DNA from: a virus
Taxonomy: Duplodnaviria; Caudoviricetes
DNA length: 37,217 bases
Reading direction: 5' to 3' (one strand)
Virus record (IMG/VR): IMGVR_UViG_3300017754_003015
Location: 1 to 37,217 of that record
Under the pieces are notes generated by a model, which had not been told where the DNA came from, ran no database searches, and was given only the letters and a program-made list of their open reading frames with translations. How positions within the stretch are numbered: the stretch's first letter is position 1; each line of letters begins with the position of its first letter. Position numbers and translations under genes: made by a program. Below, in pieces: positions 1 through 37,217 of this stretch.

Positions 1-123
1 ATATGTATAGTGATACTACAACAACGATAAATCTCTTACTTGCCGGTAGAGTTAAGTTTTTGTTGATGCCCACGGTTAGTCGCCGTGGGTTTTCTCGTTT
101 ATTCCTCTGTTATCTTTTTTTCA
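1..123. repeat. Terminal direct repeat (left copy), probable circular-assembly overlap
   Basis: Bases 1-123 are identical to 37095-37217. Confidence 0.95.
17..100 (+). ncRNA. Putative small antisense RNA, copy A (also at 37111-37194)
   Basis: -35 TTGATT (37076-37081), 18 bp, -10 TATAGT (6-11 = 37100-37105); CAACAA...TTGTTG stem with apical loop TTGCCG; GCCCACGG/CCGTGGGT hairpin (68-90) followed by a T-rich tail. Confidence 0.6.
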
Positions 124-134
124 ACCCAAATCTG

Positions 135-164
135 TTGATTATATATATACAAAATATGTATAGT
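135..164 (+). promoter_or_regulatory. Sigma70-type promoter of cassette B
   Basis: TTGATT (135-140), 18 bp, TATAGT (159-164); identical to the promoter of copy A. Confidence 0.6.
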
Positions 165-169
165 GATTA

Positions 170-253
170 TACAACAACGATAAATCTCAACTTGGCAGTC
201 GGAGTTAAATTTTTGTTGTGACCCACGGATAACAACCGTGGGTTTTCTCGTTT
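170..253 (+). ncRNA. Putative small antisense RNA, copy B
   Basis: Diverged repeat of copy A at 153-nt period; ACAACAA...TTGTTGT stem, apical loop TTGGCA (192-197), ACCCACGG/CCGTGGGT hairpin (221-243) plus T tail. Confidence 0.6.
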
Positions 254-569
254 AGTCCTTTCTTTTAATCTTAAGAACTTGGGTTACTAAACCCGATACT
301 TCATCTATTTTGGTAAAATATATATACACCAATCCTAATGATATTAGTTCCTCCAACGCGTGGGTAATTTCATATGTTTCTATGCAAGGCATGTCTTTAC
401 ATATTTCCTCAATACAAGTTCCAGCATCTAGATTATGTTCAATCAACATATGATTATCCCAATCTTCAAGATACTTTTTAACTATAGCGCAAGTTATTCC
501 ATATTTTTCTGCATCTTGAATATTGAATGGTATAATATCCATATCTCTAAAATTTATAACTCTAACCAT
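252..569 (-). CDS. Winged-helix protein resembling the N-terminus of phage replication initiators
   Basis: PFNIQDAEKYGITCAIV and EICKDMPCIETYEITHALEELISLGLV patterns recognised by eye. Confidence 0.45.
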   Translation of the reverse strand: MVRVINFRDMDIIPFNIQDAEKYGITCAIVKKYLEDWDNHMLIEHNLDAGTCIEEICKDMPCIETYEITHALEELISLGLVYIYFTKIDEVSGLVTQVLKIKRKD

Positions 570-571
570 AA

Positions 572-1033
572 TTATTTCTTCTTAAACCCATCGGCTTTAG
601 TCCACTTAAGCACTTTACTTTGAGTGTTTTGTTTATAATCATTTGCACAGTTATGCTTCATTTCGTATTTTTTTGGAAGCTGTTTCTTAAATTCTTGTCT
701 CTTTTCTAAGAAAACAATAGGTTTTAGTGTATCTTTTATCCTGTTTTCAATAAAAGCTGGTGCTTTTTCACGGATAGAGTTAACAAGAGCTTTTTGTTTC
801 TCTTTATCTTCAAAGGATATTAGGGGATACTGCACATAGTTACCCTTGTCATCTGTACCCGTTTTGAAGGGTATGTTAAAAAACCACCTGTCTTTTGTAC
901 GTTTTACATGTACTCCTAACAAATCAATACCTATATCAATAAGTCGTAGTCTTATTGTGCCTGTGTATTGATAAGCGTCTCTGTATAAGGGGTAAAAATC
1001 TATGATCTCTATGTTCATTAATTTTCCTCCCAA
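572..1033 (-). CDS. SpoVG-like nucleic-acid-binding protein
   Basis: Beta-rich N-terminus with GIDLLGVHVKRTKDRWFFNIP...YPLISFEDKE followed by a helix. Confidence 0.5.
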   Translation of the reverse strand: MGGKLMNIEIIDFYPLYRDAYQYTGTIRLRLIDIGIDLLGVHVKRTKDRWFFNIPFKTGTDDKGNYVQYPLISFEDKEKQKALVNSIREKAPAFIENRIKDTLKPIVFLEKRQEFKKQLPKKYEMKHNCANDYKQNTQSKVLKWTKADGFKKK

Positions 1034-1296
1034 TAAAAAGAAGGCATAAACATAGAGAATATTTCTTCTCCCATTTCTTTGCTTTCGTGCATAGCTTCAC
1101 TAATTGATTTATTCATAGAATTTTGAAGATCAAAAGATGTTTTTCCCTCACCATGAATAAGCTTTTGTGTAGTAGGCGTTTTTATAAATCCTATCCATTG
1201 CTTCTTTATATCATCCCAAACTGTTGGGATACGCAAATAGACGTCGTCCTTCCCATCTAAATGTATACACATTTCCATGTAACTTTTTTCGTTCAT
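1018..1296 (-). CDS. Hypothetical protein, possibly HicB-like fold
   Basis: WIGFIK...IHGEGKTSFDLQNSMNKSI loosely resembles the HicB G-x-T-x-E helix motif. Confidence 0.35.
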   Translation of the reverse strand: MNEKSYMEMCIHLDGKDDVYLRIPTVWDDIKKQWIGFIKTPTTQKLIHGEGKTSFDLQNSMNKSISEAMHESKEMGEEIFSMFMPSFYWEEN

Positions 1297-1304
1297 TTTT
1301 GCCT

Positions 1305-1407
1305 TTTACAAAAAATCTATCTTTGTGATATGATAAAGAAAATCATATACGTCCTATACGTCTTATTTAAATCTCTTTTGGGACACTTTCTATGGGTGTC
1401 TTTTTTT
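1305..1407 (+). ncRNA. Putative antisense sRNA cassette (promoter, ~65-nt RNA, terminator)
   Basis: TTTACA (1305-1310), 18 bp, TGa-TATGAT (1329-1334); two TATACGTC repeats; GGGACACTT/GGGTGTCTT hairpin with G-U pairs valid only on +, followed by a T run. Confidence 0.45.
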
Positions 1408-1666
1408 AATGCATTAATTTTACAATAATCTCATCTTCTGTCTCTGTGTAGTCTACAACGCTTCTATGTTTTAAATTTCTCAGAGCTGTTCTAAAATTGT
1501 TTTTATTGTATAATTCATGCACTTGTTTCCACGTCATTTTAACGCAGTTGTTAGCATCCTGTTTTTTCCACAAAAATAAATAAATATGACATGTCTTATC
1601 AATGACCTGTCTCAGTCTATTTATAGGTGGAAAATCTAGGTACGTATCGTCGAAACTCTTATCCAT
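1406..1666 (-). CDS. Small winged-helix DNA-binding protein
   Basis: 86 aa; IYLFLW...MTWKQVHELYNKNNFRTALRNLKHRSVVDY helix-turn-helix-wing pattern. Confidence 0.5.
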   Translation of the reverse strand: MDKSFDDTYLDFPPINRLRQVIDKTCHIYLFLWKKQDANNCVKMTWKQVHELYNKNNFRTALRNLKHRSVVDYTETEDEIIVKLMH

Positions 1667-1696
1667 TTTGTTAATATAAATTTATTCACACAAAAA

Positions 1697-1759
1697 TTTC
1701 AACCATATTTATTTAAATAATCAGTTACATGCTAGAGTCAAAAATAAATATGGTTGAAA
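1697..1759. repeat. Perfect 18-bp inverted repeat with 27-nt spacer
   Basis: TTTCAACCATATTTATTT (1697-1714) and AAATAAATATGGTTGAAA (1742-1759). Confidence 0.85.
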
Positions 1760-1943
1760 CCATGGGCAAAATTTTGGGTGATGTGGTTAAAATATTACGT
1801 TTTTTATTATTAATGTGCCTGATAGAGTTTTTGTACATAACGCTAATCATAGGATATTTTTCATTATGTCTATAACCTACCTAAACCTACCGCCAAATCA
1901 ACCAAAAATGTTATTAGCTTTTTTCTTGTTAATTCTTATAATT

Positions 1944-2132
1944 TTACTTATGATGCTCATCTAAAAGTTTAACCTCACCATTTGTCAATTTTTCGACATT
2001 TTTACACAGTTTTTTACCTGGTTTTATTTTATTATTTAATAATGCGGAAGCATAACCCCTACTAATATCCATCATTTCTGCAAAATCATTTACTTTCAAA
2101 TTTTGTGTTGCTAAATAAACTCGTAAGTTCAT
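1944..2132 (-). CDS. Cro-like HTH transcriptional regulator
   Basis: 62 aa; VNDFAEMMDISRGYASALLNNKIKPG...LTNGEV; GGAG RBS; first gene of the leftward early unit. Confidence 0.8.
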   Translation of the reverse strand: MNLRVYLATQNLKVNDFAEMMDISRGYASALLNNKIKPGKKLCKNVEKLTNGEVKLLDEHHK

Positions 2133-2152
2133 ATTACTCCTTTTTTTTACAA

Positions 2153-2182
2153 ATACTACTCTAAAAAAATGGTTTTTGTCAA
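2153..2182 (-). promoter_or_regulatory. Leftward early promoter
   Basis: Minus strand TTGACA, 18 bp, TAGTAT upstream of the cro-like gene. Confidence 0.6.
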
Positions 2183-2225
2183 CATTTTAATCCCGTCATT
2201 TTTTTAATAAATGTCACAAAATGTA

Positions 2226-2261
2226 TTGATGTAAATTATTACGTGTGTCATAATTTAGACA
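2226..2261 (+). promoter_or_regulatory. Rightward early promoter carrying the shared ACRTRTGTYATAATT motif
   Basis: TTGATG (2226-2231), 17 bp, CATAAT (2249-2254); motif also seen at 9089 and 24368. Confidence 0.65.
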
Positions 2262-2277
2262 AGAAGGTGAGGTTGTT

Positions 2278-2418
2278 ATGGAAGCATTAGATTACGAATA
2301 CGAAATATATTTAGATGAAATTGATGAAGGTGATGAGGATTATATGGAAGCAAAAGGTTGCCAAGGATGCAATGGTTGCTTTGATTGTTTGATGATGAGT
2401 TGGAAAGATTTTATTTGA
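2278..2418 (+). CDS. 46-aa acidic protein with CxxCxxCxxC motif (not in ORF track)
   Basis: MEALDYEYEIYLDEIDEGDEDYMEAKGCQGCNGCFDCLMMSWKDFI; strong AGGTGAGG RBS directly after the promoter. Confidence 0.75.
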   Translation: MEALDYEYEIYLDEIDEGDEDYMEAKGCQGCNGCFDCLMMSWKDFI

Positions 2419-2452
2419 AATAAGTAAAAAATAAATTACAGTGGAGATTTAA

Positions 2453-2653
2453 ATGTTAGAGACAGAAAAAAGTTGGAAATATGCTACAGATTACGTGGAA
2501 AAGTCAAAAAATAAATACAAGTCTATGCAATCAAACTACAGAGAGCAAATGGTGTTATCTGAATTGCAATTTGCATTAGAAATTATATGTATAAATATGA
2601 GTGTAAGACACCCTGAAGCATTTGAAGAAATTAAAAAAGTATTACAAAAATAA
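2453..2653 (+). CDS. Hypothetical protein
   Basis: 66-aa ORF with GGAG RBS in the early rightward unit. Confidence 0.65.
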   Translation: MLETEKSWKYATDYVEKSKNKYKSMQSNYREQMVLSELQFALEIICINMSVRHPEAFEEIKKVLQK

Positions 2654-2697
2654 CGCTCATAGAGCAAAAAAACAAACAAAAAAATAAAGGAAAACAC

Positions 2698-3276
2698 ATG
2701 AACTTTTTACCAGAAAACTACGAAACACCAAAAGCAAACAATTACTATTTAAAATTACAAGATGGAGAAAACAGGATACGTATTTTATCTCAACCTATTA
2801 TCGGCTGGGAAGACTGGATGGAAAAAAAACCTATAAGGTTTCGCATGAATGAAAAACCATTAAGACCGTTGGATCCAAAGAAACCAATAAGGCATTTTTG
2901 GTCATTTATTGCATACAATTACGCAGAAGATCAAATACAAATTATGCACGTTACACAAGCTAGCATTAGAAAAAGCTTGGAGAATCTTGTAAAAGATGCG
3001 GATTGGGGAGCTCCATACTTTTATGACATCAAAATCATTAGATCCGGTGAAGGCATGGAAACAGAATACACAGTTAATCCAGTACCACATAAACCAATTG
3101 ATCCTGCAATTGTAGAGATGTTTAAAGAAAGACCATGCAATTTAGAAGCATTATTTACAAATGACGACCCATTTTCCCATGAATGGTCTACTTTTAGCTC
3201 ACTAGGTTTTCCATTAGACATCGAAGAAGTTAAAAAAGAAATATCTATGCAACAAATGCAACTAGCGGTGGTTTAA
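2698..3276 (+). CDS. Phage single-stranded DNA-binding protein (gp32-like OB fold)
   Basis: YLKLQDGENRIRILS...DWGAP..YDIKIIRSGEGMETEYTVNP motifs; coupled to the exonuclease gene. Confidence 0.65.
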   Translation: MNFLPENYETPKANNYYLKLQDGENRIRILSQPIIGWEDWMEKKPIRFRMNEKPLRPLDPKKPIRHFWSFIAYNYAEDQIQIMHVTQASIRKSLENLVKDADWGAPYFYDIKIIRSGEGMETEYTVNPVPHKPIDPAIVEMFKERPCNLEALFTNDDPFSHEWSTFSSLGFPLDIEEVKKEISMQQMQLAVV

Positions 3277-4127
3277 TGTATTTATTACAAGAAGATCCTA
3301 GATCAGTACAAGGGACGCCCGAATGGAGGGCGTTCCGCAAGTTACACATTACAGCAACAGACAGTGGAGTTATAGTTGGAGCCTCACCATGGAAGACACC
3401 AAAACAGTTATATGACGAAAAAGTGTGCAATGTTGACTTCCCATCTGATACTAACTGGCGTATGCAACGAGGAATTGATTTAGAGCCCATTGCTCGCGCT
3501 TATTATGAAAAGAAAGTAAATACACAGTTTACCCCTAAAATAGCTGTAAAAGAGTGGGCTATGGCTTCCTTGGACGGGGTTAGTGATAGTGGTGAAATTG
3601 TAGAGATAAAGTGTCCGGGTAATTTGGCACATAATTTGGCATTATCCGGCCAAGTACCAGATTATTATTACCCTCAATTGCAACACCAAATGTATGTTTG
3701 TGATGTTGATAAGGTAGATTATTTTAGTTTTGATGGTAACGATGGAGTTATCGTTCAGGTTGTCAGAAATGATGAATATATCAAAAATATGATAGAAAAG
3801 GAGTTACAATTTTACATGTGTTTACAAAATAAGACGCCACCATTTGAAGAAGAAAAATATGTAGATAGACAAGATCCTATATGGCAAGCATTAGCTAACA
3901 AGTGGAAGAATATAAAAAGAAAAAAGAAAGAAATTGAAGATGAGGAAGAAGCTATTAGACAAGAGTTACTCAAAGAAAGTGGTGAGTTAAACACAAAGGG
4001 ATTTGGTTTATCTTTCGCAAACGTTGTAAGAAGAGGCAACGTCGACTACTCCCAAATCCCGGAACTAATGGGAGTAAATCTGGAACAATACAGGAAGCCT
4101 CAAAGCAGCTCTTGGCGTATATCGTAA
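3276..4127 (+). CDS. YqaJ / lambda-exonuclease family recombination nuclease
   Basis: QGTPEWRAFR..ITAT, G..LEP.AR, ASLDG, EIKCP, YYPQLQHQM motifs. Confidence 0.92.
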   Translation: MYLLQEDPRSVQGTPEWRAFRKLHITATDSGVIVGASPWKTPKQLYDEKVCNVDFPSDTNWRMQRGIDLEPIARAYYEKKVNTQFTPKIAVKEWAMASLDGVSDSGEIVEIKCPGNLAHNLALSGQVPDYYYPQLQHQMYVCDVDKVDYFSFDGNDGVIVQVVRNDEYIKNMIEKELQFYMCLQNKTPPFEEEKYVDRQDPIWQALANKWKNIKRKKKEIEDEEEAIRQELLKESGELNTKGFGLSFANVVRRGNVDYSQIPELMGVNLEQYRKPQSSSWRIS

Positions 4128-4153
4128 AAAATGGGAGTCTTTACAGGCTCCCA
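4126..4153. terminator. Intrinsic terminator between convergent units
   Basis: TGGGAGTCT-TTAC-AGGCTCCCA hairpin (4132-4153) preceded by an A run (U tract on minus strand). Confidence 0.7.
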
Positions 4154-4179
4154 CGAAAAAATATTTGTCTTAATATACA

Positions 4180-4365
4180 TTAATATTCGTGGGCTTTTTT
4201 GGATAGTTTTTTTATGACAGAAGCTCCTTTTTTTGCTTCTTTCATTTCTATTTTTTCGTGTTTTTTCTTAGATGGTGACTTTGTTTCTTTGGCTTCTTTT
4301 GCATAGTGTTTAGCGTCAGCTTCTAATTTTTTAGCAGCGCTAGACATAATTTTTTTGTGAGACAT
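4180..4365 (-). CDS. Small Lys/Ala-rich basic protein
   Basis: 61 aa, very Lys-rich; AAGGA RBS. Confidence 0.7.
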   Translation of the reverse strand: MSHKKIMSSAAKKLEADAKHYAKEAKETKSPSKKKHEKIEMKEAKKGASVIKKLSKKAHEY

Positions 4366-4379
4366 TTGTTTCCTTAATT

Positions 4380-4412
4380 AAAAAACCCTCAGAATGGAGA
4401 CAAACTGAGGGT
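4380..4412 (-). terminator. Intrinsic terminator after the tail gene cluster
   Basis: ACCCTCAG/CTGAGGGT stem with a U tract on the minus strand. Confidence 0.65.
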
Positions 4413-4505
4413 GAACGTTCAACACCGCAATAAATGCTGTGGGATGTCTATATATTAAATATTTTATTTATATTTGCAATATATTTTTTAACTTTGTTGG
4501 AGGTT

Positions 4506-5582
4506 TTAAAAAAATTCTATTACAACAATTTTACCATCTCCACCTGTTCCACCAGCTCCAGAATCTCCCACAGCTGATATTCCGCCACCGCCACCGCCAC
4601 CGCCACCGCTAGGAATACCACCATTTCCTCCTGTTCCAGCGCTTGCGGCTGCTTTAACACCGCCACCGCCACCGCCACTACCTCCAGAAATAAAATAGCC
4701 TCCTGCTGCGGCTCCACTGGGTGCATTTGCCCCATTTCCACCATTAATAGTGCCTGTTTCTATACCGCCTAACGCCGCTGTATATTGAGCAACTCCTGAT
4801 CCGTTAACAAACACACCTCCATTACCGGCCTGTTGAGCTGTGACCGCGTTAGCCCCAGATCCTCCAGCGCCTCCAATTGCTATAATTGATAGTGTATCGG
4901 CGACATTGTTCGAGGTAGATTGACCGCCATTTGTTGATGATGTTGCACTTGCTGAAGATATAAATAATCGCCATCCACCACCTGAACCTGCCGCTCCTGA
5001 CGTTGTTGTACCTCCTCCACCGCCTACGCCTCCAGCCGCCGATGCATTAGCAAATGTAGTAGGATTTCCAGCAACTCCAGGATTTCCATTATTTGCATCT
5101 GTTGTTTGTGCAGCTCCTCCAGCTCCTCCTGTTCCGATTGAATATGAGTGTGTATTATCGAAAAATGAGTCTGGCCCTTCTAATAAAAATCCACCACCAC
5201 CGCCGCCACCGCCGCCACCGGCTGATAATGCCGAAGTGCCCTTTCTTCCAGAACCACCTCCACCACCTCCACCCCATCCAAAAACTTTTATATATTTTGT
5301 GCGTGCGTTTTTAGTCCATGTCCCAGATCCAGTTGTATACGTCGTTATTAATGTAGATGCTGCCTCAGCTTGAAATGTGGGGTCACTTGATGCCCCATTA
5401 GATGTTAAAACATAACCACTAGTTCCAGGAGTAGCCACTGTAAATGCACTGTTTCCTTCAGCTATTACAATACCATGAGCCGTTAGCCCACTATTTGTTC
5501 CTATAGAGGCAAAAGTAGGGCTTCTGCCGTTTCCAGCTCCTATGAGCGTTTTACCTGCTGTTGCTGTTCCAACATTAGCCAT
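4506..5582 (-). CDS. Glycine-rich tail fibre/appendage protein
   Basis: N-terminal GTSGYVLTSNGASSDPTFQ fibre motif; TYTTGSGTWTK...GGGGGGG...GGDGKIVVIEFF glycine-rich domain. Confidence 0.8.
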   Translation of the reverse strand: MANVGTATAGKTLIGAGNGRSPTFASIGTNSGLTAHGIVIAEGNSAFTVATPGTSGYVLTSNGASSDPTFQAEAASTLITTYTTGSGTWTKNARTKYIKVFGWGGGGGGGSGRKGTSALSAGGGGGGGGGGFLLEGPDSFFDNTHSYSIGTGGAGGAAQTTDANNGNPGVAGNPTTFANASAAGGVGGGGGTTTSGAAGSGGGWRLFISSASATSSTNGGQSTSNNVADTLSIIAIGGAGGSGANAVTAQQAGNGGVFVNGSGVAQYTAALGGIETGTINGGNGANAPSGAAAGGYFISGGSGGGGGGVKAAASAGTGGNGGIPSGGGGGGGGGISAVGDSGAGGTGGDGKIVVIEFF

Positions 5583-5588
5583 ATTACC

Positions 5589-6065
5589 TCAAAATGTTTC
5601 ATAATTTGTACCGTGGAATAACATTTCCAAAGATTCGTAATTGTCTGAAAATGTATATGATGTTAATCCGTCAATTGTAGCAATTCCGCTTACTGTTGTA
5701 ATTGTAATATCGTTAATAAAGGCTTGTCCCAGCCTGTCTTTAATGATAAATTGCCTGTTAGATGTTGGAGAATCAGGGAGCTGGATTATAACAGGGCCAC
5801 CACTAGAATCTACAGAAATGAAGTAATCTGTAGGGGTTACAACATAAGTACCAGTGGTAACATTTGTATAAGCTGGAGCTATTTCTGTTAGATTTATAAC
5901 TAGGTTGTTACTTCCGTTGGGATTAGCTACAACTTGTATCCCATTTCCACCGTTAATATTAACAATATTAGCTGCTGGAATGACCGTACCGCTATCAGTA
6001 ACAAAGCTAGTTGGCACTGATGGTGGGAGGCTACCAGCTGATACACCTACATAAAATTGACTCAT
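5589..6065 (-). CDS. Virion tail-associated protein
   Basis: YVVTPTDYFISVDSSGGPVIIQLP...IIKD...NDITI...TIDG beta-domain typical of phage tail proteins. Confidence 0.7.
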   Translation of the reverse strand: MSQFYVGVSAGSLPPSVPTSFVTDSGTVIPAANIVNINGGNGIQVVANPNGSNNLVINLTEIAPAYTNVTTGTYVVTPTDYFISVDSSGGPVIIQLPDSPTSNRQFIIKDRLGQAFINDITITTVSGIATIDGLTSYTFSDNYESLEMLFHGTNYETF

Positions 6066-6077
6066 TTTTTATCCTTT

Positions 6078-6422
6078 TTAACGGTAGCCGATCATCTGCA
6101 AAAATGTTGGATTAGATGCGGTTTTACCCCATATAATCTGATATTTTCTTAGGTTAAGTGTACCTGTTCCCGATGTTTGTTCTGATCCATGATTAGTTTG
6201 AAAATCTACAATAAGAGTTCCAAGAGGAGGAATAAAATCATGAGGAGAAACGCCATCTAAACTAATATCTATAGAAACAGTTGTACTTGGATTCCAAATC
6301 TTCAATATTTTTACAGAATCATCGAAACCAGCACCATTTAAAGGCTGATAGCTTCCAGTAAGAGAAGCTGGGTCAAACTCGGCCTTCGTCACACAGTGAA
6401 CATACATTACGTCTTCAGCCAT
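6078..6422 (-). CDS. Putative virion protein
   Basis: 114-aa beta-rich ORF in the tail cluster. Confidence 0.55.
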   Translation of the reverse strand: MAEDVMYVHCVTKAEFDPASLTGSYQPLNGAGFDDSVKILKIWNPSTTVSIDISLDGVSPHDFIPPLGTLIVDFQTNHGSEQTSGTGTLNLRKYQIIWGKTASNPTFLQMIGYR

Positions 6423-6519
6423 CTAGCAGCCTTTTGTTTTCATTTTTTTAATTTTAGACATTAGAGACTTGTCTTCTTTTATAGATTTCTCACTTTCTTT
6501 TATGTCTTTTTTTAGATGC

Positions 6520-6726
6520 TTAGACACTTGGGGTTTCTTTTTCATTGGGAGCCTCTTCTTTTTGTTGTTCTTCTGCTTGCTTAGCTTGCTCTTCTAACTC
6601 TGTAGCAAATTTAATAACCTCTGCTCCAAAATCTTTTAAGTTACCGGTATTAATTTGCATATCGCACAATACGTGGAAGATTTTATCTCCCACGTTGAAT
6701 GATTTAAGTAAAAGTTGATTAAACAT
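6520..6726 (-). CDS. Small protein with acidic helical tail downstream of the fibre gene (possible chaperone)
   Basis: 68 aa; AAGGAG RBS; assignment from position only. Confidence 0.55.
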   Translation of the reverse strand: MFNQLLLKSFNVGDKIFHVLCDMQINTGNLKDFGAEVIKFATELEEQAKQAEEQQKEEAPNEKETPSV

Positions 6727-6746
6727 GTGTCTCCTTTTTTGAAATC

Positions 6747-8924
6747 TTAGGTCTGTCTAAAAATAACATAATCAAAGCTTGATACGTCCGTTACAGCTGC
6801 TGCACCTAAATCTGTGTAAGAAGCTACTGTAAATGAAACACCAGCGTTAATTGTTGTTATTAATGATCCAAGAGCTGGGCTTGCGTTAAGAGCTGAACGT
6901 GTAACTATAATACGGTCACCAGCTGCAATATTTGTGTTATTAATAGTTACAGTTCCTGCAATCAAAGTTCCTTGACCAATAAAATCAGTTGCAGCGCCAC
7001 CATTCATATAGATTTGAGTAGCTACACTAGATAATTTTAAGTTTCCTGTAATATTTACTGCACCTGATCCGGCTAGAATATTTGTTGTGGATGTAGTGTT
7101 GCTAGATCCGATAGACACTGTTTGAGCGCCTGCACCTGTACCAATTTTGATAATATTTGCAGAAGTGGCAGAATCACCTGCAATATTGATAGTTTTAATA
7201 CCAGTATTGTTAGCGATGTTGATGGTTCTAGCTCCTGTTCCACCGTCAAATGTCATTGTACCCGTATTCACCCCTGTTCCTGAGAAGGAATAAGTAGTGG
7301 CTACGTCACCCTCTAAAGTGAAGTTACCAGTACCGGCTTTTAGAGCAAGTGAAGATGCTCCGTTATTAGAACCAATAGAAACAAGATTTGCTCCGGCTCC
7401 TGTGGCAATGGCTACAGTTTTACCACCAGTTGAGTTTGCGATATTGATAGTTTGAGCGCCTGTTCCTCCAGCAATAGTCATTGTGCCAGTGTTAGCACCA
7501 GTACCACCAAAATTGATGATTCCTGATGTTGTGGCAGGTGCAAAAGTGTAGGCTGTAGTTGCTGCACCATCTAAACTAAAGTTTCCTGTACCAGCTTTAA
7601 GAGTTAGAGCTGCTGCCCCAATAGTAGAACCGATTGTCACTAGGTTTGCGACCGCTCCATCGGCAATATGAACCACTTTAGCGTTAGTTGCGCCTGTTGC
7701 TATATTAATTGTGGTTGCCCCTTCACCAACTCCTAAAGCAAGGATATTTGTTCCAGAGCTAGATCCGACTGTGATGGTTCCTGTTTGGGCTGTACCACCG
7801 ACTGTGATTGTACCTGTTGTCATGCCAGTTCCAACGTTAACAGCTCCAGCAGTTTGAACGGCAGCAATAGATACGGTGGTTGCCCCTGTTCCTCCAGCAA
7901 TGATAAGAGCGTTTGTGCCAGAAGAAGAACCGAGAGTCATTGTACCTGTTTGAGCTGTACCCCCAATAGTGATTGTCCCTGTAGTTGTAGCGGCTCCTAC
8001 TGTATAGGTTGAAGCTGCGTTACCATTTAAAGAAAAGTTACCTGTCCCCACAAGAAGAGAAAGAGAAGCTGCACCTGATACCGTTCCTATAGTCACTAAG
8101 TTTTCCACTGCACCATTGGCGATATTAACCGCCTTGGCATTAGTTGCACCGCTAGCAATGTTAACAGTTGTTGCTCCCTCGCCTGCTCCAATTTCCACAA
8201 TATTCGTACCAGAAGAAGAACCTAGAGTAATTGTTCCTGTCTGAGCTGTTCCCCCAATTATAACCGTTCCTGTGGTAGTGGCAGCACCTATATTATAAAG
8301 AGAAGTAGCTGCACCGTTAACGACAAAGTTACCAGTACCCACATTGATTGCGACTGCCGCCGCTCCACCTGTATTTCCGATTGTGGTTACAATACCGCTT
8401 CCGTTACCGATTGTAGTAGTGTTATTAGATGTTAAAGTAGTAAATGCACCGGCAGCAGGTGTTGTTCCTCCTGTAGCTGGAGGAGCTGCAAAAACAGCTG
8501 CTAAGTTGGAAGGAGTTACAAATAAAGCTAGAGCAGGTGTAGAGGCTGTTCCTGCTACTGCTTCTGGATCTGTTGCTAATTGTCCAATACCTGCAACTGT
8601 TGTTGTTGAAACTGGAGCACCTGCAATGGCTAGAGCATCTGCATAAGCTTTTGTAGCTACTGGCTCACTATTATCTGTTAGAATTACTGTTCCATATGTT
8701 GTTGTTGTAGCAGGCTCTACGCCACCTACATCCCAGTTACCAGCTCCGCTTGTAGAGTAAATAATACCCGGATTAACAGAACCGTCCATCCATCTTGTGC
8801 CTGGATTAGCAATATCATTAGTTGTTGGCGCTCTGAGAGCTGTTATAAATTGTGGATAAACAAAGGCGTCGACCCCAGTCGCAAAAGGCGTTCCTTGGGC
8901 TAGATTGGTATAAGCTTGAGTCAT
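6747..8924 (-). CDS. Long tail fibre / beta-solenoid repeat protein
   Basis: 725 aa, Gly/Thr/Ala-rich; four GTGNF-initiated super-repeats built of ~11-residue units (GGTAQTGTIT, GSSSGTN). Confidence 0.8.
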   Translation of the reverse strand: MTQAYTNLAQGTPFATGVDAFVYPQFITALRAPTTNDIANPGTRWMDGSVNPGIIYSTSGAGNWDVGGVEPATTTTYGTVILTDNSEPVATKAYADALAIAGAPVSTTTVAGIGQLATDPEAVAGTASTPALALFVTPSNLAAVFAAPPATGGTTPAAGAFTTLTSNNTTTIGNGSGIVTTIGNTGGAAAVAINVGTGNFVVNGAATSLYNIGAATTTGTVIIGGTAQTGTITLGSSSGTNIVEIGAGEGATTVNIASGATNAKAVNIANGAVENLVTIGTVSGAASLSLLVGTGNFSLNGNAASTYTVGAATTTGTITIGGTAQTGTMTLGSSSGTNALIIAGGTGATTVSIAAVQTAGAVNVGTGMTTGTITVGGTAQTGTITVGSSSGTNILALGVGEGATTINIATGATNAKVVHIADGAVANLVTIGSTIGAAALTLKAGTGNFSLDGAATTAYTFAPATTSGIINFGGTGANTGTMTIAGGTGAQTINIANSTGGKTVAIATGAGANLVSIGSNNGASSLALKAGTGNFTLEGDVATTYSFSGTGVNTGTMTFDGGTGARTINIANNTGIKTINIAGDSATSANIIKIGTGAGAQTVSIGSSNTTSTTNILAGSGAVNITGNLKLSSVATQIYMNGGAATDFIGQGTLIAGTVTINNTNIAAGDRIIVTRSALNASPALGSLITTINAGVSFTVASYTDLGAAAVTDVSSFDYVIFRQT

Positions 8925-8964
8925 AAAAAATTATCTCCATGGATGTTTATAAGAATGATTTTTT

Positions 8965-9005
8965 ACGGTGGCGAATCCCGTTACAGCCACAGAGTGCGAC
9001 CCTGT
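8965..9005 (-). ncRNA. Structured 5' leader: hairpin-UGGCUGUA-hairpin
   Basis: Minus-strand ACAGGG-UCGCA-CUCUGU, linker GGCUGUA, ACGG-GAUUCGCCA-CCGU; same layout upstream of the capsid gene. Confidence 0.6.
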
Positions 9006-9084
9006 TGTTTACGCTAAATTGAGATTACCAATTAAAGATTTTAGTTGCTATAAAAATAAAGTAATTTTTCGTATTTATAGAGAA

Positions 9085-9109
9085 TGTGACATGTGTTATA
9101 ATTTGGACA
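9085..9109 (+). promoter_or_regulatory. Extended -10 promoter with the shared motif
   Basis: TGtTATAAT; 9089-9109 matches 2241-2261 at 18 of 21 positions. Confidence 0.65.
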
Positions 9110-9127
9110 TACAAAGAGAGGTAAATA

Positions 9128-9370
9128 ATGGAAAATTTACATGAATATACAGCAATCATAACAATTATCGGGGTCTTTATTGCTAATGCTGCTTTAATAC
9201 TTCCTTTATGGTTATGGAATAGATCAGAGTCTAGGGCTGATGTAAGGAATATTGATTCTAAAATAGAGTCAAATAGACAAGAAACAAATGCTATTTTACA
9301 AGCCATTCGTGACGATATCAAAGATTTCCATGGAAGATTGTGTGCTATAGAGGAAAGGAATAGAAAATGA
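9128..9370 (+). CDS. Membrane-anchored coiled-coil protein, KDFHGRLC paralogue 1
   Basis: N-terminal hydrophobic helix, WNRSESRAD, C-terminal KDFHGRLCAIEE; GAGG RBS. Confidence 0.85.
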   Translation: MENLHEYTAIITIIGVFIANAALILPLWLWNRSESRADVRNIDSKIESNRQETNAILQAIRDDIKDFHGRLCAIEERNRK

Positions 9371-9516
9371 TAAAATATATACTATTATTATTGATTGTTA
9401 TAACTTTGGAATTTTCTTATATAATGGATCTTAGAGAGCATTGTGAGTTTTTACACAAAAGATGTGAAGAATCTAATAATAGATATTGGGATCACATTAT
9501 GAATATGAAAGTTTAA
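9367..9516 (+). CDS. 49-aa membrane-anchored protein (not in ORF track)
   Basis: MIKYILLLLIVITLEFSYIMDLREHCEFLHKRCEESNNRYWDHIMNMKV; ATGA overlap with the upstream stop. Confidence 0.6.
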   Translation: MIKYILLLLIVITLEFSYIMDLREHCEFLHKRCEESNNRYWDHIMNMKV

Positions 9517-9535
9517 TACAATAAGGAGGTAAAAA

Positions 9536-9832
9536 ATGAAAAAAATAACTCACCAACAGGTTGTAGATTATATAGAAGAAAATTACGATGAATTTTTTGC
9601 TTTAGCTTTACAAAAAGAAATAAGCAACGTTCTTTTCCCAGATCAATCAAAAGAAGAAAAGGAAAAGTATAGAGAAGAAGTTCTTTACGTTGTATCAGAT
9701 GCAATCCAGCATGGAGTAAAAAGTTACTTAGAAGAAAACAATGATTCAATAAATAGAATGTTATGCGAAGAGGTTTTAAGTAAATTTTCTAAAACAAAAC
9801 TACAATTATCTTTTCACAGTAATACGAACTAA
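9536..9832 (+). CDS. Hypothetical helical protein
   Basis: 98 aa; AAGGAGGT RBS. Confidence 0.75.
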   Translation: MKKITHQQVVDYIEENYDEFFALALQKEISNVLFPDQSKEEKEKYREEVLYVVSDAIQHGVKSYLEENNDSINRMLCEEVLSKFSKTKLQLSFHSNTN

Positions 9833-9898
9833 AAATTTAAAAAAGGAGCGAGGTTTCCTCCCTGAGATGAAGATCAGGGTATCCACCTCGTCAATAAG

Positions 9899-10312
9899 AT
9901 GAATAATTTATATGAAACAGACTGCTGTGCATGGGTAGAGGTACAGACTGAACTTTTAAAGAAAGGTTACTTTGACAAGCTAGATATAGAAAACATAATA
10001 GAGGAGTTGATTTCTGTGGGTAATTCTGAGAGAAACAAACTGGTAAGTCACTTAGTGATTTTAATGCTACATATGCTAAAGATAAAGTATCAGCCTGTTA
10101 TGCACACTAGGTCATGGGATTTGTCTATAAAAAATGCTAGAAAACAAGCCATGGATACAATACAAGATAATCCAAGTTTAAAATCCAGTTTACATGCATT
10201 AATTAAAAGGGCTTATTCTTATGCAAGGTTAGAAGCTGCAAAAGAAACAGGCCAAGAAGAAGAAACATTTCCTGAGGTATGCCCATGGACTGTAGAGGAA
10301 ATTTTATCATGA
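9899..10312 (+). CDS. DUF29 family protein
   Basis: LYETD..AW...Q..LL, LDIENIIEEL..VG.SE, LHMLK..YQP...RSW..SI, NPSLK, ETG....FP..CPW. Confidence 0.9.
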   Translation: MNNLYETDCCAWVEVQTELLKKGYFDKLDIENIIEELISVGNSERNKLVSHLVILMLHMLKIKYQPVMHTRSWDLSIKNARKQAMDTIQDNPSLKSSLHALIKRAYSYARLEAAKETGQEEETFPEVCPWTVEEILS

Positions 10313-10500
10313 AAATATTTTTACTTTGTCTTTTATTTATTTCTTCTTTTTGTTGGTATATGTACACAGAAAATTTACATTCTGTAAATAAATCATTTAG
10401 AGATAGCGCTGATTTTTGGAGAAGAGAATGTAAGAAATTAGAAAAAATTAACTCATCCTCTGGTATTGATAACCACCATTCTTTATCAAAGCTGCCATAG
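10309..10500 (+). CDS. Small membrane-anchored protein
   Basis: Start MKIFLLCLLFISSFCWY overlaps the DUF29 stop (ATGA). Confidence 0.5.
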   Translation: MKIFLLCLLFISSFCWYMYTENLHSVNKSFRDSADFWRRECKKLEKINSSSGIDNHHSLSKLP

Positions 10501-11005
10501 CAGCTCCATGAGAGGGAGTGGAACCTTTTTTCCAAGTGTGCCAGGCGTTCGAGCCAGACGTTTTCGGCCCGACGGCTCCTCTACTAAACACGTTGAATAT
10601 AAAGTCAGGCACTCCCTCATAACGGTACACTGGCCCATTCTGTTGCGGGTATTTACCTTGGAACTTAACAAATAACCTTTGACTTTCTGGGTCATAACGA
10701 AATGCGTTTATATTACTCGAATCGTGAGGAGCTGGCTGTAATGGTGGTATATTACCGCCTGTTGGTGGCGCTCCTCCTCCACCTTCACCCTGTGTGGTTA
10801 CTTGTTCCGATACTTGAGCTTGCTCTTGTTCTATGGCGTTTATATTGCCTTCTTCTGCTCTTAACTCTGTAATTCTTTTAGTAACGTGTTGAATTACTTG
10901 CATTAGTCCAGATTTTATCTCATCACTCAATGGTTGATTACGTATGGAAACCATCTTCATAATTTCCCTGAGAGCATTCTTAAGCTGTTCTATTTTATCA
11001 TTCAT
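10448..11005 (-). CDS. KTSC-domain protein with N-terminal helical region
   Basis: SSNINAFRYDPESQRLFVKF...VYRYEGVP..IF matches the KTSC pattern. Confidence 0.75.
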   Translation of the reverse strand: MNDKIEQLKNALREIMKMVSIRNQPLSDEIKSGLMQVIQHVTKRITELRAEEGNINAIEQEQAQVSEQVTTQGEGGGGAPPTGGNIPPLQPAPHDSSNINAFRYDPESQRLFVKFQGKYPQQNGPVYRYEGVPDFIFNVFSRGAVGPKTSGSNAWHTWKKGSTPSHGAAMAALIKNGGYQYQRMS

Positions 11006-11006
11006 A

Positions 11007-11639
11007 TTATAAAGTTAACGCCTTTTGAAAAGCTGCAAATAACTCTTCATCCCCACCTTGTCCACCACCTTGTTGTGGTTGCTGCTGTTGTCCTTGATCT
11101 TGTGGTTGCTCTTTTAATGCCCCACCGTAAATGCTTTGTAATATGTTAGACCATGGCGTTTTGTGATCATTCTGTAACTTCTCTATTATCTGTGAAAACT
11201 TGGGGTTATTCTGTGCTAATGCACCCGCTTGTATTAGAGGCCTACCCTTACGCACTTCTTGATCAATAAATTGGTGAAGTTCAGGGGAATATTGTTCTAT
11301 GATATTCCGGTTTTCTTTTGGTTGTTCTTTTTTTATTCTATTATATTTTGCTTTAGGTTGTTTTTGCTCTGTTTCCCCTTTAATACCATTCTCTATTTTA
11401 TCCTTTAAAAAACCTCTAACTTCCTCTTCATCGTACCCTTCATCCGTTGCTTGTTTAAAGAATTTACCCCATCTAGGATCAACTTTATTTAATCCAGACA
11501 AAGCTAATTTCATGGGAACATAATTATTTAAGAAAGGCATCACTCTAGAAACAGCCATAGAGGCTGCCCCACTTAATGTTTTCATAGGCCTTTCTTGAGC
11601 TTGTGTTATTGCATTAGATGCTTTTTGGTATGGTTGCAT
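11007..11639 (-). CDS. Hypothetical protein, probable internal virion protein
   Basis: 210 aa; tightly packed with the ejection-like genes; Gln/Gly tail. Confidence 0.55.
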   Translation of the reverse strand: MQPYQKASNAITQAQERPMKTLSGAASMAVSRVMPFLNNYVPMKLALSGLNKVDPRWGKFFKQATDEGYDEEEVRGFLKDKIENGIKGETEQKQPKAKYNRIKKEQPKENRNIIEQYSPELHQFIDQEVRKGRPLIQAGALAQNNPKFSQIIEKLQNDHKTPWSNILQSIYGGALKEQPQDQGQQQQPQQGGGQGGDEELFAAFQKALTL

Positions 11640-11640
11640 G

Positions 11641-12984
11641 TTATTTTCCCCATATATTTAATATAATATCATTCAAACGAGAGTAAGGAGCATCGGTTTT
11701 ATCAAGTTGCTCTTGTTGATCGGGTGTTAGTTTGTTTTTTATTTTTTTAAATCTATCTAACACCATTTCCATATCATAATTTTTTTGTTCTAATTCGTGC
11801 ATAATAGCTAATGGGCTTGATTTTGAAGTCATTAATGGTATGATTTCATTCATTGCTCTTCGAGTTTCTAATTTTCTTTTTTCACCTGAGAATGAATTTG
11901 ATGGTAAATTTCCAAGCATAGGGACAGCATTATTTGGTAATGATTTTAATTTTTGAACTACACTATTTAACTTAGGCTCCCTATCAAGTGGTTCAGCAAA
12001 AGAGTACGATTTTCCCCAGCTTAAACCCTTATCACCTACAAGTAACTGTGCAAAATTTTTTGTTGTATCTTCTGCTTCAAATTGTGGCTGTAACGCTTTT
12101 ATATTATCGATAACTTTTCTTGTGCCTTGAGGTGTATAGAAAGGAAGCCCCCAGTTAGGAATAGCGTTAAGATTGGAATATCTTTCATTAGCTTTTTTTA
12201 TTTTTTTACTCATGTCAGCTATAATTGATTGTTCACTTTCTCCACCATTTTTAAATCTATCAATTGCTTCATCTTCTAATGTCTGTCTAAAGTCTTCTGG
12301 GAAGTTTGCATTGTTTTGTGTTAGTTTATCTTTTAAAAAACCTTTTATAGTTTTTTCTTCCTCTCTTTGAGTACCTAATACATTATGGACAGCTGCTGCT
12401 TGTTGTGATTTAAGTTGTTGTTCTTCTTTATATTCATTAATTGCATTAGTTATATCATGTCCATACTCTGCTTCATGTCCTTTATATCTTTTTGCACCTT
12501 CTCTTTTTATCTCATTAATATCTGCTGTGGGGATAAATCCCTTTAGATTTCTTTGTATCAATTCTGGATCTACAACGCTTGGATTTTTACTTTTTTCAGG
12601 AGAGTTTTTTTGTTGATTCTCTGCTCCTTGAATAACTGATTTGTTGTACTCTTCTTTTTTTTGTTGTTCTGCATTTTGCGCTTGCTGTTCTGATTCATAT
12701 CTTTTTCCAATCGCATTATTTTGCATTTCCCTCTCAGATAATCTACCCAACGTTTGAACAAGTTGAGGGTTTTCAGCTATGGCATAATTACTATTTATAC
12801 GTAAGTTTCTTTGCATCGGCGTCATCTGGCTCATATCTTCTTCACTAAGCTTCTTTAAGCCTGCTGATTGTACCCCCCTATCAATCTCTTTATCTAAACC
12901 TTCAGTTAATCCTTTACCTAAAGCAGAACCAAGTCTACCAAAAATATTTGCATTCTTTATTTTCTGTGCCATTATCCACCCCAC
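11641..12984 (-). CDS. Putative DNA ejection / internal virion protein
   Basis: Helical, with IFGRLGSALGKGLTEG N-terminus typical of podoviral ejection proteins; true start may be the second Met (MAQKIK). Confidence 0.55.
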   Translation of the reverse strand: MGWIMAQKIKNANIFGRLGSALGKGLTEGLDKEIDRGVQSAGLKKLSEEDMSQMTPMQRNLRINSNYAIAENPQLVQTLGRLSEREMQNNAIGKRYESEQQAQNAEQQKKEEYNKSVIQGAENQQKNSPEKSKNPSVVDPELIQRNLKGFIPTADINEIKREGAKRYKGHEAEYGHDITNAINEYKEEQQLKSQQAAAVHNVLGTQREEEKTIKGFLKDKLTQNNANFPEDFRQTLEDEAIDRFKNGGESEQSIIADMSKKIKKANERYSNLNAIPNWGLPFYTPQGTRKVIDNIKALQPQFEAEDTTKNFAQLLVGDKGLSWGKSYSFAEPLDREPKLNSVVQKLKSLPNNAVPMLGNLPSNSFSGEKRKLETRRAMNEIIPLMTSKSSPLAIMHELEQKNYDMEMVLDRFKKIKNKLTPDQQEQLDKTDAPYSRLNDIILNIWGK

Positions 12985-13535
12985 ATATTAGTTAACCAAT
13001 TACCTGTCGCTTTTCCAACACCTTTTTTAAGTCCTGTTCCAACTGCTTCTATAGCTGATGGAATTAAACCAGGTGATCCAGCTTGAGTTTCCATATTCTG
13101 ACTAAAATTACCGAGTCCTGCCTGTCCTATACCCTGTAACCCTTGAGCGCCTTGCTGTCTTAATTGCGCACGCAATGCACCTAATCTTTCTGATAGGTCA
13201 GTTGCTCCTTGCATTTGAGCATTTCTAAAACCAGAACTTGATAAACCACCAGCACCCATACCAGCAAATTGTTCCGACAATCCAGGTACAATATCTTCGT
13301 TATATTGTCTAATCATTGGATTAGAGAAAGCTTGATAGTCTGCGCTATTATCGCTTAATAAATTACGGTAATAGTCTGCTGTATCTCCAAAAGCTCCTCC
13401 AGCGCCTTTACCTTTACCAGATCCAATTAACTGATTATAGATATCCTCTTGCTCTGGTCTAAGAGTAGAGACATTATCTCTTTTGGCATTTGTACCAGTT
13501 AGAAAATTACCTATTGATTTAAAAAAATTAGCCAT
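12972..13535 (-). CDS. Putative DNA pilot / ejection protein
   Basis: Gly/Gln/Ala-rich; EQFAGMGAGGLSSSG motif; located after the tail genes. Confidence 0.6.
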   Translation of the reverse strand: MANFFKSIGNFLTGTNAKRDNVSTLRPEQEDIYNQLIGSGKGKGAGGAFGDTADYYRNLLSDNSADYQAFSNPMIRQYNEDIVPGLSEQFAGMGAGGLSSSGFRNAQMQGATDLSERLGALRAQLRQQGAQGLQGIGQAGLGNFSQNMETQAGSPGLIPSAIEAVGTGLKKGVGKATGNWLTNMWGG

Positions 13536-13536
13536 C

Positions 13537-14007
13537 TTAAAGCTCCTCTATGTATTCTATAACCGCATATGCTCTGGTATAAGCTGCTGCTACAGTAATG
13601 ATTATATTTGTGGCATCATAGCTTATCGTGTCTGCTCCATTAGGTATCGGCTCACCCGTAAAGGCTACTGCATCAGTTGCTGCACCAAACAATTGTATTA
13701 ACGTAAAATTCGCATTAACTGTTAGACCATGTGCCTGTGTATTGACCCCAGCTACAAGACCCGGAAACACTATTACCTTACGCAATATAGAGCGAAACTG
13801 TTGAGATGTACCACCTGTATTTTTACCCGGGATAAATGCTTTACCGCTTAATAACTCCTCATCTAAAAACCATCCAATTTCTCTTATATTTACAGCGTTA
13901 GTTATTTTCCTTAGTTGTTCCACAATAAAGGGTCTAGCATCCTCCCATTTCTCTGGTACTGCGTCATATACTGGTACGTAACTTTCAAAATCTTGACTGC
14001 TATTCAT
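13537..14007 (-). CDS. Putative tail structural protein
   Basis: 156 aa, in the tail operon. Confidence 0.55.
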   Translation of the reverse strand: MNSSQDFESYVPVYDAVPEKWEDARPFIVEQLRKITNAVNIREIGWFLDEELLSGKAFIPGKNTGGTSQQFRSILRKVIVFPGLVAGVNTQAHGLTVNANFTLIQLFGAATDAVAFTGEPIPNGADTISYDATNIIITVAAAYTRAYAVIEYIEEL

Positions 14008-14565
14008 TTATACCCCTATTGCAACCCAATAAAATGGAGTTCCACCTTTATAATCAAATTTTGATTTTGTTATTGCGTCAACAGATGTTTGGTTAGAAGC
14101 TGCACCAGAAGTAATAATCTGAGTAAATACAGCAAAACAGCTTGTTTGAAAGGCTATATTTGATGTAGCAAATGTAACAGTTCCCCCACCTCCTGGAGTT
14201 AAAATAACGCCCCACTGACACAATATGCCTGAAAAATAACCAAAACCATTTGTGGATGCTTTGTTACCTGTTATTTGTTCACCATCACCAACGGTATTGG
14301 GTGATTTATAATAAAGCTGATGATCTCCACCAGACGGAGCATAACCGGGAAATGAATATATAGTTCCTGAAGTTGTGTCATCTGCTGGTTGATCCAATTG
14401 GTTTAATAGACTAACAATTGTGTGCTTACCGTTATTTGTAGGCTCAGAAAATAAAACATGGTTAACACCAAAAGATGTGTCTAGCTGCTGAAAGTTATTT
14501 TGTAGATTTTGGTAGTCTACATTTAAAGGAACCGAGCCAGTAGGCACCGCTGGATTATACGACAT
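14008..14565 (-). CDS. Tail fibre-like protein with gp53-like C-terminal domain
   Basis: GILCQWG...TVTF...AFQTSCFAV...YWVAIG. Confidence 0.7.
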   Translation of the reverse strand: MSYNPAVPTGSVPLNVDYQNLQNNFQQLDTSFGVNHVLFSEPTNNGKHTIVSLLNQLDQPADDTTSGTIYSFPGYAPSGGDHQLYYKSPNTVGDGEQITGNKASTNGFGYFSGILCQWGVILTPGGGGTVTFATSNIAFQTSCFAVFTQIITSGAASNQTSVDAITKSKFDYKGGTPFYWVAIGV

Positions 14566-14574
14566 TCTTATCTC

Positions 14575-16947
14575 CTATATACTTGTCATCCTACCGGCTT
14601 TTCTAAGCCATAGGGTCTGGGCATCTATTTGAACGCCCTTTGTTTGTTGTAAATTTGACATTTGTAAATTTGAAAATGTGTATTCAAGAGTAAGAAAGTT
14701 TGCTCTTGTAGCACAATAAACACGCTGCCAAAATTTACTTCCGTCTATTTGGCTTAAACCAGGTTTTGAAGTGGGAATTACAGAGTTAAAGAATGTGTCG
14801 GGTGTCTTAGTAAATGGGTTATTATTTATTGTATTTTCAGGGTATTTATTAGATACAGTGCTATCGTCATAATCTAGGTATACATTAAGTGATATTTCTC
14901 CGTTGGATGCTGCTAGCAAGATATCTAAGTAACCCATCTGAATGTTTTGTCCATCATCAATAAAGTTAAATTTCTTACTCTTTATGTAGAAATTTTCTCT
15001 TATTTTTATTAGTCCGCCACCTGTATATGTACCAGAAGGGGTAGCTATTACTTCAGTTTGAAAAGCATCTTCTGTAGAATCATATTCATATATTTCAAAA
15101 GTATTAGCTCCTGTAACCACTATTCCAAATACTGAATCATTTAAGCTTGAGAATGGTGAAGTTAGCGGTATAGATGTTATTTCTATTACAAAATTTGTCT
15201 TCATATTGTGGTTAGGAGAAGTGACTGTGACAGTAGACCCTTGAGTTAAATTAGAGATAAATAAGCTAACATCGTTAACTGATAATTGATCTAATATCTC
15301 TATAAACCCCTGCTGATTACCTCCAACAATAAATGGATCTGCTTTATCATCACTAGTCCACGAAAACAAACATTCTATCCACGGAATTGGGGTGTTTAGC
15401 CATGTTCTATTTGATTGAGCTTGATATGTACCAAGAGCTGTAAGTGAATCGTTAAATGTAGCCCATGAATCATTCTCATAGTTATATAAAAGCCTTATGT
15501 TAGGAAATATCCAAGAACCAGAATTTACTTCACCGTCATAGAAAGAAGTTAATGGAGTTGTCCAAAAGGCTAATCTGTTAATAAAATCTCTAACACCTTG
15601 CACACGCAATGGGCCATCATTTAATGAATTAAATTTGTAAACAAAATCAGGGATCTTTATATCAATCCTTTCAGATGTGTAACTATTGCATTCAACAAGC
15701 CCCTTATCACCTACACCCACTAAAGAAGTATCAAACTGGACAGAGGAAAAAGTACCTTCTGTACCCAATTCACTGTTAACTCTTTCAATTTGAAAAGGAG
15801 CAATAGAACGACCAGTATAACGTAACTGCCAAGTGCTACGCTCGCAGTAAATAACAAGGTTATCACGTACAAAACCAATAGAAACAATATCTTCGCTAGT
15901 TGGAATATCAAGAAAACCCCCTTGTCCCCTTACATCATCTCTCCATGAACCTGCCGTTGAATTTGTTCCATCGTAATGAATAAATGGGTTACCAATAGTA
16001 GACCATCTGATTCTATTTGAATATTGAAGTGATCCTGTTGCATTTGCTCCTTCCCAAGTATTAAATACAACCATTCTTCCACGAAATGGAAGCATACATA
16101 ACCAATTAGTTAGAAATTCTGTAGCATTTATTTGAGACCACGGTGAGTTAACTGTTGGTGTTGTATCATGATAAAAATCAACCCAAGACACACCGTCTGT
16201 AATCCTTGGCGGATCTGCTAATGAGCCAAAAGCCCCAGTATTATTTGTTACCCAAAAAAGCTTTCTGTTTGTTGTAGTAAATTCTGTTTTATAAGCAGGG
16301 GGAGCGGATGTTGTGGATATAATTTTAGAGCTTACCCAGTAATTAGTAGACCAGAAAAAATCTACTCCAGAAACGCTAGCAGCGCGTGCATTCCATGTAG
16401 TGCCAGGTATAAACTCTTCAAATTTATCGGTTACCGAATTAAATATATAAGCATAGTTTTGATCAAAAAATAGTGTCTGGTCATTAATGTCAGGAGAAAG
16501 CTCTCTTATGCGGATACCCATAACAGGAAGACCAGGATAATATTGAATATCTTTTAGAGGCTGTGATCCTGTAATAGTTAAAACGCCTGTTGTTCTGTCT
16601 AATACACCAAATGGCCCCAAGCCTGCTATATTCGTCAAAAGATTAACGGGGCTAGCTCCACCTGGATCTTGAAAGATATCGCTACCAATAACAAAATAAG
16701 CTATTCCTGGTTGAATTGGTAATGGTGTTATGTTGATAACTGCATTACCACCCGCATCAGTCGTTCCTATAGTTTTCTGTAATCTACCAAGTAACTCAAA
16801 ACCTTTTTTTCTTAAAATACGCTCACGCCACACATAAGCATTCTGTAAAACAGGATAGGCGTCATTAGGTAGCAGGAAGTTTTCACGCTCCTGAATCAAA
16901 CCTTCGTGATAACCTGTGATCTTGAGTGGCTGATATCCTGTTGCCAT
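14575..16947 (-). CDS. Tail tubular protein B / nozzle (podovirus)
   Basis: 790 aa, beta-propeller-like (FRGRMVVF, RIRWSTIG, RDNLVIYCERSTWQL, LLYNYENDSWATF); follows the adaptor gene. Confidence 0.75.
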   Translation of the reverse strand: MATGYQPLKITGYHEGLIQERENFLLPNDAYPVLQNAYVWRERILRKKGFELLGRLQKTIGTTDAGGNAVINITPLPIQPGIAYFVIGSDIFQDPGGASPVNLLTNIAGLGPFGVLDRTTGVLTITGSQPLKDIQYYPGLPVMGIRIRELSPDINDQTLFFDQNYAYIFNSVTDKFEEFIPGTTWNARAASVSGVDFFWSTNYWVSSKIISTTSAPPAYKTEFTTTNRKLFWVTNNTGAFGSLADPPRITDGVSWVDFYHDTTPTVNSPWSQINATEFLTNWLCMLPFRGRMVVFNTWEGANATGSLQYSNRIRWSTIGNPFIHYDGTNSTAGSWRDDVRGQGGFLDIPTSEDIVSIGFVRDNLVIYCERSTWQLRYTGRSIAPFQIERVNSELGTEGTFSSVQFDTSLVGVGDKGLVECNSYTSERIDIKIPDFVYKFNSLNDGPLRVQGVRDFINRLAFWTTPLTSFYDGEVNSGSWIFPNIRLLYNYENDSWATFNDSLTALGTYQAQSNRTWLNTPIPWIECLFSWTSDDKADPFIVGGNQQGFIEILDQLSVNDVSLFISNLTQGSTVTVTSPNHNMKTNFVIEITSIPLTSPFSSLNDSVFGIVVTGANTFEIYEYDSTEDAFQTEVIATPSGTYTGGGLIKIRENFYIKSKKFNFIDDGQNIQMGYLDILLAASNGEISLNVYLDYDDSTVSNKYPENTINNNPFTKTPDTFFNSVIPTSKPGLSQIDGSKFWQRVYCATRANFLTLEYTFSNLQMSNLQQTKGVQIDAQTLWLRKAGRMTSI

Positions 16948-18134
16948 TAAAACCCTGCTCCTATTCCTAATGCTCCACCAACTCCGTATCCTGTTTGAGT
17001 GGTGTTAAATAGAGTAGTGTTTGGCATGCCAATCTCCTCAATAGATTGCCTCTCTAGCACAAGAGCTTCCTGTCGCATAAAGCCTTCGTTTAAATTCTGC
17101 ACCCCCTCCATGTCTTGCCTTTCACGCAATATTTCCATGGCTGCTCCATAGGAAATATAATTACTCCACATATTAAGTATTGGGCTTTCATTTTGATCCA
17201 TAAATTGAGAAGGCGTTTGGAATGCCTCTATTTCCACTAAATACACGTTATCGGGAACTGGCCTTATAGTTATCTCGTTATTCCAAAATAGGGCATTGTA
17301 TGGCCTTCCTACGTTATACGTTGCAGCCCACACGTTAATCATAGTTCCATCTGCTGGAGCTACAGGAAAATTAACGGTGATAGAAGTGGTCACATAATTA
17401 ACGGTTCCGCAATATTGGTTAGTTAATGGTGAAGGCGGATAAGCTGTATAATTAGGGGGTGTTGGATTTGAATTGGCATTGTTTTGTCCGCCGAGAGGTG
17501 ACAGCTGAGGGATGGCTGGTTTTTGAGTATTTGTGTTATCTAGATATACATTATTTCCCACGGTGTTTTGTTGTACGAATAACAATCTACCCGTAGTCGT
17601 ATTGCTTCCTATACCATAACCATTAACAATAGCTCCGCCATCATCAATAATACGAATAGGATTACCATTAACGTCAACACCTCCGATGACAAGCTGGGTG
17701 CTAAGTATACCAAAATTAGGCTGTGGGAAAGGATTTTGGTTATTACCAAATAAAGTAAAAGTGAACGAAGTTGTGACACCATCTCCCCCCACAGGCTGAA
17801 ATTGTGTTGGATAACGTGGGTATAAGTTAAATAATTGATCCCTATTCTTAAAAAAGTTACCCTGTATGCCTTCAAAGTAAACAGGGGCACGGAACCCTTG
17901 ATAACCATTAACATCTACAGGGTATCTATCAACATTAGGGATAGTTAAAAACTTGTACACAGACCGTTGTTGGTCTATTTTAATAGCGTATGGAAAATCC
18001 TGCGAATAAAATCGGTTGACCGCGTCAGCGATGTCCGCACTTGATAGAGCAGATTCACTAGCGGACGCAGTTAAGCGTCTCACTTTCTTCTCTATAAATG
18101 TGTAAGTCGATGTAGCTTGAGGGACAGCAACCAT
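16947..18134 (-). CDS. Tail tubular protein A / head-tail adaptor
   Basis: N-terminal KVRRLT...IADAVN and C-terminal IRPVPD..Y.VEI...YISYGAA adaptor motifs with a central insertion. Confidence 0.7.
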   Translation of the reverse strand: MVAVPQATSTYTFIEKKVRRLTASASESALSSADIADAVNRFYSQDFPYAIKIDQQRSVYKFLTIPNVDRYPVDVNGYQGFRAPVYFEGIQGNFFKNRDQLFNLYPRYPTQFQPVGGDGVTTSFTFTLFGNNQNPFPQPNFGILSTQLVIGGVDVNGNPIRIIDDGGAIVNGYGIGSNTTTGRLLFVQQNTVGNNVYLDNTNTQKPAIPQLSPLGGQNNANSNPTPPNYTAYPPSPLTNQYCGTVNYVTTSITVNFPVAPADGTMINVWAATYNVGRPYNALFWNNEITIRPVPDNVYLVEIEAFQTPSQFMDQNESPILNMWSNYISYGAAMEILRERQDMEGVQNLNEGFMRQEALVLERQSIEEIGMPNTTLFNTTQTGYGVGGALGIGAGF

Positions 18135-18147
18135 TTTATACCTCTAG

Positions 18148-18573
18148 TTAAAAACCAACAGCAACAAATTTATGAAGATATTCCCCATCCTCATCTCTAT
18201 CAAGTGGCTCTCCCTTTTGATCTAAGGCAGTATCACCACTAACAAGCCCACTTCTCTTCTTCATAATTTTACTTTTATCATTCACTTCGTTTACCAATCC
18301 GAGAGGTACTTCATAAACTTTGCCCGGAATGAAATGCCAAATTTGAATAGGGTCACCAGCATATTTACAATAGGGTTTAGTAAGTCTTTCATGTCTCCCT
18401 CTTGAATTTAAGTACTCTGCTTTAACAATGCGTGAATCTTCTTTTTTTTCTGCTTCTAATTTCTTTTTATGCGCTGGTGTCATGCTTTTAAAATCATCAA
18501 AGGGAACGCTATTTGTAAGAGTGTTAATAAGGCCGTGCATCTCGCCTGATGCTGTTGCTAATGTTAATTGCAT
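18148..18573 (-). CDS. Hypothetical phage protein
   Basis: 141 aa; PGKVYEVPLGLV motif; between head and tail genes. Confidence 0.65.
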   Translation of the reverse strand: MQLTLATASGEMHGLINTLTNSVPFDDFKSMTPAHKKKLEAEKKEDSRIVKAEYLNSRGRHERLTKPYCKYAGDPIQIWHFIPGKVYEVPLGLVNEVNDKSKIMKKRSGLVSGDTALDQKGEPLDRDEDGEYLHKFVAVGF

Positions 18574-18583
18574 ATTTAATCTC

Positions 18584-18967
18584 CTAGTTATTAATGTTGT
18601 TTAGGCTCTGAAAAGGAACTTGCCGTGATGTATTGTTAAATTCCAAATTTCTAGATCCAGCAGGTGATAAGCTTGCTGGTGTTACACTTGTAGCTGAGCC
18701 ATCTACAAATGCGTCGAAATAATTAGAATCAATGTCTAATTGCATAGTTGTTGAATCTACAGCCAGTATCTGTCCTACCAATCCATTAGCTTGATACATG
18801 CCCCATGTTCTAGGAACTGTTAACCGTACTAGCTGGTTTACTTTATAGGTATTTGAGCCAGTGGAGGGAACGGTAAACGTAACTATCATGGGATAGGAGC
18901 GCGTTATACCCGTAATAAGTAACATGCTCGGTATCTGTATTGTGCCTTTAAGGTATTGGTTAGGCAT
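18584..18967 (-). CDS. Virion protein with one FCCH-like beta-barrel
   Basis: ITGITRSYPMIVT...VRLTVPRTWGMYQANGL...LDIDS aligns with the second repeat of 19225..20226. Confidence 0.65.
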   Translation of the reverse strand: MPNQYLKGTIQIPSMLLITGITRSYPMIVTFTVPSTGSNTYKVNQLVRLTVPRTWGMYQANGLVGQILAVDSTTMQLDIDSNYFDAFVDGSATSVTPASLSPAGSRNLEFNNTSRQVPFQSLNNINN

Positions 18968-18972
18968 AATTA

Positions 18973-19161
18973 CTATTTTAATCTAATAATTTTAGGTAGA
19001 TTTTTATGTCCTTTTTCAGGTTTACCCTTATTTCTAGACATTTGCTTCATCGACTGTTCCCCTTGTTTTAGCTTTTTCAAATCTTTTTTTGTGGGTTTAT
19101 CCATCACATAACCATGAACTCTTATTGTTCCAGGTTCTAACTTCTTTTTTTCTTTTTTCAT
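18973..19161 (-). CDS. Small Lys-rich basic protein
   Basis: 62 aa; AAGGA RBS. Confidence 0.6.
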   Translation of the reverse strand: MKKEKKKLEPGTIRVHGYVMDKPTKKDLKKLKQGEQSMKQMSRNKGKPEKGHKNLPKIIRLK

Positions 19162-19172
19162 ATTTATCCTTT

Positions 19173-19209
19173 AAAAGAGACCATATTCCCAGTGTCGGCA
19201 ATATGGTCT
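19173..19209 (-). terminator. Terminator/attenuator after the capsid and decoration genes
   Basis: AGACCATATT (19178-19187) / AATATGGTCT (19200-19209) perfect 10-bp stem, then CUUUU on the minus strand. Confidence 0.65.
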
Positions 19210-19224
19210 ACAAGTTACTTACGA

Positions 19225-20226
19225 TCAGTTCTCTAGCTTATATGCTAACCAATTTATAATATCGCTAGCCGCGCCTGCCGGAGCTTGGGCACCACCCCCG
19301 AGATACATATATGGAGTGAATTCACCGCTTCTAAAACTTTGGTATTGAAAGTTATACCCAGTTTGAACACCTGTAACAGGGTCATATTGAGTAGAAGCAC
19401 CAGCTGGAGCCAATGTAGCAAATAAAGCAGCTGTTGGAGATGCTGTAGATGCTGGGAAAGCAAAAGTATTGAATGCTGAAGAATTAATATCTACAGTCAT
19501 TGTATAATTTGCTGCTGACATAGCTACAATTGTTCCTGTTAGCTGATCCATTTGGTACATTCCAAAAGAATAAGGAACACTAAAATGAATCTTCATACCC
19601 ACAACATAATATTGAGTTGGATCAACTGATGTTCTAACAACTGCCTGAGTTGCTTTTGTAATCTCAGTGATATACAAGAACTGTGGATCTACAGCTGCGT
19701 ATTTTGAAATACGTCTTGTGTAACCAGCAGTTGCCGCAGCTGCAAACCCTGCCGCACGTAGACCGATTAGAGTGTAATCGTTAGCGTTAACAGTAGATAT
19801 TTGAAAGCTCATACCAGCAATTTGTAACATGCCAGTTGTGCTATACAATTGGAGAATGTCTCCAGCTGAATAACCGTGACCTGTTTGAGATACAACCGCT
19901 GGGCTAGCTGCTGTAATAGCTGTAATAGCTGCTGCATTCTGAGCCTCTACAACGGGAGCAACGTTTACATAAGTAAAGCCACCGCTTGAATAGGTGCTTG
20001 TTAAATCAGAAGTTGTTTTAACTGTTTTAATACCACCGCCAGCAGCAGATGCTCCTGCTCCAAACTTGGAACCAAACCACTTACTTTTGGTAACTGTGTT
20101 TGGGTTGGTAGCCGCTATCTGTGTCATATTATACACTTCCATGTAATCCGCAGAAGATGGAATAGGTATCTTAATACCTGCACCTGTAGAGGTGAAGGAA
20201 TCGCCTGTAATAATAGTAAAAGCCAT
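19225..20226 (-). CDS. Head decoration-like protein with two FCCH-like domains
   Basis: ITAITAASPAVVSQTGHGYSAGD...GMLQIAG and ITEITKATQAVV...GMYQMDQ repeats; directly after the capsid gene. Confidence 0.7.
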   Translation of the reverse strand: MAFTIITGDSFTSTGAGIKIPIPSSADYMEVYNMTQIAATNPNTVTKSKWFGSKFGAGASAAGGGIKTVKTTSDLTSTYSSGGFTYVNVAPVVEAQNAAAITAITAASPAVVSQTGHGYSAGDILQLYSTTGMLQIAGMSFQISTVNANDYTLIGLRAAGFAAAATAGYTRRISKYAAVDPQFLYITEITKATQAVVRTSVDPTQYYVVGMKIHFSVPYSFGMYQMDQLTGTIVAMSAANYTMTVDINSSAFNTFAFPASTASPTAALFATLAPAGASTQYDPVTGVQTGYNFQYQSFRSGEFTPYMYLGGGAQAPAGAASDIINWLAYKLEN

Positions 20227-20239
20227 ATACTAGCCTCCC

Positions 20240-21202
20240 TTATGAAGGTAGATAAGTGGTCACGTTAAGACCGCTAATCCAGTTCTGATTAGTAATCGCG
20301 CGAGCGATAGCGAATTTCGCATACAATTGGCTGTTTTGAGCCACAGAAGATACAACCCACGGTGGACGGTAACCAATGACAGCTGTGTAATTGTTTTGTT
20401 CAATTTTGGCAGCTGCTTCTAGTCCGTACATTGGTATTGTATAAACTGTATTACCTCTCATAGAGATACCAGGAATTTTTGCTCCTTTAGAGGAAACAAA
20501 GAAACGGAATCGGCTAATAGAGCAATACTCTTCTGGACGCAATCCTTCTTGTGTTGGGTAAGCAGATTTAAGCAATACACCTTGTACTTTCTGTAAGTCA
20601 GAAGATAAGTTAGTGTTTGCTAACGCAATGAATGCATCTCTAACACCAGCTGTACCGATTTCACGTGTAGCTTCTAGATTAGTTAGCATTGAACGAGCGT
20701 CGTTACCAAGTAGAATGTTTTCTACGTTGTTAACGTCGTTAAGAGATAGGTTAGATGGCTGATCACCATTCAAACCGCCTGTTGCGTTGATATAGGAAAC
20801 ACTAGAAGCAAACAAGTCTCTCATCAAGAGATCTTCTTTCTCACGTAACCACTGTCCTAGCAATGCTGTGAACTTGGTTAGAGTCTTGCTATTCTCATAC
20901 AATATTACCTGTTCATTGGTCACGATAGACTTGGCGTATATCTCCATAGTCGCATCGATATCTGTACGAACTGGCACTTCAGAAGCAGGGTCAATACCTG
21001 AGCCATCAAGCTGTCCACCATCTGTTGATAGACGCTCAAAACGGCTCATACGTGTTGTTTTACCGACATAACTTTCGGCATGGTGAAGATCAACTCCAAT
21101 GGAGTGGATCAAGTTGAACATAGGTGTTGACAATAGGTCTTCTGCTGCCTGTAAAGGAAGCTCAGGAGACATATTGTTGATATTGGTAATACCAGTAGCC
21201 AT
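20240..21202 (-). CDS. Major capsid protein (N4-gp56-like, HK97 fold)
   Basis: 320 aa after the scaffold; GKTTRMSRFERL, EGLRPEEYCSISRFRFFVSS, AITNQNWI patterns. Confidence 0.8.
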   Translation of the reverse strand: MATGITNINNMSPELPLQAAEDLLSTPMFNLIHSIGVDLHHAESYVGKTTRMSRFERLSTDGGQLDGSGIDPASEVPVRTDIDATMEIYAKSIVTNEQVILYENSKTLTKFTALLGQWLREKEDLLMRDLFASSVSYINATGGLNGDQPSNLSLNDVNNVENILLGNDARSMLTNLEATREIGTAGVRDAFIALANTNLSSDLQKVQGVLLKSAYPTQEGLRPEEYCSISRFRFFVSSKGAKIPGISMRGNTVYTIPMYGLEAAAKIEQNNYTAVIGYRPPWVVSSVAQNSQLYAKFAIARAITNQNWISGLNVTTYLPS

Positions 21203-21229
21203 TATAGCCTCGCGTGGTAAGGTGTTTCC

Positions 21230-21303
21230 TTGAGTGACGAACTCAAAAAATCAGTCTTACGCGGGCGAGGCGTATGTACAGCCATGAGACTAGCGGATGT
21301 CTC
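21230..21303 (-). ncRNA. Structured 5' leader of the capsid gene (three hairpins)
   Basis: GAGAC-AUCCGCUA-GUCUC, linker AUGGCUGUACA, UACGC-CUCGCCC-GCGUA, UUGAGU-UCGUC-ACUCAA. Confidence 0.65.
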
Positions 21304-21338
21304 TAGATATACACGCTATATGTAATGTATCAAGTTAA

Positions 21339-21494
21339 TTATTTATTATCAATTTCTTCTGGGATAAATCTGTCTAAAAAAGAAGCAATAACACCCAAAT
21401 AATACATTGCGCGTTTTATATCATCATCTTCCCCTATGTATCTAGCTATATCTGTTACCCTAGTTCTAACATATTCAATATCTTTTATTTTCAT
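21339..21494 (-). CDS. Hypothetical 51-aa protein
   Basis: Start MKIKDIEY overlaps the scaffold stop (TGATG). Confidence 0.5.
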   Translation of the reverse strand: MKIKDIEYVRTRVTDIARYIGEDDDIKRAMYYLGVIASFLDRFIPEEIDNK

Positions 21495-22261
21495 CAACTT
21501 AACCCCTTGAGGCTTTTTTGCATTCGGCTCCAATTCTCTGCCCTTCTCTCTGCTGTTAACCTTGCACTACTTACACTTTCACCGCTTGGTGTCATGGTAG
21601 AGCCAGACATAGACTTTGGTTTATTTTGATTAATTTCAGCCCTTTGAGCTTCTTTTTTTGCTGTTGTTGAGTTTGGAACAAATTTCTTAATAGCGTGATA
21701 AACATCTGACCATGTATCGAATCCCTCACCTAACCTTTTTAATGGCCTTACTATCTCTGGGTAATGGTATTCAAGATAATCAAAGTTTTCATCTGTTACT
21801 ATCTTTTCAAAATCGGGGTATGTTTGGTTTAACCGTTGGGGATATTCCCTTTGTTCCTTTTCTCTTCTTTCTTTTTCAATAGCTGCTTCACGTGCTGCTA
21901 ATGCAGCATTCACTTTCTTCTCTATTCGTTGCTCTTCTGTCTCTTCATACTGAAATGCACTATTATCTACTAAATTAGTAGATCCTCCTAGGTAATTATT
22001 GGGCTGCTTACTAAACGCCGCTTCCATTGCAGCTCTTAAAGCGGCTGCCTCAGCTTCTTTCTCTTCTGCTCTTTTTTCAGCTAATCTCTTTTCCTCTCTG
22101 GTTTTTTTCATTTGCTCACGGTAAGCTTTCCAGTTTGGGTTTTCTGGTTGCGCTTCTTCTTGTTGAATCAAACTTGCATCAACTTTTTGTTGATCCGTAT
22201 TTGTGTCAACTTTTTCTTGAATTACTTCAATTTGTGGTATATTTTCAGGTGTATTATTCAC
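21494..22261 (-). CDS. Capsid scaffolding protein
   Basis: Acidic N-terminus, long coiled coil, YPDFEKIV motif; upstream of the capsid gene; GTG start with AAGGGG RBS. Confidence 0.75.
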   Translation of the reverse strand: MNNTPENIPQIEVIQEKVDTNTDQQKVDASLIQQEEAQPENPNWKAYREQMKKTREEKRLAEKRAEEKEAEAAALRAAMEAAFSKQPNNYLGGSTNLVDNSAFQYEETEEQRIEKKVNAALAAREAAIEKERREKEQREYPQRLNQTYPDFEKIVTDENFDYLEYHYPEIVRPLKRLGEGFDTWSDVYHAIKKFVPNSTTAKKEAQRAEINQNKPKSMSGSTMTPSGESVSSARLTAERRAENWSRMQKSLKGLS

Positions 22262-22273
22262 GGAGACCCCTTT

Positions 22274-22567
22274 ATGGTTGATAATTTAGACGAAATGAAA
22301 TTGGAACATGATTTAAAAATGCAACAAGTGAAAGAAGAGGTGTTAAGAAAGTTAACAGAATATAGAAAAACAATGTCATATTTATATGCGGACGCTCCCA
22401 TTACTGTGCTTTGTCTTCCTCCTGTTATACAAAAATCACTACTCGACCATGGCTGCTTGCGTGTCTACGACCTCTTTGATCTCGATTTTACTAAAGTCAA
22501 AGGACTCGGCGATTCTCGTATCAGGCAACTTACATCCTGCCTTGATCAGTTCCTCTCTATGCTTTGA
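22274..22567 (+). CDS. RNA polymerase alpha-CTD-like (HhH) protein, antisense to the late operon
   Basis: GGAG RBS at 22262; PITVLCLPPVIQKSLLDHGCLRVYDL...FTKVKGLGDSRIRQLTSCL follows the alpha-CTD helix/HhH pattern. Confidence 0.65.
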   Translation: MVDNLDEMKLEHDLKMQQVKEEVLRKLTEYRKTMSYLYADAPITVLCLPPVIQKSLLDHGCLRVYDLFDLDFTKVKGLGDSRIRQLTSCLDQFLSML

Positions 22568-23050
22568 TATGTATTCTCTCTCGGATAGCATGTCTATGTT
22601 TTGATCGTGTCTTATGTAATCCCAGAATGTGCCGTTATGAAATGCGATACTCCACGCTTGCATAGTCTCATATTCTTTGGGGACTACAGGCTTCTCACAT
22701 AGCTCAGCCATTGTGAATGCGTTAGGCAACACCCATAAGCGCTTAGTTATCTTGTCTAGTGGCTTGTTATAAAGGAACACAGCTTGATTTGGTCGTGGGG
22801 ATGGTAAGTATGGCCAAGCGTAATACTTTATACGCTTTAATCCATGAATGAGGTTGTCTGTAGCGATTATACGAACAATACAAAACTCATCTTCCATGAT
22901 GATATTCTTGTGTTTCTCTATGCAGTCACGTAATTGCTTATCTATGTCATGGCACATAGCTTCACCCACTTCACGTGCTAAATACTTTGTGTTGTCTTGC
23001 CTAGCTTTCTTAGCTAATACGCTAGCTGCAATGGGATGTTTAGTTATCAA
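22439..23050 (-). CDS. Hypothetical phage protein in the head module
   Basis: 203 aa; GGAG RBS; YLPSPRPNQAVFLYNK...LWVLP motif. Confidence 0.75.
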   Translation of the reverse strand: MITKHPIAASVLAKKARQDNTKYLAREVGEAMCHDIDKQLRDCIEKHKNIIMEDEFCIVRIIATDNLIHGLKRIKYYAWPYLPSPRPNQAVFLYNKPLDKITKRLWVLPNAFTMAELCEKPVVPKEYETMQAWSIAFHNGTFWDYIRHDQNIDMLSEREYISKHREELIKAGCKLPDTRIAESFDFSKIEIKEVVDTQAAMVE

Positions 23051-23062
23051 CTTTATCTCTCC

Positions 23063-23275
23063 TTACCCTATTTGTATATTTAAATTTCTCCAAAGTAATT
23101 TAATTCCTACCATTCCAGATTTGTTTATATTATCCACTGATTTATCTAGATTTTTACTATCTTCAGAACCATAAAAAACTTTTTTTACTGTTTGCGGTTC
23201 GTCTTTTTTCATTATCTCGATAATGGTATTCCATTTCGGGAGAGTTTCACTACTAAACTGTATCCATTCATTCAT
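23063..23275 (-). CDS. Hypothetical protein (DUF551-like N-terminus)
   Basis: MNEWIQFSSETLP start. Confidence 0.5.
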   Translation of the reverse strand: MNEWIQFSSETLPKWNTIIEIMKKDEPQTVKKVFYGSEDSKNLDKSVDNINKSGMVGIKLLWRNLNIQIG

Positions 23276-23296
23276 TCTGACTCATATTTCCTTTTT

Positions 23297-23494
23297 TCAA
23301 TGATCACACTCTTTTTCATAACATTTTTGTATTAATAATGAGTCTAATTCTTTTTTAACTCTATAAATCCCATCCATACACTTAAATTCTATAAGATCAT
23401 CAAAAATACCTACTTCAATTATTTCAGAAGGTAACTCAAAACAACCAAAGCTACTATTGAACCTTTTACCCATAGTTAATATTTTCTCACTCAA
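23297..23494 (-). CDS. Hypothetical protein
   Basis: 65 aa; start overlaps the upstream stop. Confidence 0.5.
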   Translation of the reverse strand: MSEKILTMGKRFNSSFGCFELPSEIIEVGIFDDLIEFKCMDGIYRVKKELDSLLIQKCYEKECDH

Positions 23495-23703
23495 TGGTCA
23501 CACTCGTTAGTTTTAACATGTGTACATGGTCTTTTACGTGGCCCCATTGGGTTAAATGCGTCACGTGGATTAGGAGCGCCATCTGGTGTTAGATTCATGT
23601 TAATCTCCCACTGCTCATTAGGTACAGCTCTACCGCTACCGTGTTTGATAACGTCTGCTGTCCTGTTCTTTAGGTAATCAGGTGCATGGTGTACTTTTTT
23701 CAT
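23491..23703 (-). CDS. Hypothetical protein
   Basis: 70 aa; AGGA RBS. Confidence 0.65.
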   Translation of the reverse strand: MKKVHHAPDYLKNRTADVIKHGSGRAVPNEQWEINMNLTPDGAPNPRDAFNPMGPRKRPCTHVKTNECDH

Positions 23704-23720
23704 ATATATCCTAAATTAAA

Positions 23721-23774
23721 GGGTTAGACCATCCGCCTGACTTTCGTCATTTACGTCAATTCGCAACCTAACCC
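23721..23774 (-). ncRNA. Stem-enclosed multi-motif RNA element
   Basis: GGGUUAG/CUAACCC stem extendable by G-U pairs on the minus strand; encloses GCGAA, ACGUA, ACGAA, GCGGA and a UGAC-GAAA-GUCA tetraloop hairpin. Confidence 0.55.
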
Positions 23775-23780
23775 GTATTT

Positions 23781-23978
23781 TTAATGTTTTGCTTTATGTG
23801 AACTAACATATTTATTTAGTTTAGTCACACCTTCTTTAAGATGCTCTGGATTGCTCATCTCTCCGGATGTGTATTTAACATCTGACATACCTGGTTCACC
23901 TGGTTTATGCTCCCAGTGTCCTTCGTTAAACTGTGGCATTGCTGCCTTTGTTGCATGTGCTTCTTTACTGTGTGCCAT
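23781..23978 (-). CDS. Small His/Lys-rich protein
   Basis: 65 aa; AAGGAG RBS. Confidence 0.7.
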   Translation of the reverse strand: MAHSKEAHATKAAMPQFNEGHWEHKPGEPGMSDVKYTSGEMSNPEHLKEGVTKLNKYVSSHKAKH

Positions 23979-24016
23979 ACTTTACTCCTTAGCCTATTTG
24001 GCTTTATTTAATAAAA

Positions 24017-24325
24017 TTAATCGTCAAAATGATGCTCAAATCTAATTCCTGTCATTCCTTTTTTACGAGATTTAGGCAATTTTTTATGAAGTTCTCTCGC
24101 TTTTTTATCTACACTTTTTTTAGCTTCTTCATTTTTAATAGAACCCTTCTCTACTCCAATTCTATTTTTAATAACTTCTTTTTTTAAATGTCCAGACAAA
24201 CGATTGGATCTTTTAGCGGATGCTTTAGGATCAACTCTATGCCCCTTAGATGTAGCTTCACTTATTGCTTTATCTTTTCCTATTTCTTTAGCTCTTTTTC
24301 TAACTGGTTTTGCTGTTGATGCCAT
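24017..24325 (-). CDS. Basic Lys/Arg-rich protein
   Basis: 102 aa; AAGGA RBS; has its own promoter motif upstream. Confidence 0.7.
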   Translation of the reverse strand: MASTAKPVRKRAKEIGKDKAISEATSKGHRVDPKASAKRSNRLSGHLKKEVIKNRIGVEKGSIKNEEAKKSVDKKARELHKKLPKSRKKGMTGIRFEHHFDD

Positions 24326-24352
24326 AAAAAATCCTTTTCTTTAATTGTCTAA

Positions 24353-24382
24353 TGTAACATTAGTTACAATTATGACATATGT
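24353..24382 (-). promoter_or_regulatory. Third copy of the shared promoter motif plus a palindrome
   Basis: Minus-strand ACATATGTCATAATT (24368-24382); adjacent TGTAAC-ATTA-GTTACA (24353-24368). Confidence 0.55.
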
Positions 24383-24400
24383 TAACTTATTAAACAATAA

Positions 24401-26443
24401 TCATCCTGCCATTGCAGGTATTTTATTTAACATTTCTTCTTCCCTATCCATCTTATTAGCCTGCTTAATAGCTTGAGCGTGCTCAAAAGATGAACGGAAC
24501 TGATTGAATTGCAAGTCCTCTAACTCAACCATCATTTTGACAAGATCAAGATCAGATTTCATGTTCTTGTGCTCTGCTCCAGCTTGCAGATCGTCTGCTT
24601 TTGCTTGTGTTTCCTGTATCTTAGCCATATTCAACTTGGATTTAGCAAACAGATCCATAATCTTCGCGTTATCTATTTTTTCTTGTTGCTGAGCTTGCTG
24701 TTGCGCTTGTTGCTGCTGTCCTTGCATCTGTTCTTCCATATCTGCAATAACTTGTCGTTTATTGGTAATGAAAGCAGCCCTGATAATTGACTTATCAGAA
24801 ATCTGGATTCCGAGTTCTTTAAAGTGTAGGAGTTGCTGAAGTTCTGTTTGACGTTGCGTAGTGGAATAGTTACCTTCCTCCACTGCAACAGCATATTTTT
24901 GTGAGTGAGAAGTAAAGAAACGTGGATCTGCATCATGACCCAATATGTTTTTAATCTTACCCTTACTGAAGTTTTTACGAATGGCTTGAAGCCTGATTTT
25001 TCCATATAATCTTTGGGAATAATCAAGTTTGTCAAATATGGTCTGTAAGGTGGTGAGACCAGCTCCCTGCCGTAGCATAGATAATATCCCAGATTTATCA
25101 TCTGTCGCTGATCCCAAAAGCTCTTCATTAACACCTGATATTTTAGTAATATCTTCTGCTAAACTGTTTGATAATTCAAGTAAAGATTGAGGAATAGATA
25201 CTGGCTCTATCCTTTGTATCTCGTTGGGTAAGTGGCCTGCCTTTAATGGAATTAAGAAGCCATCCCCACCACTTGTCTGTCTAAATGCTTTAGTATCTGT
25301 TACCACATCAACAGGATATATCCAACCAGCGTTTAAAGATGACTGAAGTAACTGAAGCTCAATGACTTTTCTTAAATTGTATAAAAATTGAGAATCAATT
25401 AGCCCAGCCACTATGCCCTGTTTACGCCAAGCATATGACACAACATCTTGGTCTACATATGTTTGACAAGGCACAAAAGGGTATGCGTCTATCCCAAGTA
25501 AATTTTTACCATGATATACAATATGATCACCTAGCTTAATCACAAGCTTAGTTGTGGGTATTTGTACATTCTGTACTTTAAGCCAAGGTTGCTGTCTCAT
25601 GACTTGATCTAGCATGTCATCGTCTTCTGTCTCATCCTCATTCCATTCAGTCGTTTCACCCGTCATTGGGTCTAGGATGATTTTACCGGGTCTTGAGGTG
25701 GCGTAATAGAATTCGTCATAGGAAAACAGTTTGTTTGTAGCTACGTTTTGTAACTCAGCTTGCATGGGAAAGCGACCATCTTTCATGCCACCTGAACGCA
25801 TCTTATCTATTTCTTTGGCATACCCTGGGATAAGCGTCTTAGCCATTTCTTTAGACACCCAACGTCTACGCCATATCCCGTTACAGTCAGATAAATCTTG
25901 CTTGCGTGTGTAGGAATCAATTAGATAATTATTATAACTTACAGCGTCAGTAAATAAGTCACCTGAGATAGGATCGAAAGTATAATCAGGGTATATATGT
26001 AATAGCGTCTCTCCTGTGTCAACTGCACCCTCAAATGCTTGGGATAGATATTCCTGGAAGCCGTCTCTATCATCGCACCAACGCATCACTTTGTTATAGT
26101 CATCGGCTACTTGGTCATCCTGCTCCCCTACAGGAATAGTGATAGTGGATTTCCGGTTTTTACGCTGAAACCCACATATCATATTAACGTGACGGCAAAT
26201 CAAGTTAAAGAAGAACTTTTGTGCATTTTGGTAATTACTACCATAGAATTGGGACTGTAGTTGCTGATCGCCTACTTTGAAACGCTTTGCTATAGCTCCC
26301 CGTAACCAGTAGGTAGAGTTAATTGGATAATTCGTTAAATAGAAATTATCCATCATTTGTTTCAGGTTCTTGTTATCTCTGTCTGATGGGTCGACAAAGC
26401 CACTCATGGAAGTGTTGTAATTTCCGGATTCATATGAGCCCAT
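24401..26443 (-). CDS. Portal protein (P22-like)
   Basis: 680 aa; FNLICRHVNMICGFQRKNR, YPFVP, GIVAGLIDSQFLYN, ISGVNEELLG...SG, Gln-rich C-terminal barrel. Confidence 0.9.
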   Translation of the reverse strand: MGSYESGNYNTSMSGFVDPSDRDNKNLKQMMDNFYLTNYPINSTYWLRGAIAKRFKVGDQQLQSQFYGSNYQNAQKFFFNLICRHVNMICGFQRKNRKSTITIPVGEQDDQVADDYNKVMRWCDDRDGFQEYLSQAFEGAVDTGETLLHIYPDYTFDPISGDLFTDAVSYNNYLIDSYTRKQDLSDCNGIWRRRWVSKEMAKTLIPGYAKEIDKMRSGGMKDGRFPMQAELQNVATNKLFSYDEFYYATSRPGKIILDPMTGETTEWNEDETEDDDMLDQVMRQQPWLKVQNVQIPTTKLVIKLGDHIVYHGKNLLGIDAYPFVPCQTYVDQDVVSYAWRKQGIVAGLIDSQFLYNLRKVIELQLLQSSLNAGWIYPVDVVTDTKAFRQTSGGDGFLIPLKAGHLPNEIQRIEPVSIPQSLLELSNSLAEDITKISGVNEELLGSATDDKSGILSMLRQGAGLTTLQTIFDKLDYSQRLYGKIRLQAIRKNFSKGKIKNILGHDADPRFFTSHSQKYAVAVEEGNYSTTQRQTELQQLLHFKELGIQISDKSIIRAAFITNKRQVIADMEEQMQGQQQQAQQQAQQQEKIDNAKIMDLFAKSKLNMAKIQETQAKADDLQAGAEHKNMKSDLDLVKMMVELEDLQFNQFRSSFEHAQAIKQANKMDREEEMLNKIPAMAG

Positions 26444-26548
26444 TAAAATGCCTGTGTGTAGTAAATATTTTTATATCACATATAACATTTATTTGAGTAC
26501 TTAAGAATAAGATTTGATGGTAAAATACAGCCAAAATAGGAGATAAGC

Positions 26549-26761
26549 ATGGAAAATTTAAATGAGTTCACCTCGATCATCACAATTTTAGGCGTTTTCA
26601 TTGCTAATGGCACATTAATAATACCTTTATGGTTATGGAATAGATCAGAATCACGTGCGGATAACAGAGAAATTATTGCTCTCATAAATGCAATTCAAAC
26701 AGAAATGAAAGATTTTCATGGTAGACTGTGTTCTATAGAAGAAAGAAATAAAAAACAATAA
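26549..26761 (+). CDS. Membrane-anchored coiled-coil protein, KDFHGRLC paralogue 2
   Basis: Very similar to 9128..9370; AGGAG RBS; upstream TGgTAAAAT extended -10. Confidence 0.85.
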   Translation: MENLNEFTSIITILGVFIANGTLIIPLWLWNRSESRADNREIIALINAIQTEMKDFHGRLCSIEERNKKQ

Positions 26762-26776
26762 TTTAAAACCCATGTA

Positions 26777-27094
26777 TTAATCAAATAACCCTTCTTCAAT
26801 ATGCTTGAACTCTTCTTTGTGAAACTTCCATAAATGCTTAAGGTGTTCTATAAGTTCTTCACCTGATCCGACATCAAATAAATTACCCACTTCCCCATTC
26901 TCCGGTAAGTACCATTTCACAATAGTTAATCCATCTATGTCTTTAACATCTATAGCTAACCTGCCACATTTTGGACATTCCCACACATTACGGTCTTTAT
27001 ATTCATAACAACCCCTTAAGTCTCCTTCCATAGTATTTGGACAAACGGTATTGGATAATCTATTTCCGCAATTACACCTTAATGATGCCATCAA
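26777..27094 (-). CDS. Cys-rich (zinc-ribbon) hypothetical protein
   Basis: CNCG and ECPKCGR motifs. Confidence 0.65.
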
Positions 27095-27768
27095 AACCCC
27101 TGTATCTGACTGTTAAATTGTACATTATAACCATATTCTTCTAAAAATTCTTTAGCCCATTTTATTTTATCTTCCACCCTTTGTCCCGCTGGCTGTCCTT
27201 TATGCCATAATTCAAGGTTTTCTATTCTGTTGTCGTCTTTTATACCATTTTTATGGTGTACATTTTCACCTTTTCTTAATGGACGACCCAAATGTTCGGA
27301 CATAATATAAGTGTGTTCTAGTATTTTATTTCCTCTATGACAATTTGGATGATTTGGTCTTGATATAACCTTATATCCTTGATTGGTTAAGTGTCCTTCT
27401 TGCCCAGTTTTTGATTTTATTTTTAAACGACATTCTTTACTACACGTTAAATTTAACATATATCTATCGAACACAAATAATTTATTGCAAGCTATACACA
27501 AACCCTCCATTCCATCTTTTTTACTATTTCTTCTCCGTTTAGCTTTACAAGCATTTGAACAGTACAATCTTTTTGAAAGTGACTGATATTCGAATTCCTT
27601 ATCACAAGTTTTGCATTTTTCTTTTATAATTGGTCTTCTTGAAACGTACTCAATAGCTAATTCTTTTCTTCTTAATCTTCCTTGATCGCTTCTCCAATAT
27701 TCAGAAGCTTTTATCCTAGCTGACCTCATATTTTCAGATTGAATCTTTCTTAGTTTTTCCTTTTCCAT
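27091..27768 (-). CDS. HNH endonuclease with zinc-finger repeats
   Basis: [14 protein letters not shown]...[19 protein letters not shown]; two CxxC...CSxxC units; start placed at MEKEK after a GGAGG RBS. Confidence 0.9.
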
Positions 27769-27821
27769 AAATCCTCCATGATAATAGTTACTATTATACC
27801 ATATCGGATATACCATATCAA

Positions 27822-29099
27822 TCAAAAAACATTAATGTCTTGATTAAACTGAGAATACATATCATTATTTTGGAACACATGTCTTCTTAGTTGATCATAA
27901 GACATATAGTCGTCTGGATTACTAAACTCTCCACTCTTCATAAATGGCGTTAGGCTATATCTTAATGCGTCATTTGCATGGTCTAAATGCTTAATAGGTT
28001 TATCCTCACCTCTCTCACTTGCCTTTGGACACCACGCATAGCTCTGTAATTGCTCTATCAAATTCTTACAAGCCGCTTGAACCACTATATTTTTACCAGC
28101 TATAAACTTATTGCATGTCTTTATCCCTAGCAACACATCATTATTAGCATCTATTACAGGTAAATCAGCTTGTCTGAGTGCTATTTTAAAGCTTGCTGCT
28201 GCTGGGTCAACATAAATGGCTTGCACATTCTTGTATCCCACAAATTCTTTAATATCTTTCACAAGCTCTGCATCTGTTTTAGGTCTACCTGTGATGGCTG
28301 AATCGTAATAATATTCTGACTCTACCCTAAATTGTGGCCATGAATGAGGAGAAACAGCTCCAAGAACTGCTGCCGTGGCGTTAGTTGTTCCATAATCTAT
28401 ACCAACCAAATAATAATTTGGATTAGATTGTGGGTGAGTGTAAATATTATCATTATCAAAATCTGGGTATATAGCTCCTGTGGCTTGACACCAAAGTCCT
28501 TGGATAAACCTTTTATGCCAAACACCTGTAAAAGAAGACTTAATTGCGTTTTTGTAAGCTTCATCTAATACAGGGTTATCATCTAAATGGAAATTCCAAA
28601 ATACTAAATCATGTATGTCTTGTCTATCTAAATATTGCTTCTTGAGCCAGTGTGCAGGCGAAGTTGGATTACAGGTAGCCAATAATTTAGCGCCCGGTAC
28701 GCTTAAACGTGTTTCTAACATCTTAAAGAACGGCTCTGGTATACATGTGCATTCATCAATATAAGCCAAAGCGAGCGTGCTTCCTTGAATAGTAGTTACA
28801 GCTGAAACGTCAGGCGCACCAACGAAATACACATCACGACCATAAAGTTGTGTCTTATTACACATTGGTGAAGGACAAGGAAAACCAAGACGTTTATATA
28901 AGTGAGTGAGTACGTTTCTGTGAATAGTTGAACGGTTAACGCCAATAATCATGGCATCACCGGGAGGCCCATTCTTTAAATCAAATATAAATCTCTCAAT
29001 ACTAGAGAAAGTCTTCCCTGACCTTACAGCCCCCACCCAAATATTGAATCTATGTGTAGCTTCACAGAATGATTTATCCTGTTTAGGACTCGTTGGCAC
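27822..29099 (-). CDS. terL: Terminase large subunit (PBSX-like)
   Basis: Walker A GAVRSGKT, Walker [30 protein letters not shown]. Confidence 0.95.
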
Positions 29100-29496
29100 T
29101 ATTCAAAACCGCTTTTTTTAATTCTTGATTCTCATGCTTCAACATCATATTTTCATGTTGTAAATTAATTGTGTCTTGTAGAGGTGCTGTTAGGGCAGCT
29201 ATTTCAGGCTCTTTCATTCCAAGCCGACATCTAGCTAAAAATATTAAAGCTGTAATGTTACCTGGAGCGCTATTGTTCATGGCTTTTGCATGTAACATAG
29301 CTTTAATATCACCCTTTCCGCCCTCTGCAATATCTACATGATAATCTTGGAAACTTTCACCGTATTGTTTTTTAAATCTATAATAGAATGTATCGCTCTG
29401 AATTCGCAACTTAGCAGCTATTTCTACACCCCTGCAACCAGCTTCAATTAATTTATGTACGTATTCCCAGTTTATTTCTTTTTCAGGTCTTGCCAT
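29083..29496 (-). CDS. terS: Terminase small subunit
   Basis: MARPEKEINW, HTH, GNITALIFLARCRLG; overlaps the terL start. Confidence 0.8.
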   Translation of the reverse strand: MARPEKEINWEYVHKLIEAGCRGVEIAAKLRIQSDTFYYRFKKQYGESFQDYHVDIAEGGKGDIKAMLHAKAMNNSAPGNITALIFLARCRLGMKEPEIAALTAPLQDTINLQHENMMLKHENQELKKAVLNSANES

Positions 29497-29524
29497 GTGT
29501 CTGTATGTTTTTTAAAATAATATA

Positions 29525-29540
29525 TACACTGACGCGTGTA
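29525..29540 (-). promoter_or_regulatory. Leader hairpin upstream of terS
   Basis: Minus-strand UACAC-GCGUCA-GUGUA; loop related to the capsid and fibre leader loops. Confidence 0.4.
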
Positions 29541-29586
29541 AAAATTCAATATATTATGTTAATATGACAAAAAAGAGGGGGCTTGT

Positions 29587-29757
29587 ATGTGGTTAATTTT
29601 ATTAGTTGTTACATGCATGTTGTATTGCAGCTGCCATTACATCAATACAAGAATAGGCTTAGAGGATGATAATGTAATTGAAGAAGTTGTTGAGGTTGTA
29701 ATAGAAAAAGAGACTGGGTTAGATATAGACCTAACCCCAGAATCTATTGAGAAATAA
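29587..29757 (+). CDS. 56-aa putative lipoprotein (not in ORF track)
   Basis: MWLILLVVTCMLYCSC then acidic DDNVIEEVVEVVIEKETGLDIDLTP; GAGGGG RBS. Confidence 0.7.
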   Translation: MWLILLVVTCMLYCSCHYINTRIGLEDDNVIEEVVEVVIEKETGLDIDLTPESIEK

Positions 29758-29895
29758 TTACAGATCTATATGACCATACTCGTCCACTGTATATGTTTCA
29801 CCGGATGGACTCATTGTCACACAGCATTCGTGCTCTATTGCATGTATACAATTTGCTACACACATAACAGCTAGTAACATCATCATTTTTTTCAT
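29758..29895 (-). CDS. 45-aa putative secreted peptide (not in ORF track)
   Basis: MKKMMMLLAVMCVANCIHA signal-like N-terminus; AAGGAG RBS. Confidence 0.6.
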   Translation of the reverse strand: MKKMMMLLAVMCVANCIHAIEHECCVTMSPSGETYTVDEYGHIDL

Positions 29896-30015
29896 ACATT
29901 CTCCTTTTTTAAAATGGACGTGTGTTGTTTACAATCACGCCAGAATTGTTTTTTGGGTGATTCATGTTATCACCTATAGCATCACTGAATAACCATCTAA
30001 AAAATCGTTTAAACA

Positions 30016-30315
30016 TTAATACCTAGATGGGCAAGATGTGTTAGTACAAGGCTGCCCCTCTGGATAATTTCTATGGCAATAAGGACATTTCCAATGTTTG
30101 ATCCACTCTTTTTTGTTGCATTCCACTTCACTTTCTAAAATGTAAATACCTTTTTTATTTGAATGCACATTTTTAACTTTCATGAGTTCATTATTTCCCA
30201 TATCCAGATAAATTTCATTCGTTTGCATATCCAGTTTTGTGCTATCAATATACATTTTTTGAGCACCGAAAACAGATGCTCCTAACATTAAAAAAAATAA
30301 AATAATCTTATTCAT
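30016..30315 (-). CDS. Signal-peptide protein with C-terminal 4-Cys motif
   Basis: MNKIILFFLMLGASVFG signal; WKCPYC...PCTNTSCPSRY; ATGA coupling to the upstream gene. Confidence 0.75.
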   Translation of the reverse strand: MNKIILFFLMLGASVFGAQKMYIDSTKLDMQTNEIYLDMGNNELMKVKNVHSNKKGIYILESEVECNKKEWIKHWKCPYCHRNYPEGQPCTNTSCPSRY

Positions 30316-30503
30316 TGTCTCCCCCATCCTTTTGTTTTTACTGATTCTTTCAACTCATTAACTTCTTTTTCTAAATTAGTAATCTTTCTCATATACCAAA
30401 ATTCGCTTATAATCAACACAACAAGTGCTATCAAAAGGATAGAACATATTGCTAAATCAATATATTTAAAAATATCATAATCCAGACAACATTCACAAGT
30501 CAT
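30312..30503 (-). CDS. Single-TM coiled-coil protein
   Basis: LAICSILLIALVVLII followed by ITNLEKEVNELKE. Confidence 0.65.
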   Translation of the reverse strand: MTCECCLDYDIFKYIDLAICSILLIALVVLIISEFWYMRKITNLEKEVNELKESVKTKGWGRQ

Positions 30504-30795
30504 TTTTACCTAATAATTTAATTGCTTCTGCTACCTGAAAAGAAAACTTAAACCTATCTATAATTTCTTCTGCTGGATAAAGAGGATGTGTTTTTAATAA
30601 CTTTTCTAGAATTTCAACACAATGAAAATGTGTTAAACACGCTTCTTTTATGTTGTTTGTCAAAAATACATCTTCTGTCACTGTATCAATTCCAAAACTT
30701 GTCATAAAAGACACTTCATCTTCTCTACTAATCATTCCGTGTGTAATACAGGAAATATGTTTGGGTAGTTCATGTAATATGTATAGCTGATTCAC
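30493..30795 (-). CDS. Hypothetical protein
   Basis: 100 aa; coupled to the resolvase stop. Confidence 0.6.
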   Translation of the reverse strand: MNQLYILHELPKHISCITHGMISREDEVSFMTSFGIDTVTEDVFLTNNIKEACLTHFHCVEILEKLLKTHPLYPAEEIIDRFKFSFQVAEAIKLLGKNDL

Positions 30796-31358
30796 TTTAA
30801 CCCCAATGTTTTTAATTCTTTGTAAATGCTGAGGCGTGATACCTCAAGCTTCCTAGCTATTCTACTAATTGATACACCTAATTGCATCATTTTTTTCATT
30901 TCTTCTATTTTTGTCTGTGTCATAACTTTTTTACGACCTAAATATTTACCCTCTCTTTTTGCTTTAGCTATACCTTCAGCTTGCCTCTCTTTAATAAGAG
31001 AATGTTCGAATTCAGCTACCGCACCAAACACGCAAAAAAGAAGGTTAGACATGGGATCTTTTTTATCACAAAATTTTAGATTCTCTTTAATAAAATGAAT
31101 CTGGATTCCATTTTTTACAAAATGATCCACTAATTCTTTGAGATCGGACATGTTTCTAGCTAATCTATCTAATGAGTGAACAAACACAATATCATCTTCC
31201 CTGACATAATTTAACAATGATTGTAGCTCTGGTCTTTTGGTGTTTGTACCCGACGCATAATCTATAAATTTCTTATCTAACTCCATGTCCGCTAATTGTC
31301 TGTCTGGGTTTTGATCTTCTGTGCTAACTCTAATATAACCAATTCGTTTACCTGTCAT
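30792..31358 (-). CDS. Small serine recombinase (resolvase/invertase)
   Basis: IGYIRVST..QN, VHSLDRLARN, AEFE...IKERQ.EGI..AK..G...GRK, C-terminal HTH. Confidence 0.95.
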   Translation of the reverse strand: MTGKRIGYIRVSTEDQNPDRQLADMELDKKFIDYASGTNTKRPELQSLLNYVREDDIVFVHSLDRLARNMSDLKELVDHFVKNGIQIHFIKENLKFCDKKDPMSNLLFCVFGAVAEFEHSLIKERQAEGIAKAKREGKYLGRKKVMTQTKIEEMKKMMQLGVSISRIARKLEVSRLSIYKELKTLGLK

Positions 31359-31359
31359 T

Positions 31360-31608
31360 TTATGATGACTCCAAGTTATGTAATTTTATATCGCCAGATG
31401 AGCCGGATTCTATATATTTTTGAAAATACTCTTCATTTTTTTTCATTCTAAAAATAAAACACTCTTTCTCTGGATCTGGTAAATTGTCAAAATTAAACAT
31501 TCTGTGAGCGTCTATCATATGATTAGCCAATAACCTGCATACGGTACGAGGATCTTGAGTTAAGAAATATTCTGTAAGAGAATCAATGACTTGTTTGTTT
31601 GTTTTCAT
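31360..31608 (-). CDS. Hypothetical protein
   Basis: 82 aa; ATGA-coupled. Confidence 0.65.
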   Translation of the reverse strand: MKTNKQVIDSLTEYFLTQDPRTVCRLLANHMIDAHRMFNFDNLPDPEKECFIFRMKKNEEYFQKYIESGSSGDIKLHNLESS

Positions 31609-31820
31609 TTCTTCCTAGACTCCTCAATTTTACATAATCTTCCATGAAAATCTTTAGATTCTTGTAGAATAGCTAAATGAAAAGCTTTCATTTCCTCTCT
31701 AATTGCCGCTACTTGATTATCCATATGTCGCCAATCATTTCTTGATTCAGTTCTAAACCAAATAATTAAACCAGCATTTGCAGCGAATAAAGATAATATT
31801 TGGATCCAAGTTTCATTCAT
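31605..31820 (-). CDS. Membrane-anchored coiled-coil protein, KDFHGRLC paralogue 3
   Basis: ANAGLIIWFRTESRND...KDFHGRLCKIEE. Confidence 0.85.
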   Translation of the reverse strand: MNETWIQILSLFAANAGLIIWFRTESRNDWRHMDNQVAAIREEMKAFHLAILQESKDFHGRLCKIEESRKK

Positions 31821-32029
31821 TGTTTTCTTCCTTCTTTAAGAAGATCATAAAACATATTATATGTAGCGTCTATTCTTGCATTAGCTGCATCCATTCTTGC
31901 GTTAGTTGCTGATATGTTCGACATGTTATTTAAACAAATAGAAAGAAGGATGGCTGCTATTGCTATGTTAACACCGATAATAGCCACTGTATCCGCATGA
32001 TTTTTCAAAAAACTTATTTTAGTATCCAT
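31817..32029 (-). CDS. Single-TM coiled-coil protein
   Basis: VAIIGVNIAIAAILLSICL then NARMDAANARID...FYDLLKE; GAGG RBS. Confidence 0.8.
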   Translation of the reverse strand: MDTKISFLKNHADTVAIIGVNIAIAAILLSICLNNMSNISATNARMDAANARIDATYNMFYDLLKEGRKQ

Positions 32030-32055
32030 ATTTAAAACCTCTTTTTGTTAAACAA

Positions 32056-32084
32056 ATTCTAGACTTATTATACAAAATTGTCAA
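32056..32084 (-). promoter_or_regulatory. Near-consensus sigma70 promoter for the resolvase operon
   Basis: Minus-strand TTGACA, 17 bp, TAGAAT. Confidence 0.75.
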
Positions 32085-32228
32085 TCAAAATTAAAACCAC
32101 CTCATTTGTATACAACAATTATTTTAATTAAGAAATCATGGGGAGTACCCCAGATTTACAGTAGAAATTAGTTGAATTAAAAAAGTTAGAAACAAATGGA
32201 AACAAGATCGACCCCTCTTGGGGATATT

Positions 32229-32290
32229 TATAAAAAGCTAAGTTAAATCCTTAAATTTGCTAAGTTAGGGGTTTAACTTAGCTTTTTATA
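32229..32290. repeat. Long inverted repeat (19 bp perfect, 26 bp with G-U pairs)
   Basis: TATAAAAAGCTAAGTTAAA...TTTAACTTAGCTTTTTATA. Confidence 0.85.
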
Positions 32291-32362
32291 TCAAAACGTG
32301 CAGCAAAAGAGGTCATTTTTCCGTCAGAACGTGTAGCACTTTCAGAGGTAAATAGGTGATTT

Positions 32363-32704
32363 TTACTTCTTATACATTTCTAATACATCAAAATGACACC
32401 ATCGATCTACTTTACTTTTTGGTATTTTAGATATTTTTTGGTATTCATCACCTAACAGCCACATTTTTGGAAATTGAGGATGAGGATGTATTATAAATAT
32501 ATTCTTATATTCTCCATAAAAATATGAGATAAAATTTTTATAAAATCTGGCTAATGCTACATATGGTCTTTTATAATTCAATAAAATCAAAACCATATCT
32601 TTGTCTTCTGGCAATCTGTCTTTTGCGTAAATCCATTCCATTTTTTTTATTTTACAACCACACTCTAATGTGTGCTCCCCACACTTATCACATTCGCCCG
32701 ACAT
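32363..32704 (-). CDS. DUF551-like protein with N-terminal Cys motif
   Basis: CDKCGEHTLECGC then MEWIYAKDRLPE...VDRW. Confidence 0.65.
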   Translation of the reverse strand: MSGECDKCGEHTLECGCKIKKMEWIYAKDRLPEDKDMVLILLNYKRPYVALARFYKNFISYFYGEYKNIFIIHPHPQFPKMWLLGDEYQKISKIPKSKVDRWCHFDVLEMYKK

Positions 32705-33102
32705 TAATTACTCCTAAATTTATAAGATAAGTCACCAAATATATTCCTGTAAAATTTAAATAAATTAAGAGCATTAAAAGGAATACAGACACAATGACGA
32801 ATATCGTCAAATTCGCTTATTTCCCAATATGAAATCAAAAAATATTTTATTTCTGTATTTTTACACTGGATCTCATAAACTCTTAAATCCCATTCTTCAT
32901 TTTCAGAGTCACTTTCCTCAATGTCACTTGGCCAAATTTTGAAAATAGTGTAAATGGAAATAAAATTTCTTTCTCCACCTTGAGCTTTAATTAAAGCGTC
33001 TTCATAAGTATCATCTTCTTTCCATTCAATAAAACAATAATCACTTGTTCCGTATATAGGTATATTCACTCCATCATCTAGTATCTCTACTGCTGGAATC
33101 AT
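32704..33102 (-). CDS. Acidic hypothetical protein
   Basis: 132 aa; AAGGAG RBS. Confidence 0.65.
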   Translation of the reverse strand: MIPAVEILDDGVNIPIYGTSDYCFIEWKEDDTYEDALIKAQGGERNFISIYTIFKIWPSDIEESDSENEEWDLRVYEIQCKNTEIKYFLISYWEISEFDDIRHCVCIPFNALNLFKFYRNIFGDLSYKFRSN

Positions 33103-33116
33103 TTATTTCTCCTTTT

Positions 33117-33527
33117 TTACATACAAACACACGCTACTTTTTCATTTTTACAAACTGAGCAATAATCATCGCACCTACATTCACCTTTTGCTTTATCACA
33201 TGTTCCGCAGTTAAATGAGTAGCAATTAACTTGACGTTTATAACGTTTACATTGATCTAAAAACTTTTGAAGATCTTTTTTTGGAACTTTTGGATAAGTT
33301 ACAGGACATTTATACCAATGAGTTACTTTGTGTAATTGCACAATTTTATATTGTATTTCACAGTCACAGTATATGGAATCACAATCACATTCATAAAATT
33401 CGTAAGTTACTAACCATTTTTTTCTATAATAAATTGCTTCATGTTTTTTCTGTCCGTTTTGAACTAATACTTTCCAATTTTGGAAAGGAAGTTCATCCTC
33501 TACGCTTATCCAATTCTTATCTTTCAC
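33117..33527 (-). CDS. DUF551-like, Cys-rich protein
   Basis: WISVEDELP...VLV...VTHW; Cys-rich tail. Confidence 0.7.
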   Translation of the reverse strand: MKDKNWISVEDELPFQNWKVLVQNGQKKHEAIYYRKKWLVTYEFYECDCDSIYCDCEIQYKIVQLHKVTHWYKCPVTYPKVPKKDLQKFLDQCKRYKRQVNCYSFNCGTCDKAKGECRCDDYCSVCKNEKVACVCM

Positions 33528-33589
33528 TCTTACCTATAATATTTAATAATTTATATACACTTATACCTGAAATTGGGTATAGGTGGGTA

Positions 33590-33754
33590 ATGGAAAAGTG
33601 TGTATTTTGCCACTCTAATCAGATATCTATAACAGTAAAAAAAGATGATATGGTACGTTATTCATGTAAAACTTGTGGGACTAAAACTGATAGACACAAG
33701 TTAGATGAGATAGTGGATAAAATCAAAATTCACATCCACAAGATGGACAAGTAG
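33590..33754 (+). CDS. 54-aa zinc-ribbon protein (Lar-like)
   Basis: CVFCHS...YSCKTCGTKT; AGGTG RBS. Confidence 0.55.
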   Translation: MEKCVFCHSNQISITVKKDDMVRYSCKTCGTKTDRHKLDEIVDKIKIHIHKMDK

Positions 33755-34999
33755 TTAGTTTTCATCAAACAAATGAAACTTCTCACCGTTTCTTATAACT
33801 GTGTAATCATTCCCTTCTTTCTTTCTTTCCTTTATCCACCTTCTCACTATCACATCACAATAAGCTTGTGATAACTCCACCCCTATACACTTTCTATCAA
33901 GTCTTTCTGCCGCAATTAATGTTGTACCTGAGCCAAGAAAAGGGTCTAATATACAATCATTTTTGTTTGAACTATGAGTTATTATATGTCCAATAAGAGG
34001 CAGTGGTTTCATGGTCGGGTGAAGATCACAAGAGGATACTTTAGAAAATTCAAATGTGCTATGAGCGTGTCCTTCATTTGGAAAATTAAATACATGTTTA
34101 CCTTTTGTTGCATAACATATTAATTCACCGTCCCAAGTCCAATGTCTTTTCATTAAAGAAGGCATAGGGTTATTTTTTTTCCAAACACACCAACCATAAT
34201 GAGTTGCCCATTGTTTCATCCATTTCCATATATCACCAGCTAGGTGGTGACTTGTGAAAATATAAATAGATATGTTTTTTGGCAATTTACTTTTTATATT
34301 ATCAAGAAAAAGTTCAACATCAAAATTTTTATCCCATTCGCTATCTTTTAATTTTTTAGCCATTTTATTTTTAGATCCTATAGCTACCATTTTATTTTCA
34401 GAAGAATGATTAAAAGGAGGATCTGTGACCATCAATATCGGCTCATTATTACCCATGACCTTATTAACAGTATCGCTATCAGTACTATCACCGCAAATAA
34501 GACGATGGTTTCCGAGTTCATATAAGTCACCTAATTTTGTTATGGCATCTTCATCTTTTGCAGGTTCTAAAACTTCCGAGTCATCCTCTAATGACTTAGT
34601 GTCATCTTTATCCTCACTTTCTAAACCAAGTAACTGCTGTTCTGTGAAACCCCACTCTAATAAGTCAAGCATCTCCCATTCATTAGCCAATATCTCATAA
34701 TCCCAATTACCCTGATTTAAGTTATGGCCTATACAAAGGTGGTTAACCTCCTCTTCCGTTAGCTCCCTATTGGGAACCCAGCAATCCACTTCCTTTACTT
34801 TCTGTTTCTTAAGAATTTTAATGCGTTGATGTCCGCCAATAATGGTCATGTCTGTATTGACTATAGGTAAGTCAATTAACCCAAACTTAGCAATCAAATC
34901 GGTTAAGTTCTGCATCTGATCTTTTGTGATAGAGCGTGGGTTTTTAGGGTGAGGTTTTAGGTTTTTTATGGGTATTTTTTGGATATGCCAGTTAATCAT
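33755..34999 (-). CDS. ParB-N domain fused to a beta-class N6A/N4C DNA methyltransferase
   Basis: LKPHPKNPR, IIGGHQR (ParB-N); GNHRLICGDST, TDPPF, HPTMKP, DPFLGSGTT; start placed at MINW by ATGA coupling. Confidence 0.92.
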   Translation of the reverse strand: MINWHIQKIPIKNLKPHPKNPRSITKDQMQNLTDLIAKFGLIDLPIVNTDMTIIGGHQRIKILKKQKVKEVDCWVPNRELTEEEVNHLCIGHNLNQGNWDYEILANEWEMLDLLEWGFTEQQLLGLESEDKDDTKSLEDDSEVLEPAKDEDAITKLGDLYELGNHRLICGDSTDSDTVNKVMGNNEPILMVTDPPFNHSSENKMVAIGSKNKMAKKLKDSEWDKNFDVELFLDNIKSKLPKNISIYIFTSHHLAGDIWKWMKQWATHYGWCVWKKNNPMPSLMKRHWTWDGELICYATKGKHVFNFPNEGHAHSTFEFSKVSSCDLHPTMKPLPLIGHIITHSSNKNDCILDPFLGSGTTLIAAERLDRKCIGVELSQAYCDVIVRRWIKERKKEGNDYTVIRNGEKFHLFDEN

Positions 35000-35145
35000 T
35001 TTTCCTCTTTGCATTCTTTACAATATGTAGATTCACATCTAGGACATATCCAATATTCTGGATTCCATGGTTCGTATCCAATTACTAATTGGAGTTTAGT
35101 GCCACACTTACAAAACTTTGGCTTACAGTCACATTCTTTACACAT
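34996..35145 (-). CDS. 49-aa Cys-rich zinc-finger peptide (not in ORF track)
   Basis: MCKECDCKPKFCKCG...WICPRCESTYCKECKEEK; stop overlaps the methyltransferase start. Confidence 0.6.
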   Translation of the reverse strand: MCKECDCKPKFCKCGTKLQLVIGYEPWNPEYWICPRCESTYCKECKEEK

Positions 35146-35228
35146 GCTAACATTTATATCAGAATCATAGATTTTAATTTAGTTGATTTTTTAACATGGG
35201 TGTCTCAAACTTGTTACACGGTTAAACA

Positions 35229-35516
35229 ATGAGCATGATACAGATGGAATTAAATTTGGATAATAAAAGTGATATAGAATTAAAATATGACGAATTAAAA
35301 GTCGAGTTGGCAAATACAAAAGAAAGCTTGCGCAAGATACAGAAAAAACTTTTCGGAGAAATGTCCTTGCTGCGCAAGGTTTGCTTAACTCAGCAAAAAG
35401 AAATCCAAGAGCTAAGAGATGAGCGTCAAGGTAACAAATCTCAGAAGCCCGTAACTTGGATATACGAAAAAGGGGACTGTCTCTTTATTGAAGAGAAACA
35501 GGAAGCTGTTTGCTAA
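35229..35516 (+). CDS. Coiled-coil hypothetical protein
   Basis: 95-aa ORF with heptad pattern, filling a gap on the opposite strand. Confidence 0.6.
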   Translation: MSMIQMELNLDNKSDIELKYDELKVELANTKESLRKIQKKLFGEMSLLRKVCLTQQKEIQELRDERQGNKSQKPVTWIYEKGDCLFIEEKQEAVC

Positions 35517-35560
35517 CGGATTTGTTAGCTAATAACACATGCCAATAATTAACAAACTTG

Positions 35561-35719
35561 TTAGTTGGGCTCTCTAAATGAAGTTAAAATTCTATAACAA
35601 GGTGAGCATACATAAATAATGCTTTCTTTTATTTCTCCTGTAGTAAACTCTTTTTTTTTAACTTCATAAACACATGTAGATTTACCACACTCTTCACATA
35701 TGCCAGCTTTCCTAACCAT
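35561..35719 (-). CDS. 52-aa zinc-finger protein (not in ORF track)
   Basis: MVRKAGICEECGK...YVCSPCYR; GGAG RBS inside the end of the RusA-like gene. Confidence 0.6.
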   Translation of the reverse strand: MVRKAGICEECGKSTCVYEVKKKEFTTGEIKESIIYVCSPCYRILTSFREPN

Positions 35720-36074
35720 ATTCAATCTCCACCCTCAATGTTGTACGTTTAGCTTTTTCTTGTTTATAGGACACTTCTATACGTTTATCATCATCTGCCC
35801 TACCCACCCTAAGGCCCGGTATCAGTAATTCGCAAATTTGGTCACATACGTATTTAAAACTTGATGGTAAATTATCGTGTGCATCTAACTCGCGTTCCGC
35901 TAACCTAATTAGAGTAATTTTGCATGGAAGCGTAACTTCTTTGATATCTTTTGCCATAGCTATTTTTACTATCTTTTTCTGTAGCCTATGACGTTTAGCT
36001 TTTACTGTCCAATGCTGAGAGCAATTTAATTCACTCACTGTGCGCAATGGTATGTTCCAAGTTAGTTTTTTCAT
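35712..36074 (-). CDS. RusA-like Holliday junction resolvase
   Basis: SELN...HW..KAKR, LDAHDNL.SSFKYVCD, DDD; start MKKL is ATGA-coupled to the replication gene. Confidence 0.75.
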   Translation of the reverse strand: MKKLTWNIPLRTVSELNCSQHWTVKAKRHRLQKKIVKIAMAKDIKEVTLPCKITLIRLAERELDAHDNLPSSFKYVCDQICELLIPGLRVGRADDDKRIEVSYKQEKAKRTTLRVEIEYG

Positions 36075-37015
36075 ATAGTCATTATCCCTAATTGTTTCAT
36101 ATAAAAACAAAACTTTTCCTTAAATTTCATCTCTGCGTATGAAATTACTTTATAGAAACCTTGACCATCTTTTGAGAGTTCCACGTGATCTTTTCGTAGC
36201 TGAATATCCACTTTATTTTTTGCTAATTCTATATGCTTCTTAGCAAATTCTTTTCTTTCTTCAATAGGGTCAACTACAATAAGTTTAATGTCTTTAGAAC
36301 CTTTGCCTGTTTTGCATCCCCACTTAATTGCTGCTGCTAAGCATTTAATTTTAGTCGTTTCATGAGTTGCCCATACTAAACATTCGATAACAATCGATTC
36401 GACATACATTCGTGTGATTTCGATTTTGTCATATTCTGGAATATCGATCGATTTTAAGCATTCATAGATTTTTACCGGCTCTGGATTTTTTTTCTTCAAA
36501 GAAACAGCAGCAAGATTTTTAGGTGCTTCCTGCTGTTGTTTCTTTTGTATAGTTTCTTTTGTATTAGTTTCTTTTGTGGGTGTCTTTAGGTCACTAGGGT
36601 AGTGTCTTTCGGTCACTGGTCTAGTGTCTTTAGGACACTGGTCTAAATTATTTGAAAAAATTAACTCATCTTCTTCAGTCTCAATACCATCTAACTCAGA
36701 AAGGTGTTCTTGTTCCATTTCTTCCATATTCAAAGCGTAATAACATCTTTCTCTTCCAAGCACTCCAAACTTCTTCTTTATGACCAATCCTTTTTCTATT
36801 AATGAAGCTAAAGAACGACAAACAGATCTTCTTTCCATTCCAGATTTTTCTGATAATTGAGACAAGCTGATTCTATCAGCACACTTATGCCATCCAAAAG
36901 TTTGTCTTGTAAGAACAAGAATAACTCTAAGCTCCCCCTCTTTTAATGTTTTGAATATTTCATCATACAAAACGTTAGGGCTGTGTGTGTAATTTGATAC
37001 TGGTAATTTTGGCAT
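36071..37015 (-). CDS. Replication initiator (lambda O-like N-terminal domain)
   Basis: YTHSPNVLYD...ELRVILVLTRQTFGWHK..DRISLSQL...G; AGGAG RBS; internal iterons. Confidence 0.88.
   Translation of the reverse strand: MPKLPVSNYTHSPNVLYDEIFKTLKEGELRVILVLTRQTFGWHKCADRISLSQLSEKSGMERRSVCRSLASLIEKGLVIKKKFGVLGRERCYYALNMEEMEQEHLSELDGIETEEDELIFSNNLDQCPKDTRPVTERHYPSDLKTPTKETNTKETIQKKQQQEAPKNLAAVSLKKKNPEPVKIYECLKSIDIPEYDKIEITRMYVESIVIECLVWATHETTKIKCLAAAIKWGCKTGKGSKDIKLIVVDPIEERKEFAKKHIELAKNKVDIQLRKDHVELSKDGQGFYKVISYAEMKFKEKFCFYMKQLGIMTI
36539..36645. repeat. Probable replication origin: 3 x 22-bp iterons plus AT-rich repeats
   Basis: GTGTCTTTAGGTCACTAGGGTA (36580), GTGTCTTTCGGTCACTGGTCTA (36602), GTGTCTTTAGGACACTGGTCTA (36624); adjacent 3 x TTTCTTTTGT. 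Confidence 0.85.
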
Positions 37016-37094
37016 TTTATTCTCCTATCTTTGTTAAATATTTATTTAACTCTAAATTAAGTAGGAGAAAATCTGTTGATTATATATATACAAA

Positions 37095-37217
37095 ATATGT
37101 ATAGTGATACTACAACAACGATAAATCTCTTACTTGCCGGTAGAGTTAAGTTTTTGTTGATGCCCACGGTTAGTCGCCGTGGGTTTTCTCGTTTATTCCT
37201 CTGTTATCTTTTTTTCA
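37095..37217. repeat. Terminal direct repeat (right copy)
   Basis: Identical to bases 1-123. Confidence 0.95.

Follow-up and report, generated by a model that had tools for sequence, protein, structure and literature searches.

Tandem, covarying predicted pseudoknots in the capsid and fibre leaders of a phage group, with a probable role in translation control

In a phage and its relatives, a large family of uncultured phages, the leaders of the major capsid and presumptive fibre genes carry an RNA module, about 27 nt long, that is uncatalogued and covaries strongly. The module occurs in tandem and is predicted to fold as a pseudoknot. It likely controls translation, and a phage protein is a candidate for its ligand. 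In the near relatives, part of one unit is predicted to pair alternatively with the Shine–Dalgarno (SD) sequence of the capsid gene, so that the leader would be closed by default.

Results

Genome and genes

The window analyzed here is the whole 37,217-base virus record. It encodes a portal, a terminase, a lambda O-like replication protein, a RecE-like nuclease and a serine invertase, together with three genes that bear on the module:

20240–21202, minus strand: major capsid protein, 320 aa; close relatives are named N4-gp56 family by JGI
21494–22261, minus strand: predicted scaffolding protein and candidate ligand; its own leader in this phage is without the module
6747–8924, minus strand: 725-aa Gly/Ala/Thr-rich protein, here called fibre

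The fibre label comes from a preliminary description of the sequence and fits the composition; the protein has no PHROG or Pfam match, and its assignment is presumptive. As to the host, one homolog carries the taxon label Chlamydiales, metagenome-assembled genomes with capsid matches are labeled Paceibacterota, Bacteroidetes, Nitrososphaeraceae and Legionellaceae, and a host search gave 1 of 41 genomes of one order.

Several other features of the genome were observed in passing. Similar small proteins with a hydrophobic start are dispersed over it (9128–9370 and 26549–26761, plus strand; 31605–31820 and 31817–32029, minus strand) and have 486 homologs, nearly all unnamed. Where the tail region ends, 10448–11005 (minus strand) encodes a KTSC-domain protein that is present in 15 of 15 near relatives and in few distant ones. 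A long, near-perfect intergenic inverted repeat lies at 32229–32290, ∼0.9 kb upstream of the serine invertase gene.

A covarying module, predicted to be a pseudoknot

The preliminary description had singled out six hairpins with related loops in late-gene leaders. All six exist on the minus (sense) strand with the loops that it gave, at 21286–21303, 21258–21274 and 21230–21246 in the capsid leader, 8989–9005 and 8965–8981 in the fibre leader, and 29525–29540 in the terS leader. A contig from a second run spans 21219–21364 with 0 differences from the window. As literally described, a perfect stem of at least five pairs with CGY in the loop is barely above chance: a genome-wide scan found 22 matches on the minus and 19 on the plus strand, against 12.4 ± 3.9 (maximum 25) in 30 shuffles. 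The comparison with shuffled sequence that the description had suggested thus goes against hairpin and loop taken alone, but favors the hairpin with a complementary strand upstream, for which 7 minus-strand matches stand against 1.2 ± 1.0. Those seven are four capsid and fibre units and three matches, at two places, inside coding sequence; fibre unit 1 is absent from them because its stem holds a G-U pair. A looser pseudoknot descriptor returned 706 clusters and was useless.

A unit consists of a hairpin with a YCGYY loop, the C-GYY of which is complementary to an RRC-(N)-G strand just upstream. In the leaders of 80 related capsid genes, the RRC strand is often followed by one bulged base and then G. 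On this complementarity, each unit is predicted to form a pseudoknot. The units of the window are as follows:

21286–21317, minus strand: capsid leader unit 1; the loop of hairpin 21286–21303 has CGCT, the pairing partner of AGCG at the predicted +1
21258–21283, minus strand: capsid leader unit 2, the switch unit; the loop of hairpin 21258–21274 has C-GCC, the pairing partner of GGC-U-G
21230–21256, minus strand: capsid leader unit 3; the loop of hairpin 21230–21246 has C-GUC, the pairing partner of GAC-U-G
8989–9015, minus strand: fibre leader unit 1
8965–8988, minus strand: fibre leader unit 2

To follow the pairs we used 166 leaders (the window, 84 capsid and 80 fibre), 146 after removal of redundancy. 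These contain 225 CGY-loop hairpins, 180 of them with an upstream RRC(N)G located without demanding complementarity; the other 45 were set aside. Ignoring kinship, the middle pair of the 180 units is G:C in 125, A:T in 47 and mismatched in 8, and the first pair is G:C in 98, A:T in 35, A.A in 33 and something else in 14. A MAFFT alignment was then made of 74 capsid leaders, namely the window and 73 of the 76 chosen by sequence landmarks from 141 loci. Its two pseudoknot helices are paired in 98.6% and 98.5% of cases and show 22 and 25 G-C to A-U double changes. Covariation scores 0.50; shuffles give 0.19, with 0 of 500 reaching the observed value, and sliding gives no more than 0.14. Since leaders were selected for the G:C pair that follows the bulge, its constancy in this alignment is not evidence. 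Across the pair states, every pair position of the pseudoknot varies, the C:G pair included, and one two-unit class is a variant with AGAG/CUCU in slot 2. On a quick, weakly supported capsid tree, one state requires 17 changes, at least 3 of them forced across strongly supported branches.

Two crossing helices with compensatory changes point to a cis-acting RNA pseudoknot. The G-U pairs in the helices and the strict restriction of the module to the sense strand indicate that the element is RNA and not DNA, and we consider the RNA module almost certainly real. The preliminary description had further proposed a free code of loops in a cis-regulatory RNA of structural genes. The loops covary with a strand a few bases upstream, however; they therefore pair in cis, and a protein would read the folded module. 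What survives of the proposal is a conserved cis element in capsid and fibre leaders, but not in the terS leader, whose hairpin has no partner strand and is unconserved among 32 terS leaders; the module precedes 0 of 25 terS genes.

The preliminary description did not recognize the motif as a described one, and Rfam 15 covariance models gave 0 matches at E ≤ 10 on 21180–21360. On the whole window, Rfam gave only two chance miRNA matches, elsewhere, and on five distant loci one sub-threshold match, away from the leader. No description of the motif was found in the literature searched, a body that includes few subscription journals.

Placement and range

In the window, the first unit of each leader directly follows a predicted promoter:

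21324–21352, minus strand: capsid promoter, sigma70-type (TTGATA, 17 nt, TACATT, extended TG), predicted +1 at 21317
9022–9050, minus strand: predicted fibre promoter, read from sequence (TAGCAA, 17 nt, TAATCT), predicted +1 at 9015

In 48 of 68 leaders, the distance from the end of a TAnnnT hexamer to unit 1 is exactly 6 nt, and the next most frequent offset is seen in 9; 29 of the 48 have TTG 16–18 nt further upstream. Unit 1 therefore starts at the predicted +1 (21317).

A strict scan for tandem clusters on both strands of 41 phage genomes (3.16 Mb) found 30; capsid genes follow 16 of them and fibre genes 9, and the other 5 lie elsewhere. Shuffles gave 4, 1 and 4. Capsid or fibre genes are thus preceded by 25 of the 30 clusters. 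Single units stand before fibre genes in 11 of 16 genomes of the window's (near) clade and 0 of 24 in the far clades, and before the portal gene in 1 of 41. The scaffold gene is preceded by a unit in 1 of 16 near-clade genomes (a chance-like figure), 0 of 5 of clade farA, 10 of 14 of clade farB, and 4 of 6 of a clade with abutting scaffold and capsid genes, where the capsid gene has no leader of its own and 0 of 6 are preceded by the module. In the last two, distant clades, the module ends 7–19 nt upstream of the start codon of the scaffold gene, next to the SD or overlapping it. The single-unit capsid counts (11/16, 4/5 and 4/14) are below what inspection by eye shows, probably owing to variant units, introns and misplaced starts.

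Intron-like inserts were observed in the capsid genes of L164 (about 3300–3590), L279, L280, L287, L301–L309 and several of G070–G095; from their core motifs we take these to resemble group I introns.

Where capsid identity is 62–87%, the module is kept in as many as four copies, with new states of the pairs; where it is 32–40%, leaders have two to six copies. The first unit in clade farB is a circular permutation, in which the CGY strand precedes and the loop contains its partner. A scan that did not demand complementarity found this form in 11 of 12 farB leaders, and 11 of 11 are complementary (C:G in 8, T:A in 2, G:C in 1). We infer that what is conserved is a three-dimensional shape, not a loop word. 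Searching the viral collection for the exact slot-2 pattern gave 37 matches: 17 capsid leaders, 5 fibre leaders and 15 unrelated GC-rich contigs, the last read as chance. Two distant-capsid alignments were too divergent for scanning; no locus was found for P0170, and by eye no obvious module precedes the capsid gene of MW202713, at 26% identity.

A predicted two-state switch at the SD

Two strands of the capsid leader make up the predicted OFF helix:

21256–21271, minus strand: anti-SD strand, made up of the loop and 3′ arm of unit 2; its pairing with the SD arm and unit 2 exclude each other
21207–21221, minus strand: SD-containing arm of the OFF helix, with GAGG at 21208–21211

Among near relatives, the loop of unit 2 can pair with either the upstream strand or the SD, and the leader is therefore a two-state switch in prediction. 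Nested folding puts the probability that the SD 4-mer is unpaired below 0.3 in 67 of 69 near-clade capsid leaders, with its partners in the slot-2 loop region; in predicted folding, the near clade thus has the layout of an ON switch, an SD-sequestering helix that excludes unit 2. The OFF duplex covaries: it averages −12.5 kcal/mol for cognate partners vs. −8.6 kcal/mol for noncognate ones, the best of 10,000 permutations reaching −9.7, although the cognate partner ranks first in only 8 of 76 leaders and within the best tenth in 33.

In the window's capsid leader, the OFF fold has −44.7 kcal/mol vs. −33.8 kcal/mol with hairpin 2 forced, pseudoknot pairs being unscored. The model thus predicts the SD-blocked state as the default, and places the ON state 10.9 kcal/mol uphill before pseudoknot pairs, which is much for one ligand. 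Among fibre leaders, the SD is buried in 20 of 21 that bear the motif vs. 18 of 40 that do not. Of the 21, 17 have it paired with unit 2, but the fibre leader of the window does not. In distant capsid leaders other than those of farB, the SD pairs with the 3′ side of the last unit in 6 of 13, and in farB capsid leaders SD and module are coupled in 0 of 11, the SD being free or in a local hairpin. We judge it quite probable that the module acts on translation initiation.

Discussion

A head-assembly protein as possible ligand

How would such a leader be opened? From a promoter of host type, capsid transcripts would be made as long as there is a genome to transcribe. Since the capsid promoter is of host type and the leader is by prediction OFF by default, a trigger would be needed. 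The 2–6 tandem copies suggest a multivalent protein ligand that gains from avidity. We propose that a protein of phage head assembly, with free scaffolding protein the likeliest candidate, binds the tandem modules and pulls the anti-SD strand from the blocking helix, which would free the capsid SD and likely turn translation on. The case for this proposal as a whole seems to us evenly balanced, and so does the narrower claim that the ligand is a phage protein; that it is the scaffold itself we put forward only tentatively. The direction of the switch, to ON, is likewise a proposal.

In two distant clades, the position of the module next to the scaffold SD suggests the opposite sign: stabilizing the module there would likely block ribosomes. 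In the scaffold leaders of G090, G093 and G095, the 3′ arm of the module contains or overlaps the SD. The same binding would then repress scaffold while activating capsid, a balancing circuit. Free scaffold, as the signal that capsid protein is short, would fit such a double action on capsid and scaffold.

The product of 21494–22261 is predicted to be a scaffold from its helical predicted model and from a Foldseek match (E 5.6e-4) to an entry named scaffolding protein; its nearest named Atlas cluster, PF09306, is on 13% of members and serves as a lead only. Several observations run against the scaffold as reader. Its own leader is without the module in the window's clade and in farA, and SD and module are uncoupled in 11 of 11 capsid leaders of farB. 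No regulator gene that tracks the module specifically was found among the genomes compared, and no RNA-binding activator by name among the window's ORFs. An alternative candidate ligand is the product of the adjoining core gene at 22439–23050 (minus strand), which has 894 homologs. Its predicted model is confident (pLDDT 85) and gave no Foldseek match at E ≤ 0.001 and a best VIA Z of 3.4, with no clear fold match.

A tiny hairpin covers the SD, in place of the module, at 22262–22275 (minus strand) and in many near-clade scaffold leaders.

In its fullest form, the proposal makes the circularly permutable pseudoknot a sensor of free scaffold, with capsid and fibre ON and scaffold OFF, through which procapsid stoichiometry and late timing would be set, no late sigma factor and no antiterminator being needed. 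This we regard as speculative, and somewhat less probable than the scaffold being the ligand.

Other readings of the module

The main rival is a translation enhancer read by the host, in which the pseudoknots would be a standby site for S1 or the 30S subunit, the SD helix being invaded from there. One polarity would then cover near, farA and farB capsid leaders alike, including the farB SD in its independent local hairpin, and the absence of a phage gene tracking the module would be expected. There are precedents: the 5′ pseudoknot of tisB is needed for S1 and 30S binding (PMC7708055) and that of timP to free the SD (PMC13000454), so that in both an SD-sequestered mRNA needs a 5′ pseudoknot to be translated, as predicted here. 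Those knots are single ones in toxin mRNAs under antisense control, neither tandem nor permuted as here. What makes standby unlikely is that unit 2 and the OFF helix are mutually exclusive, that the 3′ arm of the module contains or overlaps the SD in the three scaffold leaders named above, and that a strong host-type promoter joined to a constitutive enhancer would give no late timing.

Somewhat less probable is a device of RNA only, in which the pseudoknots form first during transcription, opening a window for translation and shielding the 5′ end, and then relax to the SD-blocked fold. It would suit the position of unit 1 at the predicted +1 (48/68) and the contrast between a local ON fold and a long-range, more stable OFF fold. 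It leaves unexplained the 2–6 near-identical internal copies, the circular permutation and the single modules at scaffold SDs. Against it, too, capsid protein is needed in bulk.

A tandem ON-type riboswitch for a host metabolite or ion would share the layout of aptamer and expression platform, and the bulged base with the near-constant G:C pair could make a pocket. This we consider improbable: all pseudoknot pair positions vary, including C:G, there are few invariant unpaired bases, Rfam has no match, and the module was found only before virion genes.

Antitermination signals such as put and nut might be expected where the module lies, directly after promoters that head long gene runs. That reading is more improbable still, as the capsid leader has no terminator-like site (the only one on the minus strand in 18900–24500 is at 24405–24418) and the covarying SD pairing points to translation.

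Reading of the loops in trans by the 23.72-kb element, as the preliminary description had considered, is barely credible, for although that element holds short complements of the loops, these already covary with cis partners, and the element is sporadic (1 contig of the viral collection, unrelated inserts occupying its slot in other relatives) whereas the leader module is near-universal.

The 23.72-kb element itself (23721–23774, minus strand) is small and structured, with an inner hairpin, and looks like a separate, sporadic RNA that is not part of the module. It has no Rfam match. Among the loci listed of the 52 holding the flanking gene, it is in one relative, L025, and in the one contig of the whole viral collection where it recurs the inner hairpin changes compensatorily. 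L390 was grouped with L025 for this element. The intergenic slot (23704–23780) holds inserts that appear tRNA-like in L003, L018, L042, L064 and L077, and unrelated hairpins in other phages. A hairpin at 29714–29740 (minus strand) has an outer stem sequence in common with the element.

Relation to known control systems

It is useful to compare the module with operators that proteins read. CsrA/RsmA operators present GGA in hairpin loops to a CsrA-like reader; the loops here are YCGYY, and no CsrA-named match occurs among the 53 ORFs of the window. Wyckoff and Casjens, as cited in PMC2115188, are said to have described, in 1985, autoregulation of the P22 scaffolding protein. In a later report, the N-terminus of that protein is "implicated in translational autoregulation" (10.1101/2022.12.13.520362). 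P22 is similar in its podovirus-type head module, and two distant clades have the element at the scaffold's own translation start (10/14 and 4/6). The window's scaffold leader is without it (1/16 in its clade, 0/5 in farA), and in the literature searched we found no report of capsid activation by scaffold.

The T4 gene 32 operator is likewise a pseudoknot in a phage leader that controls translation via a phage protein, described as one knot with an unstructured A+U tract, acting in repression on the gene of a protein that binds single-stranded DNA (PMC3014915). The present module, unlike it, comprises 2–6 tandem bulged knots with a competing SD helix; its clusters precede capsid and fibre genes, and the ribosome-binding site is structured. 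In the Mu Com–mom system, a phage protein binds an mRNA target and activates translation (PMC6483171); the likeness lies in the activation proposed here, and the difference in a target that is a repeated pseudoknot. No Com-like protein was found among the 53 window ORFs scanned. The module resembles protein-read translational operators such as those of T4 gene 32 and Mu Com, without their defining features.

Finally, DNAVirus_3698 and DNAVirus_865 are structured RNAs by prediction, lying no more than 25 nt from capsid_maj_N4 genes in 37 and 4 cases (PMC10690425). Both show just 2 covarying bases, and the passages compared here mention neither a pseudoknot nor a switch. Overlap with our module is possible.

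Significance

An uncatalogued RNA module of this size has thus been kept across phages whose capsid proteins share only 32–40% identity, and it occurs in natural circular permutants. A small, portable ON switch of this kind would be a useful synthetic part. The module also provides an RNA target, exact and cheap, on which to ask if mRNA is read by a scaffolding protein, a form of control noted for P22. More broadly, it offers a possible answer to how phages with a host-type capsid promoter may time and balance the synthesis of their heads.

Follow-up and report, generated by a model that had tools for sequence, protein, structure and literature searches.

The alpha subunit's C-terminal domain in RNA polymerase (alpha-CTD; PF03118, with structures such as 1doq, 1z3e_B and 3gfk_B) has a DNA-binding surface, the 265 determinant, listed in PMC10853779 as R265, N268, N294, G296, K298, S299 and E302, and a 261 determinant that is described in PMC1874639 as contacting sigma region 4. 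Phage proteins that have this fold without the rest of alpha are labelled 'RNA polymerase alpha subunit, C-terminal' in BFVD (E 0.03–1.2), among them A0A6J5MNY7, A0A5Q2WLP1 from Mycobacterium phage Mithril and A0A2P1JY10 from Rhodococcus phage Finch, so annotation already recognises alpha-CTD folds carried by phages. Phages also make counter-transcripts complementary to a start region, as in P22 sar and lambda OOP and PaQ. Antisense overlaps between viral genes account for 6.6% of all viral overlaps in the figures given in bioRxiv 10.1101/2021.06.10.447953, where those in the -0 frame have a median length of 114 nt (IQR 27–267).

The locus described here lies in a window of 37,217 bp, by which we mean the whole stretch of DNA analysed, a complete virus genome with direct terminal repeats. 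A preliminary description of this sequence had proposed that a short plus-strand gene inside the head operon, here gene A, encodes an alpha-CTD mimic that modulates transcription and whose message is antisense to the late transcript. In the open papers (main texts) that our literature search covered, nothing was found on the A family or on any alpha-CTD-like phage gene that overlaps a head gene.

Results

Gene A is a conserved plus-strand gene in a minus-strand head module

The minus strand carries most of the window's genes, including those for an O-like replication protein, a methyltransferase, a resolvase, terminase, portal, capsid and tail proteins. Gene A (22274..22567) is read from the plus strand, with its ATG at 22274 and its stop ending at 22567, and encodes 97 aa with a predicted long N-terminal helix (residues 3–38) followed by a predicted alpha-CTD/HhH-fold domain (residues 40–95). 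It stands head-to-head with a minus-strand gene of 255 aa (21494..22261; GTG start at 22261–22259), a putative scaffolding gene by its place before the capsid gene, which matches no family in Pfam, PHROGs or NCBIfam; the 12-nt distance between the two divergent starts is as first described. The N4-gp56-family major capsid protein (20240..21202, minus; TIGR04387, 66.6 bits against a cut-off of 60) and, upstream, a P22-like portal protein (24401..26443, minus; PF16510, E 1.1e-64) belong to the same run of genes. The 3′ part of A overlaps the minus-strand gene B (22439..23050), which encodes a conserved protein of 203 aa whose family and fold are not known.

Loci retrieved with A give no information on its loss; the unbiased test is provided by loci retrieved with B only. 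In all 80 of the B-fetched loci (the best 80 of 169, duplicates included) A is present as a single uninterrupted frame, matched at E<=9e-26, and overlaps B by 120–210 nt in the same phase; stops in the plus frame of relatives, which would have spoken against the gene, do not occur in this set. Across all loci at that stage an A match was present in 262/262, with A and B both complete in 258. The 147 loci that are distinct from one another (<85% shared 12-mers) have overlaps of 99–252 nt, exactly 129 nt in 65 of them. A distant A subgroup used as query added 67 further loci, all with the same layout, of which 14 were distinct, bringing the total to 161; for the most distant subgroup (A6) no viral locus was found. 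The tree over 94 of the distinct loci has a length of 31.5. Intact in 80/80 B-fetched loci (best 80 of 169) and identically placed in 161 distinct ones, A behaves as a core gene rather than a swappable accessory. None of the cultured phages in INPHARED matches A or B; MW202713.1, the sole distant capsid match there, has neither gene in the 14.7 kb examined.

Several features of the surrounding module were noted in passing. Two small His/Lys-rich ORFs of 70 and 65 aa (23491–23703 and 23781–23978, minus), which match nothing in Pfam or PHROGs, are shared by most of loci L001–L009, where they lie between portal and B, and are possibly internal head proteins. Genes for HNH-like endonucleases occupy varied insertion points, for example between scaffold and capsid in L002 (3177–3848) and between terminase and portal in the window (27091–27825); the A/B/scaffold junction, unlike these other points of the head module, showed no interruption. 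A DUF29 gene (9899–10312, plus; PF01724, E 9.7e-44) lies antisense within the tail region and is, besides A, a further counter-oriented gene in the late run.

Family profiles and a fold model relate A to the alpha-CTD

A single A sequence yields no Pfam alpha-CTD, PHROG or NCBIfam match and no meaningful PDB sequence match. It stays below the Pfam cut-off for PF03118, and on the A family profile E. coli RpoA reaches no more than 3.1 bits. The alpha-CTD likeness emerges only from family profiles and the fold model. A profile search of 1.8 billion representatives returned 132 proteins; PF03118 is present in 28 of the 29 longer ones scanned and is matched by 17 of 124 family members at E<=0.1 (best 1.5e-6). 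Run against the PDB, the 124-sequence profile has RNAP alpha chains in its first 18 rows (best 1doq, E 1.8e-5), and the match covers A residues 40–95. The predicted model (pLDDT 94) consists of a helix at 3–38 and a domain at 40–96. In a Foldseek comparison, suggested at the outset as a check, the alpha-CTD is indeed the top class and superposes with an rmsd of 1.0–1.3 Å over 55–57 residues, but no PDB match reaches E<=0.001. VIA-align places A closest to the B. subtilis alpha-CTD (1z3e_B; Z 9.8, rmsd 1.7 Å, 61 residues aligned), followed by RAD51 N-terminal domains, AF1548 (8.2–8.4) and SAM domains over a range of Z 8.4–6.5; since these domains share the fold, the fold alone is no pointer to transcription. 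Profile and predicted fold thus agree that residues 40–95 are alpha-CTD-like, as had been read from the pattern of the C-terminal half, including KVKGLG at A74–79.

Members of the family are 71–129 aa long in the alignment, and the alpha N-terminal assembly domain is absent. An independently built model of a relative superposes on that of A over 91 columns at 0.7 Å, which suggests that the N-terminal helix docks on the domain. Along this helix runs a heptad stripe at positions 19/23/27/30/34/37 that is 87–100% hydrophobic; its upper part would be free for a dimer, and A likely dimerises. The family-invariant residues are Y30 (123/124), D40, P42, L56, R63 (120/124) and F93, of which Y30, D40, R63 and F93 may do no more than pack the helix against the domain.

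The DNA- and sigma-binding surfaces of the alpha-CTD are altered

Positions were mapped to E. coli RpoA through the family profile, at a score of 3.1 bits only and in a register that agrees with the Thermus and Bacillus alignments. The seven positions of the 265 determinant are occupied in A by V51, K54, G77, G79, S81, R82 and Q85, so that one residue of seven, G296, is retained. Among the 124 members, Arg is found at 265 in 8, Asn at 268 in 33, Lys at 298 in 13 and Gly at 296 in 75, whereas 41 of 80 alpha-CTD-like domains outside the family have Arg at the 265 position. At the 261 determinant (257–259 and 261) A has I43, T44, V45 and C47, the acidic residues being replaced by T/V/C, and 102/124 members have Cys at 261 itself. 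Three residues corresponding to E. coli 283–285 are deleted, which removes T285 of the 287 determinant; position 287 is variable, 288 is D71 (kept in 102/124), and 315–318 fall past the end of A by ungapped extension. By this mapping the UP-element and sigma-contact surfaces are not kept, and the proposal of an alpha-CTD mimic holds for the fold only. With the known surfaces altered, no named partner follows for A.

The G-h-G of the HhH turn is intact in 73/124 members, several carry KIEWLDD or KIEGLDD in its place, and the median net charge is -1; the turn counts and the charge lean against a DNA-binding role across the family. Judged from these sequences, A likely acts by contacting proteins and not by binding UP elements.

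Shine-Dalgarno-like motifs of A and the scaffold gene are interleaved

The 12-nt spacer between the two starts (22262..22273, GGAGACCCCTTT) contains Shine-Dalgarno-like motifs for both genes, GGAG for A on the plus strand and AAAGGGG for the scaffold on the minus strand, confirming the interleaved ribosome-binding sites noticed earlier, and in many relatives the spacer is near-palindromic, GGAG-n-CTCC. Head-to-head starts 8–18 nt apart occur in 130 of the 144 distinct loci with a scaffold match. Counted with a choice of starts that favoured SD-like pairs, and with the shuffle control absent, an SD-like 4-mer stands on both strands in 91/130 loci, for the scaffold only in 23, for A only in 8 and for neither in 8; the order is always G-rich before C-rich. 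The late mRNA would span all of A together with its ribosome-binding site, so in its geometry the late transcript is antisense to the A message as proposed. Conversely, any A mRNA that includes its ribosome-binding site has to begin within the scaffold gene, which makes it complementary to that gene's start and ribosome-binding site.

Plus-strand scanning across loci found no conserved sigma70-type promoter upstream of A, the promoter scan of the window gave 2 matches against 4.9 expected, and downstream of A no conserved terminator was found. On the minus strand, within about codons 5–15 of A, a cluster of sigma70-like sites ending 29 nt before the scaffold start was seen in 17/130 loci; it is weak, was scored without a control, and may represent an internal promoter serving scaffold and capsid.

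Both strands of the A/B overlap are under selection

The last 129 nt of A overlap the 3′ end of B (22439..22567, both strands), the extent originally reported, and the two frames are exactly codon-aligned over 43 codons: A56–98 lies opposite B162–204, codon i of A facing codon 260-i of B, with the B stop the reverse of the A L56 codon and the A stop the reverse of B S162. The overlap spans about 70% of the folded domain of A. In 94 distinct loci (9/188 were left out as truncated), antisense stops in A codons 59–97 number 3 in 3663 codons against 314 expected, and in the B overlap codons 4 in 3383 against 136 expected, the expectations being derived from Leu/Ser codon use outside the overlap. 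Outside it, such stops number 258 in 3821 for A codons 14–54 and 783 in 14285 for B.

Substitution patterns lead to the same view. As uncorrected counts, the ratios in the overlap for the 10 closest independent pairs are 0.15 for A (pNN/pSN) and 0.15 for B (pNN/pNS), compared with 0.67 and 0.77 for control antisense frames outside the overlap; over 43 pairs they are 0.37 and 0.30, compared with 0.84 and 0.77. The non-overlapped part of A has a pN/pS of 0.15 in the 10 closest pairs, so the constraint on A is not that of B alone, and the synonymous variability of B falls from about 0.9 to 0.4–0.6 at the overlap. Individual columns show fixed residues on each side with the other frame yielding. 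F184, D185, F186 and K188 of B are invariant while their silent sites vary, toggling K/E, I/V and F/L in A; R63, D71, G77 and F93 of A are invariant, and there the residues or silent sites of B give way. This detail indicates constraint at the protein level on both strands. Purifying selection acts on both frames within the overlap.

One database protein, P0098, joins the N-terminal 67 residues of B to the C-terminal half of A. Since A and B are on opposite strands such a protein requires an inversion, and P0098 is probably an assembly or amplification chimera.

The tail of B is the probable newcomer

Sequence searches with B bring up 894 homologues and no PHROG family, and in the PDB no fold resembles it at Z>=5. 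The B model is confident up to roughly residue 170, after which pLDDT falls to 68, 51, 44 and 36 over the last blocks. Within this low-confidence tail (residues 171–203) lies the near-invariant F184-D185-F186-x-K188-I189, of which F184, D185, F186 and K188 are retained in 136–139 of 141, even where the preceding helix diverges. An invariant P-x-P-R-P-x-Q motif was also seen in the B family. Fold look-alikes of B are five phage proteins of 120–167 aa; a Phage_CRI/Rep_trans label, present on 13–18% of the top-cluster atlas look-alikes, was treated as weak and not adopted. A search for short, tail-less forms of B gave 32 proteins, and the 11 inspected resemble truncated, frameshifted or mis-started pieces.

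An overprinted frame can be recognised, in the terms used in PMC8227390, where one frame is wider in distribution and the other is restricted and disordered. The overlapping part of A matches the bacterial alpha-CTD, the tail of B has low pLDDT and the fold look-alikes of B are shorter than B, which on those terms suggests that the alpha-CTD frame is probably ancestral and the FDFxKI tail overprinted on A. In such a history, B would have run on into a pre-existing alpha-CTD frame, and the new tail would then have gained a selected motif of its own.

Discussion

The reading we tentatively prefer is that A is a dimeric, protein-binding regulator, expressed from a counter-transcript, that holds back head-gene expression until late transcription overruns it. 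A would be made from its own counter-transcript, starting inside the scaffold gene, and the A message and the late message would exclude each other through pairing and polymerase collision. Before the onset of late transcription the A protein would bind a host or phage transcription component and restrain late transcription, thereby braking or timing the expression of head genes. The arrangement would constitute a double-negative switch that flips once late transcription wins. The direction of the effect, brake rather than activator, is a guess, and an assembly role would account just as well for the constant place of A in the head module.

An assembly role is the first alternative to weigh. 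A could be a helper in head assembly or packaging that uses its fold to interact with B, scaffold, portal or terminase and whose orientation only sets a low or early dose, and we give this an appreciable, if minor, share of probability. A is always beside scaffold and B in the 161 distinct loci, SAM and RAD51-N domains are among its structural neighbours, and FDFxKI sits in the low-confidence tail of B, as a docking motif would. However, assembly factors are normally co-transcribed with structural genes, the head-to-head ribosome-binding sites would make the A and scaffold messages interfere, and the nearest class in both sequence and fold is the alpha-CTD.

Two further proposals are improbable, and to a similar degree. 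A might bind DNA non-specifically as an HhH protein, coating or bridging the phage's DNA for packaging or episome maintenance, as the G77-L78-G79 turn, the basic K74, K76, R82 and R84 of the window's A and the near-universal R63 would allow. Against this, the G-h-G is intact in only 73/124 members, KIEWLDD and KIEGLDD variants are found, the median net charge of the family is negative, and the choice of K or E at A 74 and 76 is set by the Phe codons of B. Alternatively, A might regulate late genes positively, as an alpha-CTD-like adaptor that switches on the late promoter or promotes antitermination and is then silenced by the late transcript, giving a pulse. Core-gene conservation and the same geometry suit this idea, as does the failure of the 59 ORFs to match a Q-like antiterminator or late activator in PHROGs. 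On the other side, the DNA-binding surface is absent and the counter-transcript would oppose the activator's own product at the scaffold ribosome-binding site. Binding of A to NusA AR2 would moreover need a host with AR domains; PMC4642336 describes AR1 and AR2 in E. coli and in several proteobacteria, and the host NusA here may lack AR2.

That A is a true mimic, binding UP elements or the sigma-4 surface, draws on the profile and fold match to the alpha-CTD, yet is very unlikely with one residue of the 265 determinant left in the window's A, R265 in so few members and the 261 acids absent. An antisense frame that is codon-aligned often stays open by chance, but the notion that A is a mere antisense shadow of B can be set aside with near certainty, given the intact frames, the selection on both strands, 55 of 97 A codons that lie outside B at a pN/pS of 0.15, a drop in B synonymous variation falling exactly at the overlap, about 17/94 frames expected open by chance, and the homology of A to the alpha-CTD.

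Returning to the braking regulator, its boldest extension is a clade-wide switch in which one stretch of DNA is read both ways: an alpha-CTD-derived regulator without a DNA surface, its antisense gene flanked on one side by a palindromic double ribosome-binding site and on the other by a B tail whose FDFxKI is the HhH loop read backwards, with mutually exclusive messages timing head assembly in phages that perhaps infect environmental chlamydiae. Taken as a whole we consider this unlikely. The host suggestion comes from two weak hints, one B homologue labelled Chlamydiales bacterium and a chromosomal protein family with an alpha-CTD-like domain; four genome-bin matches have unrelated labels on phage-sized contigs, and plasmid searches gave no information on the host.

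Much of the interest of the locus lies in the overlap. As natural examples of antisense dual coding go, A and B are unusually clean, with an ancient folded domain opposite a selected motif, and with 161 distinct genomes the persistence of both frames can be measured; how new protein sequence arises through antisense overprinting thereby becomes testable in a prokaryotic virus. With A, a core protein family that has had no name is also defined for a large group of uncultured phages, as is a candidate means of timing head genes through mutually antisense messages; the significance would be smaller if A is an ordinary small assembly helper.

Comparison with known systems

Relative to the RNAP alpha-CTD, with which it shares the profile match and a superposable predicted fold, A is without the alpha N-terminal domain, adds a 36-residue helix and has its own invariant Y30, D40, R63 and F93, besides the 283–285 deletion, the lost 265 and 261 determinants and a score below the Pfam cut-off. 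The annotated phage proteins in BFVD differ from A in being 128–240 aa long and 18–23% identical to it; two BFVD entries that belong to the A family, A0A6J5LGT9 and A0A6J5LGC0, are both 'uncharacterized'. Bacterial chromosomal proteins of 340–410 aa (P0162, P0142, P0167, P0147 and P0156) contain one internal alpha-CTD-like domain, are among the best-scoring outside domains (35–38 bits for four) and likewise have no Arg at 265, but are large proteins encoded among housekeeping genes. They stand near A in score and tree, their sister relation being an open fork at 80/75, and form the cluster of CDR33290.1 / WP_041016808.1, an accession that we take to be from Criblamydia (Chlamydiota). An invariant KG-x-GQGHI-x-EI motif was noted in this group (loci L331–L351).

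At 129 nt the A/B overlap is ordinary in length for the -0 class, set against the median given in bioRxiv 10.1101/2021.06.10.447953; it differs in covering most of a folded domain, in recurring across so many distinct genomes and in the equal selection on both frames. In contrast to P22 sar and lambda OOP and PaQ, the putative counter-transcript of A would be an mRNA whose ribosome-binding site is interleaved with that of its target. What stands out in A and B is the depth of conservation, the equal selection on a domain and on a motif read backwards through it, and the presence of a second, putatively regulatory overlap at the 5′ end.
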